Shown here piece by piece: positions 1 to 64,000 of a stretch of DNA of 64,000 nucleotides. How positions within the stretch are numbered: the stretch's first letter is position 1; each line of letters begins with the position of its first letter. The position numbers were made by a program, and so were the translations under genes. The notes under the pieces are model-generated. The model was not told the DNA's origin, made no database searches, and saw only the letters and a list, made by a program, of their open reading frames with translations. The stretch is from Chloracidobacterium sp. (GTDB lineage Bacteria; Acidobacteriota; Blastocatellia; Pyrinomonadales; Pyrinomonadaceae): the NCBI GenBank assembly GCA_031430895.1, contig JANPCJ010000349.1, forward strand, positions 95 to 64,094. Reading direction: 5' to 3'.

Positions 1-1024
1 TCCGCCGCCAGATAAAACCGTCCAGCACGTAATGCGTCAACTGCGGAACGGCGAGCAGCGGAACGAGAAATATTTTTGCGCTTCCCCATTCCCAATCGCC
101 GCCAAAAAGCCAGGCCTTATCGTGCCAGACGCCGCGATGCCAGAAAAGCTCTTCGACATAAGCAAGCGCCCACAACGTCGCCAGAAATATAAGCCAGTTG
201 TGTGAAAAAGTCCGGTAAACCCGTCCCGTGGTTTCTTTTCTGAACTGCGCGTAGACATAGATCAATGCAAAATAGGGTACGCCGTGAATGATGACGTTCG
301 TCACGGTGAAGGCGTAATCCGAATTAAAATATACAATCCCGAAATACCAGCAAACGACAGTTGTCGCGACCACAATGTCTTTGCCGATATTCAGGAAGCC
401 CGCCGCAAAGTAGAGATAGATCGATTTGCCAAAATATGCCGCAAGGGCGAGCAGATAAACCGGGAACAAAATCGTCTCGACGATCAACGGCATCGAGAAA
501 AAATCATTCTGCACAAACCATTCAAAATTACGCGGCAAACGCGTCATCCAGAACGCGAGCGGGTAAATCGTCGCCAGATAAATCGCCGCCGCATCGATCC
601 ACCATGTCCAGTTTGCCGTTTCATTTAGCTTCCGGCGATACAACGCGATCCAGCCGTATTGCTGCCGGACAAAATGAAAAACGGCGACCACCGCCAATGC
701 CTTCCAAAACGTCAGTTCACCCTCGGAATATAGAGCCACGCCTATCGCGTATCCGAAAACAGGAACGAGCAGATACAGCCAGAATCGCCGTTTGAACTCG
801 GCGGTATCGAAATAAACTCGGAATGACGTCGACCACACGTGGGCGACATCAATCAGAAGAACCGCCGAGATCCAGGTCCATTCCGGTGAGTCACCATCCA
901 GAATCCCGAGTTGCCATCCGATGGCCAAGAGAAGGAGCGACAAAACGGCGCTTCCCAAAAAAACCGTTAGATCGATTTCTCTAGAAAAAAGCCAACCGTT
1001 TGGTTTTGATAAGGCTGCGTCCAT
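1..1024 (-). CDS. Polytopic integral membrane protein of unknown function; the C-terminus runs off the left edge
   Basis: Own minus-strand translation from the ATG at 1024-1022: MDAALSKPNGWLFSREIDLTVFLGSAVLSLLLLAIGWQLG...VPQLTHYVLDGFIWRR. It is open for 341 codons down to position 2 and has many W/F/Y-rich hydrophobic helices. It is absent from the ORF track because it is edge-truncated. The + strand ORFs at 284-795 are shadow frames. Confidence 0.6.
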   Translation of the reverse strand, partial: MDAALSKPNGWLFSREIDLTVFLGSAVLSLLLLAIGWQLGILDGDSPEWTWISAVLLIDVAHVWSTSFRVYFDTAEFKRRFWLYLLVPVFGYAIGVALYSEGELTFWKALAVVAVFHFVRQQYGWIALYRRKLNETANWTWWIDAAAIYLATIYPLAFWMTRLPRNFEWFVQNDFFSMPLIVETILFPVYLLALAAYFGKSIYLYFAAGFLNIGKDIVVATTVVCWYFGIVYFNSDYAFTVTNVIIHGVPYFALIYVYAQFRKETTGRVYRTFSHNWLIFLATLWALAYVEELFWHRGVWHDKAWLFGGDWEWGSAKIFLVPLLAVPQLTHYVLDGFIWRR

Positions 1025-1028
1025 GACA

Positions 1029-1111
1029 AAGGCGGAAACACGAGCGGTAGGAGTGTGTTGCTGGCGGCCCAAGCCGAAGAACACACTCCCTACCGGTCGT
1101 GTCTCCGCCTT
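1029..1111. repeat. Inverted pair of REP-A units (AAGGCGGAAACACGAnCGGTAGGrAGTGTG)
   Basis: 1029-1059 reads aaggcggaaacacgagcggtaggagtgtgtt. 1078-1111 reads gaacacactccctaccggtcgtgtctccgcctt, its reverse complement. The same unit recurs at 26029, 33807, 38058 and 38121. Confidence 0.85.
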
Positions 1112-2694
1112 AGTACCTCATCCGTAGCTCGCAGTCCATGATAAAACGCTTCCTCAAAAAGCGCGATACCGCTGAGGTCGGTATGGGCGAAATGGATATT
1201 GCGGTACGGTTTCACCGCCTTTTCGCGAACTCCGCTCCAGATAAAATTTGGCCTGGGCGAGACCATCGCGTGGCCCCATCGCATTATGTCGATTCGCGTC
1301 GTGAGTTCGCGAATGTCAGGGTGGGCACGAGCAAGGTCGGTCAGGCAGACATCGGCAAGATCACGCCATTCGTAATTGAAAAGTTTCGGCCGGCCGTTTT
1401 CCTCGGCGCACATCGGATAGTAATAGGTCAGTATCGTCGGGCCATAGTCGATGCCTTTCTGATGAGTGGCCGTGACATAGCCGAGCGATGGGCTTTCGTA
1501 AAGAACATTGTCCCACGAAAGGGGAAAATCCTTTGCGAATCGAGGCTTGGGCCGGTCTTTTAGAAACAGATTCGCTACAAACCACGCATTGTGCTGGAAT
1601 TCCGTTGCCACAAACGGAGCGTCTTGTCTAAATCCCCGAATGATATATGGTGCCGTAAACATCGGCGACGCAAAGATTACATTCTTGCAGTGAACACCGC
1701 GAATCTCGCCATCGTCGAGACAGATAACATCTACACCTTTGTCGTTTGGCGTGACAGAAACGACGACCCGCTCCCTCTGCACATGTTCTCGAACACTCCC
1801 GAAAAGATGGTTTACAAAGCGCCCGTTGCCTTCCGGGAAAGTGATAAACGGCTGCGACTCGGCTCCGCTTTTTCTGACCCGCGAACAAAAATAGAATAGC
1901 CCCGCCCAAGCAGAGGTTTGTTCCAGCTTTAGTCCGTAATCGTCGCGGCAGGCGTAATCGCAATACCAAATGAGACGCTCGGACGAGAATCCTTTCTGCC
2001 GCAGCCAGTCAGCAAACGAGATCTTGTCGAGCGTCACAACCTCAGCATCAGTCGAACAGTTCGCCAGCGGCACGACAAAGGCCCGCCTTCCGCTTCCGTC
2101 GCGCCAGTTCACCCATCCATCGATCTGCTTCTGAAACTCCGCAAATTGCCGCCTATCGTCCTCGCTCGCCCCGACATTTAGATATAAACCCTCATACCAG
2201 CGTCCCTTGTAAAAAACGCGTTCCTCCGGCTCCCGGCATAGATACTGTTCCTTGACGACTATCTCGTCCCGACCGCCTTCGATCAGCGACATCTCATCGA
2301 GCAGTGAGACGAGTTCGGTATTCTCACGAAACGGCACCGGCAAATAATGCGCTCCCCACGGATATCCCATGCCAGATCCGGTTCCACTCTGCGACGTGCC
2401 GCCGACTTCTTTCTCAATCTCAAGCAAGACGAAATCGTTACGATTCTCTTTCTTTAATTTCCACGCCGCCGTGAGCCCGGCAATTCCGCCGCCGATTATC
2501 GCAATATCTTTCGATTCCCAGTTGTCGGCGGGAACCTCAAAGTTCCTCTTTTCGCGCAATACATGACCAAGAGACACATTCTGCCCGATTATCTCGCCTT
2601 CGGGAAAAGGTTTAGTCGTCCCTGACCGACATGCCGACAAAGCGAAGGGTGCGCCCAGGAATGCGGTTAACAGCTCGCGTCGGGTGAAGTTCAT
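1090..2694 (-). CDS. Tat-exported FAD-dependent oxidoreductase (amine/polyamine-oxidase-like)
   Basis: The N-terminus MNFTRRELLTAFLGAPFALSACRS is a twin-arginine signal. IAIIGGGIAGLTAAWKL is a dinucleotide-binding GxGxxG motif. The ORF is 534 aa. The last codons (RRRHDR*) lie inside a REP-A unit. Confidence 0.7.
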   Translation of the reverse strand: MNFTRRELLTAFLGAPFALSACRSGTTKPFPEGEIIGQNVSLGHVLREKRNFEVPADNWESKDIAIIGGGIAGLTAAWKLKKENRNDFVLLEIEKEVGGTSQSGTGSGMGYPWGAHYLPVPFRENTELVSLLDEMSLIEGGRDEIVVKEQYLCREPEERVFYKGRWYEGLYLNVGASEDDRRQFAEFQKQIDGWVNWRDGSGRRAFVVPLANCSTDAEVVTLDKISFADWLRQKGFSSERLIWYCDYACRDDYGLKLEQTSAWAGLFYFCSRVRKSGAESQPFITFPEGNGRFVNHLFGSVREHVQRERVVVSVTPNDKGVDVICLDDGEIRGVHCKNVIFASPMFTAPYIIRGFRQDAPFVATEFQHNAWFVANLFLKDRPKPRFAKDFPLSWDNVLYESPSLGYVTATHQKGIDYGPTILTYYYPMCAEENGRPKLFNYEWRDLADVCLTDLARAHPDIRELTTRIDIMRWGHAMVSPRPNFIWSGVREKAVKPYRNIHFAHTDLSGIALFEEAFYHGLRATDEVLRRRHDR

Positions 2695-3097
2695 TCGGAA
2701 TAAGTGATAGGTGATAAGTTAATCTTCAGATTGCCGGAGCGTCTAGATGGCCGAGATCAGCATTTTCTGAAGCTCTATGCAATCGTCGAGTAACGATGTT
2801 GTTTGACTTTCGCTGAGAAACTCTCCGCAGAAAATTTGTCTTGAAGGCTTCCTTGTTGGCTATCGAATACTTCTTTCGCAGATCGAGACGGTCGTCGCCC
2901 TGTTTACCTTCTTCAATGAGCAGGCCGATGTTAACGCCTGAATCCAGGATTTTTTTTGAGAGAACGTACTCTTTTTTCTTATCATTCAGATATTCGCTCA
3001 GTCGCACAATACGCAAAGCAAATGCGTAAGACTTATCTCGTAAAGGGTCCGCCATATTTATCACCTATAACCTATCACTTTTAACTTATTCCGAATG
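2692..3097. repeat. Inverted-repeat arms bracketing the four-helix-bundle gene
   Basis: Left arm 2692-2722: cattcggaataagtgataggtgataagttaa. Right arm 3059-3097: tatcacctataacctatcacttttaacttattccgaatg. The terminal 14 bp (cattcggaataagt / acttattccgaatg) are perfectly complementary. Inner parts are built from gatagg/gataag words. Confidence 0.75.
2726..3064 (-). CDS. Four-helix-bundle protein (23S rRNA IVS protein / Avd-like family), probably frameshifted in its last third
   Basis: KSYAFALRIVRLSEYLNDKKKEYVLSKKILDSGVNIGLLIEEG...YSIANKEAFKT matches the family layout. After KEAFKT the listed frame becomes atypical. The +1 frame reads ...GEFLSESQTTSLLDDCIELQKMLISAI* (stop at 2743-2745), which looks like the native C-terminal helix. 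Confidence 0.55.
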   Translation of the reverse strand: MINMADPLRDKSYAFALRIVRLSEYLNDKKKEYVLSKKILDSGVNIGLLIEEGKQGDDRLDLRKKYSIANKEAFKTNFLRRVSQRKSNNIVTRRLHRASENADLGHLDAPAI

Positions 3098-3102
3098 TCC
3101 TA

Positions 3103-4620
3103 CTACTCAAATCTTCGCCACTCAGCCTCGTAGTATCGAACAAGCGCCTGATTATCCAGCCGGTTGATCTCTATCTCTTCAGTCGGTCGAGCGGTATCGG
3201 TTGAAAACTCAAACATCGAGGCAAATGAAGTGTCATTGAGGAACTGGAGCTCAATATTTGACGGCGGTTTTCGCGGCGTCTCGAAAGATTGGAGCTTTGC
3301 AAGGGCGAAGCCCCAAACGCCAAAGCTTGGAACCGTTGTTTGATACGGCTTCACGATGAAACCGGCGGCCTCGAGGGTTGTAATTATGCACCAGAATGAT
3401 TGCCGTGCGATGAGTGGCGAGGTTGTTTGGATGACGACCGACGAATCTGGTTTTAGCTTTGATTTCAAGAGATTGTAGAAGCGCGTTGTGTAGAGTTTGC
3501 CGAGTGCGAAGTTGTTTGGATCGGGAAAATCGACGACAGCGATGTCGAATGGCTCGATCTGAGTGTCCATCCAGACAAAAGCGTCGGCGTTTGTTACGTG
3601 GACGCGTGGGTCGTCGAACGCGTTTTTGTTTAGGATGCCGAGCGCGGGTACGGAGTACGAAACCTTTGTCATTTCAGGGTCTAGATCCACGAGTGTCACA
3701 TGCTCGACCGACTGATATTTTAGTATTTCTCTGACCGCGAGACCGTCGCCGCCGCCGAGCACCAGAATGCGTTTGGCATCGCCCGGAAACGCGGCAAAGG
3801 CGGGATGGACGAGGGCTTCGTGATATCGATATTCGTCAAACGAATTGAACTGCAGGTTGCCATTGAGAAACAAAGCGTAGCCCGTTTTGCCTTTTGTCAC
3901 GACGATCCGTTGATAGGCCGAGCTTTTGGCGTAGATGATGTTGTCCACAAAGAGGGCGTCTTCGGCGAGTGTCGTCAGGCTGTCGGCTTTGATAAACGCG
4001 ATCACCAGCAACACCAGAATCACAAAACCCTTGACCCTGAGAATCGTGACGTTCTTTTTGATTAGTGGAAGCAGCAGCCACGTGCCCCAGATGCCGACGG
4101 CGGCATTAAACATCCCGAATAACAGCGACGTTCGGTTCAAGCCGAGCTTTGGAACGAGGAAGATCGGGAATAGCAGGGACGCTGCGAGCGCCCCGATATA
4201 GTCGAACGCGAGGACGCGAGACACGAGGTCCTTGAAATCCATCTCGTCCTTTAATATGCGCATTAAGAGCGGGATTTCCAGCCCGACAAGAGTGCCGATA
4301 ATAAACACGACGCCGTATAGCACAATGCTGAAATAGGAGAGGTGCGCAAAGGTCAGAAACAACAGCGGCGCGGAGAAACCGCCGATTACAGCTACGGCCA
4401 GCTCGATCTCGACAAACTTCTCGGCAACATGCTTGTCGATAAATCGCGAAAGCCACGATCCGACGCCCATCGCGAAAAGATAGATACCGATAATTAACGA
4501 GAATTGCGTGACCGAATCGCCGAGAACATAGCTCGAGAGAGTTCCGGCAAGCAGCTCATAGATGAGCCCGCAGGTGGCGATGACAAAGACATTGAGGAAA
4601 AGGAGCGGTGCGCGTTTCAT
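3103..4620 (-). CDS. Membrane-anchored polyamine aminopropyltransferase (spermidine-synthase-like, N-terminal multi-TM domain)
   Basis: The first ~200 aa are hydrophobic helices. The C-terminal domain carries VLGGGDGLAVREILKY, TLVDLDPEMT and VVDFPDP, which are SpeE-type AdoMet-derivative binding motifs. Confidence 0.8.
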   Translation of the reverse strand: MKRAPLLFLNVFVIATCGLIYELLAGTLSSYVLGDSVTQFSLIIGIYLFAMGVGSWLSRFIDKHVAEKFVEIELAVAVIGGFSAPLLFLTFAHLSYFSIVLYGVVFIIGTLVGLEIPLLMRILKDEMDFKDLVSRVLAFDYIGALAASLLFPIFLVPKLGLNRTSLLFGMFNAAVGIWGTWLLLPLIKKNVTILRVKGFVILVLLVIAFIKADSLTTLAEDALFVDNIIYAKSSAYQRIVVTKGKTGYALFLNGNLQFNSFDEYRYHEALVHPAFAAFPGDAKRILVLGGGDGLAVREILKYQSVEHVTLVDLDPEMTKVSYSVPALGILNKNAFDDPRVHVTNADAFVWMDTQIEPFDIAVVDFPDPNNFALGKLYTTRFYNLLKSKLKPDSSVVIQTTSPLIARQSFWCIITTLEAAGFIVKPYQTTVPSFGVWGFALAKLQSFETPRKPPSNIELQFLNDTSFASMFEFSTDTARPTEEIEINRLDNQALVRYYEAEWRRFE

Positions 4621-4625
4621 AAAAA

Positions 4626-4692
4626 CGGAAAATGGATAACGGAAAGCGAAAAATGAAACAACGCTCTGTCATTTTCCATTTTCCACTTTCCG
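4626..4692. repeat. Word hairpin (ggaaaatgga / ggaaagcg words)
   Basis: cggaaaatggataacggaaagcgaaaaatga (4626-4656) pairs imperfectly with tcattttccattttccactttccg (4669-4692). It is followed by ctttccgctttacg (4686-4699), which is identical to 15112-15125. Confidence 0.7.
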
Positions 4693-4704
4693 CTTTACGT
4701 TGAT

Positions 4705-4971
4705 TCAGTTTCCGTGTATCGCCGCCGCAATTATCACGGCAATACCTATTATCATGGCACCGATGATGATTGCCAGAGCGGTGTTCTGGTCTTCCTCGAT
4801 CTCTTTCTTAACGGAAAAAGGCGCGACGAAGACAACGATCAGAAACGCTATCGCAAACACAATCAGACCGATGGCCACAAAGATAACGGTCGTCGCCAGC
4901 ACCGGCAACAGCTCTTCAAGTTTGACGATCAACCCCAGAACCGGGGCGATAGATAAAAAACTCAGCATCAT
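4705..4971 (-). CDS. DUF350-family small membrane protein
   Basis: 88 aa with three hydrophobic helices. The KKEIEEDQNTALAIIIGAMIIGIAVIIAAAI pattern is typical of DUF350/YjfL-like proteins (recalled). Its start overlaps the stop of the upstream 50-aa ORF (ATGA). Confidence 0.65.
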   Translation of the reverse strand: MMLSFLSIAPVLGLIVKLEELLPVLATTVIFVAIGLIVFAIAFLIVVFVAPFSVKKEIEEDQNTALAIIIGAMIIGIAVIIAAAIHGN

Positions 4972-5120
4972 TTTCCTCCACGAAATCCACCACCATAAAA
5001 GAACGGTACGCCCAAACGCGATTTGCTGCCCGAATTAGCAAGCTCCCAACCGAACCATGCGGCCGACGAATAGCCCAGCAAAACAAGAACGCCGACGCCC
5101 AGATATAGTTTTTTTAACAT
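4968..5120 (-). CDS. Small (50 aa) single-pass membrane protein, hypothetical
   Basis: Own translation: MLKKLYLGVGVLVLLGYSSAAWFGWELANSGSKSRLGVPFFYGGGFRGGK*. The TGA overlaps the ATG of the DUF350 gene. It is below the ORF-track length cut-off. Confidence 0.4.
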   Translation of the reverse strand: MLKKLYLGVGVLVLLGYSSAAWFGWELANSGSKSRLGVPFFYGGGFRGGK

Positions 5121-5228
5121 AAAAGATTGTCCTTTTGCCTTAGTATTTTGTCATCTGGCTATGTCCGGTTAGCAAACGGGGTAGGCCATTGCGCTAAATA
5201 GGTTCCCCATTCGGAAAAATGGCATAGC

Positions 5229-5397
5229 TTTGTAACAAATTCACATGCCCTTTTGACAAACTTACGTGTCATTTCGTCAAGATTATACGCGATTACGACA
5301 AACTGGCGTGTCATTGCGACCAATTGTCGTACCCTTTCGTCAAAATCATATGTCATTGCGACAAAATTAAGTGCCCTATTGACAAATTGCCGTGCCA
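5229..5397. repeat. Tandem array of 8 degenerate 21-bp units with a GACA-N8-TGTC dyad core
   Basis: Units start at 5229, 5251, 5272, 5293, 5314, 5335, 5356 and 5377. Examples: ttttgacaaacttacgtgtca, ttacgacaaactggcgtgtca, ttgcgacaaaattaagtgccc. Both strands are open across the array, which explains the artefactual ORFs 5159-5461 and 5253-5540. Confidence 0.85.
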
Positions 5398-5460
5398 ATT
5401 TTACTCCCTGTCCGGGCAAAATGGCATTGTCACTCTGTAAATCGGGGCTACGGCATATCA

Positions 5461-7413
5461 TTATTCATCGCCCGAATCGTCTGATCCCGTCGCGCTCGAC
5501 CCAAACATGCTATCCTTCCACCGCCCTGATTCAAACGTGATTTTGCGGATCAAACCAAGTACCGGGACAATCAAAAGCAAGAGCAAAGCACAAATAAAGT
5601 TGACACCGCGGTTGACGTTCTGCTCGACCTTAACCGAGACCGGCATCTGCGTCTGCCAGTTTTGCCACGTGCCCTCGACCCGCAGCGTATATTTTCCGGC
5701 CGGCAATGAGGAAAGCGTGGCGTCGGTCGATTTGCCGCCTTCCGTCCAGGCACCGTCGCTATCACTACCGCTGTAATATTCGACCGGGACATTAACCGAT
5801 TCGACTTCCTGGCTTTGATCGTTGACGAGATCGATGTCGAGATCGGCCCACGAATTATCAACCGGCGCACCAGCCGTTATTCGCACATTCCTGTTGCCTT
5901 TTAGATCGAACGGCTGGCTGAACATTGCCTGCGGAGTCGTCGCGTTTGTAAGCGGCGGCAGTACGACCTCCTGATTGAGCACCGTATTCGTCATCCCGCT
6001 TAGGGGGATCATGAATATGGCCACGACAAACAAAAGCAGCAGCGGCAACGCTCCCCACGTGTAATAAAACCGGCCGGTAAATGGCTGATTCGGCCCAACG
6101 CCCCACGGCTTGGCCAAATCGGTGATGCCAAACGCCTTTTCGACCTCGGCGTTTGTCATGTACGTGCCGAGCGACCAATTCATCTCGTCCGCCGACGCTT
6201 CCATCGAGAGCATGTTCGGGGCCGCGACATAATCGACCGCGCGAACCGTTTCGCCCTGTTCGACGCGCCAGTAAAACTCGCCCTGAACATATTCGACACG
6301 GGCCGGAGCATCCTGAAATATTTTGTATCTGCGCCCGTTGTACTCTACGGTTCCTCCGGCAGCAAATACTCCGAAATGGGCGACCTCAGCGGGATTTACC
6401 GGCTCGACAAAATTCCAATGATTGTCCGAATGCACCAACCAGCGGAACCCGACCGTCGGATTGTAGAGCAGAAATTCATGCCAGTAATAGGTTAAATCAT
6501 CGATAAAAACGCTGCGAAGCACCGCTCCGATGACTTTGAACTTCACATCGCCCGGAAATGTCCCTTCCGCGCCGATCTGCAATGCAAAAAAGGGTCGATC
6601 CGCGGGCGGTTCGAGCGCTTTGAGATAGGTGAGATTGCCCTGATTTACATCGAGCAGCGAACTGCAGTTGGGGCAGGTAACGCGTTCGGCTTTGTCGGGT
6701 GCGATCAGGTTTAGCGGCCCGCCGCAGTTCGGGCAGCCCATGCCGACGGCCGTAACCCGCCGTGCCTCGCGCTCCGCCGGTTTGGCGTCGCCGAGGCCAA
6801 TCTCATCAAGCGTCACCTGGCTGCCGACAAAAACCCACGGCGGGTCCTGGCTATAATCAATGGTGGCAAACGCATTATTCTTGCCGGCCAGATCGGCGTA
6901 CTCAAACTTCTCGCCCGGAACCAGCTTATACGGAATTTCCCCGTCCGCCGCCAAGGACGTGCCCCGGCCTTTCTCCTGAACCATGAGCGTCGTCGGGTTC
7001 GGTATCTCAGGCAGTTGTTGTCCAAGCTGCAGCCCGGCAAATGAGGGCAGCGATACGCCGTCTGGCAGCGGCTGGTAAAATGTGAGGTAAAACCGCCCCT
7101 GAGCTTCGGCCAGCCAGCCGACCCATCCGTTGGAAAAAGTTGCGTACCACTCATCCCAAAAGCCGCCGAGTTCATGCCCAAGCTGGGCGCGACCGGTCAA
7201 TTCGAACCGCGTTCCCTTAAAAGTGCCTTTTAGACCGAGCTTTAACGAAGTCTCAGACTGGACAATCTCGGCAACCTTGCCGAGGTCTTCGAGAGATCGG
7301 TCGTTACGGGCGATCGCGGAACGGCAAAACGGGCAAACGAGAACAATCGTCGAACCGGACGTAAATTCAATCGGCCCGGCGCATGATGGGCAATTTGCCT
7401 GAAGGACACTCAT
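5461..7413 (-). CDS. Membrane protein with two zinc-ribbon + DUF4178-like repeats and a C-terminal two-TM/exposed domain
   Basis: CPSCAGPIEF-x-CPFC and CPNCGGPL-x-CPNC ribbons are each followed by a W-rich module (GGFWDEWYATFSNGWVGWL; YYWHEFLLYNPTVGFRWL). TM helices are ALPLLLLFVVAIFMIPL and FICALLLLLIVPVLGLI. The DUF4178 name is from memory. The start overlaps the AdoMetDC stop (ATGA at 7410-7413). Confidence 0.6.
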   Translation of the reverse strand: MSVLQANCPSCAGPIEFTSGSTIVLVCPFCRSAIARNDRSLEDLGKVAEIVQSETSLKLGLKGTFKGTRFELTGRAQLGHELGGFWDEWYATFSNGWVGWLAEAQGRFYLTFYQPLPDGVSLPSFAGLQLGQQLPEIPNPTTLMVQEKGRGTSLAADGEIPYKLVPGEKFEYADLAGKNNAFATIDYSQDPPWVFVGSQVTLDEIGLGDAKPAEREARRVTAVGMGCPNCGGPLNLIAPDKAERVTCPNCSSLLDVNQGNLTYLKALEPPADRPFFALQIGAEGTFPGDVKFKVIGAVLRSVFIDDLTYYWHEFLLYNPTVGFRWLVHSDNHWNFVEPVNPAEVAHFGVFAAGGTVEYNGRRYKIFQDAPARVEYVQGEFYWRVEQGETVRAVDYVAAPNMLSMEASADEMNWSLGTYMTNAEVEKAFGITDLAKPWGVGPNQPFTGRFYYTWGALPLLLLFVVAIFMIPLSGMTNTVLNQEVVLPPLTNATTPQAMFSQPFDLKGNRNVRITAGAPVDNSWADLDIDLVNDQSQEVESVNVPVEYYSGSDSDGAWTEGGKSTDATLSSLPAGKYTLRVEGTWQNWQTQMPVSVKVEQNVNRGVNFICALLLLLIVPVLGLIRKITFESGRWKDSMFGSSATGSDDSGDE

Positions 7414-7844
7414 TGTCGGCCTCCGGCAATTTCAAATTTCAGACTTGAGATTTCAAATTCAGAAGGTTTATTTTCAAATTTCAAATCTGAAATTTGAGAT
7501 TGGTTTGTTCCGCGCTCAACCTTGGTAACGCTAACGGCGGAAGCTCCAAGACGGGCCTTAAGATTCCGCTCCCAATCCCACTCCGGCCGTGTGCGGCAGC
7601 AGTACAGATTGAAAGTAGCAGTTTTGTGTTCAGGATATGTATGACATGCGAGGTGCGATTCCGTGAGGGCGATCAAACCTGTTACGCCGCCTTCACCCTC
7701 GAATTTATGCCAGACGGAGCCGACGGATTTGAGACCAAGATCATCGATGACGCCTGACAATATGGCCTCGAGCGCGCTCTGATCGCGCAGGGCCTCCGGG
7801 TCACAGCCCGTCGCCTCGATCAGCCATTCGGTTCCAACGATCAT
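7410..7844 (-). CDS. speD: S-adenosylmethionine decarboxylase proenzyme (small pyruvoyl class)
   Basis: LIALTESHLACHTYPEH contains the E-S self-cleavage site and the TxPE motif of small bacterial/archaeal AdoMetDC. The protein is 144 aa. The C-terminal 30 aa are encoded by a repeat element. Confidence 0.75.
   Translation of the reverse strand: MIVGTEWLIEATGCDPEALRDQSALEAILSGVIDDLGLKSVGSVWHKFEGEGGVTGLIALTESHLACHTYPEHKTATFNLYCCRTRPEWDWERNLKARLGASAVSVTKVERGTNQSQISDLKFENKPSEFEISSLKFEIAGGRQ
7428..7503. repeat. AT-rich aaatttca/gaaatttg word element forming the 3' end of speD
   Basis: aatttcaaatttcagacttgagatttcaaattcagaaggtttattttcaaatttcaaatctgaaatttgagattgg. It is translated as NQSQISDLKFENKPSEFEISSLKFEIAGGRQ*. 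Confidence 0.8.
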
Positions 7845-7935
7845 CGCGTTTCTCTGAAATACCCTACGAAAATCTCCAGGTTAAGTTTTAAAAATTGGCA
7901 TAATAACACGTTATAATGCAGTGGACTAGCGAAGT

Positions 7936-8907
7936 ATGTCGAACAAAACTATAACTAAAAATTTGGCTTTTGTCATATTGTCGGTGTGTGTCGGCTTTTC
8001 GGTTGTGTCGTGCGGCCTCGCAGCTTCCGGCGACCGGCGGCGCCCGGATTTTGACGAGCGGACATCGCAATATGAACAGCCCAGGGTCGTCGGAGAAATA
8101 AAGTCCGTGGAGATAACCGAAAGCAGCGGCCTTGCCGCTTCGCCTTGCCAACAGAATGTCTTTTGGACGCATAACGATTCGGGAGATGGCCCGTATATCT
8201 ATGCTATCGACTCGTCCGGCGCCAATCTCGGCACATGGAATGTCCAAAATGCCGAAAACACGGATTGGGAGGATTTAGCCGCTTTCAAAGACAGCAACGG
8301 CCAGTGTTTTCTGTTTATCGGTGAGATCGGCAATACCGAAAAGGCTGAGAGGATGGAGCACAAAATCTATCGGGTGAGGGAACCGGTAGTAACTCAGCAG
8401 AACTCAAATTCTAGTCGAAACGATACGGCCCCGACCGAACTGGCCGATGTTATGATCTTTAGATATCCGGACGCGAGTCATGACGCCGAATCGTTGCTGG
8501 TACATCCGCGAACCGGTGAGATTTACATTCTGACAAAGCATCGGAACAAACCATCGTCGATATATAAAATTCAGCCCGACTTTGGAACCGGCGGCGTGAC
8601 CACGGCGCAAAAAATAGCCGAGGTGTCGGTTCCGGCGATACCGAATGGTTTCCTGACAGGCGGATCGATCTCGCCCGACGGAATTCGGGTGGTTGTCTGC
8701 GACTACGCCGCAGCGTACGAGCTGATGCTTCCATCCGGGATTGAAAATTTTGATGAAATTTGGAAACAGAAGCCCGTCGCGATTGACCTTGGCCGCCGCA
8801 AACAGGGAGAAGCCATTTCCTACAGTGCGGATGGAACTTCGATATTTGCAACGAGCGAAAAACGGGGCTCGCCGTTGATTGAAGTGAAGCGGAGACAGGA
8901 GCCCTAA
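7936..8907 (+). CDS. Lipoprotein, beta-propeller-like, function unknown
   Basis: The signal plus lipobox is ILSVCVGFSVVSCG. Repeated beta-strand-rich segments follow (FWTHNDSGDGPYIYAIDSSG, LVHPRTGEIYILTK, SISPDGIRVVVCDY). Confidence 0.6.
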   Translation: MSNKTITKNLAFVILSVCVGFSVVSCGLAASGDRRRPDFDERTSQYEQPRVVGEIKSVEITESSGLAASPCQQNVFWTHNDSGDGPYIYAIDSSGANLGTWNVQNAENTDWEDLAAFKDSNGQCFLFIGEIGNTEKAERMEHKIYRVREPVVTQQNSNSSRNDTAPTELADVMIFRYPDASHDAESLLVHPRTGEIYILTKHRNKPSSIYKIQPDFGTGGVTTAQKIAEVSVPAIPNGFLTGGSISPDGIRVVVCDYAAAYELMLPSGIENFDEIWKQKPVAIDLGRRKQGEAISYSADGTSIFATSEKRGSPLIEVKRRQEP

Positions 8908-9083
8908 GCGGGGAAAAGGCGATGGCGATTGATGCGGATCAACAATTTCATTACTAAGGCAAAGATTTTGCCGTAGATAAACGTGGTTGACGCAGACAAT
9001 AAAATTCCTGATCTGCCTGATCCGCGTTAATCTGCGACGAATACTTCGGCGTTCGGCCCGCCCGCCAAAGACGCCGGTTCTGA

Positions 9084-10718
9084 CTATTTTGCGATTGTAA
9101 ACTTGCCCTTATTCTCGATCAATTGTCCGCCAACACGGTCTTTGACTTGGACCTTGATCTCGTAATCGCCGACAGGCATCGCGGCGGTAGGCAGCAGGCG
9201 GGCGAGCGTTAGCCGTTGGCCCGAATCGCTCAAACCGCTCCAATCCTCTTTCTGCCGCAGAACTTCCTTGCCGCCGCGGGTCAGAATATAATCCACATCC
9301 ACGGCCGGGCGGAGCGTCGTTTGATCGATGCCGGCGTTATAAACCTGTAAATAAATACCGGCCTCTTGTCCCTGTCGGTAGGTTCCCGAAAGGTTCGGTA
9401 CCACTTTAGCGTTGCCGATCACAAACTGCTGACCGATATCCCGCTCATTGGTCGTGCGGAGCTTTGACGTGAGAACAAGCGAGGAAGTCGAAAGCTTCTT
9501 TTCGTCGTAACGGGGAACTACGAATCCCATGTTCACAATTCCCTTGTTACCGGTGCCAACATCGCGAACGACAACGTCAACTTTGTAAGTCCCGGGCGTC
9601 AGCGCCATCGCCTTTTGATATATCGATCTGCGGTCGCGGGCCTCAGCCAGCTCCGCCGTCGTCGCGTTCGTTGTAACGGAATCCTCAAAAATGCCCGAAC
9701 GTTTTCCCGAAACAGCCGTAATTCGCCCAAAGATATTCATCGTCGCCTGTTCAAGACCGCCGACCGGCGTGAACTGCAAATCTTTGTTATTCGTCTGGAC
9801 CGTAAACGCCGTTATTACGCGGTCGTCGGACTGGCGGAAAAAATCAATACGCAGATCGAAATTGAGCGGATTGTTATCGAGCACACCCGAATCGCTCCCC
9901 GCTAAACTCTGCAGATCACCGAACTTGACTGACGGCGGCCTGTATAAATTTGTCAAAACCTCGAGTCGCCGGAATGGCGAATCCTGTTCACGCTGATAAT
10001 AAGCCTGGCCATTGCCGCCGCCGTTAATTCGGTCGCCCTTGTCCGACGTGCCAAGCTGCTCCGCCGTAGTAAGACCGGAGCCGGGCACGAATTTTAATGC
10101 GTCTTTTTCATCGGCATTCCGTGCCAGGCGATATTCACCTGTCCCGGTCGGATCGACAAATTCGATTTCGAGGCCATCACCGACGCCGTCGAGGTGTCTG
10201 TAAAACCATACTTCGAAAGGATACGTAGTAGTCGAACCGCCGCCCTCATAGCTCGGACGGTCATATGAGCCGCCCGACGGGTGGGCCTCGACCGAATCGG
10301 GCTTGCCGTGTGCTATATAAACGCGGCCCCGGTCAGTTTTCCAGCCCGGAATGCCCGATGCATAATGCTCGTTGGCGTAGGCGATGCGCTCATAATATTC
10401 CTCGCGATACTCATTTTCCTCGGTGTCGGGATTTGGATCGCGGCGGCGCCAGAAATTCTCGATAAAGTTTTCACGCTCATCATCCGTTGCCAATGCCTTA
10501 AAAGCCTTCTTTTCCTGTTCGGTAATGATGTAGGCGACATCATTGTTCACCCATTTTTTGTAGACCTCTTTGGTTTCCGGGGTTACCTTACGCGTGTTCT
10601 CGCTCGGGTCCCGGCTCGGTTTATTCTTATCCGGCGGCTGTGCCCAAACACCGACTGCACCGACTGCGGAAATCATGATTGTCAGCAAAAAATATCTGGT
10701 AAATCTGACTTTTGACAT
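9084..10718 (-). CDS. GWxTD domain-containing secreted protein
   Basis: The signal peptide is MSKVRFTRYFLLTIMISAVGAVGVWAQ. The motif GIPGWKTDRGRVYIAHGKPD is the GWxTD signature. Confidence 0.75.
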   Translation of the reverse strand: MSKVRFTRYFLLTIMISAVGAVGVWAQPPDKNKPSRDPSENTRKVTPETKEVYKKWVNNDVAYIITEQEKKAFKALATDDERENFIENFWRRRDPNPDTEENEYREEYYERIAYANEHYASGIPGWKTDRGRVYIAHGKPDSVEAHPSGGSYDRPSYEGGGSTTTYPFEVWFYRHLDGVGDGLEIEFVDPTGTGEYRLARNADEKDALKFVPGSGLTTAEQLGTSDKGDRINGGGNGQAYYQREQDSPFRRLEVLTNLYRPPSVKFGDLQSLAGSDSGVLDNNPLNFDLRIDFFRQSDDRVITAFTVQTNNKDLQFTPVGGLEQATMNIFGRITAVSGKRSGIFEDSVTTNATTAELAEARDRRSIYQKAMALTPGTYKVDVVVRDVGTGNKGIVNMGFVVPRYDEKKLSTSSLVLTSKLRTTNERDIGQQFVIGNAKVVPNLSGTYRQGQEAGIYLQVYNAGIDQTTLRPAVDVDYILTRGGKEVLRQKEDWSGLSDSGQRLTLARLLPTAAMPVGDYEIKVQVKDRVGGQLIENKGKFTIAK

Positions 10719-10842
10719 AACGATAAAACTCCATCGCGGACATGTGTCGTCCGGTAAATTCTGTCTGGCGTATAACCCTAAAGATTTTAGACAGTTATCC
10801 TTACTAATTCAAGATGGCGCGCCGCGCCTTTTGGTTGCACGG

Positions 10843-11916
10843 TTACGACTCTTTTGCCTCGGCGTCGGTCTGCCGTTTCTTGCCAAAAAACCAGGCAATA
10901 AAGATAGATACAACATATAGCGCCATCATCGGCGTCGCAAACAACATCATGTTGACAACATCGGCGGTCGGCGACACAACGGCGGCAACAATTAGAATGA
11001 CAATTAGTGAGATCTTCCAGCTTCGAATAAGAAGTCCGGCCGAAACCAGTCCGATTCTCGCTAAAACATATGTGATGGCCGGCATCTGAAAGATAAGCCC
11101 CATCGCCAGCATGATGATCGTAATAAAATCGAGATAATCGGTGGCCCTCAGTTGAAGCTGAAATTCGCCTTCCCCGACGTTTAGCAAGAAGTTCATCGCG
11201 GGCGGAAACAGGATGTAATACGCAAATGCAGCGCCGATCACAAACGAAACGGTCGAAAGACCAATAAACGGAGTGACGTACGAGCGTTCGTGCTTGTAAA
11301 GAGCGGGTGAGATAAATCCCCATATCTGCCAAAGAAGGAGCGGCAGGGCGAGCGCTATCGCCGCGTAAAGCGAAACCGTCACAAGTAGCGTAAATTGCTC
11401 CGGAGCTGTGGTAACGGTCATTCGCTCGTCGGCATTCGGCTGGCTTTTTGCTATGTCGTCGATATACTCGAGCGGCAAACGCACCCCTCGCGGCACGATC
11501 GCATTATTTGTAAATATCGCTTCCGTCGTAAATAGGCCTATTTTTCCCTCAGCATCTCTCGCGACTTGTGCCAAAACCGATGTACCGGCAGGTAAAAGGG
11601 CCGCGCCTAGCGTCGTATCCCGGTTGATCGTGTAGCGGCCGATGTCGCCTTCCTTAATATCGCTGATCGGTAAGAGTTTTTCTTCCCCCGTAATTCCACT
11701 TATCGGCAGCTGCCGACGCTCGGCCTCTGATAAGGCTTTTCGAACCGGTATTGAAAGAAAATCATAAATAGGCTTTGCGAAATAGAAGCAGACTAAAAAG
11801 GATATGACGATGATTATTACGGACTTTACGAGCCGTTTGCGCAGTTCGTCCAGATGCTCGAGAAACGACATCTGAGCACCCGGCTCCGGTTCTTGACTTG
11901 TTTCCAGAGGGTCCAT
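10843..11916 (-). CDS. tatC: Twin-arginine translocase subunit TatC with a ~95-aa insertion in the first periplasmic loop
   Basis: MSFLEHLDELRKRLVKSVIIIVISFLVCFYFAKPIYDFL and WGFISPALYKHERSY align with E. coli TatC. The protein is 357 aa versus ~250 typical. Confidence 0.85.
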   Translation of the reverse strand: MDPLETSQEPEPGAQMSFLEHLDELRKRLVKSVIIIVISFLVCFYFAKPIYDFLSIPVRKALSEAERRQLPISGITGEEKLLPISDIKEGDIGRYTINRDTTLGAALLPAGTSVLAQVARDAEGKIGLFTTEAIFTNNAIVPRGVRLPLEYIDDIAKSQPNADERMTVTTAPEQFTLLVTVSLYAAIALALPLLLWQIWGFISPALYKHERSYVTPFIGLSTVSFVIGAAFAYYILFPPAMNFLLNVGEGEFQLQLRATDYLDFITIIMLAMGLIFQMPAITYVLARIGLVSAGLLIRSWKISLIVILIVAAVVSPTADVVNMMLFATPMMALYVVSIFIAWFFGKKRQTDAEAKES

Positions 11917-12318
11917 CTAAAGCCAGTTCTTTTTATCGTTTGTCTGCGAAGTTTGCGTGGGTACGGTTTTTTCATCCCCCGACGATGGCACAAGGTGTTT
12001 AAAGGCTTCGGGATCCGCCTGCGTGATTGCTGGTGCGTCTGGGATGGTTGTCGTTTCAGGCGATGCAACTAAATCGACGCGTTTAATGGGTTCGTCGTCT
12101 AAAGTACTAAGGCTTAGGGCTTTAGCCTCCTCTTCAAAATTAGCCTCACGCTGCCAGGTCTCCTTAAACTCACTTGCCGTACCGCGAAATTCCGCCATTA
12201 TTTTGCCGGCCTTTTTTGCGAGTTCGGGCAGCTTGCGCGGACCGAGAAAGATCAATGCCACAATTCCGACAAGGATCATTTCCGATGTTCCGATAGATTC
12301 GAAGATAAACAAAAACAC
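11917..12318 (-). CDS. Sec-independent translocase TatA/TatB family protein
   Basis: FESIGTSEMILVGIVALIFLGPRKLPELAKKAGKIMAEFR has the TatA/B TM plus amphipathic helix signature. It has a GTG start and abuts selD and tatC. Confidence 0.8.
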   Translation of the reverse strand: MFLFIFESIGTSEMILVGIVALIFLGPRKLPELAKKAGKIMAEFRGTASEFKETWQREANFEEEAKALSLSTLDDEPIKRVDLVASPETTTIPDAPAITQADPEAFKHLVPSSGDEKTVPTQTSQTNDKKNWL

Positions 12319-13338
12319 TTAACTAACCTCGATCAAATAATTACTAGGTGCCGAAACGCTGCCAATGACCGTCGAGCCTTCGACGGCGTGCAAAAATGCC
12401 GCGGCGTTTGATTCGGGCAGGCTGATCAACAAACCACCCGCCGTTTGTGGGTCGAATAGGGCACTTTGCGTCTCGCCGGAGACGCCTGCCTGTATTCTAA
12501 CGGTTTCGCCGACATAAACGCGATTGTTCTTATCGCCACGTGTTAACATGCCCTGCGAAATCAGCTCCAAAACGTCCGGTAACAGCTGAACCGCTTTAGA
12601 TTCAATATTTAGCGTCACACCGCTCGCTTTCGCCATTTCATAGGCGTGGCCCAGCAAACCAAAACCGGTAACGTCCGTACAGGCATTTGCACCAACAGTC
12701 TGCATAACTTTAGACGCAGCAGCCGCAGATGTTGTCATCGCCGCTATCGCCGCCGCCTCAGCCTCGCCGCTTGCCAAGCCGCGTTTGACCGCCGTATTGA
12801 TCGCGCCAGTCCCAATCGCTTTGGTTAGAATCAGAACATCGCCCGGTTTCGCCCCCGCGTTCGTAAATACCTTGTTTGGATGAATTACACCGGTTACGGC
12901 ATACCCGAATTTCATCTCCTTATCGTCAACCGAGTGTCCGCCGATCACGACCACGCCCTCATCATTCATAGCTTTTTGGCCGCCTGCGAGGATTTGGCCC
13001 AGCACATCCCAATCGCCCTTCTGCGGATAGCAAACGATGGAAAGCGCCGAAATCGGCGTACCGCCCATAGCGTAAACATCATTCAGTGAGTTTATCGCCG
13101 CCACGCGTCCGTAAGTTTCCGGGTCGTCAGCCACCGGCGTAAAGAAATCAAGTGTTTGGACCAGTGCAATGTCATCCGTGAGGCGAAAAACACCCGCATC
13201 GTCCGAAGTTTCAAACCCGACAATCACGTTCTCACTATTCTGTTTCGGAAGCTTGCTCAAAACTTGAGCTAGGTCGCCCGGTGCGAGTTTAGCCACTCAA
13301 CCAGCGCAGTCGACCATTTCCGTCAAACGCTTCTGCAT
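12319..13338 (-). CDS. selD: Selenide, water dikinase SelD with in-frame UGA (selenocysteine) at 13297-13299
   Basis: The ORF track starts at a GTG (13296). Reading upstream gives ATG(13338) MQKRLTEMVDCAG-TGA-VAKLAPGDL. This aligns with E. coli LTQYSHGAGCGCKISPKVL, so the TGA falls on catalytic Cys17 and Lys20 is conserved. The rest is a clear SelD (DFFTPV, NSLNDVYAMGG, DVTGFGLLGH). Confidence 0.8.
13252..13293 (-). promoter_or_regulatory. Candidate SECIS stem-loops downstream of the selD UGA
   Basis: On the mRNA, GCUAAACUCGCACCGGGCGACCUAGC has GCUA/UAGC and UCGC/GCGA stems with an ACCGG loop. CUAGCUCAAGUUUUGAGCAAG has a 9-bp stem with one mismatch. Folded by eye only. Confidence 0.4.
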
Positions 13339-13352
13339 TTACATAACTCCTT

Positions 13353-14216
13353 TTATTTGTTGATTATACATTGATAAATCCGGTCAAGATCATCCGTGCT
13401 GTAATACTCGATCTCTATTTTTCCACCGGCACCCTTTTTGCCCTGAAGTATCTTTACATTCGTATTTAGAGTTCTCATCAACTTCGTTTCAGCGGCTTTT
13501 ACGTTTGCATCGACACTCCGTATCGCATTTTTCGCCTTGGATTCCTCAGATGGATTAGAGGCGATACGCTTTACCGCTTTCTCGGTTTCACGCACCGACC
13601 AGCCGTGATCGACGGCCGAATTCGCGACGATTCGCTGCGTTTTCGGATCGTCAACCATCAACAATGCCCGCCCGTGACCGGCCGACAGCCCACCTTCCTC
13701 AATTACACGCTGTATCTCACCTGGCAAACGCAGTAACCGGAGAGACGTAGTTACAACCGAACGTTCTTTTCCAACCTGCTCGGCCACCATTTCCTGCGTA
13801 AGTCCAATAGTATCAATAAGTTTACGGTACGCCTTCGCTTCCTCAATAGGATTCAACTCTTGCCGCTGAATGTTCTCGACAAGCGCCAATTCGAGTAGCT
13901 TTTCGTCCGAGACTTCCTTTACAACTGCGGGTATCCTACGCAGCTCTGCACGCTGGGCCGCACGCCAACGCCGTTCTCCCGCCACGATCTGGTATCGACC
14001 GCCGAATTTTCGAACAACTATCGGCTGAACGACGCCATTCGCCCGGATCGACTGCGCCAATTCCTCAAGATTCACCTCCGCAAACCTTGTGCGCGGCTGC
14101 TCCGGGTTCGGCTCGATCAGGTCGATGTCGATCTCGAGACTCGAGGCCTCCGACGCTATCGGTTTTTCCTCGCCCAACAATGCGCTGAGGCCCCTTCCAA
14201 GGGTTTGTCTAGGCAT
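13353..14216 (-). CDS. parB: Chromosome partitioning protein ParB/Spo0J
   Basis: MPRQTLGRGLSALLG, EPNPEQPRTRF and IVAGERRWRAAQ are the ParB box motifs. Confidence 0.9.
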   Translation of the reverse strand: MPRQTLGRGLSALLGEEKPIASEASSLEIDIDLIEPNPEQPRTRFAEVNLEELAQSIRANGVVQPIVVRKFGGRYQIVAGERRWRAAQRAELRRIPAVVKEVSDEKLLELALVENIQRQELNPIEEAKAYRKLIDTIGLTQEMVAEQVGKERSVVTTSLRLLRLPGEIQRVIEEGGLSAGHGRALLMVDDPKTQRIVANSAVDHGWSVRETEKAVKRIASNPSEESKAKNAIRSVDANVKAAETKLMRTLNTNVKILQGKKGAGGKIEIEYYSTDDLDRIYQCIINK

Positions 14217-14970
14217 TGTTTAAAATCTCCTTTGCAAGCTGCATATAACTTTCAGCTCCCCTCGATCGCGGGTCATAGAGCATGATCGGTTTCCCGAAGC
14301 TCGGAGCCTCGGCCAAACGGACATTCCTCGGAATTACCGTCTTCAGAACCTGTGTGCCATAGAAATCACGCAGGTCTTTCGCCACTGCGGCGGACAAATT
14401 CGTCCTCTCGTCATACATCGTGAGCAAAAGCCCCTCGATCGCGAGTGACGGGTTTAGCTCCCGCCGAAGACGAGTGAGCGTATCGAAAAGCTCGGTCACG
14501 CCTTCGAGAGCATAATACTCACATTGAATTGGAACCAGCAACGAATCGGCGGCGGTGAGTCCGTTGAGCGTGAGAATGCCAAGCGACGGCGGGCAATCGA
14601 CAATTATATAGTGAAAATAGTCTTTTACGCCGTCCAATACCTTTTTTAGCGCGTGGCTCCGGTCTTCGACATCGACGAGTTCAACCTCGGCCCCCGCCAG
14701 GTTCTTGTCGGACGGCAGGACCCAAAGTGTGGGCAGCTCCGTCGGCAAAACCATTTCGCGAGGAGAATCGCCTGAAACAAGGGCATTGTAAAGCGTTTTT
14801 CGCGTGTTACTACGAGCTATACCGGCGCCAGATGTCGCATTTGCCTGCGGATCGGCATCGACAAGCAGTATTTTCTTGCCTTCCGACGCCAATGCGGCCG
14901 CGAGATTGACCGCCGTCGTGGTTTTCCCAACACCCCCTTTTTGATTCGCAACCGCGATTATTTTTCCCAT
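14209..14970 (-). CDS. parA: Chromosome partitioning ATPase ParA/Soj
   Basis: The deviant Walker A is IAVANQKGGVGKTTTAVNLA. The protein is 253 aa and overlaps parB. Confidence 0.9.
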   Translation of the reverse strand: MGKIIAVANQKGGVGKTTTAVNLAAALASEGKKILLVDADPQANATSGAGIARSNTRKTLYNALVSGDSPREMVLPTELPTLWVLPSDKNLAGAEVELVDVEDRSHALKKVLDGVKDYFHYIIVDCPPSLGILTLNGLTAADSLLVPIQCEYYALEGVTELFDTLTRLRRELNPSLAIEGLLLTMYDERTNLSAAVAKDLRDFYGTQVLKTVIPRNVRLAEAPSFGKPIMLYDPRSRGAESYMQLAKEILNNA

Positions 14971-15064
14971 CTTGCCAAGCCAGGTCGAACTTCTAAACTA
15001 GCACAATGGGTGTTGGTACTTCTAATCTCGTACGGCCTGGCCACGTGCTGCATGATTTTCGAAT

Positions 15065-15147
15065 CGGAATAGCTGATAACTGATAGCCTATAGCTGATAA
15101 TCTGCTCTTAGCTTTCCGCTTTACGCTATCAGTTATCAGCTATTCCG
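15065..15147. repeat. Word hairpin with a perfect 23-bp inverted repeat (agctgata words)
   Basis: cggaatagctgataactgatagc (15065-15087) and gctatcagttatcagctattccg (15125-15147) are exact reverse complements. The loop contains ctttccgctttacg, shared with 4686-4699. Confidence 0.9.
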
Positions 15148-15173
15148 AAAATCCGTCCAGGCGTCCCCAATTG

Positions 15174-15191
15174 ATGTGGCACGTGCCACAT
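15174..15191. promoter_or_regulatory. Perfect 18-bp palindrome, parS-like
   Basis: The sequence is atgtggcacgtgccacat. Its 16-bp core TGTGGCACGTGCCACA matches the parS consensus TGTTTCACGTGAAACA at 12/16 positions with the same CACGTG centre. It lies between mnmG and parA. Confidence 0.4.
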
Positions 15192-15193
15192 GT

Positions 15194-17083
15194 TTAATTT
15201 TGCACGGGTTGCAAAGAGGTCGCGCGTGTCAGATGGACCAAAACCGAAGAAACCGCGGCTGGTGTAAGGCCTGCAATTGTGCGGACCTGAGCAAAATTTC
15301 GCGGACGCGCGCGTTCGAGGCGCTCGACCATCTCGTTTGAAAGGCCACCTATCGTTCTAAACCGAAAATCGTCCGGTACTTTAAGGCCGTCGTGATGATT
15401 CACACGTTCTGTCGCAGCTTTTTGCTTATCGATATACCCGCTATAAAGCGAATCGGCCAACGCTGTCTCAAGATCGCTTACCCTGGTATCTTCTCGCGTC
15501 TCGGACGGTAATAGTCGATGGATCAGTTCAGCCTTGGCGCCCTGTCGCATGGCCAGTTGGGAGAGCGTGATCGAATCTCCAAGATCGGCCCCGACAATTT
15601 GCGAAATACTGGCGTATTCGACGGACGAACGCTTAAATCGAGTGAAATCGAGCGCATTTCGAACATTAGCGATCCGGTCCCGCTTTGTGCTGAATCGTTC
15701 CCAGTCGGAGTCGCCAACGAGACCGATCTCTCTTCCTTTAGGCGACAGCCGCTGATCCGCATTATCATGCCGCAATGTGAGACGCGCCTCGGCCCGCGAT
15801 GTAAACAACCGGTACGGCTCGTCCACACCGTGCCGGATCAGGTCGTCGGTCAGGACGCCGATATACGCTTCATCTCGTTGCAATATAAAGGGTTTGCGGT
15901 CCTGTGTAGAAAATGCCGCATTGATCCCCGCCATCAGTCCCTGACACGCGGCTTCCTCATATCCGGTGGTGCCATTGATCTGTCCCGCGAGGAAAAGGCC
16001 GTCCATCCGCGTCGATTCCATCGTCGGCCGCATTTCGCGCGGATCGACAAAATCATATTCAATCGCATATCCGGGTCGAATTATCTGCACCTTTTCAAAA
16101 CCATCGATCATCCGAAGCAGTTCGAGTTGAAGGTCTGAGGGCAACGACGTGGAAAACCCGTTTAAGTAAACTTCGTTGGTATTGTGGCCTTCGGGCTCGA
16201 GAAATAACTGATGTCGGTCTTTATCAGCAAATTTTACAACCTTATCCTCTATCGACGGGCAATAACGCGGGCCGACCCCCTTTATCTTTCCCGAGTAAAG
16301 TGGCGATTGATGAAGATTGTCGCGGATCGTCTGGTGCAGCCGGTCGCTTGTGTAGCCGATAAAGCACTGTATCTGATCCTGTTCTATCTTGTCAGTCGAG
16401 AAAGAAAACGCAACCGGCTTCTCATCCGGCGGCTGTGGCTCGAATGCGTCCCAATCGATTGTGCGGCCATCAAGCCTTGGCGGCGTTCCGGTCTTGAGGC
16501 GCCCCACCCGAAATCCATACCGCTTTAAACTCTCAGCGAGCTCGATAGATGCCGGTTCACCGGCCCGTCCGGCGGAGAAGGTTTTGCGGCCCGCATGAAT
16601 TGTTCCGTTAAGAAAAGTACCGGTCGCGATCACCACGGCTTTCGCTCCAAATCGCCGCGAATCCTGCATTTCAACACCTGTAACCGTATTGTTCTCAACA
16701 ATTAGATCAATAACCAACCCTTGGCGAAGATGCAAATTCGGTGTGGCCTCAAGCACCCGCCGCATCTCGGTCCGATACAGGCTTCGGTCAGCCTGTGCAC
16801 GCGGCGACTGGACCGCCGGGCCTCGTGAACGGTTCAAAAGCCGAAACTGAATTCCCGTCCGGTCGATCACCCGGCCCATGATCCCGCCGAGCGCATCGAT
16901 CTCGCGCACAACATGGCCCTTTGCAATCCCGCCAACCGCCGGGTTACACGACATCTGCCCGATCAGATCGAGATTTATCGTAACCAGCGCCGTCTCAGCC
17001 CCAAGGCGCGCCGAGGCCGAGGCCGCCTCACACCCCGCGTGGCCGGCACCTATCACAATTACATCAAAACTTTCGTCAAACAT
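15194..17083 (-). CDS. mnmG: tRNA uridine-5-carboxymethylaminomethyl modification enzyme MnmG (GidA)
   Basis: FDVIVIGAGHAGCEAA, the 629-aa length and overall GidA-like sequence. Confidence 0.9.
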   Translation of the reverse strand: MFDESFDVIVIGAGHAGCEAASASARLGAETALVTINLDLIGQMSCNPAVGGIAKGHVVREIDALGGIMGRVIDRTGIQFRLLNRSRGPAVQSPRAQADRSLYRTEMRRVLEATPNLHLRQGLVIDLIVENNTVTGVEMQDSRRFGAKAVVIATGTFLNGTIHAGRKTFSAGRAGEPASIELAESLKRYGFRVGRLKTGTPPRLDGRTIDWDAFEPQPPDEKPVAFSFSTDKIEQDQIQCFIGYTSDRLHQTIRDNLHQSPLYSGKIKGVGPRYCPSIEDKVVKFADKDRHQLFLEPEGHNTNEVYLNGFSTSLPSDLQLELLRMIDGFEKVQIIRPGYAIEYDFVDPREMRPTMESTRMDGLFLAGQINGTTGYEEAACQGLMAGINAAFSTQDRKPFILQRDEAYIGVLTDDLIRHGVDEPYRLFTSRAEARLTLRHDNADQRLSPKGREIGLVGDSDWERFSTKRDRIANVRNALDFTRFKRSSVEYASISQIVGADLGDSITLSQLAMRQGAKAELIHRLLPSETREDTRVSDLETALADSLYSGYIDKQKAATERVNHHDGLKVPDDFRFRTIGGLSNEMVERLERARPRNFAQVRTIAGLTPAAVSSVLVHLTRATSLQPVQN

Positions 17084-17223
17084 TTAATTATCGATTCCGA
17101 TCAGCGGGATAATGTTTCGTTTATTTCTACGGTAAACCCTAACATCTGCGGCCGGTAGACGTATGCTTGCGTTTTGATTCCCTGACGTCAGCTAAGGCTC
17201 GAACTCCAAACGCGTTTTTTTAT

Positions 17224-19368
17224 TTATCTTGCCACCGAAACGCTTATGTGTGACGGGTGCCTGGCCGAACGATAGATTCTTTGCGTCGCCGCTTTAAAAT
17301 CACTCCCTGACGCCTTAAAGATATTGGGCACAAAGGTTTGCGGATTTCGGTCATAAAGCGGGAACCAACTGCTCTGCACCTGCACCATGATGCGGTGACC
17401 TTTTTTGAACGTATAGTTTTGGCCCCGTAGATCGACCGAATATTCGAGCGGCTTATTCGGCTCGACGGCCACCGCTTTTTCAAAGCTTTTTCGGTATCTT
17501 CCGCGGAAGATTTCTTCCGAGACCATTAATTGATATAGCGCCATATTCACCGGCTCGGCATCGGGCGGGTAGACGTCGATGAGCTTTACAACCCAATCGC
17601 TATCCGTGCCGCTGGTTGAGGCAAAGAGACTGGCAACGACGTCGCCGGTTATTGTCAAATCGTCGCCTAGTGCATCGGTCTGCCAGGAAAGAACGTCCTT
17701 GCGGTCGGCGAGGTGTCGTTGGTCATCAACGAGCCAGGCACCCCAGGTCGAGCCCTGCGTATATGTCTGCAGGATCGGCGTTTTACGGTAGGGAACCGGG
17801 TTTGCCGGGTCAGAAACGTACGAATCGAATGCCTCGCCCTTGTCGGCTGGTTTGTCAAAGCCAAGCTTACCATTTGTCTGCAGATACAGTCCACGTTTCT
17901 CGACGTTTTTCGGCGTCCACGAGTCGTAGGTCATCCAGCGGTTAGAGGCGGATTGAAAAATCGTCGCTTCGGCGGGTGTGAAATCGCCCTTATCTTTCAA
18001 CAACTTAGCAAACCAGCGAGCCTGTATCTCTTGGCGAAAATAATTACCCGTATCGCTGCCAAAATCTATCGCCCCGAGCCGCCGTGCCCGTCCGCCCCAG
18101 CCGCCGTGGTTCCATGGGCCCATGACGAGAAACACCTGATTATCACGGTCGGTCTTTTCGAGGGTTTTGTACATCGCCAGCGGCCCGTACATATCTTCCT
18201 GGTCCCACCAGCCGCCCACGATGAGCGTCGGCACGCTTGTATCTTTCAAATAGAGATTTGTGGCGCGTGCCTGCCAATAGCCGTCCCATGACGGGTGTTC
18301 GAGAAATGCCTTCCAGGAATGCGATTTTGCCGCTAGCTGCGGTGCGATGGTTTGCATCTTACCGAGCGGCAGATACCACTGGTACATATCCGGGTTATCA
18401 AACGAAACGTCGCCGCCTTTCTTAGCGCTTTCGAGCGGCACGGCCCATTCGTATGCATATGTTTGCCGAAACGCTCCGTGGTGCATAAAATCGTCGCCCA
18501 TCCAGAGATCTGTGACCGGTGCCTGGGGCGACGAGGCTTTTAACGCCGGGTGCGGATCGATCAGCGCGACCGCAGCGAGCCAGCCAGGATAGCTGACGCC
18601 CGCGATGCCGACGCGGCCGTTATTTTTAGGCACATTCTTGAGCAAATAATCAATAGTGTCATATGTATCGGTACTCTCGTCGATTGATTTCGTGTCGCGT
18701 TTGTCGCGCGGCGGCCGCAGCATCTCAAACACGCCCTCAGAATCTTCGCGACCGCGAATGTCCTGAAATACAAATACATACCCATCCGAAACCAACTCTG
18801 CCTTAGCTCCATTGACGCGGGACGAGTTCCACCCGGCAACGCCGTATGGAGTCCGCTCCATATAGATCGGAAGATTCTCAGTTTGTGTCTCGGGCGTCAA
18901 GATGATTGTGAACAATTTAACGCCGTCGCGCATCGGGATCATGGCTTCGGTGCGGTTAAATGCCACCCGCATGTCCTTTTGCGGAGTCTCGGCGATCCTT
19001 TTTGTTATGATTTCCCTTCCCTGGAACCATCTCATACCGGTTACCCGACCCTGCGCGTCCCTCAGAAACTCCGCATCTGCAACCGGCGCCTTGAGAAAGA
19101 ACTTGTTCTCGGACGATGAGAATATCTCGACCTTGTCCTGATTCGTCACGCGTAAATAAAACTTGTCACCCTCGCGGAAGAACGAGAATACGATGCCGGC
19201 AAGATTAACAGCGTCCTCGTACTGCCCGACAAATGCATCGAACTTTGCCGGATCGATCTTTATCTCAACCGGCGCCCGTGCCGGAGCCGTCTGCTGGGCT
19301 AGGGCGGGCGAAGAGACGTTAAAAAGCGCGACTATCAGCGCGAGGTAAAATACAATCCTTTTATTCAT
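17224..19368 (-). CDS. Secreted CocE/NonD-family hydrolase (X-Pro dipeptidyl-peptidase S15-like)
   Basis: The start was moved to ATG 19368, which has an AGGAG RBS and gives the signal peptide MNKRIVFYLALIVALFNVSSPALAQ. The longer ORF would overlap mnmE. GVSYPGWLA is the nucleophile elbow. Confidence 0.7.
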   Translation of the reverse strand: MNKRIVFYLALIVALFNVSSPALAQQTAPARAPVEIKIDPAKFDAFVGQYEDAVNLAGIVFSFFREGDKFYLRVTNQDKVEIFSSSENKFFLKAPVADAEFLRDAQGRVTGMRWFQGREIITKRIAETPQKDMRVAFNRTEAMIPMRDGVKLFTIILTPETQTENLPIYMERTPYGVAGWNSSRVNGAKAELVSDGYVFVFQDIRGREDSEGVFEMLRPPRDKRDTKSIDESTDTYDTIDYLLKNVPKNNGRVGIAGVSYPGWLAAVALIDPHPALKASSPQAPVTDLWMGDDFMHHGAFRQTYAYEWAVPLESAKKGGDVSFDNPDMYQWYLPLGKMQTIAPQLAAKSHSWKAFLEHPSWDGYWQARATNLYLKDTSVPTLIVGGWWDQEDMYGPLAMYKTLEKTDRDNQVFLVMGPWNHGGWGGRARRLGAIDFGSDTGNYFRQEIQARWFAKLLKDKGDFTPAEATIFQSASNRWMTYDSWTPKNVEKRGLYLQTNGKLGFDKPADKGEAFDSYVSDPANPVPYRKTPILQTYTQGSTWGAWLVDDQRHLADRKDVLSWQTDALGDDLTITGDVVASLFASTSGTDSDWVVKLIDVYPPDAEPVNMALYQLMVSEEIFRGRYRKSFEKAVAVEPNKPLEYSVDLRGQNYTFKKGHRIMVQVQSSWFPLYDRNPQTFVPNIFKASGSDFKAATQRIYRSARHPSHISVSVAR

Positions 19369-19490
19369 TCGAAACTCCTGATCTTTCTGTAAGCGATAGT
19401 AATACACTACTTTCTTGAGATGTTGTATAGCAAGGTTTGAATACGTGGGCGAAAGAGAAAAAGATTCGGAAATTTTGCGCTTTGCTCTAA

Positions 19491-20873
19491 CTACTTGCCG
19501 ATACAAAATGTTGAGAAGATACGGGTTAACATATCCTCGGTCGTCGTTTCGCCTGTGATCTGACCAAGATAACGAAGAGCGTTGTGCAGACCGATGAGAA
19601 CTATCTCCTCGCTAATTTTCTGATTTAGTTGATCCAGCGATTGCTCGATCTCTGAGCGCGAGCGAACAAGCAAATCATGATGACGAGCATCGGTGACAAG
19701 AAAACCGGTATCGGCCGAGTCCTGCGCGGAGAATGGCTCTACAATCGCCTTTCGCAGCAAGTCCAACCCTTCGCCCGTCTTGGCGGACAAGAGAACAATC
19801 TCAGATTTAAAATTTGAAATTTGAGATTCCGCGTTCTCGATCTCACATGGCGACGCCTTGTCGATTTTATTTAGAGCGATGATGTGCTCGATTCCTCCGA
19901 CAGAATCGATGATCTTGATGTCCTCCGCCGTGACCGCTTCGCTTGCGTCCAGCATTACAATGACAATGTCCGCATCGGCCATCGTCGCCTTTGACCGTTC
20001 GACACCGATGCTCTCGACGGTGTCGGTCGTTTCACGCAAACCCGCCGTGTCAATCAAGGAGATTGGAATATCCCCGATCGTAAACCGCTCGTGAATCTGA
20101 TCGCGCGTGGTGCCGGCTATCTCGGTTACAATCGCCCGGTCGCTACCGAGTAAAGCATTGAAGAGACTAGATTTACCGACATTTGGACGCCCCACCAAAG
20201 CGACTCGCAGACCCTCACGTATCAGACGCCCGGCTTGGAATGTGGAAGCGAGTCTTCCGGTTTCCTCCGCGATCGCCGCTAGTTTTTTCTTTACGCTCTC
20301 GGCCTGTAGTTCAGGCAAATCGTCTTCGACAAACTCGAGCGCCGATTCAAGAACGACGATCACGTTCAAAAGATCGTCTTTCAACGGCTGCAATGACACG
20401 GAAAATTCGCCACGCATTTGCCTGATCGCCTGCCGCGCGGACGCTGTTGTTTGCGCATCGATCAGGTCGCGTATCGCCTCGACCTCGGCGAGATTCATGC
20501 GGCCATTCGCAAGAGCGCGTAAAGAAAATTCCCCCGCGTCAGCCATCCGAGCACCCTCTGCCAGGCAAATGTCGATTACCTGCCGAAGCAACACCGGCGA
20601 TCCGTGGCAGCTGATCTCAACGACATCCTCACCGGTGAAGGAATGTGGCGCTTTGAAGTAGGTGATTATCGCTTCGTCGATAACCTCGTTTTTTCCTGGA
20701 TCGTAGAGATTCTTCAGTACGGCCGCTCGAGGTACGGGTGAGTGAGCTCCGTCATTGACCAAATTTCTGGTTATAGCAAGAGCATCAGCGCCACTGAGCC
20801 TGAGCACACCAATGCCGCTTCGACCCGTTGGTGTTGCCAATGCGACGATTGTTGACGCCATACAATGTCCCAA
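19491..20873 (-). CDS. mnmE: tRNA modification GTPase MnmE (TrmE)
   Basis: [14 protein letters not shown] (G1), DTAGLRE (G3), LNKID (G4) and the C-terminal FCIGK motif. The start may instead be the ATG at 20861 (MASTIV). Confidence 0.9.
19801..19830. repeat. aaatttga word element in-frame within mnmE
   Basis: tcagatttaaaatttgaaatttgagattcc encodes [13 protein letters not shown] between the G4 and G5 motifs. Confidence 0.7.
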
Positions 20874-20917
20874 AATAGTTATCGACAGTGCTTTCGTTTT
20901 ACGATAACATAATCGAT

Positions 20918-21124
20918 ATGAAAACAGTTACACTTTCCCCAAAATTCCAAGTGGTCATCCCTCAGACGATTCGAGAGGCTCTAAACCTAGTGCCGGGAGA
21001 AAAAATGAGGGTCATTAGATATGGTAATCGAGTTGAATTTATTCCGGTTCGGACCGCGCAGCAATTGCGAGGGCTGCTTCGTGGAATTGATACGAATATC
21101 GAGCGCGAGGACGACCGTTTGTGA
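20918..21124 (+). CDS. AbrB/SpoVT-fold antitoxin (VapB-like)
   Basis: MKTVTLSPKFQVVIPQTIREALNLVPGEKM is a looped-hinge-helix motif. The gene overlaps the downstream PIN gene by 4 nt. Confidence 0.75.
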   Translation: MKTVTLSPKFQVVIPQTIREALNLVPGEKMRVIRYGNRVEFIPVRTAQQLRGLLRGIDTNIEREDDRL

Positions 21125-21489
21125 CGGGGGCGAACGTCGTCGATTCATCCGGCTGGCTTGAGTATCTTGGCGATACGGCGCGAGGGCCTCTGTTTGCCGC
21201 TGCCATCGAGGACAGCGATAACCTTTTCATTCCGGTCATCTCTATTTACGAAGTTTTCAAGAAAATTCTCCGGGAGCAAGGTGAGGACAACGCCCTTCAA
21301 ATCGCGAGCCTCATGCTATCCGGCACCGTGATCGACCTCGACTCGTCCCTAGCGCTGGAGTCCGCTCACTACCGTTTGCCGCTGGCCGACAGCATAATTT
21401 ATGCCACGACCATCCGACACGGGGCAACTCTCTGGACACAGGATGAGCACTTTAAACATCTGCCGCATGTCCGATATTTTTCACTATGA
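21121..21489 (+). CDS. vapC: PIN-domain toxin VapC
   Basis: VVDSSGWLEYL (N-terminal acidic D), IPVISIYEV and LADSIIYATT. The protein is 122 aa. Confidence 0.8.
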   Translation: MTGANVVDSSGWLEYLGDTARGPLFAAAIEDSDNLFIPVISIYEVFKKILREQGEDNALQIASLMLSGTVIDLDSSLALESAHYRLPLADSIIYATTIRHGATLWTQDEHFKHLPHVRYFSL

Positions 21490-21549
21490 CATTCAGTTCA
21501 ACCCGGCTGCGAGCGATTCGCCTGCCGGACGATTATCGGAGAAAATAAT

Positions 21550-21856
21550 ATGCGTAACTTCATCCCGGCCAAAAAACGTGTTGACGTCTCACCCGGCGAA
21601 TCGGTTCGGATAATTCGCGAACTGCAGGGTCTCACTCGGGTCACAACTGTCCGCATTGTGCGGAATACCTCAAACCGTTATTTCCGCGATCGAAACCGGA
21701 CGTGTCAATCTTGGTGTCGAACGTGCCAAGACGCTTGCGACCGCACTCGAATGTCACCCGGCCGTACTCGTATTTCCCGGATGGCCCCGGGCCGCACGCC
21801 TTAACGCAAAAGCCGAGCCGAGCCGCGGAATTGCGCGCTCTGCTTCGCGGCATTGA
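21550..21856 (+). pseudogene. Frameshifted XRE-family HTH gene (antitoxin-like)
   Basis: Frame 1 reads MRNFIPAKKRVDVSPGESVRIIRELQGLT. Frame 2 continues as LGSQLSALCGIPQTVISAIETGRVNLGVERAKTLATALECHPAVLVFPGW. The one-nucleotide shift is near 21625-21640. Confidence 0.55.
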
Positions 21857-22071
21857 TACTACCATTGAACGCGACGACGACCGATTGTGACCGCATTCCA
21901 TACATTACACATCGGGAGAATCTCAAAAAGTGAAGAATGAATTACCTGAATCTCGATTAGAATATTGACTATCATGAATCAATCGCGATTAGACTGGATT
22001 TGGGTGCGCAATGCCGAATGATTCCGGATATTTAGTTAGACGTTTTTTCTTGAGCCGGAGAATAAAGATTA

Positions 22072-23217
22072 ATGTGTAGATTACTTTTTGTCTTTATAGC
22101 TTTGCTGTTTTGTACTGCAACTTTGGTCCAAGCCGATGAGGTTGATGTTTACGTTAATTCGCAGATGCAAAAGCGTGATAATCCCGGGACTTCAACTTGC
22201 CGTCGTTCGTAACGGCAAAATTATCAAAGCTCAAAGCTACGGCATAGCAAATCTCGAACTCAATGCTCCCGTAACCGACGATACGATGTTTGAGATTGCT
22301 TCAAACAGCAAACAATACACCGCCGGAGCGATTATGCTTTTAGAGCTGGACGGAAAGTTGAATCTCGATGACGGCATTACAAAATATCTTTCCGGTCTTC
22401 CCCAAACTTATAGTGCGATTACCGTCCGGCATCTGCTCAACCACACTTCGGGCGTTAAAGATTACATCGAAGAATTTCAGTTAAACCGCAGTCTTATTTA
22501 CACAAATCAGGAACTTATAAAGCGCATCGGCGCGAATGAATTGAATTTTCCGCCCGGCGAAGATGCCAAATACAGTACAACGGGCTATCTTTTGCTCGGA
22601 ATAATTATTGAACAAATCACGGGGAAACCTTACGGCGAGTTTTTGCGAGAACGGATTTTCGCGCCGCTCGGTATGAACAGAACGCGGGTGATAAATCTGG
22701 CGGAAATTATTCCTAATCGGGCAACAGGCTATAAGTTTGAAAATGGCGTTTTTCGTAACGGCAGATTTGTTGCGCAGACGCTTCGCTCCGGCGCGGACAT
22801 TGGATTGATGACCACCGCTTTGGATACGGTCAAGTGGGATGCCGCTTTGAATACAAACAGATTTTTACGCGGGTCAGCCTCGATGCGCTGTTCGCGCCCG
22901 CCAAACTCAAAAGCGGCTTGGTTGCCTACAACGATTGGAACGGTCACTTCGGTTTGGGTTGGTTTATAGACGATTATTTCGGGCAGCGGGAGATAAATCA
23001 CGGCGGCACTTTTATCACTGGGTTTCACGCGAACATCTCACGCTTCGTTGATGAAAAATTGACCGTCATCATTTTGACCAACCGCGTGTTGTCTGACCCT
23101 TCGACGATTGGTTACGCGATTGCCGGAATTTACAATCCCGATTTGCGTCCGCCTTTTATGCTAAATGCGAAAAAAGACGGCAATCTACCGCGAACGCCAC
23201 GTCATCTCAACCGTTAA
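22072..23217 (+). pseudogene. Serine hydrolase / class-C beta-lactamase-family gene with two frameshifts
   Basis: The signal peptide MCRLLFVFIALLFCTATLVQA (frame 1, from 22072) stops at ~22210. Frame 2 carries IPGLQLAVVRNGKII...FEIASNSKQYT (SxxK) up to ~22860. Frame 1 resumes with IFTRVSLDALFAP...HFGLGWFI...HGGTFITGF...VIILTNR. Confidence 0.6.
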
Positions 23218-23223
23218 CAGAGG

Positions 23224-23673
23224 CTATTGCAATCTCACCTGCAAACGCCGGTCGCGGCCGTCGCCGACCGATTCGGTAAACAGGTCTTCCTCTTTCTGTA
23301 GCGTCATGTGGATAATTCGTCGCTCGGTTGAATTGAGGACGCCGAAAGTGAATGGGCGGCCGTTTTTGCGGACTTGATCCGCGGCGAAGCGGGCCATCGC
23401 GTGTAATTCGGCTTTGCGAGTCTGCCTGAAGCCCTCGGCGTCGACTACAAAGCGGTGTTCACGGTCGAGCTCGCGACCGTAGGCCTGAAAAAGCAATACC
23501 TCAAACGCGTCGAGCAGCTCACCATTCTCGGCGAGGGCAAAATGCGAATCCTCGCCACTTAGATTCAACAGGCAGCCTTCGTCAGTCCACACAGCGGAAA
23601 CAGTCAGATCAAAACGCAGATCCGCGACGAGTCCTGAGAGGAATTCCTTTGCGTTTTCACAAGTTTGGTTCAT
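23224..23673 (-). CDS. jag: Jag/KhpB-like RNA-binding protein (KH + R3H domains)
   Basis: The C-terminal LNSTERRIIHMTLQ is an R3H motif. It sits directly downstream of yidC. Confidence 0.7.
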   Translation of the reverse strand: MNQTCENAKEFLSGLVADLRFDLTVSAVWTDEGCLLNLSGEDSHFALAENGELLDAFEVLLFQAYGRELDREHRFVVDAEGFRQTRKAELHAMARFAADQVRKNGRPFTFGVLNSTERRIIHMTLQKEEDLFTESVGDGRDRRLQVRLQ

Positions 23674-23678
23674 AGACT

Positions 23679-23811
23679 GGAACGCAGGCGCCCTCGCCTG
23701 CTACGCCGGTTCCTCCGGCGTAAAGATGCTCAGTATTTTGCAATTTGCATCAGTTTCACGTTTGTCAGCGTCCTTAAGAAGGACGCTTGCAGGCGAGGGC
23801 GCCCGCGTTCC
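23679..23811. repeat. GC-rich 23-bp inverted repeat with a nested hairpin between yidC and jag
   Basis: ggaacgcaggcgccctcgcctgc (23679-23701) pairs with gcaggcgagggcgcccgcgttcc (23789-23811) with 1 mismatch. The inner palindrome agcgtccttaagaaggacgct lies at 23767-23787. Confidence 0.85.
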
Positions 23812-23816
23812 CGGCT

Positions 23817-25745
23817 TCAAGTCGTCGACAGCTTTGGCTTAACCTTTTTTGCATTTGCCGGAACGGAATCCACGATTTCGGTCCCGGGCGGCGTACTAGT
23901 CTTGTTCATACGGTTAATCACCATCTGCTGGCCAAAGCTTACGATGTTTCCAAAGAACCAGTATAGCAAAAGTCCCGACGGAGCGGCCCACATCACCCAT
24001 AGCATCATTGCCGGCATCAGATAGGTCATCATCCTTTGCTGCATCTGCTGTTCGGGCGTAACGACGGCGGCCTGTGGCGTGAACTTCATCGACAGGATCA
24101 TCGACAAGGCGAAGGCGAATTCAAGAAGATGCCACGGATCGGCGGCCGAAAGATCGGGCAGCCAGATAAACGACGCCTGTCGCACTTCGAGCGAGACGGT
24201 CACGGCCGTGTAAAAGGCGATCAGCAAAGGAAACTGCAGCAGCATCGGCAGACACCCGCCGATAGGCAGAGCGTCCTTTGTCATCTTGAGCTGATCCATC
24301 TGCAGCTGCCGCATCCGGGGATCGTCGGTCGGAACGCCCTTCTTTTGCAGGTCCTTGATCTTATCCTGTATCGCCTTCATCTTCGGCGCGTTGCCCGACG
24401 CTTTCTTGAACGAACGCGACTGGTACCATCGCAGCGGAAACAGCAGCGAGTAGAACAGGAATGTAAAAATGATGATCGCGACGCCGTAGTTGTGCGTCAA
24501 ACCGTTAAAGAAATTTAACGCGTAGAGAATTGGTATCGACAATCGCGATGTAACGGGACGAACCCAACTATAATTACTAAAATTTATGAGATTAGTGATA
24601 CTGATGGGCCGGCCGGCGTCTTTCGAGAGCGAATCATTTAACGCCGAAAGAAGAAAGTAATCTTTCGTGCCGGTAAAAACCCTGGTCACCGAACCGTCGG
24701 TTGGAATCGGCAGATAAACGGTTACGAGATGGCGTGTCTCGCTGGTTTTGGCGTTGCGCAGGACCCACTGGAAAATGCTTTCGTAGAATGGATGCTGCGT
24801 TTGGACATCGTATTTCGACGCTCTGTACTCCACCGATTGGGCCGCTGTCGCCGGGACCGCCGCCATCGCAAAATATGCGTCGCCGACCCCGGCCCAGTCG
24901 ACGTTCCCCGTTTCGATTAGCGAAGCCTGATTATTTCCGTCGTAAGTAAAACTATAATTGCCCTGGTGGCGTTTAAAGTCACCGTTGATGGCGGCTACCG
25001 CTTCGGATTCGATATGGTAAAAATTGTGGTTATTGATTGCGTGGTCGCCGATGCTCGCGCCAATGAGCAATCTCGTGTTGGGCACCGGTTGACCGCCGCG
25101 TTTTAGTGTAACTCCAAGATCGGCAACATAGCTGTCGGCCCGGAAAAGAAAAGTCTTCTTAACCTCGACGCCGGTTGCATCCGTCAACGTAAATTCGACC
25201 TGCTGCTCCTGACCGTCAGCTAACGTAATAGTTTCGTCAGCCACCGAAATCTGATAATTGCGGTCGTTTATGAGGTTGGTCAGATTTTGATCGTCCGTCG
25301 CGAGACGAAAGGGTATCTCACGCGGGCTGCGTTTTAGAGCCTCGTCCGAGATCAACTGCAAAGGCTTCTGTTCTCCGTCGTGCGAGCCATCGGCAAAGAG
25401 CGCAAACTCGGCTTTTGGAGACTTGTTTTTGACGATGATCCAACTCGTCGCAAGCGCGCCTTTCGAATCCAGCTTTACCTCATAGAGAGGAGATTTGATG
25501 GTTATCGTCCGATTTGGCGTCGTGTCCGGCGTCGTTGCAGCGGTTGCTGTTTCGGGTTGAGGCTGGGCGGTAGCAGCCGGTTGCGGCGTTGCCGGTTGCG
25601 CGCTATTGGCATTCGCCGCGACGTTTGCGTTGGCGTCGCCGGACGGCTTTGCCGGCGCAAAAAAATACGACCAGCCAAAAAGTATCGCCATCGACAAAAC
25701 GGCCGCGATCAGGAAACGGGATTGATTGGTGCTGTTACCTTCCAT
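23817..25745 (-). CDS. yidC: Membrane protein insertase YidC
   Basis: 642 aa with N-terminal TM FLIAAVLSMAILFGWSYFF, a large periplasmic domain, and a C-terminal 5-TM core (GCLPMLLQFPLLIAFY, PSGLLLYWFFGNIVS). Confidence 0.9.
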   Translation of the reverse strand: MEGNSTNQSRFLIAAVLSMAILFGWSYFFAPAKPSGDANANVAANANSAQPATPQPAATAQPQPETATAATTPDTTPNRTITIKSPLYEVKLDSKGALATSWIIVKNKSPKAEFALFADGSHDGEQKPLQLISDEALKRSPREIPFRLATDDQNLTNLINDRNYQISVADETITLADGQEQQVEFTLTDATGVEVKKTFLFRADSYVADLGVTLKRGGQPVPNTRLLIGASIGDHAINNHNFYHIESEAVAAINGDFKRHQGNYSFTYDGNNQASLIETGNVDWAGVGDAYFAMAAVPATAAQSVEYRASKYDVQTQHPFYESIFQWVLRNAKTSETRHLVTVYLPIPTDGSVTRVFTGTKDYFLLSALNDSLSKDAGRPISITNLINFSNYSWVRPVTSRLSIPILYALNFFNGLTHNYGVAIIIFTFLFYSLLFPLRWYQSRSFKKASGNAPKMKAIQDKIKDLQKKGVPTDDPRMRQLQMDQLKMTKDALPIGGCLPMLLQFPLLIAFYTAVTVSLEVRQASFIWLPDLSAADPWHLLEFAFALSMILSMKFTPQAAVVTPEQQMQQRMMTYLMPAMMLWVMWAAPSGLLLYWFFGNIVSFGQQMVINRMNKTSTPPGTEIVDSVPANAKKVKPKLSTT

Positions 25746-25750
25746 TTGTT

Positions 25751-25812
25751 AGTTCCAAGTTCCAAGTTTCAAGTTAGTAGGCTTTCGACCTGGAACTTGA
25801 AACTTGAAACTC
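25751..25812. repeat. Word hairpin (ttccaagt / tttcaagt words) between yidD and yidC
   Basis: agttccaagttccaagtttcaagtt (25751-25775) pairs with acctggaacttgaaacttgaaact (25789-25812). Confidence 0.8.
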
Positions 25813-26021
25813 TATTCGACCGGATCATGCCCACCTTTACAGAATGGCTGACACCTTAAGATACGCGTGAAACCCATCCAAGTTCCGCGCATCGCGCCAT
25901 ACTTTTCGACCGCCTCGCGTGCGTATTCCGAACATGTCGGCTCAAAGCGACAAGACTGAGGCAGAAAGGGCGATACGAACCGCTTATAAATGCCCAAAAC
26001 ATCTAAGAGCAAAAATTTCAT
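25812..26021 (-). CDS. yidD: Membrane protein insertion efficiency factor YidD
   Basis: From ATG 26021: MKFLLLDVLGIYKRFVSPFLPQSCRFEPTCSEYAREAVEKYG. The upstream 17 codons of the listed ORF (RRKSTLPTGRVSAFF) are a translated REP-A unit. Confidence 0.85.
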   Translation of the reverse strand: MKFLLLDVLGIYKRFVSPFLPQSCRFEPTCSEYAREAVEKYGAMRGTWMGFTRILRCQPFCKGGHDPVE

Positions 26022-26028
26022 CACAAAA

Positions 26029-26069
26029 AAGGCGGAAACACGACCGGTAGGGAGTGTGCTCTTCCGCCT
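26029..26069. repeat. REP-A unit (single hairpin)
   Basis: aaggcggaaacacgaccggtagggagtgtgctcttccgcct. The stems are GGCGGAA/TTCCGCC and ACAC/GTGT. Confidence 0.85.
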
Positions 26070-26097
26070 CATACTACGTTCGCCGTCAGCACCCTCG

Positions 26098-26451
26098 CTA
26101 CCGCTCAGGTTTCCGCCCTACTTTCGCCGCGATATCCTTAAGTTCGGCCAAAGGCTTTTCCAGCTTTACCTTCAAGATGTTCCGCCGTGCATTTATTACC
26201 CAATCGTATTTCGTCGAAATCACTTCAAGCTCGGCGCGGTTCAATCTGAAACTTTCCCGCAACAGCCGTTTGGCGCGATTTCGGTCATGGGCTTTACCAA
26301 TAGCTTTTTTGGTCGCCGTTATGCCAACGCGATGCCTCTCGCCGATTGCGGGCAAAATGAAAACCGTCATAAAACGGCCTTCAAAACGCTTTCCATGCTC
26401 GTACACCCTTAGGAAATCCGCACGTTTCAGCAGACGCGATTCCTTTGGCAG
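26098..26451 (-). CDS. rnpA: Ribonuclease P protein component RnpA (5' end uncertain)
   Basis: LPKESRLLKRADFLRVYEHGKRFEGRFMTVF...GITATKKAIGKAHDRNRAKRLLRE is typical RnpA. The listed ORF start (26628) would fully overlap rpmH. There is no ATG/GTG/TTG in frame after rpmH, so the start is possibly CTG 26451 or ATT 26481. Confidence 0.75.
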   Translation of the reverse strand: MPKESRLLKRADFLRVYEHGKRFEGRFMTVFILPAIGERHRVGITATKKAIGKAHDRNRAKRLLRESFRLNRAELEVISTKYDWVINARRNILKVKLEKPLAELKDIAAKVGRKPER

Positions 26452-26459
26452 CGAAAAGC

Positions 26460-26606
26460 CTAATAATGGTGAACCGTTAATCTCTTGCGGCCTTTCGCCC
26501 GCCGGCGTTTGATTACCGCCCGTCCGTTCTTGGTCGCCATCCTCGCCCTGAAACCATGCTTCTTCGCGCGGCGGCGGTTGTTCGGTTGATATGTTCTCTT
26601 CGGCAT
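26460..26606 (-). CDS. rpmH: 50S ribosomal protein L34
   Basis: Own translation: [48 protein letters not shown]. It is 48 aa, below the ORF-track cut-off, and in the canonical position upstream of rnpA. Confidence 0.9.
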
Positions 26607-26710
26607 AGTTGCTCTCCATGGGTTTCACCCGAAAGTGAAAACTTTGAGTTTACGGAAAAGGCACGGCCCTGTCAAAGTTGCCTACCGTATTTTAGACCAA
26701 GAACGGACGT

Positions 26711-26761
26711 TTCGAAATAGCTGATAACGGCTTTCAGCTATCCGTTATCAGCTATTTCGAA
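26711..26761. repeat. Word hairpin (agctgataac) overlapping the purN stop
   Basis: ttcgaaatagctgataacgg (26711-26730) and ccgttatcagctatttcgaa (26742-26761) are perfect complements. The purN C-terminus SFEIADNG* is encoded by the right arm. Confidence 0.9.
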
Positions 26762-27340
26762 TGATCTTTCTTCAGCGTTCAGACGGGCGATTAGCTTGAG
26801 AGCGTCAACGTAAAGGTGATGCTCGTTAGCGAGAATCCTCGCAGACAACGAATCAACCGTATCGCCATCGTGAACCGCGACTGCGTGTTGAAGGATGATC
26901 GGACCGTTGTCGAGATGCTCATCAACATAGTGAACCGTACATCCAGTAATCTTTACGGCCCGGTCGAGAGCTTGTTTTTGCGCATCGAGACCGGGAAACG
27001 CGGGCAGCAAACTGGGATGAATATTGAGAATCCGATTGGGAAACGCTCTGATGAACGAAGGCGACAGCAGTCGCATATAACCCGCGAGACAAATAAGTTC
27101 GGCATCCCGTTTACGCAGTTCCGTTATGATCTCTGCGTCATGAACGTGGCGTGACCGGCCTTTTCGCTCGATGATTATCGTATCAACGCCACGCTCACGA
27201 GCTTTTTCGAGTCCGACCGCATCCGCTTTATCACTGATCACGATCGCGACCTCGGAATCCGCTATCTCACCGCGCTGCACGGCATCAATGAGGGCCGTCA
27301 TATTCGACCCGCGGCCCGATATCAGAATCCCGATCTTCAT
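26738..27340 (-). CDS. purN: Phosphoribosylglycinamide formyltransferase PurN
   Basis: MKIGILISGRGSNM, NIHPSLLPAFPG and TGCTVHYVDEHLDNGPII. Confidence 0.9.
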   Translation of the reverse strand: MKIGILISGRGSNMTALIDAVQRGEIADSEVAIVISDKADAVGLEKARERGVDTIIIERKGRSRHVHDAEIITELRKRDAELICLAGYMRLLSPSFIRAFPNRILNIHPSLLPAFPGLDAQKQALDRAVKITGCTVHYVDEHLDNGPIILQHAVAVHDGDTVDSLSARILANEHHLYVDALKLIARLNAEERSFEIADNG

Positions 27341-27756
27341 CCCCGTAAATATGCTCCGCGTCTCTGCGCCGAGAGACCGCCAAGGTACGCTGCCGCGAAC
27401 TTAGTTACAAAGGAGATAATGAAAAGCAGCGCAATTCGGTCCAGAGCACCTACAGCGACAACCACCGTAATATCGATCAGGAAATAGAAAAGCCAAACAA
27501 GCAACGCCGCTCTGACACTGTTTCCTTTGGAAAACTTTGTACCGATCCACCGCCCCGCCAAAAACATCAACGGTATTCCTGCGATGATGCTCGAATAAGG
27601 TGCGGCAACCTGTGCGTGTGCTTGATAATACGCCTCGTCATGTCCCGGATCGATCAGATAGCTGTACACGACCACGTACAGGACGCTGATCACAATATTA
27701 ACGATCATCACCCCAAGAGCGACCGGAACAGCGAGCCACCAGCGATTTTTTTCCAT
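27337..27756 (-). CDS. Hypothetical 4-TM membrane protein
   Basis: 139 aa with four hydrophobic helices. Its stop overlaps the purN start (ATGA). Confidence 0.55.
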   Translation of the reverse strand: MEKNRWWLAVPVALGVMIVNIVISVLYVVVYSYLIDPGHDEAYYQAHAQVAAPYSSIIAGIPLMFLAGRWIGTKFSKGNSVRAALLVWLFYFLIDITVVVAVGALDRIALLFIISFVTKFAAAYLGGLSAQRRGAYLRG

Positions 27757-27822
27757 ACTAATTCCTTGCGTTTTAACTCAACAGACTTGTACAATAATCC
27801 TGTCCAAGTAGCGAAACGCATT

Positions 27823-28116
27823 ATGGCTATTCAAACCTCATACAGCAATGCAAGAAACAACTTAGCATCTTTGTTGAATCAAGTCACCGACGAGCAGGAG
27901 ATCGTCGTCATTAGCCGTCGTGGCCATGAAGATGTGGCGATGATCAGCGCCGCAGAACTCTCGAGCATGATGGAAACCGCGCACCTCTTCCGTTCGCCCA
28001 AGAACGCGGCGAGACTGATGAGCGCGCTTGAGGAAGTTCGGGCCGGCGACGGAGAGAAGATAACGGTTGACGAGCTGCGTAAGGAATTTGGCGTTGAAAA
28101 GCGAAAATCAAAATAA
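27823..28116 (+). CDS. yefM: Phd/YefM-family antitoxin
   Basis: From ATG 27823: MAIQTSYSNARNNLASLLNQVTDEQEIVVISRRGHEDVAMISAAELSSMMETAHLFRSPKNA. Confidence 0.8.
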   Translation: MAIQTSYSNARNNLASLLNQVTDEQEIVVISRRGHEDVAMISAAELSSMMETAHLFRSPKNAARLMSALEEVRAGDGEKITVDELRKEFGVEKRKSK

Positions 28117-28372
28117 GAGTCGCGAGTCCGTCATTTCCTCAAAGTTTCGCGACGACCTGAGCTATTGGGAAACGGATAGACGGTCGTTGATCAAGGTTCT
28201 CGACTTGATGGGAGCGATCAATAGGGATCCTTTCGGCGGAATTGGTAAACCTGAACCTCTAAAGCACGCCGGAGCCGGTATTTGGTCCCGCCGAATTACC
28301 CAGGAACACCGCCTGACCTATGTGGTGAGCGAGGATCGGATCGAGTTTTTGCAGGCGAGGTATCATTACTAG
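28067..28372 (+). CDS. yoeB: Txe/YoeB-family toxin (start uncertain, possibly TTG near 28094)
   Basis: DDLSYWETDRRSLIKVLDLMGAINRDPFGGIGKPEPLKHAGAGIWSRRITQEHRLTYVVSEDRIEFLQARYHY aligns with E. coli YoeB (GKGKPEPLKH..WSRRIT.EHRLVY...CRYHY). Confidence 0.85.
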   Translation: MTSCVRNLALKSENQNKSRESVISSKFRDDLSYWETDRRSLIKVLDLMGAINRDPFGGIGKPEPLKHAGAGIWSRRITQEHRLTYVVSEDRIEFLQARYHY

Positions 28373-28551
28373 AGTTCTTTGAAAAACCTCGAAGTGGATA
28401 TTTCTTGATTTTTTCACTTGCTCCGATGGCTTTTTCCGTGTCTTTTCCGTGCGTTCCGTGGTGAAAAATCCTGAATCGACTGAATTAACCACGGAAAACA
28501 CGGAACAGACACGGAACAAGCTTTCTCGCTCGGGTTTTTCAAGGAACTCTA
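28370..28551. repeat. Composite palindromic element with TAGRGTTCTTTGAAAAACC termini and a ttccgtg-word hairpin core
   Basis: The left terminus is tagagttctttgaaaaacc (28370-28388; its TAG is the yoeB stop). The right terminus is ggtttttcaaggaactcta (28533-28551). In the core, ttccgtgtcttttccgtgcgttccgtggt pairs with accacggaaaacacggaacagacacggaa. Confidence 0.85.
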
Positions 28552-28557
28552 CTAATT

Positions 28558-28785
28558 ATGAGTATGAAAATGATTGATGAAATAGCCTATATTAACGAGC
28601 TTGGTGTGTCACTTCGGAAGTCGCGAGAAGCAGCGGGCATAACCAAGGACGAATTGGCCGCGAAAATAGACACAACGAAATCCGTCATATCCCGAATCGA
28701 AGACAGTACGGGTAGCATTTCGGCCAAATTCTTGCGGAAATACGCCAAAGCTCTCGGAAAGAAGGTTAATCTTGAGATCGTCTGA
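28558..28785 (+). CDS. XRE-family HTH protein (orphan antitoxin-like)
   Basis: [58 protein letters not shown] truncated paralogue lies at 30886-31038. Confidence 0.7.
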   Translation: MSMKMIDEIAYINELGVSLRKSREAAGITKDELAAKIDTTKSVISRIEDSTGSISAKFLRKYAKALGKKVNLEIV

Positions 28786-28964
28786 TCGAAAATGTCGTTG
28801 TCAGACCTGACGCTAACAATTTCTCGCATAGCCGCTTTGACTTGGTACTGAGAGAATCGGCTTCTTGTTTGTATTGATCGTGATAAGCCACCCTTTTGAG
28901 TGTGTTATACGGAATGATTCCGCATAATCACAAGTTCGGCGGCTACTTGCTCTGTTAATCAAAT

Positions 28965-29495
28965 ATGAATGAACTCACACAGTTAACCGAATTAGCTAAA
29001 CAGTTTTTCGACATGGCGAATGCAATCGCTGCTTTTTCAGTGATTCAGACGTTGGCACTTCTGTATGCCTTTTCCACAAACTCTCGACTCGTTGCCGCGT
29101 TCCTTCGGTGGCGTCCCTACACTTCTGTTCTATCTAAACATGCTGGCAACGCATACATCATCGGAGTTATTGGCTGCGGCATTGCTGAGTTTTGGCTCCG
29201 CTACGATGCCGGTCAACGCGGCGCACTTTTAGGTGCCTGTGTGATTGCAGTAGTGCTCAGGTGTACAGCAATCTATATAACCGCCTCAGCATATCGTCGA
29301 GTGTTCGTTGCCGTCTGCCGCGAGGAGGACTGGCTCAACAAGAACCGGAAAGACCGCGAATTACAGATTCCGCGCATCTTACCCAATCGTTCCAAGACCG
29401 AGAGGTGGCTGTATGAGAAAGCAGAGAAGATTGACAAATCACTCTTCGGCTCACCAGTTGAGAAAGTAATTGAAGCGAAGGACTTTGACCAATGA
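28965..29495 (+). CDS. Hypothetical membrane protein
   Basis: 176 aa with four hydrophobic segments and a charged C-terminal tail. No recognisable motif. Confidence 0.5.
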   Translation: MNELTQLTELAKQFFDMANAIAAFSVIQTLALLYAFSTNSRLVAAFLRWRPYTSVLSKHAGNAYIIGVIGCGIAEFWLRYDAGQRGALLGACVIAVVLRCTAIYITASAYRRVFVAVCREEDWLNKNRKDRELQIPRILPNRSKTERWLYEKAEKIDKSLFGSPVEKVIEAKDFDQ

Positions 29496-29672
29496 CCGCG
29501 CCGCCGAACAACTCATTGAACCGGAGCGGAATCAGCTTGTCTTTCATCGAGAACTCGGATGCTATTCGCAGATTCTTCCCGCCCGGTTAATTCGGGTGTT
29601 GAGGTGAGGTGGCTAATCTTTCGGACGCTGACCAGCACTTGCATCATCTAATTGTTGTCGTTACAATAATAC

Positions 29673-29948
29673 ATGAGGATTGAGTATGATCCTGAGAAGC
29701 GGCAGAAAACCATCGACGAGCGAGGGCTTGACTTTGAGGACGCTGCCGCCGTATTCGAGGGCATCACTTTCGAGGTCGAGGATACGCGGCGAGATTATGG
29801 AGAGATACGGATGCTCTGCTTTGGTCATCTCGCCAGTCGGCTGGTGGTTATCGGCTATGTCGAACGTGGATCAATTCGTCACATCTTTAGCATGAGAAAA
29901 GCGAATGAACGTGAAAAAACCAAAATCGGGCCGCATCTTGAGGTCTGA
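29673..29948 (+). CDS. brnT: BrnT-family (DUF497) toxin
   Basis: MRIEYDPEKRQKTIDERGLDFEDAAAVFEG...YGEIRMLCFGHLASRLVVIGYVERGSIRHIFSMRKANEREK. Confidence 0.8.
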   Translation: MRIEYDPEKRQKTIDERGLDFEDAAAVFEGITFEVEDTRRDYGEIRMLCFGHLASRLVVIGYVERGSIRHIFSMRKANEREKTKIGPHLEV

Positions 29949-30183
29949 TCTAGTGCGCGTGGACTCGCACAAGATCATAGCGAACGAGTATAAGGAGCTT
30001 CCTGAGTTGACTGATGAGATGATCGCTCGCGGCACTATCAAGCGTGCGGGACGACCGGTTGCACTCAATCCGCGGCGCCAAGTCACCATTCGTCTGCCTG
30101 AATCAGTTCTCGCCGCATGGAAGGCCTCAGGTCCCGGTTGGCAAACCCGCATGGCCGAATTGCTTGGCGAGCGATCTACTTAA
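29905..30183 (+). CDS. brnA: BrnA-family antitoxin
   Basis: The C-terminal KRAGRPVALNPRRQVTIRLPESVLAAWKASGPGWQTRMAELL is an RHH-like BrnA/DUF4415 pattern. The gene overlaps brnT. Confidence 0.7.
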   Translation: MNVKKPKSGRILRSDLVRVDSHKIIANEYKELPELTDEMIARGTIKRAGRPVALNPRRQVTIRLPESVLAAWKASGPGWQTRMAELLGERST

Positions 30184-30229
30184 TTAAATAAGAGTGTACA
30201 ACTTGTACGCTTTGACATATACTCTTTGT

Positions 30230-30469
30230 ATGAAAACAGTACCTGTTGCCGAAGTGAGATCAAATCTGTCAATGCTGCTCAAGGAAGTGGAATCCGGACA
30301 CGAGATCGGTATTTCGTTTGGAAGACGCCGTGAGACGATTGCCGTCATTGTTCCGATTGCGGAATATAAAAAAATAAAGGCACGGAGACTTGGCTCATTG
30401 GCTGGTAAGCTGACCGTTGAGTTTAAGGACAACTGGAAAATGAGTGACGATGAATTCTTAAGTTCATGA
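30230..30469 (+). CDS. Phd/YefM-type antitoxin
   Basis: From ATG 30230: MKTVPVAEVRSNLSMLLKEVESGHEIGISFGRRRETIAVIVPIAEY. It overlaps the PIN gene by 4 nt. Confidence 0.7.
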   Translation: MKTVPVAEVRSNLSMLLKEVESGHEIGISFGRRRETIAVIVPIAEYKKIKARRLGSLAGKLTVEFKDNWKMSDDEFLSS

Positions 30470-30864
30470 GAATACTGGCCGACACTCACTTTCTAATTTG
30501 GAGTTTTACGAATCCGGAGAAGATAAGTCCCTCAATTGCTAAGCAACTCACTTCCGAACTTAACCAGATTTTTTACAGCCAAGCCAGCCTTTGGGAGATT
30601 TCAATCAAATATAGCTCTGGCAGGTTAGTGCTAAACGGAATGTCGCCGGAAGAGTTGTTTGAAGAGATCGACACAAGTCATTTTTCCTGTCTTCCGCTTA
30701 GGAATGAGGATCTGATCTCATTTTATCGACTACCCGTGGAACATCGCGATCCGTTTGATCGAATCATGATTTGGCAATGTATTAACAATGGTCTTATTTT
30801 CCTATCCGTCGATGATGCCGCTGCAAATTACGAAAAGTATGGTTTGAAGATATTGATTAGCTAA
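30466..30864 (+). CDS. vapC: PIN-domain toxin VapC
   Basis: MRILADTHFLIW, ASLWEISIKYSSGRL and HRDPFDRIMIWQ. It is a paralogue of 50727-51122. Confidence 0.8.
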   Translation: MRILADTHFLIWSFTNPEKISPSIAKQLTSELNQIFYSQASLWEISIKYSSGRLVLNGMSPEELFEEIDTSHFSCLPLRNEDLISFYRLPVEHRDPFDRIMIWQCINNGLIFLSVDDAAANYEKYGLKILIS

Positions 30865-30885
30865 CGATTGCCCTTGGGGTAGTAG

Positions 30886-31038
30886 GCCGGCCCGACTCAG
30901 GAAGAGGTTGCGGAAAAGCTGGAAACTAAAAAATCGGTGATCTCACGGATCGAGAACCATGCGGAAGATATTCGGCTCTCCACTCTACACAAATACGCCA
31001 AAGCGTTGGGCAAAAAAGTCAATTTGGAGATCGTCTGA
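30886..31038 (+). pseudogene. 5'-truncated XRE-family HTH gene fragment
   Basis: [50 protein letters not shown] is preceded by two in-frame TAGs. Its C-terminus is near-identical to that of 28558-28785. Confidence 0.65.
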
Positions 31039-31465
31039 CGCCGACGCTTCCTGCTTTTCGTCTCAAAGAAATTGCTGACCAAAAAAAGTAGATGCTCAAA
31101 CCTGCACTTACAAGCGAATAAAATGAGATGGGATTAATATAATAATCGTGCTCGTTATAATTTGATTTCAAAATAAGGTAGCCGACGATTCCAGACATTA
31201 AGGCGGCTAAAATTGCTGTAATAATAACACAGTGCTTTGCCCACGATTTTCTGTGGTCAAGTCCAAAAAAGGCTAAAGTTGATGGAATCGTTGTAGCCAA
31301 TAAAAAAATCAGTAAAATAAATGCTTCCCAAGAAAAAAGACCTGCAAATGCTAATGCAAATAGGAAAAGCACCCCGATTATTGAAAGATTTGCGATTCCA
31401 TAAAACAAAAGAATATAACCCAGGACAGGTGTGCGGAATGAGGGTTCGATGGTCTTTTCAGACAT
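31019..31465 (-). CDS. Hypothetical 4-TM membrane protein in an AT-rich patch
   Basis: 148 aa, very hydrophobic, visibly A+T-rich DNA (31080-31480). It lies immediately downstream of purM. Confidence 0.5.
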
Positions 31466-31485
31466 ATCAGCCTTAATAAATATTC

Positions 31486-32538
31486 TTAAGAAATGGAAAT
31501 TATCTTATTTCCTGTCACTACTTTTCCAATCTCATAACAATTGCCAAAATGATTCTGCACAGCGGCTCTGTCTTCTAATGGGCAAACGACCAACATCCCG
31601 ATTCCCATATTGAATGTGCGGAACATCTCCTTTTCATCGACATTGCCGAGACGCTGCATTAGGCCGAATATTGGAAGTTCGGGCCAGGTTCCTCGGTTTA
31701 TTTCGACTGAGACACCTTCGGGCAGGATTCTTGGGATGTTTTCGAGGAAGCCGCCGCCGGTGATGTGGACGAGGCCTTTGATGAGCGGAGAGCCCTCACT
31801 ACCTTCCGCCTGTGAAACTTCGTCAAGCAGCGGGCCGATCTGTGGCAAAAAACTGGCGTGAGTAGCGAGCAGTGCTTCGCCGACGGTTGTGCCTAGTTCG
31901 TCGATGTACGAATCTGGAGTGTAGCCGCCGACCTCGAAAAAGAGTTTGCGTGCCAAGGAATAGCCGTTTGTCTGTAAACCGGTCGACGGAATTCCGAGAA
32001 CGGCATCGCCCGGCGTGATCGATTTGCCGTCGATGACCTTTGGTTTATCGACGACACCGACGATAAAACCGGCGAGGTCGTATTCGCCATCGGCATACAT
32101 TGAGGGCATCTCGGCTGTTTCGCCGCCGAGCCGGCCGCACCCGTTTTCGCGGCAGGCCCGGGCCATGCCTTCGACGACGGACGCCGTGACATCTGGTTCG
32201 AGTTTCCCGGTCGCAAAATAATCGAGAAAGAATAACGGCCGTGCGCCTTGCACCAAAATATCATTGACGCAGTGATTTACAAGATCGGCGCCGACCGTGT
32301 TGTGGATTCCGGTCTCAAACGCCAGCTTCAGCTTTGTCCCTACGCCGTCCGCCGAAGCGACCAGAATCGGCTCGGCCATCTGTGGAAAAGCTGCGGAAAA
32401 CATCCCGCCAAAGCTGCCGATCTCCGTCAGCGTCCGCTCGTTAAACGTGCTCCGCGCGTATTCGCGTATCTTGGCAACCGCCAGATTTGCGTTGTCGATC
32501 GAGACGCCTGCGTCGGCGTATGAGATTGAACTCGTCAT
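31486..32538 (-). CDS. purM: Phosphoribosylformylglycinamidine cyclo-ligase PurM
   Basis: From ATG 32538 (AAGGAG RBS 8 nt upstream): MTSSISYADAGVSIDN, plus DGVGTKL and GLVHITGGGF. The start overlaps the vapC stop (ATGA). Confidence 0.9.
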   Translation of the reverse strand: MTSSISYADAGVSIDNANLAVAKIREYARSTFNERTLTEIGSFGGMFSAAFPQMAEPILVASADGVGTKLKLAFETGIHNTVGADLVNHCVNDILVQGARPLFFLDYFATGKLEPDVTASVVEGMARACRENGCGRLGGETAEMPSMYADGEYDLAGFIVGVVDKPKVIDGKSITPGDAVLGIPSTGLQTNGYSLARKLFFEVGGYTPDSYIDELGTTVGEALLATHASFLPQIGPLLDEVSQAEGSEGSPLIKGLVHITGGGFLENIPRILPEGVSVEINRGTWPELPIFGLMQRLGNVDEKEMFRTFNMGIGMLVVCPLEDRAAVQNHFGNCYEIGKVVTGNKIISIS

Positions 32539-32927
32539 ATCGGCTCCTTGGCGGTCGGTGCGCACTTCTTTAATATGGCCCGGTCAAAAGTGATTAGTTG
32601 GTTCGCATTTTGCGTCGCTTCTGCAACCGAATAACAATCGATGAACGAAAGACTTCCCAACGCAACGTAAAGGTCAAAGGCTTCGTTGATTAAGGTCTCA
32701 CTGAAAGTAACGGTGTTCAGCTCGAATAGGATCGCCATGAAATTTTTGACGAACTTGCGATCAAGCTTGTAAACCTTTTCAAGCACGAAGACGCATTCCG
32801 CCACAACCGCATCCGTTACGTAGCACGGTGAGTGGCTGACGAACTCAGCGGCCTTGGCTGACTGCTCGGGAACATCATTCAGAATGAGACGAAGAACGAC
32901 ATTAGAATCAAGGCTTGTTACGTTCAT
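32535..32927 (-). CDS. vapC: PIN-domain toxin VapC
   Basis: LDSNVVLRLILND, YVTDAVVAECVFVL and SFIDCYSVAEA. The protein is 130 aa. Confidence 0.75.
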   Translation of the reverse strand: MNVTSLDSNVVLRLILNDVPEQSAKAAEFVSHSPCYVTDAVVAECVFVLEKVYKLDRKFVKNFMAILFELNTVTFSETLINEAFDLYVALGSLSFIDCYSVAEATQNANQLITFDRAILKKCAPTAKEPI

Positions 32928-33190
32928 CGGCCAAACATCTCTTCAGCAGCGATTTCCCTGAGTTCACGTACTGTAAGGCCCTTCAGGTGCTCAGGGATAT
33001 TCACCTTCTTGAGCATTTCATCCCGCAGTTTTTCAAACTCCCCAATTGAAATTCCCGTGTCGATCTCCACGTTCTTACGTTTGTTTACAAAGAGCTTAAC
33101 ATTTTGTCCTGTCTTCAGCCCCAGAGCTTTTCTGATCGGAGAGGCGATCGTTATCGTGCCTTTGCTGGTTATCGTGGTCTTGTATTTCAT
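32924..33190 (-). CDS. AbrB/SpoVT-fold antitoxin VapB
   Basis: MKYKTTITSKGTITIASPIRKALGLKTGQNVKLFV. It overlaps vapC by 4 nt. Confidence 0.75.
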   Translation of the reverse strand: MKYKTTITSKGTITIASPIRKALGLKTGQNVKLFVNKRKNVEIDTGISIGEFEKLRDEMLKKVNIPEHLKGLTVRELREIAAEEMFGR

Positions 33191-33306
33191 GTATTACACT
33201 ATACAAAACGTAATACTTCTTGTCGATTTCTTTCATCTTGGTTGACTCTTATCCCAATCAAGCTTCCGGGCTGCGGGAGTCGAGCAGTCTATCGTACAAT
33301 AAGATT

Positions 33307-33693
33307 ATGAGCTTCACACTAACTGATCTCAGCAGCGAGAACAACTTTGAATTTAATGCCAACGTATGGAACTGGAAAGCGGCGCTTGAGGTAGTAAAGA
33401 GCCTCAACATTGTCAGTGAGGGAGCGGTGCGGCAAATGACGTATAACGCGACCGGTGTCAAAATCTCGATGGATGACGCACACGAGATCGGTTCGCGGAT
33501 AGAGAAAGAATGGCTGCCAAAACTTGCTCCGAATAAACGCGTGTTTGCCGATCTCTCGATCACCGATTCCCCAGACGACATGACTTTGCACCGGGAAGGC
33601 GACGAAGAATGGAAAAATTACAGCGCGAGCCACGATTGGTTCGCGGAATTCGCCAAGTTCTGCCTTAAGTCAAAAGGCTTTCAGGTGTTCTAA
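33307..33693 (+). CDS. Hypothetical protein
   Basis: From ATG 33307: MSFTLTDLSSENNFEFNANVWNWKAALEVVK... It is 128 aa with no recognised motif. Confidence 0.45.
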   Translation: MSFTLTDLSSENNFEFNANVWNWKAALEVVKSLNIVSEGAVRQMTYNATGVKISMDDAHEIGSRIEKEWLPKLAPNKRVFADLSITDSPDDMTLHREGDEEWKNYSASHDWFAEFAKFCLKSKGFQVF

Positions 33694-33839
33694 AAGGCAG
33701 AGACCTGAGCGGTAGCGAGGGTGTTGCCTTCATTTGGTTTGAAGGCAGAGACCTGAGCGGTAGCAAGGGTGTTGCCTTCATTTGGTATTGTTTCGACATA
33801 ACGCAAGAACACACTCCCTACCGGTCGTGTTTCCGCCTT
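33694..33839. repeat. Two tandem REP-B hairpin units (48-bp period) followed by one REP-A unit
   Basis: aaggcagagacctgagcggtagcGagggtgttgccttcatttggt lies at 33694-33738 and again at 33742-33786 with one substitution. gaacacactccctaccggtcgtgtttccgcctt lies at 33807-33839. Confidence 0.85.
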
Positions 33840-33842
33840 CTC

Positions 33843-35447
33843 ATGGAAAACCTCCAAGACATTTTCAAGAATCTTTATGTTCAGATCGGCCTTTTGATCA
33901 TTTTCGCGACTGGCCACGGGTATGCCGGTGCCTGGCTCGCGGTCAGAATGCTGTTCCGGCCACGCCTTCCCTTTAAAATACTTGGCATAACCGTCTTCCC
34001 TCAGGGAATGATTCCGCGACACCGTGACCGGCTTGCGAATGCCATCGGCAAGGCGGTCGGCGAAGAGCTTGTTTCGCAAGATACGATCATCCAGCAGCTG
34101 ACCGGTAATGATTTTCTGCGTAAAAAAATACAAACGGTCGTCGATTCTTATACAAACGAGATACTCGCCAAGGATTATCCGTCGCTGATCGAGGCTTTGC
34201 CAAAAAATGTCCGCGGGCCAGTTCTCGACGCTATCTCGGCGTTACAGCTGAAACTTGCCAACCACATTAAGTCAGTTCTGAAGAGCGAAGAATCCCTTGA
34301 GACGATTCGCGGGTTTGTGACCCGTCGCGTTGATGATGTACTCGGAAAACGCGTTTCCGAGGTTCTAGACGATGAGACGTTTGCAAGGATAGTCGGCTTT
34401 CTGGACGAACGTTTCAGAACGGCTGTCAAAGCCAGGAATTTTGAATCAACCATTCGCGATTTCATAAGTCGACGTCTCGACGATCTTATCAACTCGGAAA
34501 CGCCGCTGGGCAATATGTTCACAGCCGATGCGGTCGCCCTGTTAAAGGAGAAGGCAAATGAGCAGATCGAACCCGCAATTCACCAGCTTACCGAGCTTGC
34601 CGCCGCCGAAAAGACCCGCAATCAGATCGGCGCCCTAATCAAGCACGAAGTTCACGACTATTACGAAAATCTGTCGTTCTTTAAGAAAATATTTGTCTCG
34701 CGTGAGACGCTGCTCGACGAGGTCGACGAACTAGTCAACGACAATCTGCCAAAGCGGATCGAGGAAACACTGCGCGGTGCATTCTTTGCCGAAGAGGCCC
34801 GAAATTTTATCGGTTCCAGCATCGACAATGCCCTTGCCAAACCGCTCCCAGTCGTCATCGGCTCGGTCGCGCCGGAGCAACTCGCCAGATTAAAGGAACA
34901 GGTCACGAAATCGGTCCTCAGCCTTCTCCAGAGCGACGAAACAATGTCGGGTATTACAACATACATTCGCGAGACGCTCGAGAAACTCCGCCCGCACAGC
35001 ATCGACGCGATTCTGCAAATCATCCACCCGGAATCTGAAGAAAAGCTAAAGAAACTGCTGGCAAACGGCTTGCTCGACATCATCTCCCGCGAGGAAACCT
35101 CAAACATAATCAACGAAATGCTCGCCGGCCAGATCGACCGTCTGCTCTCAAAACCAATAGGCAAGCTCGCCGATCATATATCCGAAGCAAAGCTCCGCGA
35201 GGCAAGTTCATCGCTAACCGACGCCATCATCGCCGCCGTCCATTCAAAACTGCCCGACGCCGTGGCCGAATTCGATGTCGCCGGCATGGTCCGTGAAAAA
35301 ATACGAAATTATCCACCCGAAAAACTCGAGGCGCTGGTGATGTCCGTCGCCAAAGAACATCTGCGAACCATCGAACTGTTTGGGGCATTGTTCGGGTTTT
35401 TCATCGGAGTTTTACAGGCGATCCAGTTTTATATCTACGCGAGATGA
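33843..35447 (+). CDS. DUF445-family membrane-associated protein
   Basis: GHGYAGAWLAVRMLFRPRLP...QGMIPRHRDRLANAIGKAVGEELV at the N-terminus, a long helical repeat region, and a C-terminal TM (LFGALFGFFIGVLQAIQFYIY). Confidence 0.65.
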   Translation: MENLQDIFKNLYVQIGLLIIFATGHGYAGAWLAVRMLFRPRLPFKILGITVFPQGMIPRHRDRLANAIGKAVGEELVSQDTIIQQLTGNDFLRKKIQTVVDSYTNEILAKDYPSLIEALPKNVRGPVLDAISALQLKLANHIKSVLKSEESLETIRGFVTRRVDDVLGKRVSEVLDDETFARIVGFLDERFRTAVKARNFESTIRDFISRRLDDLINSETPLGNMFTADAVALLKEKANEQIEPAIHQLTELAAAEKTRNQIGALIKHEVHDYYENLSFFKKIFVSRETLLDEVDELVNDNLPKRIEETLRGAFFAEEARNFIGSSIDNALAKPLPVVIGSVAPEQLARLKEQVTKSVLSLLQSDETMSGITTYIRETLEKLRPHSIDAILQIIHPESEEKLKKLLANGLLDIISREETSNIINEMLAGQIDRLLSKPIGKLADHISEAKLREASSSLTDAIIAAVHSKLPDAVAEFDVAGMVREKIRNYPPEKLEALVMSVAKEHLRTIELFGALFGFFIGVLQAIQFYIYAR

Positions 35448-35536
35448 TTCCAGAATAGGACGTACCGTTCTTTGTACTTGCTAACGCATTTTACTAAAAT
35501 GGAAATGGGTTATGTCGTTAAACGCGCAAGAAAGAC

Positions 35537-35752
35537 ATGCAAAAGATGAATCCGAATAAACAGACCCCATTCAAAGTTAGACGAGCAGAATTGACACCCA
35601 TACCACCAGAATCGGAGAGGACGCCCCTGGGCCGGAAATTGATGAAGATTGTAGCTGAGATCGACGCATCCGACGATCCCCCTATGAGTGAGGAAGATCT
35701 TGAACGTGAGCTGCTGCTGCGACGCGGTGGATATACTGGTAATGTCCAATAA
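35537..35752 (+). CDS. Putative antitoxin partner of the downstream PIN protein
   Basis: 71 aa, charged and proline-rich. It overlaps the PIN gene start by 11 nt. No family was recognised. Confidence 0.4.
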   Translation: MQKMNPNKQTPFKVRRAELTPIPPESERTPLGRKLMKIVAEIDASDDPPMSEEDLERELLLRRGGYTGNVQ

Positions 35753-36161
35753 AAAGCTTTGTTTTCTCGATGCGTCAGTACTGATTTCCGCATTTCGAAA
35801 GCCAACCGACTTGACTTTTGCTCGAAGAATGCGTGCTCATCAACTCCTTAACGATCATGAGCGCGAATTTGTCGCCAGTGAATTTCTGAAACTAGAGGTT
35901 CTGCCGATGGCAACATTTTTTGCCAAGAGGCGCGAACTTCGATTCTTGAGGGATTTTTTCGACTCGATAGCTCATTGGGCGCCGTGTGAAACTCTAATAT
36001 CTCCCGCGCTAGATCTCGCCTCTGCCTACGGCCTCGGCGCACTTGACGCCCTTCACCTTTGCGCCGCAAAACATTTCGATGCCGAATTCATTTCGGCTGA
36101 ACGCCCAACTAAGCCGATTTACAAAGCCTACCCAAAAATTGCATCTATCTACGAAGACTAG
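35742..36161 (+). CDS. PIN-domain protein (VapC-like toxin)
   Basis: From ATG 35742: MSNKKLCFLDASVLISAF, EFLKLEVLP and GALDALHLCAAK. Confidence 0.65.
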   Translation: MSNKKLCFLDASVLISAFRKPTDLTFARRMRAHQLLNDHEREFVASEFLKLEVLPMATFFAKRRELRFLRDFFDSIAHWAPCETLISPALDLASAYGLGALDALHLCAAKHFDAEFISAERPTKPIYKAYPKIASIYED

Positions 36162-36165
36162 CCCG

Positions 36166-38079
36166 ATGGACGTCCAAACACACCACGCAATAATCGCCCA
36201 GATCGTCGGCAAGGAATTCGGATCGAAGCCGGGCCGAATCCAGCGCATGGCCAACGGCATCTGTAACGAGGTGTATCTGGTCGGCGTTGACGGTCGCGAA
36301 GTAATAATCCGGCTCAAGTCGGAGGCTCGTTACATGCTGGGTTCGCACAATCACATTCCGCTTTTTCAGTCGAAAGGCATCCGTGTTCCGGAGATATTGG
36401 CCGAAGACTATTCGAAACGCGATCTGCCGTTTGCGTACCAAATTCAGAGCAAGATCGATGGGCGCGATATCAAAGACGTGGTCGATACCCTAACCGACGG
36501 ACAGCTTCGCGCGGTTGGCGGCGAGATTGCGAATATCTTTCGCCGCCTCATCGATGTTCCGAATAGCGGAAAGTTCGGTGTATTGTGGGGCGACGACAAT
36601 GATCTAGTAGATTCGTGGGCGGCCGAGGTCGCGCGAGTAACCGAGGTCGTTCTCGGTTGGGGCGCGAAAACCGGTGTACTCGACGCGAAACTGGAAAAAA
36701 TTCTTAGATGGATCAATTCGGAGTACAAAGACTATTTTAACAGCGTCCGCCCGATCACCTATTTCGGCGATATCTGTTCAAAGAATGTGATGATCCACGA
36801 GGGTAGATTCTCGGGTCTGGTCGATCTCGATAGTCTCGCCCAGGGCGATCCGCTCGAGGCCATCGGCCGCATAAAAGCAAGCTGGTACGGTACGCACCAC
36901 GGCCAAATTTATTCCGAAGCGGTTATGGACGCTCTACAGCTGTCGCCGAAGCACCGAAAGCTGGTGACAATGTACGCGCTGCTGAATCGAATGTTCTGGA
37001 CCTGCGAGAACGGAATTCAGTTCAATCAAAACACGAACTCGACCGTTGACCGTGAAAGAGAGGTAAATGATAAAAAGGTTGTCGACCAGCTTCTTGCTGA
37101 ACTGCAAGGGCCCGTCGTAATCTCTTTGCCTGTTTTGACCTCCCCGAACGAAACCGTCGAACCGGTCAGGCGCGCGCGGCCTAACGCCGAAACTGTCGCG
37201 TCGCGCCTCGAACCGGTCAAACCTCACGAAAATACTCCGGGGTTTGTTCCCCCGTTGTCGGCGGACGAAGACCTACGGAGATTTGAGGTTTCGACAGTTC
37301 CGGTGGTTGCGGCCATCAGCGAACTTCCCGCCCCGGCGCGCGTAAATGCCCTGCAATCGGAGCCGGTGAAGCAACCTTCGCCGCAAAAAATTATTCTCGA
37401 AGCGAGCGGGCTATCAAAAACCTACATAAGCGACGGCATTGGATTTGATGCGCTCAAAAACGTCGACCTTCAGATCGGACAAGGTGATTGTGTCGCGATC
37501 GTGGGCAAATCCGGCAGCGGTAAATCGACGTTGATGCACCTGCTGGCCTGTCTCGACGCACCAACCGATGGTTATGTCTATGTTGACGGCGACGAAACGT
37601 CGACTATGTCGGAAACAGACAAGAATACGCTGCGCAACCGAAAATTCGGCTTTGTTTTTCAACAGTTTTTCCTCAATGGCCGCGACACGGTATTTGAAAA
37701 TGTAGTGCTGCCGATGCGTATCCGCGGAGTTTCGGATTTTCAAATGATACAGGATGCGGACGAGGCCCTCGGGTCGGTCGGCCTGTCAGACAAATCCGAC
37801 AAGAAGGCAAAAGATCTTTCCGGCGGCGAGAAACAGCGGGTCTGCATCGCCCGGGCGCTTGTCGGCAAGCCGCAGGTAATATTTACCGATGAACCCACAG
37901 GAAACCTCGATTCAAACACCGGTGCGGCAGTTGAAAACATGCTGTTCGATCTAAACCGCGCTAAAGGCATCACCCTCGTGATAGTTACGCACGACAGCGA
38001 ACTGGCCGACCGCTGCGACCGGGTCATCGAAATGAAAGACGGACGCATCGTATCGCAAAGGCAGAAACACGACCGGTAG
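36166..38079 (+). CDS. Fusion protein: APH/choline-kinase-like phosphotransferase domain + Pro-rich linker + MacB/LolD-type ABC ATPase
   Basis: The start is set at ATG 36166 (MDVQTHH), 4 nt after the PIN stop. The N-domain has NEVYLVGVDGREVIIRLK and YFGDICSKNVMIHEGRFSGLVDLDS (an HxDxxxxN-like loop with F for H, plus DLD). The C-domain has GKSGSGKST, LSGGEKQR and VIFTDEPTGNLD. The last codons (QKHDR*) lie in a REP-A unit. Confidence 0.75.
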   Translation: MDVQTHHAIIAQIVGKEFGSKPGRIQRMANGICNEVYLVGVDGREVIIRLKSEARYMLGSHNHIPLFQSKGIRVPEILAEDYSKRDLPFAYQIQSKIDGRDIKDVVDTLTDGQLRAVGGEIANIFRRLIDVPNSGKFGVLWGDDNDLVDSWAAEVARVTEVVLGWGAKTGVLDAKLEKILRWINSEYKDYFNSVRPITYFGDICSKNVMIHEGRFSGLVDLDSLAQGDPLEAIGRIKASWYGTHHGQIYSEAVMDALQLSPKHRKLVTMYALLNRMFWTCENGIQFNQNTNSTVDREREVNDKKVVDQLLAELQGPVVISLPVLTSPNETVEPVRRARPNAETVASRLEPVKPHENTPGFVPPLSADEDLRRFEVSTVPVVAAISELPAPARVNALQSEPVKQPSPQKIILEASGLSKTYISDGIGFDALKNVDLQIGQGDCVAIVGKSGSGKSTLMHLLACLDAPTDGYVYVDGDETSTMSETDKNTLRNRKFGFVFQQFFLNGRDTVFENVVLPMRIRGVSDFQMIQDADEALGSVGLSDKSDKKAKDLSGGEKQRVCIARALVGKPQVIFTDEPTGNLDSNTGAAVENMLFDLNRAKGITLVIVTHDSELADRCDRVIEMKDGRIVSQRQKHDR

Positions 38080-38152
38080 GGAGTGTGTTTCACTTTGCCC
38101 GGCAGTCAACAGGTGACAGAGACACACTCCCTACCGGTCGTGTTTCCGCCTT
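38058..38152. repeat. Inverted pair of REP-A units between the ABC ATPase and permease genes
   Basis: aaggcagaaacacgaccggtagggagtgtgtt (38058-38089) and gacacactccctaccggtcgtgtttccgcctt (38121-38152). Confidence 0.85.
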
Positions 38153-38160
38153 ATTTGAAT

Positions 38161-39441
38161 ATGAAATTTTGGGATCTGATAAAAATCGCTAACCGTAATC
38201 TTTTTCGCAATAAGCTGCGTACCTTTTTGACCGTTGCAGCAATATTTGTCGGCGCGTTTACGCTAACGATGACAAACGGCCTCGGCGACGGTGTGCGCGG
38301 CTACGTCGAAAGTCAGGTCAAGAATATCGAGAGCGACAGCGTCATACGCGTCCGCAAAAAGGTGGAAAATCCGGAAGGCGACCAACCGCCCGACGTTCCA
38401 AGAGAATACCGGGACGATTCACCCGTCGTGGACGAGAGTGCGCCGATCGACCCCGCCGCGTTCGTAGTGACCCTGCCCCAAATCGAAAATGCCATGCGCG
38501 GCATCGAGGGTGTGAAGAGCATTACGCCGCGATACACGACCGACGCGGAATACATTACGCTCGACGGGCAAAAGAAGTATGACGTTCAATTGTCGATGCT
38601 CTCGGATGGCATCACCCAAAAAACGGAAGCCGGAGAGTCGATAACCGGTTCGGGCCAGATCGTAATACCGCTTGGGCTCGCACGCTTATTCGATCAGAAG
38701 ATCGAAAATCTGGTTGGCAAAACGGCCACGATCGGCTACAAAGGGGCTGACGGATCGATGAGAACACTCGCGCTCCACATTGTCGGCGTCGCGACAAAAG
38801 GTTTCCAGACAAACACGAGTTCGTTTGTCGATTCAATCACGGCTCGAAACATACACGCGGTGCAAAAACGCGAACAGGGCCCAGACAGGTTCATGGGTTT
38901 TTCAGTCCAGATGGCAACCACTGATGCGACGAAAATCGATGCCGCCAAGAAACGGCTCAGCGAACTGGGTTTTGAAGCGGAAACTTTCGCGGATAGCCAA
39001 AAACGCATTTATGACGGGATCGGCATCTTCAAGCTGGCGATGGGCCTCGTCGCCGTAATTGCGCTGCTTGCCGCCTCGTTCGGAATCATTAACACACTTG
39101 TCATCGCCGTTCTCGAACGCACAAAAGAGATTGGTCTGCAAAAAGCGCTCGGTATGGGCCGCGGAAAGATTTTTGCGATCTTTTCGCTCGAATCCGTTTT
39201 GATCGGTTTCTGGGGAGCTTTGCTTGGCACGATTGCGGGGATAATTGTGGGCTCGATCACAAATCGGGTTCTCACCGCCGCCTACGCCGAATCGTTCGAG
39301 GGGTTTAATCTTTTTGCGTTCACACTGCCGTCGATAGCGTCGGTCATACTCATTGTCTCGGGCGTCGCCTTCGTCGCCGGCGTCATGCCCGCCTGGCGTG
39401 CAAGCCGTCTAAACCCCATCGAATCGCTCCGATACGAATAG
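38161..39441 (+). CDS. FtsX/MacB-family ABC transporter permease
   Basis: The start is set at ATG 38161 (MKFWDLIKIANRNLFRNKLRTFLT), because the listed upstream codons translate REP-A. It has TM1, a ~250-aa external domain and three C-terminal TMs. The end is PAWRASRLNPIESLRYE. Confidence 0.85.
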   Translation: MKFWDLIKIANRNLFRNKLRTFLTVAAIFVGAFTLTMTNGLGDGVRGYVESQVKNIESDSVIRVRKKVENPEGDQPPDVPREYRDDSPVVDESAPIDPAAFVVTLPQIENAMRGIEGVKSITPRYTTDAEYITLDGQKKYDVQLSMLSDGITQKTEAGESITGSGQIVIPLGLARLFDQKIENLVGKTATIGYKGADGSMRTLALHIVGVATKGFQTNTSSFVDSITARNIHAVQKREQGPDRFMGFSVQMATTDATKIDAAKKRLSELGFEAETFADSQKRIYDGIGIFKLAMGLVAVIALLAASFGIINTLVIAVLERTKEIGLQKALGMGRGKIFAIFSLESVLIGFWGALLGTIAGIIVGSITNRVLTAAYAESFEGFNLFAFTLPSIASVILIVSGVAFVAGVMPAWRASRLNPIESLRYE

Positions 39442-39662
39442 GTCAACAACCCCCTGCGTAAGCGGGGGAAAGGACTGGAGGGGGAGCATCCTGCTCGCCC
39501 GTATTCAAACCCTGTATAAGAAAGCGGCAAAGGATAACGGCCGTATTTCAGTTCGGCTCGAAACAGTGCAGTCGCCCCACCGTCAGATTGGACGGACCGG
39601 TTCTGACATTGAATCAAACGCAACAATTAGGTTAACGTAACTCTTGATCACGAGGCCTAACT

Positions 39663-40322
39663 ATGAAGCGAATATTTCCATACATCTTTATCCTTTTGGC
39701 AGCCGGTTCCGCCCTATACGCTCAACCGGCGCCTGACGCCGTCGAACTCACCCGCTTGCTAAACGAATTCCTCGCCGGCGCCGGCAGAAATGATGCGGCT
39801 GTCCATGACCGTTTCTGGGCCGACGACCTCATCTACACGCGCTCCGCCGGCACTCGAACCAACAAAGCAGACCTAATGAAAGGCGTCCGTTCGGCACCGG
39901 CCGCTAAACCGGACGATCCAACCACGGTTTATACCGCCGAGGACGTGCGCATTCAACAATATGGCAGCGCCGCCGTCGTCGCTTTTAAACTGGTCGGCAA
40001 CACTACTCGCCCGGACGGCACAAAATCGGTCTCAAATCACCTCAACACTGGCACATTCATCAAACGAAACGGAAAATGGCAGGTCGTCGCGTGGCAGGCA
40101 ACCATCGTTCCAAAACCGGTTCCTGAAACAAAGTCCGCATCTCAGACCCAGGCAATCGAGCCCAAACCCGCTACCCTTGTAACCACCCAAAATGCAGCAG
40201 AGGCTCCGCACCCGTCGAGCACCGTCGGCGCCAGAACTTACCTGCGCGGCCCCCGCGGCGGCTGTTACTACCTAAGCTCCGGCGGGAAGAAGATCTACGT
40301 CGATCACGACAATTGCAAATGA
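39663..40322 (+). CDS. Secreted SnoaL/NTF2-like (DUF4440-like) protein with a Cys-flanked basic C-terminal motif
   Basis: The signal peptide is MKRIFPYIFILLAAGSALYA. The NTF2-like core includes FWADDLIYTRSAG and GKWQVVAWQAT. The C-terminus is RTYLRGPRGGCYYLSSGGKKIYVDHDNCK. Confidence 0.6.
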   Translation: MKRIFPYIFILLAAGSALYAQPAPDAVELTRLLNEFLAGAGRNDAAVHDRFWADDLIYTRSAGTRTNKADLMKGVRSAPAAKPDDPTTVYTAEDVRIQQYGSAAVVAFKLVGNTTRPDGTKSVSNHLNTGTFIKRNGKWQVVAWQATIVPKPVPETKSASQTQAIEPKPATLVTTQNAAEAPHPSSTVGARTYLRGPRGGCYYLSSGGKKIYVDHDNCK

Positions 40323-40328
40323 TCCGTA

Positions 40329-40395
40329 TTCTGAGTCCCGCCTTTAGGCCGCCTCCCTCACCGGCGAGGAAGCCGTCTAAAGGCGGGACTCAGAA
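40329..40395. repeat. Perfect 19-bp inverted repeat (possible terminator or REP)
   Basis: ttctgagtcccgcctttag (40329-40347) and ctaaaggcgggactcagaa (40377-40395). Confidence 0.8.
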
Positions 40396-40468
40396 CAAAA
40401 ACTTCCTGAACTTTTTCGTTCACGCATTCGTTTGCCTCTTACAGCCAGATAGTCTTTGGAGGGGTTAT

Positions 40469-41170
40469 ATGAAAAAAATTGGATTTATTATCTTTGCCGG
40501 CGCTCTGATCATCGGCCTTGTGGTGTCGAATTTGTTCTCGTTTGGGCGGGTCAGCGACAAGTTTTTTAATTTTTCGTTCAATTTTAAGGACGTAAAAGGT
40601 TCGGGTCAGACTGCTTCCGAGGTCCGTGATTTGAAGGGCTTCAAATCAATCGATGTCGGCGGCGTCTTCCACGTCGAGATCACGGCTCAAAAGGAGTTCA
40701 GCGTCGAGGTCGAGGCTGACAACAACCTTTTGCAGTATATAAAAACCGAGGTTCGCGGCGGCAAGCTCAATATCGAGATTGACAAGAAGGTTTCAACCAA
40801 AAACCCGATGCTCATACGCATAACGGCACCCGACATCGACGATCTGGAAGTTTCCGGCGCAGCAAATGTTACGGTCAACGATCTAAAAAATGCGGGGATC
40901 TCGGTCGATTCGAGCGGAGCTTCGAAGATCAAGATTACGGGTGAGACGGCCAAATTAACGATCGACGTCAGCGGAGCAACCAAGATCGACGCCGAAAACC
41001 TGACATCGGAAAACGCTACGGTCGACGCGAGCGGTGCGAGCCAGGTCAGCGTTAACGTCACCGGCCAGCTCAAAGCGGATGCATCCGGTGCGAGCAAGAT
41101 CGCCTATTCGGGTTCACCGGCGAATGTCGAGAAAAAATCGAGCGGAGCCGGCAACGTCTCGCCAAAATAA
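40469..41170 (+). CDS. DUF2807 / head GIN domain protein (beta-helix repeats)
   Basis: The start is set at ATG 40469 with a GGAGGGG RBS. It has an N-terminal TM followed by repeated xSGAxxxxV motifs (VSGAANVTV, SSGASKIKI, VSGATKIDA, ASGASQVSV, ASGASKIAY). Confidence 0.7.
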   Translation: MKKIGFIIFAGALIIGLVVSNLFSFGRVSDKFFNFSFNFKDVKGSGQTASEVRDLKGFKSIDVGGVFHVEITAQKEFSVEVEADNNLLQYIKTEVRGGKLNIEIDKKVSTKNPMLIRITAPDIDDLEVSGAANVTVNDLKNAGISVDSSGASKIKITGETAKLTIDVSGATKIDAENLTSENATVDASGASQVSVNVTGQLKADASGASKIAYSGSPANVEKKSSGAGNVSPK

Positions 41171-41222
41171 CTCGGGTAAACGTGACGCCTTTAGGCCTTA
41201 AAGCGTACCGCGTCACTCTGGC

Positions 41223-41681
41223 TTAGGTTTCAACGACATTAGTTTTCACTCCCATTACGATACCTTCCCTATCGAGGCCAACGGCAATTATCTCGACCTG
41301 AACCTTACCGATCCTGAACACTCGCAGTCCGTTGAGATTTCCTTCGAGAAGCTTTTGCAGCTCGGCGAACCTCGCGGCTCTCTCCTGTTCCGGCCCGCGA
41401 AACCAATCCTTGATCGCCGTCAGCCGTCCGAAGAACATCTCGAGCGAACCCTCCTCGACCGGCGCGTTCGCTTCTCGCCCCGCCTGTTGTAGAATTATCC
41501 TTGCGTTTATAGACGATGCCCATTCCCCAGCAAACGGAAGCATCGGAGAGTCCGTTTCGCTGATGTAAATCAGCCCTTCGCAGGCTCTCTCGATGGCATC
41601 AAAAAGGGCCGGTCCGGATTTAATATTTTTTGCAAAATAATTTTGCATTTTTTGACGCTTTTTAGAGCGTTTTTCTGTCAA
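41223..41681 (-). CDS. Hypothetical protein, possibly NuiA-like nuclease inhibitor
   Basis: CEGLIYISETDSPMLPF resembles the Y-x-SESD-x-P motif of NuiA-family proteins (recalled, weak). Confidence 0.35.
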   Translation of the reverse strand: MTEKRSKKRQKMQNYFAKNIKSGPALFDAIERACEGLIYISETDSPMLPFAGEWASSINARIILQQAGREANAPVEEGSLEMFFGRLTAIKDWFRGPEQERAARFAELQKLLEGNLNGLRVFRIGKVQVEIIAVGLDREGIVMGVKTNVVET

Positions 41682-41778
41682 AATTGGTCGGTTTTCTTAG
41701 TCTAACACATTGGAAAATTACACCGAATTGTTGTCAGAAAAGGAAGTTAAATTTGTGTTAAACGTCGCGAAAAAAACC

Positions 41779-42089
41779 TGTGGAATTCTGTTTGCTCTTG
41801 CCTCTTTTTCGTGTTAGTCTGTTACCCGTTTCCAGATACTGAGCCGCTGTAACCTATTGATAGTAAACGGCTTAATGCTTTACTTTAGGTTTAGTACGCC
41901 TATCTCTTGCTGGTTGTGGAAAAGGCTGTGAATAAGATGTGATCAAGGGGCGTTTCAGCCGGCCGCAAAGCACCAAAACGAAAAGACTTCCGGCTAATTT
42001 CCGGCGAGCGCACAAGCGATGGTCGGGAGATGTGCCGACGATAGATTTTGATTTAGAAACGCGTCCGTTTTTAGATGCGATTTTCCACC
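41779..42089. promoter_or_regulatory. dnaA upstream region with three DnaA-box-like sites
   Basis: tgtggaatt (41779-41787), tgtggaaaa (41915-41923, an exact complement of TTTTCCACA) and ttttccacc (42081-42089). Confidence 0.5.
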
Positions 42090-42096
42090 TAAGATA

Positions 42097-43506
42097 TTGA
42101 AACAAATTGCCAAAAAATCATCCGTCTGGGACGACGCCCTAAGCATCGTTAAGGCACACCTTAATACTGACGTCTATAACACGTGGTTCCGTCCGATCAG
42201 CTTCGAATCACTGGACGAACACAACCACATTCTACTACTGCGAGCGGGCAAGGTAACAAAGGACTGGGTCTGTCATTACTACACCGGTCTGCTTGGCCAA
42301 ACGCTGGCCGAGCTCGAGCTTTCGGATTATGAGATCGAATGGCAGATCGACGCCGACCAACCGCTCGAAGCTCAGTTTGAAGACGAAGAGGTGGCCGATC
42401 TTTTCTTTTCGCCAAAAAACAAATCAGCATCCGTCGTTCCCGGACGCAGCGGAACCGCCCATTTTATTGATATCGAACCGGTCGAGGACTATCTCAATCC
42501 GAAGTACACATTCGAAAAATTTGTGGTCGGCTCATGCAACCGGTTTGGCCACGCGGCCGCCAAAGCGGTAGCCGAAGCGCCGGGTTCCACATATAACCCG
42601 CTCTTTCTGTACGGCGGCGTCGGGCTCGGCAAAACGCACCTCATGCACGCAATCGGCCACTCTATAAAGCTGAGGGCGCCGCATATGAAGATCGCGTACA
42701 TAACATCCGAACGGTTTATGAACGAGCTGATCAACGCGATCCGCTTTAATAAAACGCCTGCGTTTCGCGATAGATACCGTTCGATCGACGTCCTGTTGAT
42801 GGACGACGTTCAGTTTATGGCCGGCAAGGACCGGACGCAGGAAGAGTTTTTTCACACATTCAACACGCTGCACAATGGGCAAAAGCAGATCGTCGTATCC
42901 AGCGACTGCCCGCCGCGCGAAATACCGACGCTCGAGGAAAGGCTGCATTCGCGTTTCGAGTGGGGACTGATCGCCGATCTCGAACCGCCCGATCTCGAAA
43001 CAAAGGTCGCGATCCTCAAACGCAAGGCGGATATGGACGGCATCGAGTTGTCCGACGAGATCGCGATGTACATCGCCGGCAAAGTTAAGAGCAACGTCCG
43101 CGAGCTCGAAGGCTCGCTTGTCCGGCTCGTCGCCATCTCGTCCATGAAAGGCGTCCCGATAACAAAGCTGCTCGCCCAGGAATCGATGAAAAACATCCTC
43201 GACAGCGACCGGCCATCGGGCTTGACGATCGAACATATCGCGCGCACCGTCGCCGGGCATTACAAAATGACCGTCCAGGACATCAAGTCAAAAAACAACT
43301 CGCGCGGCATCGCCGTGCCACGTCAGGTGGCGATGTATCTGTGTAAAAGGTTGACCCGGCACAGCTTCCCGGAGATCGGCCGCGAGTTCGGCGGCAAGCA
43401 TCATACGACCGTGATGCACTCGGTTGACAAGATTAAAACGCTGTATAACGACGACCGGAATTTCCACAGGGAAATTAACGAGCTAATTGATAATCTTTGC
43501 AGCTAG
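42097..43506 (+). CDS. dnaA: Chromosomal replication initiator DnaA
   Basis: YNPLFLYGGVGLGKTHLMHAIG (Walker A), LLMDDVQF, VRELEGSL and the C-terminal HTTVMHS DNA-binding motif. It has a TTG start. Confidence 0.95.
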   Translation: MKQIAKKSSVWDDALSIVKAHLNTDVYNTWFRPISFESLDEHNHILLLRAGKVTKDWVCHYYTGLLGQTLAELELSDYEIEWQIDADQPLEAQFEDEEVADLFFSPKNKSASVVPGRSGTAHFIDIEPVEDYLNPKYTFEKFVVGSCNRFGHAAAKAVAEAPGSTYNPLFLYGGVGLGKTHLMHAIGHSIKLRAPHMKIAYITSERFMNELINAIRFNKTPAFRDRYRSIDVLLMDDVQFMAGKDRTQEEFFHTFNTLHNGQKQIVVSSDCPPREIPTLEERLHSRFEWGLIADLEPPDLETKVAILKRKADMDGIELSDEIAMYIAGKVKSNVRELEGSLVRLVAISSMKGVPITKLLAQESMKNILDSDRPSGLTIEHIARTVAGHYKMTVQDIKSKNNSRGIAVPRQVAMYLCKRLTRHSFPEIGREFGGKHHTTVMHSVDKIKTLYNDDRNFHREINELIDNLCS

Positions 43507-43998
43507 TTAACAGAAATTTAACCCTTGATATACGGAAATATTTTCCACATATACTGGAAATTTATTATCAAGGTAAGCTCTTTGTTTACAGATATTTGAA
43601 TAATATTTTCCACTTATCCGCAAGGCGTCTCAAAACCTGCCTGTGGACAAGCGTGGAAAATAAGGGTGGAAAAAAGTTACCAACAGGTCGGTGAGGTTTT
43701 CCACAGATTTTCCACAGGCCTCTGTGGAAGGAAAACGGTTTATTTTATAAGAGGTTAAGTCGCTTTTACACATTTACACAGGCCCTATTCCTACTACTAA
43801 GTCTTAATAGATTTTTGATTCTATTTAGTTTTAGGAAAAGGCAAAAGTTTAGAGTTCACGTTTCAGCGTGCCGACACTGGTTAATACCGCCCAGACGATA
43901 GCGGATGGGGAATTTGACCGGTATAATATTTTACACAGGAAAAAGAACCCGGTCGCTGCCACTTGCGGTACTGACCCAAAATCAGGAGCAATAAACAA
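43507..43998. promoter_or_regulatory. Predicted oriC (dnaA-dnaN intergenic region): DnaA-box cluster plus AT-rich tracts
   Basis: TTTTCCACA-type boxes lie at 43541, 43607, 43697 and 43708 (+). Complement-orientation boxes lie at 43642, 43652, 43665 and 43723. TTATCCGCA lies at 43614. AT-rich stretches are at 43507-43620 and 43796-43850. Confidence 0.75.
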
Positions 43999-45204
43999 AT
44001 GGAATTCAAAATCAACCAGAGCACCTTGAAAGAAGAATTGGGATTTATCCAGGGCGTGGTCGAACGCAAAACGACTATCCCCGTTCTGTCGAACATCCTG
44101 ATCGAATCGCTTGGCGAGAACGAGATTCGCATCGTCGGCACCGACCTCGACTGCACAATCCGATGCGATGCCGAGGCCGAGATTATCAAGCCCGGTGCAA
44201 TCTGCATCCAGGCCCGCAAGCTGTTTGACATCGTCCGAGCCCTCGCACCCGGCGATGTCCATTTCAAAAAAGAGGACAACGAATGGGTCACCATGAAGTC
44301 GGCCCACGCCAATTTCCGCCTCGCGGGCGTGAGCCGTGACCAGTTCCCCGAGATACCGCAATTTAAGAGCGTTCCGATGAAGCTCGCGGCCGAGACATTC
44401 AGCTATTTTATCCGCAACACGGCCTTTGCGATCACAAACGAGCAGTCGCGCTTCACCCTTTCCGGCGCCAAATTCATTCTCGCCGAGGGTTCCGCGAAAA
44501 TGGTCACCACCGACGGCCACCGCCTCGCCTATGTCGAGCGTGCGATCGACGACAAAGAAGCGGTCATGGACACGCTCATCCCCAAAAAGGCCCTGCTGGA
44601 ACTCGTAAAACTCTCCCGCGGCGAAGGCGAAGTATCCTTCGGCGAAGACTTGAACCACATCTATTTCGAAACCGAGGGCCGTCTGCTAATAACGCGCAAG
44701 CTCAGTGGCCAATTTCCAAATTACGAGATGGTCATGCCCAAGGACAACGACAAATCCGTCGTCTTTGACCTCGAAGAAATGCGTAACGCCGTTCGCCGCA
44801 TGTCGCTCATCGCCGACGACCGCAACCGCTCGATCCGCCTCAACGTCTCCGAAGGCCAGATCGAGGTCACCGCCCAATCCGCCGAAGAAGGCGAAGGCCG
44901 CGAGATCGTCCAGGCCGACTACACCGGCGAGGAGATCCAACTCGGCTTCAACTGGCAATACCTCCTCGAATTCCTAACCAACGCCGCCACCGGCGATGTA
45001 GCCTTCGCCGGTGGCGAGTCGGCAGCCGCAGATGCAGCGGCAGGAGACGGTGCCACTGCCGCCGCCACTGCCACTGCCAAAGAGGGCAAAGCCCCGCTCC
45101 GCATCACCTTCGACTTCAAAGACGCTAACGCCCAAACCCAAATGTCTATCGCCGGCGAAACCACTTACGATTACAAATACATCGTCATGCCGCTGCGGAT
45201 ATGA
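43999..45204 (+). CDS. dnaN: DNA polymerase III beta sliding clamp DnaN, with an Ala-rich insertion near the C-terminus
   Basis: MEFKINQSTLKEELGFIQGVVERKTTIPVLSNILIE and TDGHRLA. It ends in VMPLRI. The protein is 401 aa. Confidence 0.95.
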   Translation: MEFKINQSTLKEELGFIQGVVERKTTIPVLSNILIESLGENEIRIVGTDLDCTIRCDAEAEIIKPGAICIQARKLFDIVRALAPGDVHFKKEDNEWVTMKSAHANFRLAGVSRDQFPEIPQFKSVPMKLAAETFSYFIRNTAFAITNEQSRFTLSGAKFILAEGSAKMVTTDGHRLAYVERAIDDKEAVMDTLIPKKALLELVKLSRGEGEVSFGEDLNHIYFETEGRLLITRKLSGQFPNYEMVMPKDNDKSVVFDLEEMRNAVRRMSLIADDRNRSIRLNVSEGQIEVTAQSAEEGEGREIVQADYTGEEIQLGFNWQYLLEFLTNAATGDVAFAGGESAAADAAAGDGATAAATATAKEGKAPLRITFDFKDANAQTQMSIAGETTYDYKYIVMPLRI

Positions 45205-45341
45205 AAGTAGGACAGACTGCCAAGCCTGTCCACCAATATCAGGAAGGAATTATATCCGTAACAATGAAATAAAGTGCGTAACGGGCGGACCTATTGAAGG
45301 AGACGTTTTTTAATTGCGACGTTTGTGAAATTCAGGGCTTT

Positions 45342-45408
45342 ATTCGTGCATTCGTGGCTAAAGCTTTTGCCACGAATGCACGAATTAAGAGTTTTTCAAA
45401 GAACCCTA
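45342..45408. repeat. Word hairpin (attcgtg words) plus a TAGGGTTCTTTGAAAAAC-type terminus
   Basis: attcgtgcattcgtggc (45342-45358) pairs with gccacgaatgcacgaat (45369-45385). It is followed by gtttttcaaagaacccta (45391-45408). Confidence 0.85.
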
Positions 45409-45447
45409 CCAATATTACGCACGGTATTTCTCCAAACTCATGAACTT

Positions 45448-45534
45448 TGGTACTGGGGACGGGAATCGAACCCGTACGACCCTAAGGTCACAGGATTTTA
45501 AGTCCTGGGCGTCTACCAATTCCGCCACCCCAGC
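45448..45534 (-). tRNA. tRNA-Leu (anticodon TAA)
   Basis: The reverse complement is gctggggtggcggaattggtagacgcccaggacttaaaatcctgtgaccttagggtcgtacgggttcgattcccgtccccagtacca. It folds as a cloverleaf with a long variable arm, anticodon loop CTTAAAA, T-loop TTCGATT and an encoded CCA. Pair G1-U72 is a wobble. Confidence 0.85.
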
Positions 45535-45549
45535 ACGAAGACAATTATA

Positions 45550-45616
45550 GAATGGAAAACGTAAAATGGAGAATGAAGAGAACTGATTTGTATTTTCCGT
45601 TCTCCATTCTCCATTC
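45550..45616. repeat. Word hairpin (aatggaaaac / aatggagaat words)
   Basis: gaatggaaaacgtaaaatggagaatg (45550-45575) pairs with attttccgttctccattctccattc (45592-45616). Confidence 0.75.
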
Positions 45617-45637
45617 TTTCGTGTATATTGAAGACCG

Positions 45638-46123
45638 ATGGATCAGATCATTTGGATTCTTTGGCTTGTGCTTGGCGTGGCGTTGATAATTGCCGAAATC
45701 TTTACGCTTGGGTTTGTGCTTTTGTGGTTTGGGATCGGGGCGATCGCGGCGGCATTTGTGGGGATGTTGGGCGGTGGGTTTTTGCTGCAGTTTCTTGTTT
45801 TTGCGATTGTGTCCGTGGCTCTAACGGCGATGTCGCGGACGATATTTGCCAACTATTTCTCGCACGGCGAAGGCCAGCGAATGAAATCGGGGGTCGATTC
45901 GCTACCTGGTAAGATAGGGATGGTAACAACAGGAAGCAAAGGGGCCTTACAGGAAGGTGCGGTTAAAGTTTTTGGCTCCACATGGACGGCGTTTCCGATG
46001 GACGGTGGGGACGCCCTTGTCGAGGGAGAAAAGGTTGAGGTTGTCGAGGTCAAGGGGTCGTCGATCTACGTTCAACAGGCCGGCCGACCGAAAACACTTC
46101 CCGACTGGCGCGAGGAACTTTGA
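45638..46123 (+). CDS. NfeD-family membrane protein
   Basis: Three N-terminal TMs are followed by a C-terminal OB-fold-like domain (GKIGMVTTGSKGALQEGAVKVFGSTWTAF...GEKVEVVEVKGSSIYV). Confidence 0.7.
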   Translation: MDQIIWILWLVLGVALIIAEIFTLGFVLLWFGIGAIAAAFVGMLGGGFLLQFLVFAIVSVALTAMSRTIFANYFSHGEGQRMKSGVDSLPGKIGMVTTGSKGALQEGAVKVFGSTWTAFPMDGGDALVEGEKVEVVEVKGSSIYVQQAGRPKTLPDWREEL

Positions 46124-46131
46124 TATTCGTC

Positions 46132-47094
46132 TCAATCGTCTTTATTCATTATCTCGGTAGTGTCTTCAAATCCCACATCCTGATCGGCGGTGTCGTGGAT
46201 GCCGCCGAGATCGATCATTTCCAGTTTTACGCCTTCGTCGTCGGGTTCGGGCAGGTCGTCGCCGATGAATTTTGTGACGACAACGGTGATGTTGTCTTCG
46301 CCGCCGTTTTGGTTGGCTAGCTTTACGAGATCGGCGCAGGAATTTTGGAGCTCTTCGAAATTATCGAGAATGATCTGCTGCATTTCGGCGGCGGAGACTT
46401 TGTTTGAGAGGCCGTCGCTGCAGATAAGGTAAACGTCGTCTTTGCATGGCTCCACGCGCGCGGAAACCGGGTATATTTCGTTCTGTGCCCCGAGCGCCTG
46501 GAGGATCACGTTTTTTAACGTGTGGGTCTCGGCTTCTTCCGCGGAAATTTGCTGGGCGTCGATCAATTGCTGGACGAGCGACTGGTCTTTTGTGACCTGA
46601 TAGATCTTGCGATTTCGAACGAGGTAGGCTCGGCTGTCGCCGACCTGGATGATATCGGCCGCTCCGGGCGTTACGCCGATACCGGTGAATGTTGCGCCCA
46701 TTCCCTGATACTGCGGATCGCTGCGGCCCTGCTGGTGGATGAGCGAATTTGCGAAAACGGTTGCGTCGTAAAGCCGGTTTATCAGGTGGTGGTCGTTTTC
46801 TTCGGGTGTCAGGGTATCGTGGGTGTCTTCGTTGAGCAGTTTTTCGCTTACGGTTTCGACCGCCATGGTGCTCGCTACCTCGCCGGCCAGGGCGCCGCCC
46901 ATGCCGTCCGACACGGCCATGACAACACCCGCGCCGTCAATCTCAAACCTGTGGCTCTCGATAACGAATTCACCGTCCTCCTGATCGCTCGTCCACGCCT
47001 TTGCGATCCCGACGTTTAACAGAAGGTAGTTATCCTCGTTGCCCTTTCGGACGCGTCCGATGTGCGAGGTGGCGTGTATCTCAACAGTGAACAT
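46132..47094 (-). CDS. PP2C-family Ser/Thr protein phosphatase
   Basis: RKGNEDNY, MAVSDGMGGALAGEVAS, LICSDGLS and GGEDNITVVV. Confidence 0.85.
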   Translation of the reverse strand: MFTVEIHATSHIGRVRKGNEDNYLLLNVGIAKAWTSDQEDGEFVIESHRFEIDGAGVVMAVSDGMGGALAGEVASTMAVETVSEKLLNEDTHDTLTPEENDHHLINRLYDATVFANSLIHQQGRSDPQYQGMGATFTGIGVTPGAADIIQVGDSRAYLVRNRKIYQVTKDQSLVQQLIDAQQISAEEAETHTLKNVILQALGAQNEIYPVSARVEPCKDDVYLICSDGLSNKVSAAEMQQIILDNFEELQNSCADLVKLANQNGGEDNITVVVTKFIGDDLPEPDDEGVKLEMIDLGGIHDTADQDVGFEDTTEIMNKDD

Positions 47095-47109
47095 ATTTTG
47101 ATTAGTTTA

Positions 47110-47194
47110 TAGTTCAAGGTTCCAAGTTCCAAGTTAAGATAAAATTAACACGAAACACCAAAACTCGGAACATTAAACTTGGAACCTTGAACTA
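47110..47194. repeat. Word hairpin (ttccaagt words) containing the stop codon of the PLP enzyme gene
   Basis: tagttcaaggttccaagtt (47110-47128) and aacttggaaccttgaacta (47176-47194) are perfect complements. The TAG stop at 47192-47194 lies in the right arm. Confidence 0.9.
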
Positions 47195-48325
47195 CCGAAG
47201 CGCTTGATCGAGATCTTCGAGAATATCCTCGACATCCTCGATGCCGACCGAGATTCGAACGAGGCCATCCGTGATGCCAAGTTTATCACGAGTTTCCTTT
47301 GGAACGGACGCGTGCGTCATAGTGGCCGGATGCGAGATCAAACTCTCGACGCCGCCGAGGCTCTCGCCAAGCGTACATAATTTTACTGACTCTAAAACCT
47401 TCTTCGCGTTTTCGAGCGATCCGGTTTCAAAAGAAACCATCCCGCCAAATCCGGTTTGCTGGCGTTTGGCCAGCTCGTGCTGCGGATGCGAGGCCAACCC
47501 CGGATAGTAGACCTTTTGTACACGAGGATGCTCGGCGAGAAAATTCGCGACGACACGACCGTTTTTATCATGGGCTTCCATGCGGACGGCAAGTGTTTTA
47601 GTGCCGCGCAGAACCAGAAATGAATCAAACGGCGAGAGTATTGCTCCGATGCCGTTCTGGACAAAACCGATCCATTCGGCGTCTTTCTCGTCGTTGAGCG
47701 CGACAAAGCCGCCGACGCTGTCCGAGTGGCCGTTGAGATATTTTGTCGTCGAATGAACCACAATATCCACGCCCAAATCAATCGGCCGTTGAAAATAGGG
47801 CGACATAAACGTGTTGTCGCAAATGACCTTTGCCCCGTTTGCATGGGCGAGATCGGAGACAGAGCGCAAATCGGTAACGGTCATCACCGGGTTTGTCGGG
47901 GTTTCGACAAATACCATTTTCGTATTCGGCTTAAACGCGTTTTCGAGACCCGCGACATCGGACGTATCCGCCAGGTCAAATTCGATTCCGTAATCTATCA
48001 GAATACGATTAAACAGCCTAAATGTGCCGCCGTAAGTGTTGTCGCCGAGAATTACGTGATCGCCTGATTTGACGAGCTTTAACGACGCGTCAATCGCCGA
48101 CATGCCGGATGCAAACGCAAATCCAAACCGGGCATTTTCCAGCGCGGCTATGTTCTTTTCCAGCGCCGACCGCGTCGGATTTTGCGTTCGGGCATACTCA
48201 TAACCTTTATGCCGCCCGAGGCCATCCTGGGCATACGTAGATGTTTGATAGATCGGTACGCTGACGGCGCCCGTGGCGGCATCAGGCTCATTGCCCGCGT
48301 GAATGGCAGTCGTTGAAAAACCCAT
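47192..48325 (-). CDS. Cys/Met-metabolism PLP-dependent enzyme (cystathionine gamma-synthase/lyase family)
   Basis: TTAIHAGNEPD, PIYQTSTY and VVHSTTKYLNGHSD (PLP lysine). The protein is 377 aa. Confidence 0.85.
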   Translation of the reverse strand: MGFSTTAIHAGNEPDAATGAVSVPIYQTSTYAQDGLGRHKGYEYARTQNPTRSALEKNIAALENARFGFAFASGMSAIDASLKLVKSGDHVILGDNTYGGTFRLFNRILIDYGIEFDLADTSDVAGLENAFKPNTKMVFVETPTNPVMTVTDLRSVSDLAHANGAKVICDNTFMSPYFQRPIDLGVDIVVHSTTKYLNGHSDSVGGFVALNDEKDAEWIGFVQNGIGAILSPFDSFLVLRGTKTLAVRMEAHDKNGRVVANFLAEHPRVQKVYYPGLASHPQHELAKRQQTGFGGMVSFETGSLENAKKVLESVKLCTLGESLGGVESLISHPATMTHASVPKETRDKLGITDGLVRISVGIEDVEDILEDLDQALR

Positions 48326-48521
48326 ATAGGATGTGAAAATACCTGATGAAAAGCATCATCAGTTTATAACTTTTGCCGAAAATGCGCTAACAAAACATCT
48401 CTTTTTCCCGTGCGAAGCGGCAAAACATGGTAACGGCCCCCGGGCGAGGTCGAGCTGGGGTGGCCGTCGCTCTCGGTTCTGACATTCTCGTTGATCCACG
48501 TATAATTGATCTCTTAACAGT

Positions 48522-50081
48522 ATGAAGGAGCGCTTTTTGCGTCACGAAACTATCATCATCCTCGATTTCGGCTCACAGTATACGCAGCTCATAGCGCGTC
48601 GGGTGCGTGAGCAGGGGGTTTATTGCGAGATACATCCGTTTCATCTTTCGGTCGATGAGATCGCGGCGAGACGGCCGATGGGCGTCATCCTGTCGGGCGG
48701 GCCGTCGAGCGTGTCGGATGAGGATGCACCACGTGTCGCGGCGGATTTTTATGAGAAAATTGGCGTTCCGATTCTGGGAATTTGTTATGGAATGCAGCTT
48801 ATCGCGGTTGATCTAGGCGGTGCAAGCGAGCCGGCCGCACGGCGCGAATATGGCCACGCAAAACTAAAGGTCCTGAGCGGCAAGACCGCTCTTTTTAACG
48901 AGCTGCCGTTTGAGCTGGATGTTTGGATGAGCCACGGCGACCATGTGACGCGTTTGCCCGATGGATTTACGACAACAGCGACGACCGGCGAAGTCGTGAC
49001 CGCTATTGAGAACCCGGAACGCGGTATTTACTGCGTCCAGTTTCATCCTGAGGTCTCGCACACGCCGTTGGGCAAGGCAATTCTAAGAAATTTCATATTT
49101 CAAATTTGTAATTGCAAAGGTGATTGGACACCTGCCCAGTTTATTAAAGAAGAAATTGAGAAGATTCGCGAGATAGTCGGGCCGACGAATAAGGTCGTCT
49201 GCGGGCTGTCCGGCGGCGTCGATTCGACCGTTGCCGCCGTGCTTGTTCACGAAGCGATCGCTGATCGTCAGACGTGTATATTTGTTAATAACGGTTTGCT
49301 GCGTCATCGCGAATTCGAAGATACGCTCGACGTTTATAAGAATAACCTTCGCCTAAATGTGCGCGGCGTCGATGCGTCCGCTGAGTTTTATGCGGCGCTA
49401 ATAGATGTCGTCGATCCCGAACAAAAACGCAAAGCTATCGGCGGCAAATTCATTGATGTTTTCGACGCCGAAGCCAGGAAGGTAGCGGGCACAAAATGGC
49501 TCGTTCAGGGTACACTTTATCCGGATGTGATTGAGTCCGTCTCGCTTCGCGGCTCGTCTGTCACGATCAAATCGCATCACAACGTCGGCGGACTACCTGA
49601 GAAAATGGATCTCAAATTGATCGAACCTCTGAGAGAATTATTCAAGGATGAAGTTCGCCTGATCGGCAAAGATCTCGGCATACCGGACGAGATTCTCCAG
49701 CGCCACCCATTTCCCGGTCCCGGCCTCGGCGTGCGGATTCTCGGTGATATTACTCCCGAAAAAGTCGAGCTGCTCCAAAAAGCCGACCTCATCTTTATCG
49801 AAGAGCTAAAAAACTTTGACCTCTACAAAGATGTCTGGCAAGCCTTCGCCGTCCTGCTGCCGATCCAATCGGTCGGCGTGATGGGCGATTTCCGCACATA
49901 CGAAAAAACGGTCGCTCTCCGTGCCGTTACATCAACCGACGGCATGACCGCCGATTGGGCCCGCCTGCCTCACGATTTTCTCGCCGCCGTTTCTTCGCGA
50001 ATTACGTCGGAGGTCCGCGGTGTAAATCGCGTCGTTTACGACATCTCGTCAAAACCGCCGAGCACGATCGAGTGGGAGTAG
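48522..50081 (+). CDS. guaA: Glutamine-hydrolysing GMP synthase GuaA
   Basis: ILDFGSQYTQLIARRVRE, GICYGMQ, the SGGVDS P-loop and the C-terminal PPSTIEWE. Confidence 0.95.
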   Translation: MKERFLRHETIIILDFGSQYTQLIARRVREQGVYCEIHPFHLSVDEIAARRPMGVILSGGPSSVSDEDAPRVAADFYEKIGVPILGICYGMQLIAVDLGGASEPAARREYGHAKLKVLSGKTALFNELPFELDVWMSHGDHVTRLPDGFTTTATTGEVVTAIENPERGIYCVQFHPEVSHTPLGKAILRNFIFQICNCKGDWTPAQFIKEEIEKIREIVGPTNKVVCGLSGGVDSTVAAVLVHEAIADRQTCIFVNNGLLRHREFEDTLDVYKNNLRLNVRGVDASAEFYAALIDVVDPEQKRKAIGGKFIDVFDAEARKVAGTKWLVQGTLYPDVIESVSLRGSSVTIKSHHNVGGLPEKMDLKLIEPLRELFKDEVRLIGKDLGIPDEILQRHPFPGPGLGVRILGDITPEKVELLQKADLIFIEELKNFDLYKDVWQAFAVLLPIQSVGVMGDFRTYEKTVALRAVTSTDGMTADWARLPHDFLAAVSSRITSEVRGVNRVVYDISSKPPSTIEWE

Positions 50082-50096
50082 TTTTCGAAACATACT

Positions 50097-50250
50097 TAGG
50101 GTTCTTTGAAAAACCTAAAGAAACGAAACTCTTGTTCCCTTGTCCCTTTATCCGTGCTTTCCGTGTGATCCGTGGTTGATTTGTCCCGGAACTAAGGGGC
50201 CGAGACTAGATCAACCACGGAATACACGGAAACACACAGAAATCTGAAAG
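50097..50250. repeat. Composite element related to 28370-28551 (left terminus + ttccgtg-word hairpin)
   Basis: The terminus is tagggttctttgaaaaacc (50097-50115). In the core, ctttccgtgtgatccgtggttgat pairs with atcaaccacggaatacacggaaac. A 20-bp tandem duplication ttcagacgcgcatcgcc follows at 50269 and 50289. Confidence 0.8.
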
Positions 50251-50505
50251 TAACCACGGCTCCTACTTTCAGACGCGCATCGCCGCCGTTCAGACGCGCA
50301 TCGCCTCCATTTGGGAGTTGGCCTTAGCCGCCTGGCAAACAGGACGGCCAGGAAATGGAAATGTCAAAGTCGGCCCCGCGCACATTAATCGCTTTGACCT
50401 TTCCGAGATGAGCGCCGCAACGCCGCAACAACTGAATATTCGCCAGGGTTGGTTAAAGCGATGAGATTTCTTGGAAATCGGGAACATTTGGTTCACAATG
50501 TTGTT

Positions 50506-50724
50506 ATGACCAACGAGCAGGCACTGATTGCCGAAATTCACAATCTGCCCCAAAGCAAACAGGCCGAGGCCGTTGACGCCGCAATGCGACTTATTAAGAG
50601 CCTTGCGAAGCAAGCAAGCGGGGAACCCGAAAGTCGATATCGAAAAGCGGGTAGTCATCCAGGCATGTTTACCATGGCTGCCGATTTTGACGACCCAATT
50701 GAGGGCTTTGAGGAGTACATATAA
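50506..50724 (+). CDS. Antitoxin (DUF2281-like) of the downstream VapC
   Basis: From ATG 50506: MTNEQALIAEIHNLPQSKQAEAVDAAMRLIKSLAK...DFDDPIEGFEEYI. The gap to the PIN gene is 2 nt. Confidence 0.55.
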   Translation: MTNEQALIAEIHNLPQSKQAEAVDAAMRLIKSLAKQASGEPESRYRKAGSHPGMFTMAADFDDPIEGFEEYI

Positions 50725-50726
50725 GA

Positions 50727-51122
50727 ATGCGTGTCCTGATTGATACGCATGTTTTTCTTTGGTTCATTGGTGAGCCAACGCGGCTTAGCACGGGCGCAAA
50801 CAGGATTATCGAGTTCGGCGCCTCGACGGTTTTGATCAGCATAGCAAGCATTTGGGAGATTTCGATCAAGTCGTCAACGGGTAAACTGGATGTCGCCGGA
50901 GGATTCTCGGCTGTAGAACGGGTTCTGCCGGAAAATAATATCGAAATCCTGCCAATTTCTTTTCTTCACGCACTAGCAAATCATCGCCTTCCGTTCCACC
51001 ACAAAGACCCGTTCGACCGAATGAACGCGGCACAGGCGATTGTTGAAGGTGTCGATCTAATAAGCGTTGATGATGCATTTGATTTGTATTTTGCAGACAC
51101 TGAGGTGAAACGGATTTGGTAG
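50727..51122 (+). CDS. vapC: PIN-domain toxin VapC
   Basis: MRVLIDTHVFLWF, ASIWEISIKSSTGKL and HKDPFDRMNAAQ. Confidence 0.8.
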   Translation: MRVLIDTHVFLWFIGEPTRLSTGANRIIEFGASTVLISIASIWEISIKSSTGKLDVAGGFSAVERVLPENNIEILPISFLHALANHRLPFHHKDPFDRMNAAQAIVEGVDLISVDDAFDLYFADTEVKRIW

Positions 51123-51874
51123 ACTCTTGTTCGATAGTCAAGTTTCACTCGGTCGGCTACACCATCGGCGGCGCGGCGATACTGAACGATTTGAATCTTG
51201 ATATCGAGAAAGGCGAGGTCCTGGTTTTGCTCGGCGAATCAGGTTGCGGGAAGACAACAACTTTAAAACTGATCAACCGTCTCATCGAGCCCACAACCGG
51301 CGAGATCGTGGTCGAAGGCACATCTGCGGTGGATTGGGAGCCGATTTTGCTCAGACGGCGGATCGGATATGTTTTGCAGGACGGTGGGCTGTTTCCGCAT
51401 TTTACCGTCAGCGAAAACGTGGCCCTGGTCCTTACGCTTGAAAATTGGGACGCGGAGCGAAAGAGGTCGCGGACCACCGAAATGCTCGATCTGGTCGGGC
51501 TTGATCCGGCAAAATTTGCTCCCCGGTTTCCGCATGAGCTTTCCGGCGGCCAGCGTCAGCGTGTGGGCGTGGCGCGGGCGTTGGCGTCTGACCCCGATCT
51601 GCTTCTGCTTGACGAGCCCTTCGGCGCTCTCGACGCCATCACGCGGACAAATTTGCAGAAAGAATTCGCCCGGCTCGTGCGTGAACTTGGCAAGACATCG
51701 GTCTTTGTCACGCACGATCTGCATGAGGCAATGTTGCTCGGCTCTCGAATCGCGCTGATGGACAAAGGTAAGATCGTGCTGCTGGCGACCCCAGACAATT
51801 TTGTGTCGTCGGAATTACCCCTCGCCCGCGCGTATCTCGAAACCATTCGGACGACGCTCCAGATTGGCGTATGA
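51116..51874 (+). CDS. ABC transporter ATP-binding protein (quaternary-amine/osmoprotectant type)
   Basis: LLGESGCGKTTT, LSGGQRQRVGVARAL and LLLDEPFGALD. It has a TTG start overlapping the vapC stop. Confidence 0.8.
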   Translation: MVDSCSIVKFHSVGYTIGGAAILNDLNLDIEKGEVLVLLGESGCGKTTTLKLINRLIEPTTGEIVVEGTSAVDWEPILLRRRIGYVLQDGGLFPHFTVSENVALVLTLENWDAERKRSRTTEMLDLVGLDPAKFAPRFPHELSGGQRQRVGVARALASDPDLLLLDEPFGALDAITRTNLQKEFARLVRELGKTSVFVTHDLHEAMLLGSRIALMDKGKIVLLATPDNFVSSELPLARAYLETIRTTLQIGV

Positions 51875-52014
51875 TGAAATCGTGCGGAATTTCAATTGCG
51901 GGCTATCGACGTCCGAGTCTTCCGAGTTATCTTATTTTCAGAATCGGCCACGGATTATACAGACCGCGCGGCCCCAGGCTAATGGCATTATTCCAACTAA
52001 GCGACAATATAGTC

Positions 52015-53628
52015 ATGACTAAAAAGAATCAAAACAGACGTGAGTTTCTAAAGACGGGGGCGGCCGGACTGGCCACGATTAGCTTGTTTCGGAATACACA
52101 TGCCGAAATAGGTGGGCTTCCGGATGTCGATCCATTTCCCGAACTGGTAGAGGCCACGATTCCGCAGCTTCAGGCAAAGTTGAAGTCGGGCCAGTTGACG
52201 GCAAGACGGCTCACGGAGATGTATCTCGAGAGGATAAAGGTGGTTGATACAAAAACGCGATCCGTATTGGAGATAAACCCCGATGCTCTTGAGATCGCCG
52301 ATCAACTCGACAAGGAGCGCAAAAAAGGCCGTTTCCGCTCGATGCTGCATGGCATCCCGATCCTGATAAAGGACAATATCGACACAGCTGACAAAATGCT
52401 GACGACCGCCGGCTCGCTCGCGCTGATCGATGCGCCGACCCCGAAGCAAGATGCGTTTGTAGTGCAGAGACTTCGTAACTCAGGTGCCGTGATCATTGGC
52501 AAAACAAACTTAAGCGAATGGGCCAATTTTCGCGGGGCACGGTCGATCAGCGGCTGGTCGGGACGCGGGCTGCAGACAAACAATCCATATTTTCTCGATC
52601 AAAACCCGTGCGGCTCTAGCTCCGGGTCGGGCGTCTCCGTCTCGGCAAATCTGGCTGCCGCCGCGGTCGGCACCGAGACAAACGGCTCGATCATCTGTCC
52701 CGCGTTGACAAACGGCGTCGTCGGCATCAAACCGACTCTCGGCTTAGTATCAAGAAGCGGCATTATTCCGATCGCACATACGCAGGACACCGCCGGGCCG
52801 ATGGCGAGAACGGTGACGGACGCCGCCATCTTACTCGGTGCTATGACGGGCGGTGACAAACAAGACCTGATAACGCTCGCTGCGGACAAGCGGGCCGCAA
52901 AAGATTATACGAAATTCCTCGACCCCAACGGACTCAAAGGCGCGCGCCTTGGTCTTGCGATGCAATTCACAACCCGACCCGAGCTGAAAGCCTATTTTCA
53001 GCCTTTCATTGACGCACTGCGGGCCGCCGGGGCAACGCTTATCGACGTCACATTTGCACCCGATTACGGCAAGATCGCGACGCAGAGAACCGATGTTCTG
53101 CTCTATGAATTCAAGACCGACCTGAACAAATACCTCGCCGCGCGCGGTTCAAAGTACAAGACCCTCGAAGACCTCATCAAATTCAACGAAGAGAACAAAG
53201 CAAAAGAACTGCCCCTGTTTGGACAGGAGCTTTTTGTCCAATCACAGGCAAAGGGCGATCTCAATGAAAAGGCATACACAGACGCGCTTGCGGCGGTGAG
53301 AAAGGCATGTCGCGAAGACGGTATCGACGCCGTAATAGCAAAGGACAATCTCGACGCAATCGTCGCGCCAACAAGCGGAGCAACGTGGTCAATCGCAGCC
53401 GTCGCCGGTTACCCGTATATCACGGTACCGCTTGGCATCCGCGAGAGCACGTCCCCGCCGGTCGCGGGAGCAACGGCGGGCGCAGCCACGGGTGTCGCCA
53501 CGGGTATGGCGTTCTTCGGAAAAGCTTTTTCCGACGCCCTTCTGATCAAATATGCGTATGCTTTCGAGCAGAAGACAAAAGGTCGTGTAACTCCGCAGTT
53601 TTTGCCGACCTATCCCGGAAAAAAGTGA
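52015..53628 (+). CDS. Tat-exported amidase (amidase-signature family)
   Basis: The start is set at ATG 52015: MTKKNQNRREFLKTGAAGLATISLF (twin-arginine signal). GIPILIKDNIDT and NPCGSSSGSGVSVSA form the AS signature. Confidence 0.8.
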   Translation: MTKKNQNRREFLKTGAAGLATISLFRNTHAEIGGLPDVDPFPELVEATIPQLQAKLKSGQLTARRLTEMYLERIKVVDTKTRSVLEINPDALEIADQLDKERKKGRFRSMLHGIPILIKDNIDTADKMLTTAGSLALIDAPTPKQDAFVVQRLRNSGAVIIGKTNLSEWANFRGARSISGWSGRGLQTNNPYFLDQNPCGSSSGSGVSVSANLAAAAVGTETNGSIICPALTNGVVGIKPTLGLVSRSGIIPIAHTQDTAGPMARTVTDAAILLGAMTGGDKQDLITLAADKRAAKDYTKFLDPNGLKGARLGLAMQFTTRPELKAYFQPFIDALRAAGATLIDVTFAPDYGKIATQRTDVLLYEFKTDLNKYLAARGSKYKTLEDLIKFNEENKAKELPLFGQELFVQSQAKGDLNEKAYTDALAAVRKACREDGIDAVIAKDNLDAIVAPTSGATWSIAAVAGYPYITVPLGIRESTSPPVAGATAGAATGVATGMAFFGKAFSDALLIKYAYAFEQKTKGRVTPQFLPTYPGKK

Positions 53629-53754
53629 GGCTTGATCCAGACCGACAGGGTTCTTTTCTCCGCGTCCTCCGAGTGTCTTAGTCCGCCACTGTGTTTAACT
53701 AATCAAATCGCGCGGGCCACCGAGTAACACACAGGGACGTAAGACATCTCTTCG

Positions 53755-55308
53755 ATGAACTTTTTTCAATTTCTACAACAAAATTGGGCTGAACTATTCA
53801 CACTAACCCGCGAACATATCTTCTTGGTTTTCATTTCGACTGGTTTTGCCATTCTTCTTGGTGTTCCGCTCGGCATTTTGCTCACACGGATTAAATCGCT
53901 GCAAACTCCGATCCTCGGCTTTGCAAACATCATGCAGACGGTGCCGAGCCTCGCCCTCTTTGGCCTGCTCATCCCGATCCCGTTTATCGGCGGCATCGGC
54001 GCTCGAACGGCGATCATCGCTCTTGCGCTGTACGCATTGCTGCCCGTGATTAGAAACACGGTCACTGGAATTCTCGGCATTGATCCAAAAGTGAGCGAGG
54101 CCGCGGTCGCGATGGGAATGACGAATTGGCAGCGGCTCAAGATGGTCGAGCTGCCGCTGGCGATGCCGGTTATGTTGACCGGAATTCGAGTCGCCGTGGT
54201 TATCTCGGTCGGCGTGGCAACGGTCGCGGCGGCGGTCGGGGCGGGCGGTCTCGGCACGTATATATTTCGCGGGCTGCGGCAAAATGATAATAATCTTTTG
54301 CTCGCCGGCGCGCTTTTCTCGGCCGTTCTCGCTTTGCTCTGTGACTTTGCGTTGGGTCAATTTGAGAAATCATACGCCATCGGCGAGAGATCGAAGACGC
54401 GCTCTAAACTGATCGGATTTGGAATAATCGGTTCCTTGCTTTTCATTTCAGGTCTCGGCGCCATTTCAAATTTCAGATCTGAAATTTCAAATTCAACTAA
54501 CGGCCGTGCTGGCGAATCTCGAACCGTGATCGTCGGGTCAAAGGACTTTACGGAATCGATAATCCTGGCTGAGATACTCTCTCAGATGCTGGAAAAACAG
54601 GGCGTCTCGGTAACGCGTCAATTCGAACTTGGCGGAAATATCGCCCACGAAAGCCTTCTTTCAAAACAGATCGATGTCTATCCCGAATACACCGGCACCG
54701 CCTTCACGGCCATTCTGAAAAAGGCGCCGATCACCGATCCGCAGGCGGTCTACGATCAGACTAAGGCCGAGTATGCCGACAAGTTCGCGCTCGATATCAG
54801 CCCGCCTCTCGGTTTTTCAAACGATTTCGCGATTCTCGTTCGCGGCGACGCAGCCCGCAAAAACAATCTAAAAACCATTTCCGACGCGGTGCCGCTCGCC
54901 AAAAACTGGCAGGCCGGTTTCGGCCAGGATTTTATGTCGCGAGCCGATGGCTATGCAGGCTTTTCAAAGGCTTACGGGTTCAAATTCGACAAGCAGCCTC
55001 GCGAAATGGATTTATCACTGACTTACCGAGCACTCGCTTCCGGCGAACTCGACATCATCGCCGGCAATTCGACCGACGGCCTGATCTCCGCTCTGGATCT
55101 GTTTCAGCTCGACGATGACAGACGCTACTTCCCGCCGTATCAGGCCGTTTTTGTTGCGAGAAATGAGGTGAGCGAAACCCTGAGCGAGACGCTTAATGCG
55201 TTGAAGAACGCGATCTCGACAGATGAAATGCGACGGCTGAATTACGAAGTAGATGGCAATAAACGCACACCGCGAGAAGTCGCGGCCGAATGGACTTCAA
55301 GAAAATAG
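53755..55308 (+). CDS. Fused ABC permease + glycine-betaine/choline-type substrate-binding protein
   Basis: The N-terminal ~200 aa are a BPD-type permease (MQTVPSLALFGLLIP). The C-terminal ~280 aa are an OpuC-like SBP (VIVGSKDFTESIILAEI, DVYPEYTGT). The linker contains AISNFRSEISNS, encoded by a repeat. Confidence 0.8.
   Translation: MNFFQFLQQNWAELFTLTREHIFLVFISTGFAILLGVPLGILLTRIKSLQTPILGFANIMQTVPSLALFGLLIPIPFIGGIGARTAIIALALYALLPVIRNTVTGILGIDPKVSEAAVAMGMTNWQRLKMVELPLAMPVMLTGIRVAVVISVGVATVAAAVGAGGLGTYIFRGLRQNDNNLLLAGALFSAVLALLCDFALGQFEKSYAIGERSKTRSKLIGFGIIGSLLFISGLGAISNFRSEISNSTNGRAGESRTVIVGSKDFTESIILAEILSQMLEKQGVSVTRQFELGGNIAHESLLSKQIDVYPEYTGTAFTAILKKAPITDPQAVYDQTKAEYADKFALDISPPLGFSNDFAILVRGDAARKNNLKTISDAVPLAKNWQAGFGQDFMSRADGYAGFSKAYGFKFDKQPREMDLSLTYRALASGELDIIAGNSTDGLISALDLFQLDDDRRYFPPYQAVFVARNEVSETLSETLNALKNAISTDEMRRLNYEVDGNKRTPREVAAEWTSRK
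54463..54494. repeat. aaatttca word element in-frame in the permease-SBP linker
   Basis: The element is atttcaaatttcagatctgaaatttcaaattc. It includes a perfect 20-bp palindrome aaatttcagatctgaaattt (54468-54487). Confidence 0.85.
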
Positions 55309-55527
55309 CTGGTGAGTTCATCGCACCGAGTTCCGGATTCGCCTCCGACCATCGCCCCCTTCTCGCCCTTTTCACGTGGGTTTTTGCGAGGCAATTCAGG
55401 AACTTGACTTAAGGGTTTTTAAGGGATATTATTCGCGTCGCCTACCACGACCGCCTTTCGCAGTCCCACGCCCGTTTGCGCAGCGGGCGGCACGATAGTA
55501 AATGTCACGGATTCGAGCGGGCAGTCT

Positions 55528-55800
55528 GTGCAGCTTCGGGACGGAATGATTTTCCGTCCGTCAGTAACCAGCTCGACGTCGCGAGTTGCCCACGTGGGCA
55601 ACATCATCCCGGCTGGCGAGATTAGCCCGGCGGCACGTGCTTTCTTTGCTGCTCTGCCCTTGCCAAATCTGGGCTCATTTATTCAGGACCGCGACTCGTT
55701 TGACGTTAAGGTCAACCACAATTTCAGCGACACTACTACGCAAGACCCGCAATTAGCTTTCGACGCGCCGGGTAAAGCCAATTATGGCCAATTGTTGGTT
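55528..55800 (+). pseudogene. Possible remnant of a TonB-dependent-receptor/carboxypeptidase-regulatory-like gene
   Basis: GNIIPAGEISPAARAFFAALPLPNL...DSFDVKVNHNFSD resembles an internal segment of acidobacterial TonB-receptor-like proteins (recalled). There is no N- or C-terminal context, and it runs into the convergent debranching-enzyme gene. Confidence 0.25.
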
Positions 55801-57773
55801 GTGAGTGCCGCTATCCGTAAAAGCTCCGCGACGCTCCAAGCCTGGGCGGCGCAGCCGCGAGGTTTGTGAGGCGGAGCGGCATCGAATATTTCGGAAATCT
55901 GGCCGGTAGACGCTTCGTTCAGGTGAATCTTGAAACCTTCGATGATTTCGGCGGCCCGCTTTTGCGCTCCGGCGTCGTTTGCGTTGACCCGGAGGTATGC
56001 GTCGACGAATGGACCGATGAGCCAGCCCCAAATGGTCCCCTGATGATACGATCCGTCACGCTCCAATGGCGAGCCGATATAGATCGGGACGTAGGCCGCG
56101 TCGCGCGGCGACAAGGATCTCAGGCCAACGGGGGTCAGAAGCTCGGCCTCGACTTTTTCGATAACTTTGCGGGCCCGTTCGTGCTCGAGCATTGTGTGCT
56201 TTAGACTAACGGCGAAGATCTGATTTGGCCTGATCGACGCGTCTTTTTCGTCGCCGTTTATGACGTCAAAAAGACAAGTGTTGGCTTCATTCCAAAACTG
56301 CCCATTAAAGCTGTCGCTTGCTATCTCGGCCATCTCGGAGTATTCCGAATGGCTATCGGCGTCGCCAAATCTCTCGGCCAGATCGGCCACGACGCAGAGT
56401 GCGTTATACCATAACGCCTGTATCTCGACCGCTTTGCCGGTGCGCGGCGTGACGACCCAATCGCCGATCTTGGCGTCCATCCAGGTCAACTGCACACCGG
56501 GCTCGCCTGAGTAAAGCAGGCCGTCGGTATCGACATGTATGCCGTACCGCGTACCGCGAATATGCCAGTCGATAATATCGATGAGCTTGTCGTAGAGCAT
56601 TCTGCGAACGAATTCGAAATCGCCCGTTTCCTCCGTGTAGGCACGGATAGCTTCGAAAAACCAGAGCGTCGCGTCGACCGTGTTGTATTCCGGTATTTCG
56701 CCTGCGTCGGGAAACCGGTTTGGCAGCATTCCGTCGGAAATGTGCTTTGAAAACTCCGTCAAAATGCTCTTGGCGACGCCGGGCCGATTGGTTGCTAAGG
56801 TGAGCCCCGGCAGGGCGATCATCGTGTCGCGGCCCCAATCGGAGAACCAGTGGTAGCCCGCGATCACGGTCTTGCCTGTCCCCCGGTTAACGATAAACTG
56901 ATCGGCGGCAAGCACCAGCGCCGATGTAAACTCATCCGCCGCACCGGCTGTTTTGATCAAATTTGCACGTCGCCGTATTTCGGCTTTTTCGAAAACCGCC
57001 GCGAACGAAACGTCTTGCGGTTCCGTTGACGCGATAATGCAGGCCTCAGTTGACAGGTCAAAACGTAGGCTGAACGGCTGAAAAAGATCCTCGGAAAAGT
57101 CAAAACCGCGCTCCATCTCGATCAAATACTCAAAATGTCGATACCATTGCCCCTCGTTCTCAATCGCGTCCGCATTGTGAGCGAAATGCAGAGTGGGCAT
57201 TTCCGGGTACGGCGAGATTGAAACCAGATTTTCTTCCGTCTGATATTCATGGCTGAAAGCGGAATCTTCGTGACGCAAATGATGATGATCGCGAAAGGCC
57301 AGAAATGGTTTCAACTCGAGTTCAAATCTCTTATCCGGAATTTCAGATTTGAGACTTGAAATTTCAGATTCGTCTTTGATTCTCCAGCGGCAGACTACGG
57401 ATTCCTCACCGTAAACCATAAAGATGGACTTCTCAATCTCGACGCCGTTTACTTCGAATGTCCATCGGGGGAATGGGTCGAGGCGGAAATATTTTAAGAA
57501 TTTGTAGCCTTCGGGATGCACTTTTCCGGGATACTGGTTCGTCGAGATTTCGTAACGCTCGCCGTCGATAATCAGCGTCTCTTCAAATTTCGAAAGCAGA
57601 ACCATCCGGCCCAGGGGCGGCCGCGTCGCGGCGACAAGCAATCCGTGATACCGGCGTGTATTCGCGCCCGAAACGCTCGATGACGCATAACCGCCGAGGC
57701 CGTTGGTTTCGAGCCATTCGCGTACTGAAGAGCTTTCGAACTGGCCGCAAACTTCAATGTCTAATTCAATCAT
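55782..57773 (-). CDS. Glycogen debranching enzyme (amylo-alpha-1,6-glucosidase family)
   Basis: The N-terminal REWLETNGLGGYASSSVSGANTRRYHGLL, then VIAGYHWFSDWGRDTMIAL and AAQAWSVAELLR. Confidence 0.8.
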   Translation of the reverse strand: MIELDIEVCGQFESSSVREWLETNGLGGYASSSVSGANTRRYHGLLVAATRPPLGRMVLLSKFEETLIIDGERYEISTNQYPGKVHPEGYKFLKYFRLDPFPRWTFEVNGVEIEKSIFMVYGEESVVCRWRIKDESEISSLKSEIPDKRFELELKPFLAFRDHHHLRHEDSAFSHEYQTEENLVSISPYPEMPTLHFAHNADAIENEGQWYRHFEYLIEMERGFDFSEDLFQPFSLRFDLSTEACIIASTEPQDVSFAAVFEKAEIRRRANLIKTAGAADEFTSALVLAADQFIVNRGTGKTVIAGYHWFSDWGRDTMIALPGLTLATNRPGVAKSILTEFSKHISDGMLPNRFPDAGEIPEYNTVDATLWFFEAIRAYTEETGDFEFVRRMLYDKLIDIIDWHIRGTRYGIHVDTDGLLYSGEPGVQLTWMDAKIGDWVVTPRTGKAVEIQALWYNALCVVADLAERFGDADSHSEYSEMAEIASDSFNGQFWNEANTCLFDVINGDEKDASIRPNQIFAVSLKHTMLEHERARKVIEKVEAELLTPVGLRSLSPRDAAYVPIYIGSPLERDGSYHQGTIWGWLIGPFVDAYLRVNANDAGAQKRAAEIIEGFKIHLNEASTGQISEIFDAAPPHKPRGCAAQAWSVAELLRIAALTTNNWP
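57337..57371. repeat. aatttcagatt word element in-frame in the debranching enzyme
   Basis: ggaatttcagatttgagacttgaaatttcagattc encodes ESEISSLKSEIP. Confidence 0.75.
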
Positions 57774-57924
57774 TCAAACCTCATCACCGGAAGAAATTAA
57801 GCGCAAAGCCCGCAAAGCGATGCACAAGCCCGCGCGTAAGCTAGGGCGATACGTTCAAGTCGCGTGTTTCGCCCTTGCTTACGCGCAGGCTTGTGTATTG
57901 CTTTGCGTTGAAATTCTTTCATCT

Positions 57925-60597
57925 TCATTCCCCGCTTTGCTGAAGCAGCTTGGCGACGAGCCCGGTCCATCCGGTTTGATGACTTGCGCCAGCGCCGGAG
58001 CCGTTGTCGCCGTGGAAGTATTCATAAAATAGAACGTGATCGCGGAAATGCGGATCACTGCGGAATTTCTCCGACTCGCCAAAAACCGGACGATGACCTG
58101 CGGCGTCGTTTAGGAAAATATGAGACAGCCGCCGCGACAATTCCTGTGAAACCTCCCACAGATTCATCATGTTGCCGGAACCCGTCGGGCATTCGATCTT
58201 AAAATCGTCGCCGTAGTAATGATGAAATTTTTGAAGCGATTCGATCAGCAGATAATTGACGGGAAACCAGATTGGCCCCCGCCAATTCGAGTTGCCGCCA
58301 AAAAGACCGCTTGACGATTCTCCCGGTTCGTAATCGACGCGATGCTCGCGGCCATCCACTTCCAAAATATAGGGGCAGTCTTTGTGAAACCGTGAAACGG
58401 CGCGAATGCCGTATGGCGACAGGAATTCTTCCTCGTCGAGCATTATTTTCAGAACGCGTTCGAGCCGGTCGCGGTAGGCGATTGCCAATAGGCGACGCTC
58501 GCCCATGCCGGGTTTACGCAGGCAATTTATATGTCCGGTAAGGTCTGGCCGGTTGTCGATAAACCATTGCAGACGGCGTTTAAAAGCTGGAAGTGCGTCC
58601 AAAACATCCGGCTCGATGGTCGCAACCGCAAACAGCGGAATCAGCCCGACCATCGAGCGTACTTTTAGCGGCATGCTGTAACCGGCACCTGGCAAATGCA
58701 GCACGTCGTAGTAAAAACCGTCGGCCTCGTCCCACAACGAAATATCCTCGTCGCCGATCTTGTTCATCGCGTCTGAAATAAAAAGGAAATGCTCCCAAAA
58801 TTTACTGGCGACATCCTCGTAACACTCATCGACCGTCGACAGTTCGAGGGCGATCGCGAGCATATTCAGACAGTACATCGCCATCCAGCTTGTGCCGTCA
58901 GACTGGGCCAGACGGCCGCCCGTCGGCAGCGGCTGCGAGCGGTCAAAGACGCCGATGTTGTCGAGACCCAGAAATCCGCCTTCAAAAACATTCTTGCCCT
59001 CGGCGTCTTTTCGGTTTACCCACCACGTGAAATTCAGTAGCAGCTTCTGGAATATCCGGGCCAGGAATTTCCTGTCGCCATCGCCGCCCCGTTTCTTTTT
59101 GTCTATTTGATAAACACGAAACGCGGCCCAGGCATGAACCGGAGGATTGACATCGCCAAACGCCCACTCGTATGCCGGAATCTGGCCGTTCGGGTGCATG
59201 TACCACTCGCGGAGGATTAATATCAGCTGTTCTTTGGCAAATTCGCCATCGACCATGGCGAGCGGGATGCAGTGAAACGCCAGGTCCCAGGCCGCGTACC
59301 AGGGGTATTCCCATTTATCCGGCATCGAGATAATGTCGGAATTAAAAAGATGGCCCCAGTCGCGGTTCCGGCCACGGATGCGCTCGGCAGGCGGCGTTGG
59401 CATAGCCGGATCGCCGGCCACCCAATCGCGTATCACGTAGTGATAATACTGCTTCGACCACAACATCCCCGCAAATGCCTGACGCTGAACGGCCTTCGCG
59501 TCGTCCGACAGCTCGCCTTGCGCTAACACCGCGTAAAATTCGTCGGCTTCGCTAATTCGCGCGGCAAAGATCGAATCAAAATCGGCGAACGCATAGTCGC
59601 TTTTTCCGCTTTTCTTGGCGTCCTCTGCGTCGTCGCGTGAAAATTCCTGATCGCTCAGCCGCATCCGCAGAGTGACTTCCGATTTACCGGGAACGGCGAC
59701 GCGATAATTTCCCGCCGCCTTCGTACCCGTTTCCGCAGGATTGACAGCGTGTGTTTTGCCGTTGACGACATAATCGTTGATGCCGTCTTTAACGAAGGGC
59801 GTCCGATTATCTCCACCGAACACACGCTCGTTATTAGTCTCGTTCTCGGTAAAAAGCAGCTCTGGCGAGCCATCAAAATACAGGAAGCGTTTATTGAGCG
59901 TTTGGTGGTCGATCTCGATCGCGTTCGATCCCGAGCGATAGATCGACCCTTCAGCGTCTTTGCCGTCCCACGTCCAGGTGTTTCGAAACCAGACCGTCGG
60001 GAGCACATTTATCATCGCTTCGTCATCGGCGCGATTGGCGACTGTGATTTTGATCAGAATGTCATCGATATCGCCCTTTGCGTATTCGATGAATACGTCA
60101 AAATACTTGTCCTCTTCAAAAATGCCGGTGTCCATCAACTCGAACTCGCGTTCGCGTTTGCTCCGGCGTCGGTTTTCGTCTAACAGCGCTCCGTAGGGAA
60201 AGGCTGCTTGCGGATACTTGTACAAGTACTTCATGTACGAGTGTGTCGGCGTCGAATCGAGGTAGTAATATATTTCTTTCACGTCTTCGCCATGATTGCC
60301 CTCGTTGCCAGTCAGTCCAAAAAGCCTCTCTTTGAGAATTCCGTCGTTGCCGTTCCACAAAGCTATGGAAAAACAGATATTCTGCTGGCGGTTGCTGATA
60401 CCCGCCAATCCGTCTTCGTTCCAACGATATGCGCGTGATCGCGCATGATCGTGCGAAAAATACTCCCACGCCGAACCATGCGGCGAATAGTCTTCGCGAA
60501 CCGTCCCCCAAGCACGCTCGCTGAGATATGGCCCCCACTTTTTCCAATGTCGAGTGCGTTCGTTAGATTCGGCCAGGCGTTTTTCTTCCGCTTTCAT
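57925..60597 (-). CDS. GH63-like (MGH1-type) glucosidase
   Basis: 890 aa. The N-terminal [23 protein letters not shown] and the later (alpha/alpha)6-type segments ([17 protein letters not shown]) are recalled from proteins annotated as glucosidase. Confidence 0.55.
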
Positions 60598-60648
60598 AAT
60601 GTAAAATCCTCGACTGGAGGGAAAGCAGGATGCCTGCCCTCCAGTCCG

Positions 60649-61986
60649 TTACAAAGCCCGGTTTCTCAGTATTTTAACGAAAGACCCGGATCGCAATTCG
60701 TCGAGCGTTATGCTCGTCCGGTCGAGTGCCTCTTGTTCTGTCACGGCCCCGCAGTTTATGGCCCGCAGAAAATAATTGAGCAGACCCTGACCGGTCGCGG
60801 CATCGTCAAACACATCGCCGACGAGCGTTGCCTGAGCCGCCTTTTCGACAAAGTTTCGCAGACGTTCCGACGCGGCGTCGAGGCCTTCGAGAAAAAATGT
60901 GAAGACTGCGGCATAACGCGTCGGCAACTGTGCCGGATGTAAATCCCAGCCCTGGTAAAATGCATTGGCGAGCGAATGGCGGCAGTGATCGTAATGCAGT
61001 TTCCACGCCCGGTGGACAACCCTCCGATTCTCGGCGATCTGCTCGGCGGTCAAATTTTCGCCGCGATGAGGAGCGACGGGCATAATGTTCGTCGCGCCGT
61101 CCGACAGCCAAACGCCCGTACCGCCAAACGAGACCTGCATCATGTGGCGGGCAAAATCACATGCGGGATGGAGCATGTCCTGATACGCGGCGGTGATAGA
61201 GCAACTGGCGGTGTAATCGTACGTTCCAAAATGCGCGGCGGTACATCGTCCGCGAGCCGCTTCGAGCATCTGCGGCATCCCGATCTCGCCATTGGAAGCG
61301 ATGATCGACTGCGTCGTCTCGATCATCATCTCCATTTTCAAAGATCCGGTCGCAACTCCGAGTCTTGGTTCGATATCATCAAAAATATCGGCGAGCGCCG
61401 CGACCTGTTCGGGCGTGACGATCTTTGGCAGTGTCACGACGAAATTATCCGGCATCTTAGCTCCCGAAGCCGCGACAAGCGTCGTCAGAAACAAGTCCAG
61501 TGTACGAATGCTCCGCGCGTGAAGCTCCTCGCTAAAGGTCTTGATACGAATCCCGATAAACGGTGACAGCGTACCCGCCGCCATTCCTTTCGCCACTTCC
61601 TGTGCCGCAGACATCGCATGGCCGTCCTCTTCGGCGTCGGCCCGCGTTCCATAGCCATCCTCAAAATCAATCCGGAAATCCTCGACCGCCTCGCGTACGA
61701 TCTTTTCACCGACACGGGCGAAGATCGTATCGGCCAGATTCGCCGGCAGATCGAGAGCTCTGGAAAAAGCCGCAGCATCAGGTGCAAACGCCTCGAACGA
61801 CCGAACCGCAAACTGCCCGAGCCTAATCGCCGTATCCGACTTAAAAAGATGAGCTCCGCCGTAAACCGTGTGCACAGGCTGCCGCCGGCCCGATTCCCCC
61901 GGATAGCGTTCGGCAAAGCCGGCCATGGAGGAGAGCAATCGTTTCGTAATATTCTGAAAGGACTCCTCGGAAAGCGTTGTATTCAT
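60649..61986 (-). CDS. Uncharacterised enzyme, possibly of the aldolase/citrate-lyase/malate-synthase-like TIM-barrel superfamily
   Basis: 445 aa. The segment VVTLPKIVTPEQVAALADIFDDIE...LKMEMMIETTQSI resembles HpcH/CitE-type strands. The assignment is weak. It is adjacent to the uricase cluster. Confidence 0.3.
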   Translation of the reverse strand: MNTTLSEESFQNITKRLLSSMAGFAERYPGESGRRQPVHTVYGGAHLFKSDTAIRLGQFAVRSFEAFAPDAAAFSRALDLPANLADTIFARVGEKIVREAVEDFRIDFEDGYGTRADAEEDGHAMSAAQEVAKGMAAGTLSPFIGIRIKTFSEELHARSIRTLDLFLTTLVAASGAKMPDNFVVTLPKIVTPEQVAALADIFDDIEPRLGVATGSLKMEMMIETTQSIIASNGEIGMPQMLEAARGRCTAAHFGTYDYTASCSITAAYQDMLHPACDFARHMMQVSFGGTGVWLSDGATNIMPVAPHRGENLTAEQIAENRRVVHRAWKLHYDHCRHSLANAFYQGWDLHPAQLPTRYAAVFTFFLEGLDAASERLRNFVEKAAQATLVGDVFDDAATGQGLLNYFLRAINCGAVTEQEALDRTSITLDELRSGSFVKILRNRAL

Positions 61987-62100
61987 ATGACGTAAAAATC
62001 GTACGACAGACTGCCGAGTTTGTCGATCAAGTTGAGGTTCAATTCAACTTGACCTACTACCAATCGTGCTAAACAGGCTCGGCAGCCTATTTCCACGTTT

Positions 62101-62946
62101 CTACCGGCTCAATCTAGCCTCGATCAACCCGTGCGGCTCGTCTGTCGGAACGAAGATGCGATTATCATTTTCGAGGCCAAATTTTGAAATATCTACCGAC
62201 AGGCAATGAATATTTGGCAGCGAAAAAGCGATCTCATCCACTGAGGTGAATTTATCCAATATTGCCTCGCCAATTGCATAAAGCGTGTGTTGGACCGAAA
62301 GGCTGTCGTGATCGGCAAAGACCTGAAGAATCGTACGCCGAATCGCGTGAAACACCTCATCCGTAGCGGCCCCGGCGTTCGCGTAACGCCAGGTCGCTTT
62401 GATCGCTGTTGACAAAATGCGGTCGGTCGTCTCCGGGAGCGACGTAAATGGGTCCTTAATAAACCCGGAAAATCCTGAACCGGTTGTTTTCAGGACGATC
62501 AAGTCCTCGACGCCTGATTCAACAATTACGCATTCGCGTGACGCCGTGATGTTCGCCGTCCGTTTCTCATCGCTTCCTTTTACAAACGAATGCGGATGGC
62601 CTCGGCCGTCAAATTTCATCCGCTTCCAGAGCGTTTCAAAGATATCTATGCTAACCCGTGAGACCTGGCTGTTATTCGTCAGAAAATGCGCGGCGAGACG
62701 CCGGCCAAACGCTTCAACCTGTTCGATCTCTTCCGTCTGTCCGGCCAGTGCATAGACCGTATTTTTCATCGTATCGGTCGGCAAGCACAGGCTGTTATCA
62801 CCGGCGGTATGAATAGAGTCGAAATCTCCTTCCAGAGAGATATTTACGGTGAGATTCTGAAGCTCGTGACGAGCGCCGTCGCGGGCGACCTTCATCAGAC
62901 GCACTCTCGACTTGCCATAATTATCATGGACGATCTTTATTGACAT
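62101..62946 (-). CDS. Urate oxidase (factor-independent uricase)
   Basis: MSIKIVHDNYGKSRVRLMKV...TDTMKNTVYALA. The protein is 281 aa with a two-tunnelling-fold layout. Confidence 0.85.
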   Translation of the reverse strand: MSIKIVHDNYGKSRVRLMKVARDGARHELQNLTVNISLEGDFDSIHTAGDNSLCLPTDTMKNTVYALAGQTEEIEQVEAFGRRLAAHFLTNNSQVSRVSIDIFETLWKRMKFDGRGHPHSFVKGSDEKRTANITASRECVIVESGVEDLIVLKTTGSGFSGFIKDPFTSLPETTDRILSTAIKATWRYANAGAATDEVFHAIRRTILQVFADHDSLSVQHTLYAIGEAILDKFTSVDEIAFSLPNIHCLSVDISKFGLENDNRIFVPTDEPHGLIEARLSR

Positions 62947-63020
62947 ATCTAGTGTAGTGATTCTAACGCTTCCTTACAATGATCAATTTAGTTGGCATTC
63001 GGTGTCGGATTTTGAATCTC

Positions 63021-63081
63021 CGGAATAACTGATAGCTGATAGCTGATAGCCCAAATCGCTTTCCTGAATTATCAGTTCAGC
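63021..63081. repeat. Word hairpin (ctgatag words), imperfect
   Basis: The left arm is cggaataactgatagctgatagctgatagc (63021-63050). The partial right arm is gaattatcagttcagc (63066-63081). Confidence 0.6.
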
Positions 63082-63161
63082 ACCATTGGTTCCATTCAAG
63101 TTGAATGAAACGCGACTTGATCGACAGACTCGGCAGTCTGTCGTACCAGCGGGTAAACCTC

Positions 63162-63506
63162 TCAGCTTCCGCGATAGGTCGAGTACCCGAACGGGCTCAG
63201 CAGCAGCGGCACGTGATAGTGCTGCTGGGCGTCCTTAATGACAAAGCTGATCGTAATCTGAGGGAAAAAGCTGTCGATATTTCGGAGCATGAAATACGTT
63301 CCCGTTTCAAAGATCAGGCGGTAATGTCCGGGTAAAAAGGCGTCACGCTCCGGCACGAGGCCGTTGACCCTGCCGTCGATATCGGTAATGCCTTCGCCGA
63401 CCATTTGCCAACCGGTCGTATGGGTTTTGCGTTCCAGCACAACCGGAATTCCGGCACCGGGACGCCCGACGGTTGTGTCAAGGACATGTGTCGTGATCGC
63501 TCTCAT
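63162..63506 (-). CDS. uraH: 5-hydroxyisourate hydrolase (transthyretin-like)
   Basis: ITTHVLDTTVGRPGAGIPV and the C-terminal YHVPLLLSPFGYSTYRGS (YRGS signature). Confidence 0.9.
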   Translation of the reverse strand: MRAITTHVLDTTVGRPGAGIPVVLERKTHTTGWQMVGEGITDIDGRVNGLVPERDAFLPGHYRLIFETGTYFMLRNIDSFFPQITISFVIKDAQQHYHVPLLLSPFGYSTYRGS

Positions 63507-63985
63507 CTCTCTAACAGTTTATTTAGCCTTATCGCGGTGATTTTTCGCTGCTCATCAGCCGCGATTCGCATTTCCGTTTGCTTTGAATTGCCGAGACGCG
63601 CCTGGGCTATCGCGAGCATCTCATCAGCGGATTTTCCCGTCGCACAAACGATAAATATAAACCCGAATTTCTCTTCATACAAGCGGTTAGCTTCGGTCAA
63701 CTTATCGAGAACATTTGCCGCCGCCGAATCGACTTGCGATTGTTCGCCTTCTGACCACACGGCCGATCTGGCCTGCTGCTTCTTTGCGGCCTGTTTTGAG
63801 CCGATCTTCGGGTGAGCGGCGAACGCTTCCAAATGATCGGCGGACGTCAGCGACCACCAAATCCTGTCGGCGGATTCGAAAAGATTCTCAAGCATTGCAA
63901 ATGGCCGCCCGGCGGTCATCCCCCGGGCCCACTCGCGCGAACCGCAACACTCGCAGAAAACCGATTCGGCCTCCACGGGCGGCAA
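63503..63985 (-). CDS. uraD: OHCU decarboxylase
   Basis: FAAHPKIGSK and GFIFIVCATGKSADEML. It overlaps uraH by 4 nt. Confidence 0.8.
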   Translation of the reverse strand: MPPVEAESVFCECCGSREWARGMTAGRPFAMLENLFESADRIWWSLTSADHLEAFAAHPKIGSKQAAKKQQARSAVWSEGEQSQVDSAAANVLDKLTEANRLYEEKFGFIFIVCATGKSADEMLAIAQARLGNSKQTEMRIAADEQRKITAIRLNKLLER

Positions 63986-64000
63986 TCCATTTAGCCACGC

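Follow-up and report, generated by a model that had tools for sequence, protein, structure and literature searches.

Type VII ABC systems, among them MacB, LolCDE, FtsEX and YbbAP, act together with periplasmic partners, and they take their substrates from the periplasm or from the outer leaflet. Spr0694-0695 (5xu1) and MacB act in peptide or macrolide resistance. To our knowledge, their ATPases carry no cytoplasmic enzyme domain. A literature search for APH-NBD fusions, or for accessory kinases on type VII ABC systems, returned no relevant paper, in agreement with an earlier note on this DNA, in which the architecture is not known to have been characterised. Rv1747 of Mycobacterium tuberculosis belongs to a different ABC type. 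This transporter has FHA domains connected through a disordered linker that is phosphorylated (PMC8339232).

Here we analyse a locus of a soil acidobacterium of the family Pyrinomonadaceae, in which an APH-fold kinase domain, a Pro-rich linker and a complete LolD/MacB-type NBD make up a single protein. The window is the whole stretch of DNA analysed, 64,000 nucleotides long; its relevant features are collected in Table 1.

Results

The fusion gene and its surroundings

The three-part organisation proposed in the earlier note was borne out by the uninterrupted reading frame, by Pfam matches to APH and ABC_tran, and by the motifs of both domains. A stop codon or frameshift between the domains, which the note had named as the sign of two separate genes, is absent from the window, and both states are present in relatives (see below). 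At least six further full-length fused genes were found in independent assemblies (L003/L008, L037, L041, L044, L046, L050), and proteins of fusion length form 14 clusters. The fusion is genuine and has been long maintained.

Table 1. Features of the fusion locus, in window coordinates.
Feature	Coordinates	Strand	Basis
DUF445 protein, one predicted C-terminal hydrophobic segment	33843..35447	+	Pfam; TM scan; synteny
Candidate toxin-antitoxin pair between DUF445 and fusion gene	35537..36161	+	ORFs; Pfam PIN
Fusion ORF	36166..38079	+	Single uninterrupted ORF, 637 aa
Predicted APH-fold kinase domain (aa 1-315)	36166..37110	+	Pfam APH; AF2; Foldseek; residue conservation
Linker, 93 aa (aa 316-408)	37111..37389	+	Disorder prediction; linker comparison
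LolD/MacB-type NBD (aa 409-637) and stop codon	37390..38079	+	ABC_tran; motifs; PDB match
Type VII (MacB/FtsX-type) permease	38161..39441	+	Pfam MacB_PCD and FtsX; TM scan
SnoaL/DUF4440 (NTF2-like) protein	39663..40322	+	Pfam; synteny

DUF445 is the conserved upstream neighbour, and in relatives its stop codon and the start of the kinase gene, or of the fusion gene, overlap. In the window, the two are separated by the candidate toxin-antitoxin pair. Its first ORF (35537-35752) encodes 71 aa and matches no family; its second, which probably starts at 35742 and ends at 36161, is a PIN-domain gene. This insertion is also found in L005, L040, L045 and L050. Downstream, the gene for a SnoaL-like protein, the N-terminus of which resembles a signal peptide, accompanies the NBD-permease pair in relatives. 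As the note had stated, there is no membrane-fusion or outer-membrane partner nearby, no such family being present among the neighbouring ORFs scanned. In a promoter scan, promoter-like sites were no commoner than in shuffled sequences; terminator-like matches are present.

The kinase domain and the linker

The Pfam APH family (PF01636) matches residues 25-241 with E=3e-15 (57 bits, against a cut-off of 23.2). The AF2 model of the domain (pLDDT 91.8, pTM 0.89) has a bilobal kinase fold, found by Foldseek with probability 1.00 and a TM of 0.69-0.77 to APH(4)-Ia and APH(2'')-IIIa. Of the relatives with solved structures, APH(4)-Ia, APH(2'') and fructosamine-3-kinase are nearest, at 11-16% identity. 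The kinase motifs are GICNEVY, R49, Y199-F-G-D202-ICS-K206-N207 and G217-LV-D220-L-D222. Among 224 family members, D202, K206, N207, D220, D222 and R49 vary little or not at all. Their counterparts in APH(4)-Ia, which is active, are D198, N202/N203, D216 and the Arg of 'YVLRV', N207 being paired with N203.

Two canonical residues are missing. The His of the HxD motif is replaced by F200; 115 of 118 close relatives have F or Y here, and distant members also lack the His. In the loop FGDICSKN, the note had correctly seen the Asp and Asn as kept; the F that it saw in place of the His belongs to the family and is not peculiar to this protein. The Lys of strand beta-3 is missing as well, with R49 at its place; in the alignment, APH(4)-Ia likewise shows an Arg here. 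The stretch VIIRLK, described in the note, is present, and its invariant basic residue is R49, not K51. The metal-binding DLD was seen rightly, D220 and D222 being among the conserved residues. Judged from conservation across the family, the His-less catalytic loop and the beta-3 Arg are a family-wide variant, not decay. The pseudokinase that the note had considered is thus unlikely, since the catalytic Asp, Asn and Asp are invariant; K206 is conserved with them, and dN/dS is about 0.1 in the fused lineage.

None of the NCBIfam resistance-enzyme models came near its cut-off: the best, APH(3'), gave 24.4 bits against 205, Cph and Vph gave 12-14 bits against cut-offs of 390-400, and Mph gave no match. 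Affinity to macrolide phosphotransferases, suggested earlier, has no basis in these models or in the structural relatives. A role in anti-phage defence was set aside: the kinase domain had no PADLOC match, and those of the other parts were all of a generic ATPase or LolE-like kind. By analogy with its nearest structural relatives, which are antibiotic and ketosamine kinases, the predicted kinase would most likely phosphorylate a cytoplasmic small molecule.

The linker, announced as Pro-rich and of about 90 aa, proved to be just that, with 17% Pro, and it is also rich in Val, Glu and Ala. It has no family match. In the full-length AF2 model, which comes without an inter-domain error estimate and bears on linker disorder rather than on docking of kinase and NBD, residues 318-426 have pLDDT below 50 and no secondary structure. 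In other fused genes, the linker measures 45-125 aa and is 14-36% identical. It holds several Ser and Thr, and no conserved phospho-acceptor motif was found in it among the fused genes compared. Its end coincides with the position of the ancestral start Met of the NBD, which is an Ile in the window (KIILEAS).

The NBD and the permease

The NBD is complete and of LolD/MacB type, as had been claimed. ABC_tran matches residues 430-578 (E=8.5e-34), and all motifs are intact: Walker A GKSGSGKS at 447, Q-loop at 498, LSGGE at 551, VIFTDEP at 571 and VTHD at 607. Among PDB entries, LolD matches best (5.6e-56), and the best NCBIfam matches are LolD, YbbA, MacB and FtsE, all under their cut-offs.

The downstream gene encodes, as the note had it, a four-TM FtsX/MacB-type permease with a large external domain. 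It matches MacB_PCD (1.6e-12) and FtsX (9e-17), and has hydrophobic segments at 19-37, 292-310, 337-355 and 391-409, with an external domain of about 255 aa. The GTG start at 38083 given in the note was not retained: the most likely start is the ATG at 38161 (MKFWDL), the point from which all orthologues align. The nearest PDB relatives are YtrF, Spr0695, MacB, LolC and LolF. This permease layout, together with an NBD that belongs to the LolD/MacB/FtsE clade and has kept its ATPase motifs, places the pair among type VII (MacB-type) systems.

Three named systems of this type were considered and rejected. For MacAB-TolC, no adaptor or outer-membrane family is present in the scanned neighbours, NBD and permease are separate genes, and the MacB equivalog model gives 195 bits, where 966 are required. 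For LolCDE, LolD reaches 244 bits against 307.75, and lolCE 87 bits against 362.45. For FtsEX, the scores are 190.5 bits against 264.85 (FtsE) and 26-40 bits against 225-255 (FtsX).

Distribution and selection

The fusion is restricted to one subclade of Pyrinomonadaceae. Among species representatives with the orthologous permease (56-80% identity), 23 genomes were informative; in 22 of these, the NBD is a plain protein of about 229 aa (start MLE..), and no APH lies within 8 kb. Among the best 150 of 664 matches, from 1.84 billion cluster representatives, P0121 is the only cluster of fusion length. A metagenome scan with the single protein as query gave no match, and was followed by one with the family alignment. 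On this evidence, the fusion is derived and narrow in its distribution.

The kinase family itself is overwhelmingly in a stand-alone state of about 315 aa. At some 40 loci with kinase homologues of 40-56% identity, no NBD is adjacent; elsewhere in Pyrinomonadaceae the kinase gene adjoins genes for a rhodanese and a TPMT-type methyltransferase, and in other phyla the family is found beside GNAT acetyltransferases (L035, L036) or fused to an N-terminal GNAT (P0062). In an unbootstrapped NJ tree, fused and split forms make one clade, nested within the stand-alone Pyrinomonadaceae APHs. Four close relatives (L034, L038, L040, L042) have the kinase gene at the site that it occupies in the window, in the order DUF445-(PIN)-APH, and neither NBD nor permease follows directly; most contigs bearing a kinase without the transporter are short (3-6 kb), and their genomes could hold the transporter at another place.

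Among close relatives, fused forms alternate with split ones. In L005, kinase and NBD are in the same frame, separated by a single TGA. In L039 a frame shift divides them; TGA and GTG overlap there, and the NBD carries the homologue of the linker. Since close relatives have either part alone, kinase and transporter are probably not dependent on one another. The coupling that the note had suggested, by modifying and expelling a compound or by gating, is weakened in any obligate form by the 22 genomes having the transporter without the kinase, by the four relatives in which neither NBD nor permease directly follows the kinase and by the alternation of fused and split forms.

In fused genes, dN/dS is 0.07-0.14 for the APH domain and 0.04-0.12 for the NBD, values that are approximate because dS is saturated; for the linker, dN is about 1. 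Conservation and selection together indicate that both domains remain catalytically competent. With the start Met lost, the NBD of the window can be produced only as part of the fusion. Given this loss, and a fusion kept through synonymous saturation, selection may favour the linkage of kinase and NBD.

Discussion

With moderate confidence, we read the gene as a lineage-restricted fusion of operon neighbours, which would yield a tethered but autonomous small-molecule kinase on a transporter ATPase. In Pyrinomonadaceae, a type VII NBD gene followed by an FtsX/MacB_PCD permease gene lies near dnaA and downstream of DUF445, and this pair is the ancestral state. In one subclade, a stand-alone APH-fold kinase gene of about 315 aa would have been inserted between DUF445 and the NBD gene, and then joined in frame to the latter, so that the junction now encodes a Pro-rich tether, disordered and hypervariable. 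The protein would be the ATPase subunit of an NBD2-permease2 transporter, with two kinase domains held at the cytoplasmic face on flexible tethers of about 90 residues. From what is known of the family, the transporter would perform envelope work by mechanotransmission, and the distribution of the kinase suggests that it would act independently of the transporter. The fusion would mainly secure co-expression and a membrane-proximal location. However, fusion of neighbouring genes is a classic sign of functional interaction, and this counts against an autonomous kinase.

It is conceivable, if doubtful, that the locus is a two-layer resistance module, in which the kinase inactivates a toxic small molecule in the cytoplasm, for instance an aminoglycoside-like compound or another antibiotic, and the MacB-type transporter removes it or protects its target in the envelope, the fusion fixing the stoichiometry and putting the kinase where the compound enters. 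The antibiotic kinases APH(4)-Ia and APH(2'') as nearest structural relatives, Spr0694-0695 and MacB among the nearest solved relatives of the permease, and the company of GNAT in other phyla, as in AAC-APH enzymes, all speak for it, as do purifying selection on the fusion and the loss of the internal NBD start in the window. Against this stand an ancestral transporter that lacks the kinase in nearly all informative species genomes, kinases with no NBD or permease directly downstream, resistance-enzyme models all left short of their cut-offs, and the lack of an adaptor or outer-membrane partner among the neighbouring ORFs scanned. Moreover, since type VII substrates come from the periplasm or the outer leaflet, a phosphorylated product in the cytoplasm is not an obvious cargo.

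Put more generally, the kinase could be a working part of the system, which either gates the type VII transporter on a cytoplasmic ligand or on phosphorylation, or chemically tags a compound for handling by the transporter, perhaps together with the periplasmic NTF2-like protein; we regard this as unlikely. The specifically regulatory form of the idea seems improbable to us: here the kinase fold senses a ligand, or phosphorylates the linker or the NBD, and in this way controls the transporter's ATP hydrolysis, much like accessory domains of other ABC ATPases, such as the FHA domains and phosphorylated linker of Rv1747. The domain does lie N-terminal to the NBD on a disordered, Ser/Thr-containing linker, a position like that of known regulatory modules, such as the one of Rv1747 (PMC8339232), and it would be present in two copies per transporter dimer. 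Yet the linker varies widely in length and has no conserved phospho-acceptor motif, the family is overwhelmingly stand-alone, natural split forms exist, orthologous transporters work without the kinase, and in fold the domain neighbours small-molecule kinases rather than protein kinases. That two genes merely look fused in the window, or that the kinase part is a dead remnant, is ruled out for practical purposes by the six further fused genes, from independent assemblies and different samples, by the kinase-domain dN/dS and by the retention in the window of all 53 family-invariant positions, even with split versions in L005 and L039 to its credit and an L005 contig name resembling those of error-prone long-read assemblers.

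Were the kinase a working part, the locus would represent a new class of type VII ABC systems, coupled to an enzyme, and cooperation of kinase and transporter would offer a compact system to study cytoplasmic chemistry linked to mechanotransmission. The locus could also uncover a new family of antibiotic-modifying kinases from soil Acidobacteriota. Even if the two do not cooperate, close relatives provide a clear natural series of operon-neighbour fusion, with absent, inserted, stop-split, frame-shift-split and fused states, and a caution against inferring function from a 'Rosetta stone' fusion.

In comparison with known systems, the locus shares an NBD of the LolD/MacB/FtsE clade with LolCDE/LolDF, YtrEF, S. 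pneumoniae Spr0694-0695, YbbAP and MacB, as well as a four-TM permease with MacB_PCD between TM1 and TM2 and a C-terminal FtsX domain. It differs from them by the N-terminal APH-fold domain of its NBD and by having no adaptor or outer-membrane gene nearby, and it scores under the LolD, LolC/E, FtsE, FtsX and MacB equivalog cut-offs. With APH(4)-Ia, APH(2'') and fructosamine-3-kinase, the kinase domain has in common the bilobal fold (TM 0.6-0.77) and aligned catalytic Asp, Asn and metal-binding Asp, and with APH(4)-Ia also the beta-3 Arg in place of Lys. Unlike these enzymes, it has a loop [FY]-G-D-x3-K-N devoid of His, and identity to them is low, with scores short of every resistance model. 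Rv1747 likewise carries a cytoplasmic accessory module with a disordered linker on an ABC transporter, but that module binds phospho-threonine, is itself a target of a separate kinase, and does not have a kinase fold (PMC8339232). Finally, AAC(6')-Ie/APH(2'')-Ia is another case of an APH fold covalently joined to a second functional domain, a design approached by the relative with an N-terminal GNAT; the partner in the window is instead a transporter ATPase rather than a modifying enzyme, reached through a long, disordered linker.

Results

The fusion gene is a single unbroken ORF of 637 aa whose ATG, where all homologue alignments start, lies four bases past the stop of a PIN-domain gene (Table). 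Its NBD has complete Walker A, Q-loop, LSGGE, Walker B with Glu, and H-loop motifs; the top models are LolD, YbbA, MacB and FtsE, each under its equivalog cut-off, and the nearest solved relative is LolD (5.6e-56). The linker (residues 316-408, 17% Pro) matched nothing in a family search, and residues 318-426 fall below pLDDT 50 and form no secondary structure in the full-length AlphaFold2 model, which gives per-residue confidence only and no inter-domain measure. At the NBD start the ancestral Met has become Ile in the window (KIILEAS versus KIMLEAS), so that the NBD can be produced there solely as part of the fusion. The permease has four hydrophobic segments, the first and second being separated by an external domain of about 255 aa; its closest solved relatives are YtrF, Spr0695, MacB, LolC and LolF. 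No adaptor or outer-membrane family was matched among the neighbouring ORFs scanned. The earlier note's observation of a kinase-NBD fusion next to a permease was therefore correct, and its statement that no membrane-fusion or outer-membrane partner is nearby was borne out within those ORFs. Each part belongs to a well-known superfamily, and neither reaches the cut-off of any characterised subfamily.

Features of the locus and of homologous loci (L numbers) or protein clusters (P numbers)
Feature	Position	Strand	Remarks
BrnA antitoxin	29905-30183
Phd/YefM + PIN	30194-30864
purM	31486-32565	-	toxin-antitoxin genes on its flanks
PIN gene + MazE/AbrB-like neighbour	32535-33190	-	neighbour weak, below threshold
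Tandem repeat	33694-33786		48 bp, 1.9 copies, 97% matching; just 5' of DUF445 gene
DUF445 gene	33843-35447	+
Candidate VapBC-type pair	35537-36161		71-aa ORF without Pfam match + PIN-domain gene
Fusion gene	36166-38079	+
APH (PF01636)	aa 25-241		Pfam E=3e-15, 57 bits; gathering score 23.2
ABC_tran	aa 430-578		Pfam E=8.5e-34
Permease	38161-39441	+	best start ATG 38161; Pfam MacB_PCD + FtsX
SnoaL/DUF4440 (NTF2-like) protein	39663-40322		N-terminus resembles signal peptide
dnaA	42097-43506
dnaN	43999-45204
Second, unrelated ABC-type NBD	51170-51778		about 12 kb downstream
Rhodanese + TPMT/TehB-type methyltransferase flanks of stand-alone kinase	L001 6001-8146; L006 4246-6438; L087; L098
Kinase + GNAT acetyltransferase, fused or adjacent	P0062; L035 4230-6477; L036 5001-6750

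The AlphaFold2 model of the kinase domain, with 36 family members as input, was confident (pLDDT 91.8, pTM 0.89). Its Foldseek matches in the PDB were APH(4)-Ia, APH(2'')-IIIa, -IVa and -IIa, and fructosamine-3-kinases (TM 0.6-0.77, identity 11-16%). The sole solved relative by sequence was hygromycin-B 4-O-kinase (E=0.004), in which D202 aligns with D198, K206/N207 with N202/N203, D220 with D216, and R49 with the Arg of 'YVLRV'. Among 118 close relatives R49, Y199, D202, N207 and D222 are invariant and K206 and D220 each deviate in one sequence; all seven are retained in 93-100% of 106 distant cluster representatives. Position 200 indeed carries the Phe reported in place of His, but the change is not particular to this protein: close relatives have Tyr (71/118) or Phe (44/118), and most distant representatives Leu. 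The missing His thus characterises a large APH-like clade and is not a lesion. No NCBIfam resistance-enzyme model came near its cut-off (APH(3') scored 24 bits versus 205), and PADLOC gave no match for the domain. It is best regarded as a small-molecule kinase, probably active, from an APH subfamily that has not been characterised; nothing points specifically to macrolides, which the earlier note had named among other compounds.

A search with this domain alone returned 393 relatives, the closest (60-76% identity) from Pyrinomonadaceae (Acidobacteriota). Fourteen clusters at 90% identity (571-601 aa) contain both APH and ABC_tran, and most of the other relatives stand alone, at about 315 aa. 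Direct reading of independent contigs showed further fused genes (L003/L008, from GCA_031431415.1; L037; L041; L044; L046, 467 kb; L050, LNFM01000079.1), which rules out an assembly artefact. Six full-length fused genes were compared pairwise, with dS saturated and dN/dS therefore approximate: the kinase domain (64-75% aa identity) gave 0.07-0.14 and the NBD (79-87%) 0.04-0.12, and the linker varied from 45 to 125 aa, with 14-36% identity and dN near 1. Both domains have long been under purifying selection in the fused state; of the linker, only its presence is required.

The fusion is rare. When a single genome of each species was scanned, the orthologous permease (56-80% identity) turned up at 24 loci, 23 of them informative; 22 have a plain NBD gene (about 229 aa, starting MLE) with no APH within 8 kb, and only L008 is fused. 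Of 1.84 billion representatives of clusters at 50% identity, 664 matched the kinase domain, and among the best 150 only P0121 (612 aa) is of fusion length. None of about 40 metagenome loci with homologues at 40-56% identity has an adjacent NBD. In a simple, unbootstrapped NJ tree, all fused and split forms group in a single clade inside the stand-alone Pyrinomonadaceae kinases. Stand-alone orthologues (64-66% identity, L001 and L006) have a rhodanese gene and a TPMT-type methyltransferase gene beside them; these neighbours recur in L087 and L098 and hint at an original role apart from the ABC transporter. GNAT-associated kinases come from other phyla (a gammaproteobacterial MAG, unidentified metagenome contigs), and the one in L035 is also preceded by a second APH/choline-kinase-like gene.

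Within the DUF445-linked clade, fused, stop-split, frame-shift-split and kinase-only states coexist. Kinase and NBD are in frame but parted by a single TGA in L005; in L039 the kinase TGA overlaps the GTG start of a 293-aa NBD, whose N-terminal extension is homologous to the window's linker. In L034, L038, L040 and L042 the order is DUF445-(PIN)-kinase, and neither an NBD nor a permease follows; the kinase domain most similar to the window's (76% identity) is that of L034. Several of the kinase-only contigs are short, so that their genomes may carry the transporter at another place.

The conserved block is purM(-), DUF445, [kinase], NBD, permease, SnoaL/DUF4440, DUF2807, NuiA(-), dnaA. The candidate VapBC-type pair separates the fusion gene from DUF445. 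L005, L040, L045 and L050 share this insertion and L003, L037 and L039 lack it, which makes the DUF445-kinase junction an insertion hot spot. Several toxin-antitoxin genes occupy 29905-33190, and each copy of the tandem repeat contains a terminator-like hairpin. Since dnaA and dnaN follow some 2.7 kb after the permease, beyond a 415-bp intergenic gap (region 41682-45204), the locus is close to the replication origin; a 2-kb GC-skew profile around them showed no sharp switch. The second NBD is 34% identical to the fusion NBD over 207 residues. The SnoaL/DUF4440 gene accompanies the NBD-permease pair in the window, L010, L013, L017-L019, L024, L037, L046 and L050; it immediately follows the permease gene in the window and in five of the relatives, and immediately precedes the NBD gene in the other four.

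Discussion

The APH-NBD fusion is genuine, rare and uncharacterised; no description of this architecture was found in the literature searched. In the simplest account, a stand-alone kinase gene would have inserted downstream of DUF445, ahead of the NBD gene of a pre-existing transporter operon, merged once with the NBD gene by loss of a stop or by a frame shift between tightly packed, overlapping genes, and then persisted.

Comparative evidence counts against the most exciting mechanistic readings of the fusion. We somewhat favour an autonomous kinase whose fusion serves chiefly as a tether, ensuring co-expression and a membrane-proximal location, because in most of the family the transporter works with no kinase, several close relatives keep a kinase gene that neither NBD nor permease directly follows, and the covalent link comes and goes. 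That kinase and transporter are true functional partners in a two-layer resistance module seems rather doubtful, although the fold neighbours include antibiotic kinases, the fusion has been long retained, and the wider kinase family repeatedly adjoins GNAT acetyltransferases, in neighbourhoods that resemble clusters of antibiotic-modifying enzymes. A gating role, by analogy with Rv1747 and its FHA and linker module (PMC8339232), is improbable, since no motif is conserved in the linker and the kinases nearest in fold phosphorylate small molecules rather than proteins.

Although its gene is kept in L034, where neither NBD nor permease was seen, the SnoaL/DUF4440 protein could be a periplasmic partner of the type VII ABC system, comparable to LolA-LolCDE and TesA-YbbAP.
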